From: Dictyostelium discoideum
Lineage: Eukaryota
Length of the DNA stretch: 64,000 bases
Assembly (NCBI GenBank): GCA_000004695.1
Contig: CM000154.2
Location: 1,376,001 to 1,440,000 of the forward strand
Direction: 5' to 3'
A program made the translations under genes and the position numbers. Of this stretch, positions 1-64,000 are shown in pieces (position 1 is the first letter of the stretch; each line of letters opens with the position of its first letter). The notes beneath the pieces were generated by a model. The model did no database searches, had not been told where the DNA came from, and was given only the letters and a program-made list of their open reading frames with translations.

Positions 1-45559: not shown

Positions 45560-45792
45560 TTAATGATGTTGATAGTTATTTTAATTTTATAAATACTATT
45601 GATATTGGTGATAATGATGATACACTAATTAATAGTAGTGGTAATAAAGGTAAAACAAATATTCATTATAAAATTGGTGTTGTTGATTTGGATACAAAGA
45701 AAATGAATGCAATTCCAAAATATTATAAATTGGATCAAGATATTGTTAAACTTTATAAATCAAATATTAATACTATTAAATCATGTAAATAA
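44134..45792 (+). CDS. Inositol-pentakisphosphate 2-kinase (IPK1/IPPK), about 519 aa. Exons: join(44134..44247,44347..45792).
   Basis: Exon 1 (MTCNISKVDIGLPEYWVYKGEGAMNIVLSYNGPRNEKL) matches the IPK1 N-terminus (DWIYRGEGGANLVLAY). Exon 2 (DGLVLRVKK...) contains EIKPKWAFLP, the EIKPKW motif, then LDLFS, and C-terminal AKDCSIMISF and YKIGVVDLD...YYKLDQDI. These are all Arabidopsis IPK1 signature blocks. The only phase-compatible donor is the weaker GTGTGT at 44248. Confidence 0.7.
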
Positions 45793-46191
45793 AAAAAATT
45801 AAAATAAATAAAAAAAAAATAGAAAAAAAAGTGAAAATAAAAAAATAAAGAAAGAAATAAAATAAGAATAAAAATAAAATAAAAATAAAATTAAAATAAA
45901 AATTATTTCCAAAATTGGAATAAATTGCAATAAATTTAATAATAGTTTTTTATCATAATTATTTTTTTTATTTTCCCTCCAAAAATTTTAAAATTTGTTT
46001 TTTTTTTTTTTTTTCCTATTTTTTTTTTTTGTTTTTTAATTTTTTTGTTTTTATTTTTTTAATTTTAATTAATATCATTATATATATATTATTGTGGTAA
46101 ATTATTAACTAAAAGATCTTTTGTATTATTAAAATTTTCTTAAACATCTATTTTCAAAAATAATTATAATAATAAAAAAAAAAGAGAAAGG

Positions 46192-50430
<4,239 letters not shown>

Positions 50431-50751
50431 AAAAAAAAAAAAAAAAAATTAATCAAAACAACAAATTATCAAATCAACAAATAAATATAATTGATATCTT
50501 TAATTTTAGTTAAAAAAAAGATAAAAAAAAAAAAAAAAAATAAAATTTTTTAAATATTAAATTTTTTGTTGTAACATATAATTTTAATAAATAATTTGTT
50601 TTTGTTTTTATTTTTATTTTTATTTTTAAAAAATATATGTATATAATTTCGTTTTACATTATTATAGTCTTTTTTTTTTTTTTTTTTTTTTTTAAAAAAT
50701 AATAATGATTTCTATTGAATTTTATCTTTTTGTATGTGTATATATTTTATT

Positions 50752-51743
50752 TTATTCAGAGGTGATTGCATTTCTAATACCCCCAATAACTAAACTTAAC
50801 ATTTTAACTGATGGGTCATTTGTTAAATGTACTTCACTTGGTTCTTTATAGAAATTTTTATTAATTAATCTAAGATTTGCTTTAATATGTGCACATTGTT
50901 CTGGATGGTATAAACGAGAAATTAAAGAATCCATTAATTTTGGTTTAATTAAAAAATCTTCATATTGTTTAAATGTTAATAAAATAATTAATTCCCTTAA
51001 ACAGTTATCTGGATCTTTTAAGATTAAAAAAAAAAAAAAAAAAAAAAAAAAGAAATTATTAATATAAAAAAAAAAAAGAATAATTGTGAAAAAAAAAAAA
51101 AAGAATTAATATTTACAATCTGGAGGAGTTGATAAAACTTTACAAATACTAGATTCAACAGATAATTTAGCTTGGTAATCTATTACTTCATAAATAGATT
51201 TATTTTTAAATAAAACTGATCTTTTTAAAGTTCCTCTTATAAATCCTTTTTTAATTAATGATTGTGCAATTGTTTCTGTAATTCTTTTCTATATAAATAA
51301 AAAAATTAAAACCAATTGTTAATAAAAATTATTTATTTATTTTGAAAATATTTTCAAAAATATTTTACCATTTTATTTAAACCGACTGAAATTGTTAAGA
51401 TTGCAGTTGCCATTTGTAAACCTTTTTGAGCAAATGAATTAGATAATTTGGATAATATATAATCTAAAAATGTATCACCAGTTTTTGAATGATCAATTAC
51501 TTTAATTAACATTTTATTGTTATTAAATGATTGTGAGTTTTGTTTTGTTACAATAACCTTATCCATTAATTGTAATTCTGCAATACCACATCCAACGAAA
51601 CCATGAAATAATGGTACAAATGTATATGGTAATTTCCCAGTTTCTGGATTTAATATTAATAAAAATAATTGTTCTGGTAATGTTAATAATGGTAAAGAAT
51701 CATTATCATTATCTGGGTTCATTTTAATTAATAATTCGTTCAT
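50752..51743 (-). CDS. golph3: GOLPH3/Vps74 family Golgi phosphoprotein, about 269 aa. Exons: complement(join(50752..51014,51117..51288,51369..51743)).
   Basis: Exon 1 (LTLPEQLFLLILNPETGKL...GDTFLDYILSKL) aligns to GOLPH3 LTLMEEVLLLGLKDREGY...GDVLLDEALKHV. A GTAAAA donor and a TATAG acceptor lead to exon 2, KRITETIAQSLIKKGFIRGTLKRSVLFKNKSIYEV (compare [31 protein letters not shown]). A GTAAAT donor (phase 1) and an AAAAG acceptor lead to exon 3, ending at a TAA. Confidence 0.75.
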
Positions 51744-52759
51744 TTTTCAAAAAGTTGTTTTTCTTTTTTTTTTTTAAAATTATTTTTATAAAAGATTTTT
51801 TATTATCGATTTAATATTTGTATTTATATTTATTATTATTATTATTATTATTATTAAAATTTTTATTAATATTATTATTAGTATTATAAAATATTGCTAT
51901 AATTGTACAAATTTTAAAATTAAATGATCTTTTTTTTTATTTTAATTTAATTATTATTTTTTCTAAATAGTTTAAAACTATAATAATAAGATTATATTTA
52001 TTTTTTATTAAAGAAATTAATTTATTTTATTTTATATAAATATTTTAATTTATTTAATTATTATTATTAAAAATTATTATTTTTTATTATTTATATATTT
52101 TAGGAAAGTGTTAATTTTATTTTTTTTAATTATTTGTATACAATTTTTTGGTTGGGTGAGAAAAAGATAAAAATACAATAGTAATTTAAAATTTTGTTTT
52201 TATGTGATGGATTGAAATTAAAACAGAAAAGAAAATAAAAAATAATATGTTTTTATAAACCCTATTTTTTTAAAAAATTAAAAAAAAAAAAAAATTAATT
52301 ACACTAATTTCACTTTATTTTAAACGTTGAATTATTTTATGGTGTGTGTAAATTTAAAATTCATATATACATTTGAATTCTTGATAGAGATTTTTTATAT
52401 GGTATTTGGATATTAGTAGGATTTTTAAGTTCTAAATATGGATGGATATTTACTAAAATTAAAAAATTAACCACACCACAAAAAAAACAAGTGGGGAGTG
52501 GGGGATGTGTGGTAAACTCAAAACTCAAGCTTATTATCGTTTCATTTTTATTACTTTTAAAATATGTTTAAAAAATTGTTATTGGGGTGGGGGAAGACAA
52601 TAATTAAAAAAAAAGAAAAAAAAGAAAGAAAAAAATAATAATACAAAAGGTAAAAAAAAAATGAATAAAAAAAAAAAATAAATTGCAATTAATTTCTTTA
52701 TTGTTTTACGTTAACCCCATTTTTCCATTTGAGTGCTTTTTTTATTGCTATTGTTATTA

Positions 52760-53220
52760 CTATATATTTTTGGTTTCCCCATTCTTATTTAATTTATTTG
52801 AAATGTTTGTTGGTGGGTTATTATTATTATTATTGTTATTATTATTAATCGAATTAATTGAATGTATATTACCTAATAATCTAGATTGATGATATAAAAT
52901 TAATGAGGGGTTATGATTCGAATTTGGTGATAAATAGTATGGTGAAGTGGTAGACGAATTATAGTATGGATTATAAATAATATTATTGTTATTACTATTG
53001 TTGTTTTGATGATAATTATTATTATTATTATTATTATTAATTAAAAATGATGAAGAGGGTGATGGGTTACCACTACCAGGTGAATGAATTGGTAAATATT
53101 GTGAACTGTTTTTATTAATTTCTTTATTATAATAAAAAAGAATTAATATTAAAATACCAATAATTAAAACTGCTAAAAAAAGTACAATTCCAATGAATGA
53201 ATTTGTTAATTTTGGATCTA

Positions 53221-53256
<36 letters not shown>

Positions 53257-53678
53257 AAAAAATTAAAAAATAATTAATGATTAATTAAAATTAATATATT
53301 TATAATATTTGAATAAATATATAATTATTACTAAAATTATAATTATTATAATATTTTAATAATAAACATACCACATTTTCCGCAAATTGGTATTGAATTA
53401 TGTAAATTTGGAATTACCATTGTTGAATTTAATAATGATAAAGGTGGTATATCATTATAATTTTCTGGTGAATTATTTTCATTATTATAAATAAATAATA
53501 ATGTATCATTTATACAATGATATTCTAAAACAAAATTATCATAATAAACTTTTGAACATTTTAAATTATCATTTATAGGCCCTAGGCAACAATGATTTGA
53601 ATTAATACCACCAAATAAAATTGTCAAATATAATAATAATAATAAAAATAAAATATTTATATATTTTATTTTATTCAA
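52760..53678 (-). CDS. Hypothetical type I membrane protein, about 254 aa: signal peptide, Cys-containing ectodomain, one TM, N/P/S-rich tail. Exons: complement(join(52760..53217,53372..53678)).
   Basis: Exon 1 is ORF 53346..53678 up to ...IPICGKCG, with a GTATGT donor at minus 53371. A CAATAG acceptor at minus 53219-18 leads to exon 2, DPKLTNSFIGIVLFLAVLIIGILILILFYYNKE..., a TM helix, then a low-complexity tail ending in TAG at 52762-52760. Confidence 0.5.
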
Positions 53679-53681
53679 TAG

Positions 53682-53712
<31 letters not shown>

Positions 53713-53871
53713 TTTATTATTATTAATTAAATTTTGGGGTTTTTTTTTTTTTTTTTTTTTTTTTTTATAGTTAGTATTATTATTTGATTCTTATTAAATT
53801 TTTTTGATTGTTTTTTTTTTTTATATTTTTATTTTTTTTTATCCAGATTGATATTTTTTTTTTTTTAAATA

Positions 53872-53941
<70 letters not shown>

Positions 53942-54507
53942 TTATTGTTTTTATTATTTTTATTATTTTTATTAATTAAAATTTTTTATTTTATTGCAAA
54001 AGAGTTTTTTTTATTTTGGTTGCAAATTTTAATATTATTTTTTTTTTTTTCCAAAAAATAAAAAATAATAAAATAATTAAGTTATTATATGGGGATACTA
54101 TAGTATTATCATAATATCTGTAGAAGTGTGTGTAATGATTGTAAAAAAAAAAAAAAAAAAGTAAAAAAAAAAAAAAAAAAAAAATCTAAACATTTAAAAA
54201 AAAAAAAAAAAAAACCCACTAAATGTGGTCACCCTCTTTAAATTTCTAAATTCAGATTTATAAAGTATTTTTTATCTTTATTTTTTTTTATTTATTATTT
54301 TTTATTTTTTTTTTATTTTATGATATATTTATAATTTATTACCAAAAATGAACATACGTTCACATAAAAAATAAAAAAAAATTAAAAAAAAAAAAATTTG
54401 GTTGGAAAAAAAAAAAAAAAAAAAAATGAAAACTTTTTTTTTTATTCATTTTTATTTTTATTTTTATTTTTATTTTTTTTAAATTCATAATAATAAATTT
54501 AATAATA

Positions 54508-55752
54508 ATGACAGAGGTTGTTAAAATTGATATTGAATTTAAAGAAATAAATCAAGATAATAATAATAATAATGGTGATGAGGAGGAAGAGGATAGGGAG
54601 GGGGAGGAGGAAGAACCAATGGAAGAAGGTGAAACATCATATATAAATAAAGATCAAAGAAAAGCAATGAGTGTTGATTTATCATTAGTAGAGGATGCAA
54701 TTATAATATCAAATAGAATTAAAGAGAAATGTTTACAATTGGTAAAATTAAAATCATCAACATCACCAATACTATCATCATCACCATCATCAAATGTTGA
54801 TGGATCAATAACACCACCACCACCAATTAAACCGACTCTTTCACCAATTGCATCAGTATTAGCCGATTCAATAATGTCAGATTTCATAGAGATAAAAAAA
54901 GCAATTCATAAAACTCATATCGATTCAGAAACTAAAAAAACAAAAAAGAATGAAGAGAAAGAGAAATTTGAAAAACTGAATCTTGTTTATCAAAACTATC
55001 TATATGAAAAAAATCATTTAGAAAAAGAAATTAATTCATATAAAGATTTTAAGTAAGTTTACTAATTTTAATACTAATAATAATAATAATTAATATTAAT
55101 ATTAAAAAATATATACTTTTTTTTATTTATTTATTATTATTAGAATTGATGATCAAAAACCTAAATTATTATCATTAGAAGATTTTGAAAATAAAATTAA
55201 AGATTGTACATCAATTAAATTAGAATCAGTTGACACTGGTAATGAAGAATTAAATCAACATAATTTATTATTAAATAGATTAAATTTTGAATTATATGAA
55301 AGAAATAGGTATGTTTTTTTAAAAAATAAAATTATTTATTTATTTATTTTTTGTTCAACAATTAATTTTTTTATTTTTTTATCTTTTTTTTTTTTTTTAC
55401 AGAACAATTGAACAATTAAACAAGATACAAAGAGATAAAAGATTACATTTAGGATTAAATACAACTAAACAAGAGTTTTTATCATCATTATTAACAAATG
55501 TTACAGCATTGGCATCAAATATATCAAATATTCAACCAAGTTCAACTAGTAATTATGAACAAAGTATATTCAATTTACCAAAACCATTATATGTATTATA
55601 TTATTCAGTGAATTCATATTTACAATCCAATACAAAATCAACAATGAATTCTGATAACCTATTATTAAAAATTAAAGGTGATATGGATAAAGCAACAATT
55701 TTTAATTCTGATTTTATGATTTATTCACAACAAACTCAACATCAACACCATC

Positions 55753-55845
<93 letters not shown>

Positions 55846-57197
55846 CACAAGAAGAAATAACACTTAGAAATAATAACAATAGTGATTATCATCCATTATC
55901 AGTGATTTTAGATTATTTAATATTCGATACAAAGGTATCATTAGAGTTTACTTGGGATTGGTTTAGAAATATTGTACTTTGTAAACCAATAGATCATTCT
56001 GATTTTTATTTATATAATATATTTCCAAATGATACAGGTTTATTAGCATCATTTACAGGTGATGTTGAAATTCCCCCAATTTCTATCACCTCACCAACCC
56101 CTCTATCACCAAAACCAATTAATAATCAACAACCATCACAACAACAATCTCATCAAAATAACATCAATGTTAATATTATTGATTCATATAATAGTGGATT
56201 CGGTAGACCATATAAATGGACACAAGTTTTATGTGGATTATTACCATGTAAATTTATTCAATCCGATAGTAACCAATCTACATTTAATCAATGGTCAATC
56301 ACTGCTAATATTATGAACTCTGTCTTAAAGAGATTAGAGTGTAAAGTTTCTTTAGAAAAACAAATTAATATTCTAAAGAGACAAGCATTAAATTATAAAT
56401 CAACAAATAGTACCTATAGAGAAAGAGAAAAAGAAAAAGAAAGAGAAAAAGAAAAAGAAAAAGAAAAGGAAAAGGAAAAAGAAAAAGAAAAAGAAAAAGA
56501 TAGAGATAGAGAAAGAGATAGAGATAGGGATAGAGATAGGGATAGAGACAGAGATAGAGATAGGGATAGGGATAGAGAAAGGGAAAGAGAAAGAGAAAGA
56601 GAAAGAGAAAAAGAAAAAGAAAAAGAAAGAGAAAAAGAAAGAGAAAGAGAAAAAGAAAGAGATAGAGAAAGAGATAATAACAGTAGTAATAGTAATAGTA
56701 GTAGTACAATAACACCATTTTCAACAACAATTAAATTTATGTCAGCATTATCAGAAACAGATTCAAATAATCCAACAATTTATGGATCAGATTTAGTAAA
56801 ACTATTCTTCAAGAATAGTTTTGCTGATATTGAAGTGTTAATTATAATTCCATCAGACTATCCATTGGTTCCACCAATTTTTCAAATTGAAACGGAGAGA
56901 TCAAAAGAGAATTTTAATAGTTTGGATAAAGATTTAAATCATATTTTATTATTACAAAGGGATCAAATCAATTCATTAGAAACCTTTTTGAATTCTCAAT
57001 TCCTTTTTCAAAATCCTCATCTTCAAGGTTGTTATGATTTATTTGGTCATTTAGTTCAAAGATTAAAAGATATTTTAGTATTCCTCGCTACCGATCCAAA
57101 GATTGTAAAGTCAAAATGTCAAGGTCGTTTAACAAAAGGAAAATTAAGAACTTTACCCTTTTCTATTGATTCTCAATCCTTGTTATGGAAACATTAA
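54508..57197 (+). CDS. thoc5: THO complex subunit 5 (THOC5/FMIP) homologue, about 834 aa. Exons: join(54508..55052,55144..55308,55403..57197).
   Basis: Exon 1 ends ...EKLNLVYQNYLYEKNHLEKEINSYKDFK (compare THOC5 [29 protein letters not shown]). A GTAAGT donor (phase 2) and a TATTAG acceptor lead to exon 2, IDDQKPKLLSLEDFENKI...LLNRLNFELYERNR. A GTATGT donor and a TTTACAG acceptor lead to exon 3 with PKPLYVLYYSVNSY (THOC5 PPPLYVLFVQ) and C-terminal FQIE...KCQGRLTKGKLRTLPF. Exon 3 contains a poly-Q run and a roughly 85-aa RE/RD/KE repeat. Confidence 0.75.
56419..56675 (+). repeat. About 257 bp of pure purine (GA-rich) sequence inside thoc5 exon 3, encoding an (RE/KE/RD)n dipeptide repeat.
   Basis: agagaaagagaaaaagaaa...gatagagatagggatagagat...: there are no pyrimidines on the + strand for about 257 nt. 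In frame with the CDS. Confidence 0.85.
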
Positions 57198-57378
57198 AAA
57201 AAAAAAATAAAAAAATAAAAAAACAAAATAAAAAAAAAACATTTACTAAATGCTATATAATTTAATTTCTCATAAACAAATTTATTTCTTATACTTCTTA
57301 AACGATCAATTTCCATAGTTTGTGTTGTTTTAGAAATTATTTATTAAAATTGGTTTTCATTTTGGGGTATTGGACCAA

Positions 57379-57410
<32 letters not shown>

Positions 57411-58150
57411 TTAAAATACAATTTTATAAAAAAAAAAAAAAAAAGAGTAAAAGAAAAAAAAAATGTTAAAATTAATTTAAAATCAAAGTGATTGAATCGA
57501 AATGGAGGAAAAGAAAAATTAAAGATTTGAAGCATTAAAATGTGTTAAATCGAAATAACTTCACAAAAAAATAATAATATGTATTTTTTTGTGCATTTCC
57601 AAATTAATTGGCTCAAAAAATTTTTTTGCGCCATCATTTCAAAAATATTTCGATCAGATCGGTCACATTTTTTTGTTTGCAAAAAAAAACCAAATAGTGA
57701 TAGGGTTAATTTTTTATTGGAGGTTGGTGTGGTATTTATTGTAATAATAATTATGAAAATGGAATACAAAAATGAAAAAAAAAAATTAATTTTATTCTTT
57801 TATTACCAAAAAAATAAAAATTAATCATTGTGTTAATTTAGACACCCCCAATATACCATATCATCAAACGGTTAAAAAAAAATAAAAATAAAAATAAAAA
57901 AAAAATAAAAAAAATAATAACAATAATATTTTTGGAACTATTTAAATATTATTTTTTCATTTTTTTTTTTTTTTCTTCTTTTTTTATTTAAATTATTTTT
58001 ATAAAAATTAAAAAGCAATATAAACAAAACTTTTTTTTTTTTTTTATTTATAATCTTTTTTGATTAAAATTTATTAAAATATTAATTTTTATTAAAAATT
58101 AAAAAATAAAAAAATAAAAATAAAAAAAATTAAAAAAAATAAAAAAAAAA

Positions 58151-58462
58151 ATGGAAAACAAATTAAAAATTATAAATAGTTGTGAATGTATTAATACAAA
58201 AATGTGCCCAAATACTCCAATAAAAAAAAATATTTACCTTTCATCATCTCAAATAATACAAAATAAAAATAACCAACTTGTAAAATTTGAAGACTCTGAA
58301 TTCTATTCCATAGAGTTTGAAAGTTTAATTATAAATTCAACATTAACAGACTTATTAAATTTAAATCAAGATTATCTAAATCACAGAAAATCAATATGGG
58401 AATCTCAAATAAGTAGTATAAATAAAAGACCATCCTCTCTTGGTATTCCTTTAAAATTTTAA
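58151..58462 (+). CDS. Hypothetical small ORF, 103 aa. Uncertain.
   Basis: ATG ORF with moderately coding-like codons (gac, ctt, tcc). No recognisable domain. It sits in otherwise intergenic A/T-rich DNA. Confidence 0.25.
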   Translation: MENKLKIINSCECINTKMCPNTPIKKNIYLSSSQIIQNKNNQLVKFEDSEFYSIEFESLIINSTLTDLLNLNQDYLNHRKSIWESQISSINKRPSSLGIPLKF

Positions 58463-58469
58463 AATCAAT

Positions 58470-58501
<32 letters not shown>

Positions 58502-58815
58502 CATTTTTTGTTCGACTGAAAATAACTTGTAAATAAAATATATTTAAATATTCCACACGCAATTAGTATTTTATTTTTTATTTTTTATTTTTTATTTTTT
58601 ACATTTATCTTGTATTAAGTATTAAAATATTATTATTATTGTTATTTTTACTTTTATTTTTGTTTTAATATTAATTTAATTAATTTGATATAGAGTACAT
58701 GGCTATTGGGTAATTTATATTACCTAATGCAACGAGAAAATATTATTTTTTTATTTTTTTTTAATTTTTTTTAATTTTTTTTTTTTACATTTATTTATAC
58801 AGTTTAAAAACATTT

Positions 58816-62681
<3,866 letters not shown>

Positions 62682-63426
62682 TTTTTTTTTATTTTTTTTT
62701 TTTTATTGTTATTTTTTTTTTTAAAAAAAAAAAAATAATAGCTTGGAAACAAAGAAAGATGGTGGGAATTTATTGAATTCTGTGTTATGATTGATTGAGA
62801 AAATAAAAAAAATTAGGTTGGAAAAAAAAAAAAAAAAAAATAAAACAATAGAAAATAAAAAAAATAAAAAAAATAAAAATAATAAAAAAAAAATAAAAAA
62901 AATAAAAAAAATAAAAAAAAAAAAATTTGTCGTGCTTACAACTCGTTGGTATCTAAAATTTTTTAGAAAATATCTTATTTTTTTTTTATATATTTATTTT
63001 TTTTTTTTTTATTATGACGTATTAATTTTTTTATTTGAAAAATTGAAATCGGATTATTAAAACAATTAAAATTTTAAGGGATCTTATTTTTTTTTTTTTT
63101 TTTTTTTTTTTTAGATATATATATTTTTTTTTTTTACTTATCTTTTTTTTTAATTAACGTAACAAATTACCAGTTTTTTTTTTACTTTTTTTTACTTTTC
63201 TTATTTTTTTTAATTCACTTAAATAAATTACCAGTTTTTTTTTTTTTTTTTGGGAAATCTGAAAATTCAGTTTTGGGAAAAAAAAAAAAAAAATTGTGAC
63301 AATTTTAAAACTTTAAAGATGATAATTCGTTCTCTATTTTTATTTAATTTTTATTTTATTACTTTATTATTATTTTTATTATTTTTATTTTTCTGGAAAT
63401 TGATAATTATCTTTTTTTTTTTTTTT

Positions 63427-64000
63427 TTACTTTGGAATTGCTGGTAATTTTTTAGAAATAGTTCCGCCAGTTGGTCTTAATAAAAAGCTACTTGAGGGAG
63501 ATGAAACTGTAGAGTTTGGAAGAGATGATGAGCCAGAAGGTGATGTATTGTTATTTGCTGTAAATTGTTTGAGTGTTGAAGATGGTAATGTACTTGATTG
63601 TCCAATTGTTTTGTTACCAGCAGATATGGAATTAAATTTAATTGGTGTTGTTGATGATGTTGTTGGAGGTGGGGGTGGTGAAGTAACACCTCCTGGAGTT
63701 GGTAATGGTTTTGAGGGTGGTTTGTTGATACTATTTGATGATAGACTTGATGGTAATGGTGGACGTGTAACAATAGTTGGGTTTGGAGTTTGATTTGTTG
63801 GTGGAGTTGAAGTAGTTTGGGTTGTTCCTACAGGTTTTTGAGGTAATGATCTTGGTGGTTTCAATACTGAAATTGGACTTGGAGTTGGGGTTTGAGTTGC
63901 TGTTGCTGTTGTTGCTATTTGAGGTGGTGATGATGGGTTTGATTTTGAGGTTGGAGTTGGTTTCAAATTTGATGATGTTGAATTTGTTGGAGTTGTTGGA
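63427..64000 (-). CDS. 3' end of a Pro/Thr/Ser-rich protein gene that continues beyond the window edge. Partial.
   Basis: The minus-strand ORF is open to position 64000 and ends at a stop at 63429-63427. The sequence is proline-rich (...PPLPSSLSSNSINKPPSKPLPTPGGVTSPPPPPTTSS...RPTGGTISKKLPAIPK*) and GC-richer than the flanks. It has no start within the window. Confidence 0.4.
   Translation of the reverse strand, partial: PTTPTNSTSSNLKPTPTSKSNPSSPPQIATTATATQTPTPSPISVLKPPRSLPQKPVGTTQTTSTPPTNQTPNPTIVTRPPLPSSLSSNSINKPPSKPLPTPGGVTSPPPPPTTSSTTPIKFNSISAGNKTIGQSSTLPSSTLKQFTANNNTSPSGSSSLPNSTVSSPSSSFLLRPTGGTISKKLPAIPK

What the first reader, a model, noticed from the sequence alone, without database searches (positions are those of the whole stretch)
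56419..56675. 257-bp pure-purine tract encoding an RE/RD/KE charge-alternating repeat inside THOC5
The THOC5 orthologue carries an insertion with no counterpart in the human THOC5 sequence as I remember it. About 85 residues of alternating Arg/Lys and Glu/Asp are encoded by a perfect polypurine-polypyrimidine mirror-like tract. Such tracts can form H-DNA triplexes and are replication and transcription obstacles. At protein level it resembles the RD/RE repeats of RNA-processing factors (U1-70K, NELF-E), which would fit an mRNA-export protein. Both the DNA structure and the functional module are worth noting.
Basis: partly seen in the sequence, partly recalled or inferred. Interest (0 to 1): 0.5.

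Follow-up and report, generated by a model that had tools for sequence, protein, structure and literature searches.

The report
Alternating-charge repeat inserted in THOC5
A slime-mould-type mRNA-export gene (THOC5) carries a lineage-specific 258-bp repeat that encodes 86 strictly alternating positive and negative residues, like the mixed-charge domains of RNA-processing proteins; the DNA is purine-rich, not purely purine, mainly because of the organism's codon usage.

Summary
The repeat is real but was mis-described. It spans 56418-56675: 258 bp, 43 imperfect AGAGAA hexamers, 86 codons. It is 94.6% purine, not pure. Thirteen T and one C (Asp codons GAT/GAC) split it into two pure purine runs of 83 and 89 bp around a 73-bp RD block.

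It lies in frame in exon 3 of a three-exon THOC5 orthologue (Pfam FmiP_Thoc5, E=2e-75), apparently in the variable linker between the two RWD domains. It is absent from four other dictyostelid THOC5s and from all 147 THOC5-family sequences examined.

The peptide is strictly [R/K][E/D] x43: net charge 0, kappa about 0.001, R:K 27:16. It meets the published sequence criteria for a mixed-charge domain. Every difference between units falls on the three hexamer positions where a change keeps the charge class. That argues for translation and for selection on alternation.

The purine richness follows from default codon usage (AGA, AAA, GAA, GAT). Best reading: a slippage-born coding microsatellite kept as a disordered polyampholyte module. 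It possibly adds multivalent contacts with RD-rich RNA-processing proteins. A neutral spacer is nearly as likely. This is a new member of a known kind, of modest interest.

The parts
54508..55052 (+). THOC5 exon 1 (ATG at 54508; donor GTAAGT at 55053)
   Evidence: ORF plus splice-site reading. The spliced CDS of 2505 nt is in frame and gives 834 aa. The intron 55053-55143 is 93% AT.
55144..55308 (+). THOC5 exon 2 (acceptor TTAG at 55143; donor GTATGT at 55309)
   Evidence: The translation continues the Pfam FmiP_Thoc5 match.
55403..57197 (+). THOC5 exon 3 including the stop codon. It covers the rest of the coiled coil, the region aligned to the N-terminal RWD domain, the linker with the repeat, and the region aligned to the C-terminal RWD domain.
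   Evidence: The intron 55309-55402 is 91% AT.
56418..56675 (+). Imperfect hexanucleotide coding repeat: (AGAGAA)43-like, 258 bp. It encodes 86 strictly alternating [R/K][E/D] residues (aa 576-661; R27 K16 E29 D14; net charge 0).
   Evidence: TRF period 6, 42.8 copies. Codon and unit analysis. Absent from all orthologues in alignment A1.
56418..56500 (+). Pure purine run 1 (83 bp). It encodes the RE/KE-rich block, mostly KE.
56501..56573 (+). RD block. Purine purity is broken by a T or C at every 6th or 12th base (GAT/GAC Asp codons).
56574..56662 (+). Pure purine run 2 (89 bp, the longest in the window). It encodes RE, then a mixed KE/RE block.
56426..56464 (.). Best perfect homopurine mirror repeat (17-nt arms, 5-nt spacer). 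This is the strongest in-silico H-DNA motif in the tract.
56584..56610 (.). Second perfect homopurine mirror repeat (13-nt arms, 1-nt spacer).
56676..56706 (+). Adjacent (AAT/AGT)n microsatellite encoding NNSSNSNSSS. It lies in the same linker and is also absent from orthologues.

Best explanation
The tract is a translated, lineage-specific coding microsatellite, most plausibly born by replication slippage of an AGAGAA-type hexamer. This organism is very rich in coding repeats.

It inserts an 86-residue mixed-charge domain, strictly alternating [R/K][E/D], into a variable linker of THOC5. By alignment to human THOC5, that linker lies between the two RWD domains, at the oligomerisation end of the THO complex.

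The purine richness of the DNA and mRNA is a by-product. Arg, Lys and Glu are all-purine codons under this genome's default usage. Asp (GAT) supplies the only pyrimidines.

The domain most likely acts as a net-neutral polyampholyte, probably disordered. It would give each THO oligomer several weak, multivalent electrostatic contact sites for other RD/RE-rich RNA-processing proteins, helping the complex partition into speckle-like nuclear assemblies.

Shown here: the anatomy, the reading frame, the absence from orthologues, the codon-usage origin of the purine bias, and the charge-preserving substitution pattern. Inferred only: the slippage origin, disorder, condensate or speckle partitioning, and any fitness effect.
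For: - Gene identity and position of the repeat.
- Insertion status: four dictyostelid orthologues and more distant THOC5s have a 10-35-residue variable linker here. None of 147 THOC5-family sequences has an alternating-charge run longer than 5, or a 60-residue window with a charged fraction of 0.7 or more.
- Translation and constraint: hexamer positions 1, 4 and 5 are invariant in 43/43 units. All 29 differences between adjacent units fall at positions 2, 3 and 6. Only 6 of the 18 possible single-base changes keep [R/K][E/D], and every observed variant belongs to those 6. There are no frameshifts and no stops.
- Mixed-charge criteria of Greig et al. (bioRxiv 10.1101/771592), which are at least 60 aa, charged fraction at least 0.7 and charge ratio 1:1 +/- 0.3, are met: charged fraction 1.0 and 43:43.
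- Alternation of R and D, rather than blocks, is what directed synthetic R-rich domains to speckles instead of nucleoli in HeLa cells (PMC9324279).
- D. discoideum SR-type proteins are reported to carry RDR/RDRS repeats, and DdNKAP forms nuclear puncta (PMC5173251).
- Mammalian THOC5 is found in nuclear speckles (PMC3899923).
- The codon usage of the repeat equals the genome default.
Against: - No expression, localisation or strain data could be reached.
- Coding repeats in D. discoideum are mostly not conserved with D. purpureum and have been argued to be largely junk (PMC3188802). This one is also absent from every orthologue available.
- 16 of the 43 basic residues are Lys. Lys-rich mixed-charge domains did not condense or enter speckles in HeLa cells.
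- The longest uninterrupted Arg-dipeptide stretch, read directly off the peptide printed, is 19 dipeptides. Pure RD needed about 30 or more.
- Alternating R-rich peptides did not phase-separate on their own.
- Speckles are poorly defined in Dictyostelium.
- AlphaFold2 draws the first half of the repeat as a single helix with pLDDT 70-83, which does not fit a fully disordered chain.
Confidence: 0.5

Rival explanations
1. Neutral low-complexity filler. A slippage-generated repeat is tolerated because it sits in a surface linker between domains. It has no function of its own. Only grossly harmful changes (stops, frameshifts, hydrophobic or unbalanced charge) are purged.
For: - D. discoideum has an extreme density of coding simple repeats. 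Only about 5% are positionally conserved with D. purpureum, and genes with repeats evolve faster (PMC3188802).
- Slippage rates are high even in coding DNA (PMC7466956).
- The same linker also carries an (AAT/AGT)n repeat, and the gene carries (CAA)36.
- The repeat is absent from all orthologues available.
Against: The repeat is old enough to have accumulated at least 29 unit-to-unit differences, yet none breaks the charge alternation. That is more constraint than 'anything goes in a linker' predicts. Selection merely against sticky or unbalanced variants could still produce it.
Confidence: 0.35
2. Rigid single alpha-helix (ER/K-like) spacer that sets the distance between the two THOC5 RWD domains and so changes THO dimer or tetramer geometry.
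For: AlphaFold2 models fragment residues 335-402 as one uninterrupted helix. That covers the KE block, the RD block and the RE block that follows. pLDDT is 70-83 over residues 341-380. Every i,i+3 pair has opposite charge.
Against: - No i,i+4 pair has opposite charge (0%). Known single alpha-helices rely on i,i+4 E-to-K/R salt bridges (my knowledge of the ER/K literature).
- pLDDT falls to 59 and below from residue 381 and under 50 from about 411. The whole model is weak (mean pLDDT 61, 8-sequence alignment).
- AlphaFold tends to draw helices for charged repeats (my knowledge).
- Asp is a poor helix former.
- Purified RD repeats formed fibrils, and mGFP-RD50 formed droplets that matured into rods.
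Confidence: 0.1
3. The nucleic acid is the selected feature. Either an H-DNA/triplex-forming purine-pyrimidine tract modulates transcription or replication, or a GA-rich multivalent mRNA segment is bound by Tra2/SR-like proteins for speckle capture and dosage feedback ('interstasis').
For: - Two pure purine runs of 83 and 89 bp carry perfect mirror repeats with arms up to 17 nt.
- The 258-nt RNA segment is completely unstructured, with a minimum free energy of 0.
- In human cells, R-rich mixed-charge domains are encoded by purine-rich multivalent mRNA that is captured in speckles through TRA2 (PMC12629991).
Against: - The purine bias is fully explained by default codon usage.
- The variable hexamer positions follow protein logic, not DNA symmetry. 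A-to-T changes break purine purity 13 times and are tolerated, while purine-to-purine changes at positions 1, 4 and 5 never occur.
- The codon-bias signature behind interstasis is reported to be weak outside terrestrial vertebrates.
- The runs are A-rich and short compared with pathogenic GAA tracts (my knowledge).
Confidence: 0.1
4. The tract is not translated because it is an intron or an annotation artefact.
For: In-frame GT...AG pairs can be drawn formally around it, for example 56410-56667.
Against: - There is no GT inside the tract. The nearest one (GTACCT at 56410) does not resemble the two donors of this gene's own introns (GTAAGT, GTATGT).
- Candidate introns would be 69-72% AT, against 91-93% for the two real introns of this gene. 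They have no T-rich 3' end.
- The other candidate donors (56339, 56341) would remove the conserved SLEKQINxLKKQ helix.
- The substitutions show codon-position periodicity.
Confidence: 0.03

Closest known systems
[quoted passage not shown]
   Same: Both are long runs of alternating basic and acidic dipeptides with near-zero net charge, found in nuclear RNA-processing proteins. phmmer aligns the repeat to Protein Red 334-397 (E=6e-11), NELF-E 209-269 (E=5e-5) and CPSF6 (E=3.5e-3). It meets the published length, charge-fraction and charge-ratio criteria. As in human R-MCDs, it is encoded by GA-rich codons.
   Different: It is perfectly alternating over all 86 residues, with no Ser, Gly or Pro. 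It is mixed R/K (27:16), with a Lys-rich first block. It sits in a protein family that otherwise lacks such a domain. No localisation or condensation data exist. The similarity is compositional convergence, not homology.
Coding simple-sequence repeats of Dictyostelium discoideum (polyQ and polyN tracts and the like)
   Same: Tandem DNA repeat with a unit that is a multiple of 3. It uses default codons, lies in a variable region, is absent from orthologues, and sits next to other microsatellites in the same gene.
   Different: The unit is a hexanucleotide encoding a dipeptide, not a triplet homopolymer. It is imperfect: TRF reports 88% matches, and the 43 units fall into 27 blocks of identical adjacent units. 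The substitution pattern preserves charge, which suggests age and constraint rather than a recent pure expansion.
RDR/RDRS-type 'RS-like' domains of D. discoideum SR proteins such as DdNKAP (PMC5173251)
   Same: RD-containing repeats in a nuclear RNA-metabolism protein of, presumably, the same organism. DdNKAP shows punctate nuclear localisation.
   Different: Those domains are described as basic and contain Ser. This one is net-neutral, has no Ser, and is rich in E and K.
H-DNA-forming homopurine-homopyrimidine mirror repeats and GAA-TTC repeats
   Same: Two pure purine-pyrimidine runs of 83 and 89 bp with internal mirror symmetry.
   Different: The 258-bp tract as a whole is not homopurine: it has 14 interruptions. 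The runs are A-rich (GAAAAA and GAAAGA units). No structural evidence exists.
Human THOC5 (PDB 7APK and 7ZNK)
   Same: Orthologous architecture: a coiled coil followed by tandem RWD domains.
   Different: The human inter-domain segment (about residues 484-557) has no charged repeat. The Dictyostelium-type protein also replaces the acidic loop with polyQ.

Membership tests
THOC5 / FmiP (Pfam PF09766) | Significant match to the family profile above the curated cut-off | tested here: met
   254.8 bits against a cut-off of 29.4, E=2e-75, profile positions 1-360 of 362.
THOC5 / FmiP (Pfam PF09766) | Similarity in sequence and fold to experimentally solved THOC5, including the C-terminal RWD-like domain | tested here: met
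   phmmer hit to 7apk_E at E=8e-19. The Foldseek top 9 hits are all human THOC5 chains, E=4e-9, followed by weak, non-significant RWD/UBC-like folds (E 0.2 or more). The model is only of moderate confidence.
Mixed-charge domain (criteria of Greig et al.) | A window of at least 60 residues with a charged fraction of 0.7 or more | tested here: met
   The charged fraction is 1.0 over 86 residues. Criteria quoted.
Mixed-charge domain (criteria of Greig et al.) | Positive to negative charge ratio of 1:1 +/- 0.3 | tested here: met
   43 basic and 43 acidic residues.
Arginine-enriched MCD (speckle-competent subclass) | Arg rather than Lys as the dominant basic residue | tested here: inconclusive
   The R:K ratio is 27:16. 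The first 27 residues are mostly KE. The central stretch of 19 dipeptides (RD then RE), read off the peptide, is all Arg.
Arginine-enriched MCD (speckle-competent subclass) | Condensation in vitro, or localisation to speckles in vivo | not testable with these tools
   This needs GFP fusions or purified protein.
Single alpha-helix (ER/K) domain | Dense i,i+4 (and i,i+3) opposite-charge pairs that stabilise an isolated helix | tested here: not met
   Opposite-charge pairs are 0% at i,i+4 and 100% at i,i+3. AlphaFold2 nevertheless draws a helix, with pLDDT 70-83 over its first 40 residues.
H-DNA / triplex-forming mirror repeat | Uninterrupted homopurine-homopyrimidine strand asymmetry over the whole tract | tested here: not met
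   There are 14 pyrimidines in the 257 bp. Purity holds only for 56418-56500 and 56574-56662.
H-DNA / triplex-forming mirror repeat | Mirror symmetry with arms of at least 10 nt and a short spacer | tested here: met
   Arms of 17 nt with a 5-nt spacer and 13 nt with a 1-nt spacer lie inside the pure runs.
H-DNA / triplex-forming mirror repeat | Actual triplex formation under supercoiling | not testable with these tools
   This needs S1 nuclease or chemical probing.
Dictyostelium coding microsatellite | Tandem repeat with a unit that is a multiple of 3, in frame, with default codon usage | tested here: met
   Period 6, 42.8 copies. Codon usage matches the window's long ORFs.
Dictyostelium coding microsatellite | Length polymorphism among strains | not testable with these tools
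   No Dictyostelium genomes or proteins were reachable. The exact look-up, the clean-flank search and the representative search returned none.
Spliceosomal intron | GT-AG boundaries with a donor resembling those of this gene's own introns, and more than 85% AT | tested here: not met
   There is no GT in the tract. The nearest is GTACCT. The tract is 69-72% AT against 91-93% for the gene's real introns.

The most novel reading that the evidence does not exclude
THOC5 in the D. discoideum lineage acquired, by microsatellite expansion, a working mixed-charge module. With several copies per THO oligomer, it would tether the mRNA-export complex to RD-rich, speckle-like RNA-processing assemblies. 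Its GA-only mRNA segment might also take part in a purine-RNA capture feedback like vertebrate 'interstasis'. That would be a natural, datable example of a condensate-targeting domain being born from a simple DNA repeat.
Probability: 0.2. Interest if true: 0.55.

Novelty: new member of a known kind. Interest (0 to 1): 0.3.

Why it matters
If the domain is functional, it would show how a simple hexanucleotide expansion can hand a conserved machine (THO/TREX) a new multivalent interaction module. It would also offer a tractable system, a haploid and genetically accessible amoeba, for testing rules about mixed-charge domains that come from HeLa cells: alternation versus blocks, R versus K, and length thresholds. 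If it is not functional, it is one more example of how much low-complexity sequence an essential protein's linker can tolerate. The DNA-structure angle is weak, because the tract is not a perfect purine-pyrimidine mirror repeat.

Tried and rejected
- Exact look-up of the 834-aa product in the 15-billion-protein collection found nothing.
- The first homologue search, with low-complexity parts removed, returned only T. lacteum because repeat words saturated the candidate list.
- A second search with clean flanking sequence returned nothing.
- The exhaustive HMMER search seeded with the T. lacteum orthologue found P. violaceum, A. subglobosum and S. polycarpum, but no Dictyostelium sensu stricto sequence. 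Whether D. purpureum or closer species share the tract, and whether strains differ in copy number, could therefore not be tested.
- Literature searches found no paper on Dictyostelium THOC5. The original paper on D. discoideum spliceosomal genes is not in the library.
- The mutation-accumulation paper gave no rate specific to hexanucleotide repeats.
- 'Pure polypurine tract' is rejected.
- 'Purine bias needs a DNA-level explanation' is rejected.
- The intron reading is rejected.
- A classical ER/K single helix is rejected on charge spacing, although AlphaFold2 draws a helix.
- tRNA scan: none in the window.
- The third homologue search, using the repeat itself as query, was deliberately not spent. 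It would only have listed compositionally similar proteins.

Full report
**What is in the sequence.** The window is very AT-rich (78% A+T). It is full of polyQ and polyN ORFs and short AT-rich introns. That matches a Dictyostelium-type genome; this attribution is my inference, since no database hit names the organism.

The flagged tract is a tandem repeat of period 6 with 42.8 copies and a TRF score of 262. In codon register it runs 56418-56675: 258 bp, 43 hexamers and 86 codons.

The tract is not pure purine. The quoted 257 bp contain 13 T and 1 C, so 243/257 (94.6%) are purine. All are third positions of GAT/GAC codons, at 56501-56573 (every 6th or 12th base), 56663 and 56675.

The truly pure purine runs are 56418-56500 (83 bp) and 56574-56662 (89 bp). 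The other long purine runs in the window are intergenic poly(A)-like tracts.

Perfect homopurine mirror repeats exist only locally: arms of 17 nt with a 5-nt spacer at 56426-56464, and 13 nt with a 1-nt spacer at 56584-56610. No other alternating-charge run longer than 15 residues occurs in any frame of the window.

**The gene.** Three exons (54508-55052, 55144-55308, 55403-57197) are joined by GTAAGT...TTAG and GTATGT...ACAG introns of 91 and 94 bp (93% and 91% AT). They give an in-frame CDS of 2505 nt, encoding 834 aa.

- The product matches Pfam FmiP_Thoc5 almost end to end (E=2e-75).
- It matches human THOC5 chains of the THO-UAP56 structures (E=8e-19).
- An AlphaFold2 model of exon 3 has mean pLDDT 61, so it is only moderate. 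Its nine best PDB matches by Foldseek are all human THOC5 chains (E=4e-9). Weak, non-significant RWD/UBC-like folds follow.
- Human THOC5 consists of a coiled coil with THOC7 plus N- and C-terminal tandem-RWD domains. These mediate THO dimerisation and tetramerisation (PMC7744094).

**Where the repeat sits, and who has it.** In the alignment with seven other THOC5s, the repeat follows the conserved helix ...SLEKQINxLKKQ. It precedes the conserved ...KLxFKN...DYPxxPPxFQL strand-and-motif region. By alignment to human THOC5, I read this as the linker between the two RWD domains.

All other sequences have only 10-35 variable residues there. The human alignment jumps from residue 484 to 557 across query residues 553-707.

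The nearest orthologues retrievable all lack the repeat:

- Polysphondylium violaceum (KAF2070523.1)
- Tieghemostelium lacteum
- Acytostelium subglobosum
- Synstelium polycarpum

Among 147 THOC5-family sequences, none has an alternating-charge run longer than 5. None has a 60-residue window with a charged fraction of 0.7 or more.

So the insertion is lineage-specific, arising after the split from P. violaceum. I could not resolve it further. No Dictyostelium sensu stricto protein is reachable in the libraries.

**The peptide.** Residues 576-661 read REREKEKEREKEKEKEKEKEKEKEKEKDRDRERDRDRDRDRDRDRDRDRDRDREREREREREREKEKEKEREKEREREKERDRERD.

- Composition is R27, K16, E29 and D14, with net charge 0 and strict alternation throughout.
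- The charge-patterning parameter kappa is about 0.0008. Opposite-charge pairs are 100% at i,i+1 and i,i+3, and 0% at i,i+2 and i,i+4.
- The order of blocks is a KE-rich block, then an RD block, then an RE block, then mixed KE/RE.

**Is it translated, and is it constrained?** Hexamer positions 1, 4 and 5 (A, G, A) are invariant in 43/43 units. All variation lies elsewhere:

- position 2, G/A, which is R versus K
- position 3, A/G, which is synonymous
- position 6, A/T/C, which is E versus D or synonymous

The 29 differences between adjacent distinct units all fall on these three positions. Only 6 of the 18 possible single-base changes to AGAGAA preserve [R/K][E/D], and every variant seen belongs to those 6.

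These differences are not independent events, because slippage copies variants. Even with roughly ten independent events, the pattern is very unlikely for unconstrained DNA. Notably, purine-to-purine changes at positions 1, 4 and 5 never occur. A-to-T changes that break purine purity occur 13 times. The logic is protein logic, not DNA-symmetry logic.

The intron alternative fails. There is no GT in the tract. The nearest one (GTACCT, 56410) does not resemble the two donors of this gene's own introns. Formal in-frame GT...AG candidates are 69-72% AT, against 91-93% for the real introns. Some would also delete a conserved helix.

**Why the DNA is purine-rich.** The repeat uses AGA/AGG, AAA/AAG, GAA and GAT/GAC. 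Their proportions match the window's long ORFs: AGA 0.70, AAA 0.86, GAA 0.78, GAT 0.92. Any K/R/E-rich peptide in this genome is therefore encoded by purines, and Asp supplies the only pyrimidines. The purine tract is a consequence, not a cause.

As RNA, the segment cannot fold: its minimum free energy is 0. H-DNA potential is limited to the two runs of about 85 bp and is untested.

**Comparison with known systems.** Over the repeat, phmmer finds Protein Red (IK) 334-397, NELF-E 209-269 and CPSF6. These are classic RD/RE mixed-charge regions.

The tract meets the sequence criteria that Greig et al. used to define mixed-charge domains. Relevant findings from that literature:

- Pure RD repeats enter HeLa speckles and condense in a length-dependent way, from about 30 dipeptides. 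Replacing R with K abolishes this.
- Alternation rather than blockiness directs such domains to speckles instead of nucleoli. Alternating peptides do not phase-separate alone (PMC9324279).
- In human cells, R-rich mixed-charge domains are encoded by GA-rich multivalent mRNA that is captured in speckles. The codon signature fades outside terrestrial vertebrates (PMC12629991).
- D. discoideum SR-type proteins are reported to use RDR/RDRS motifs, and DdNKAP forms nuclear puncta. Speckles are poorly defined there (PMC5173251).
- Mammalian THOC5 localises to speckles without such a domain (PMC3899923).

**Most likely mechanism.** The tract is a slippage-born coding microsatellite. It is retained as a net-neutral polyampholyte module, probably disordered, at the oligomerisation end of THO.

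Human THO-UAP56 is a tetramer of seven-subunit monomers. If Dictyostelium THO assembles in the same way, which is untested, a tetramer would carry four copies. That is 172 charged dipeptides, 108 of them with Arg. This is enough valence for weak heterotypic contacts with other RD/RE-rich factors.

This functional step is inference. The mixed R/K content, the short pure-Arg stretch (19 dipeptides, read off the peptide) and the absence from all orthologues argue for caution. A neutral spacer is nearly as likely.

A rigid single-helix spacer is a minor rival. AlphaFold2 draws a 68-residue helix with pLDDT 70-83 over its first 40 residues. The charge spacing is wrong for ER/K helices.

**Verdict.**

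It is a lineage-specific insertion resembling a mixed-charge domain. The H-DNA emphasis is overstated.
- It is a new member of known kinds, namely a Dictyostelium coding microsatellite and a mixed-charge domain.
- Interest is modest.

Noticed in passing
window 55737-55844: A (CAA)36 tract in the same THOC5 gene encodes a polyQ/H stretch of about 40 residues. It sits where other THOC5s carry an acidic or charged loop (alignment A1, roughly columns 400-440).
   Followed up: partly
window 56676-56706: An (AAT/AGT)n microsatellite encoding NNSSNSNSSS lies immediately 3' of the charged repeat. It is also absent from orthologues, so this linker has accumulated two different simple repeats.
   Followed up: partly
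window 36701-36754: A 54-bp pure pyrimidine run, (GAAAGA)n-like on the minus strand, has perfect mirror arms of 17 nt. It would read KEKEKE.../KERERER... on the minus strand but appears to be non-coding. It is a DNA-level cousin of the THOC5 repeat.
   Followed up: no
window 11259-11343, 46174-46250, 38216-38273, 25513-25556: These long purine runs are essentially poly(A) with scattered G, lying outside the long ORFs. They show that long purine runs as such are common in this window.
   Followed up: partly
window 45130-45184: A 55-bp pure purine GAA/AAA run inside ORF 44437-45792 (+) encodes KKEEKEEKEEKGGKEEEE. It has a 16-nt perfect mirror repeat, and its charges are blocky rather than alternating.
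   Followed up: no
window 7101-7200 and 8702-8801: Two runs of exactly 100 N each, which are assembly gaps.
   Followed up: no
window 58816-60063 (-): The neighbouring ORF of 415 aa has a polyQ run of about 40 and a polyN run of about 60. This is typical of extreme homopolymer content.
   Followed up: no
protein P0004 (Synstelium polycarpum EP01133_P015675): In this 871-aa gene model, THOC5 similarity begins only around residue 524. The N-terminal region was not examined. It may be a fused or mis-predicted model in the source database.
   Followed up: no
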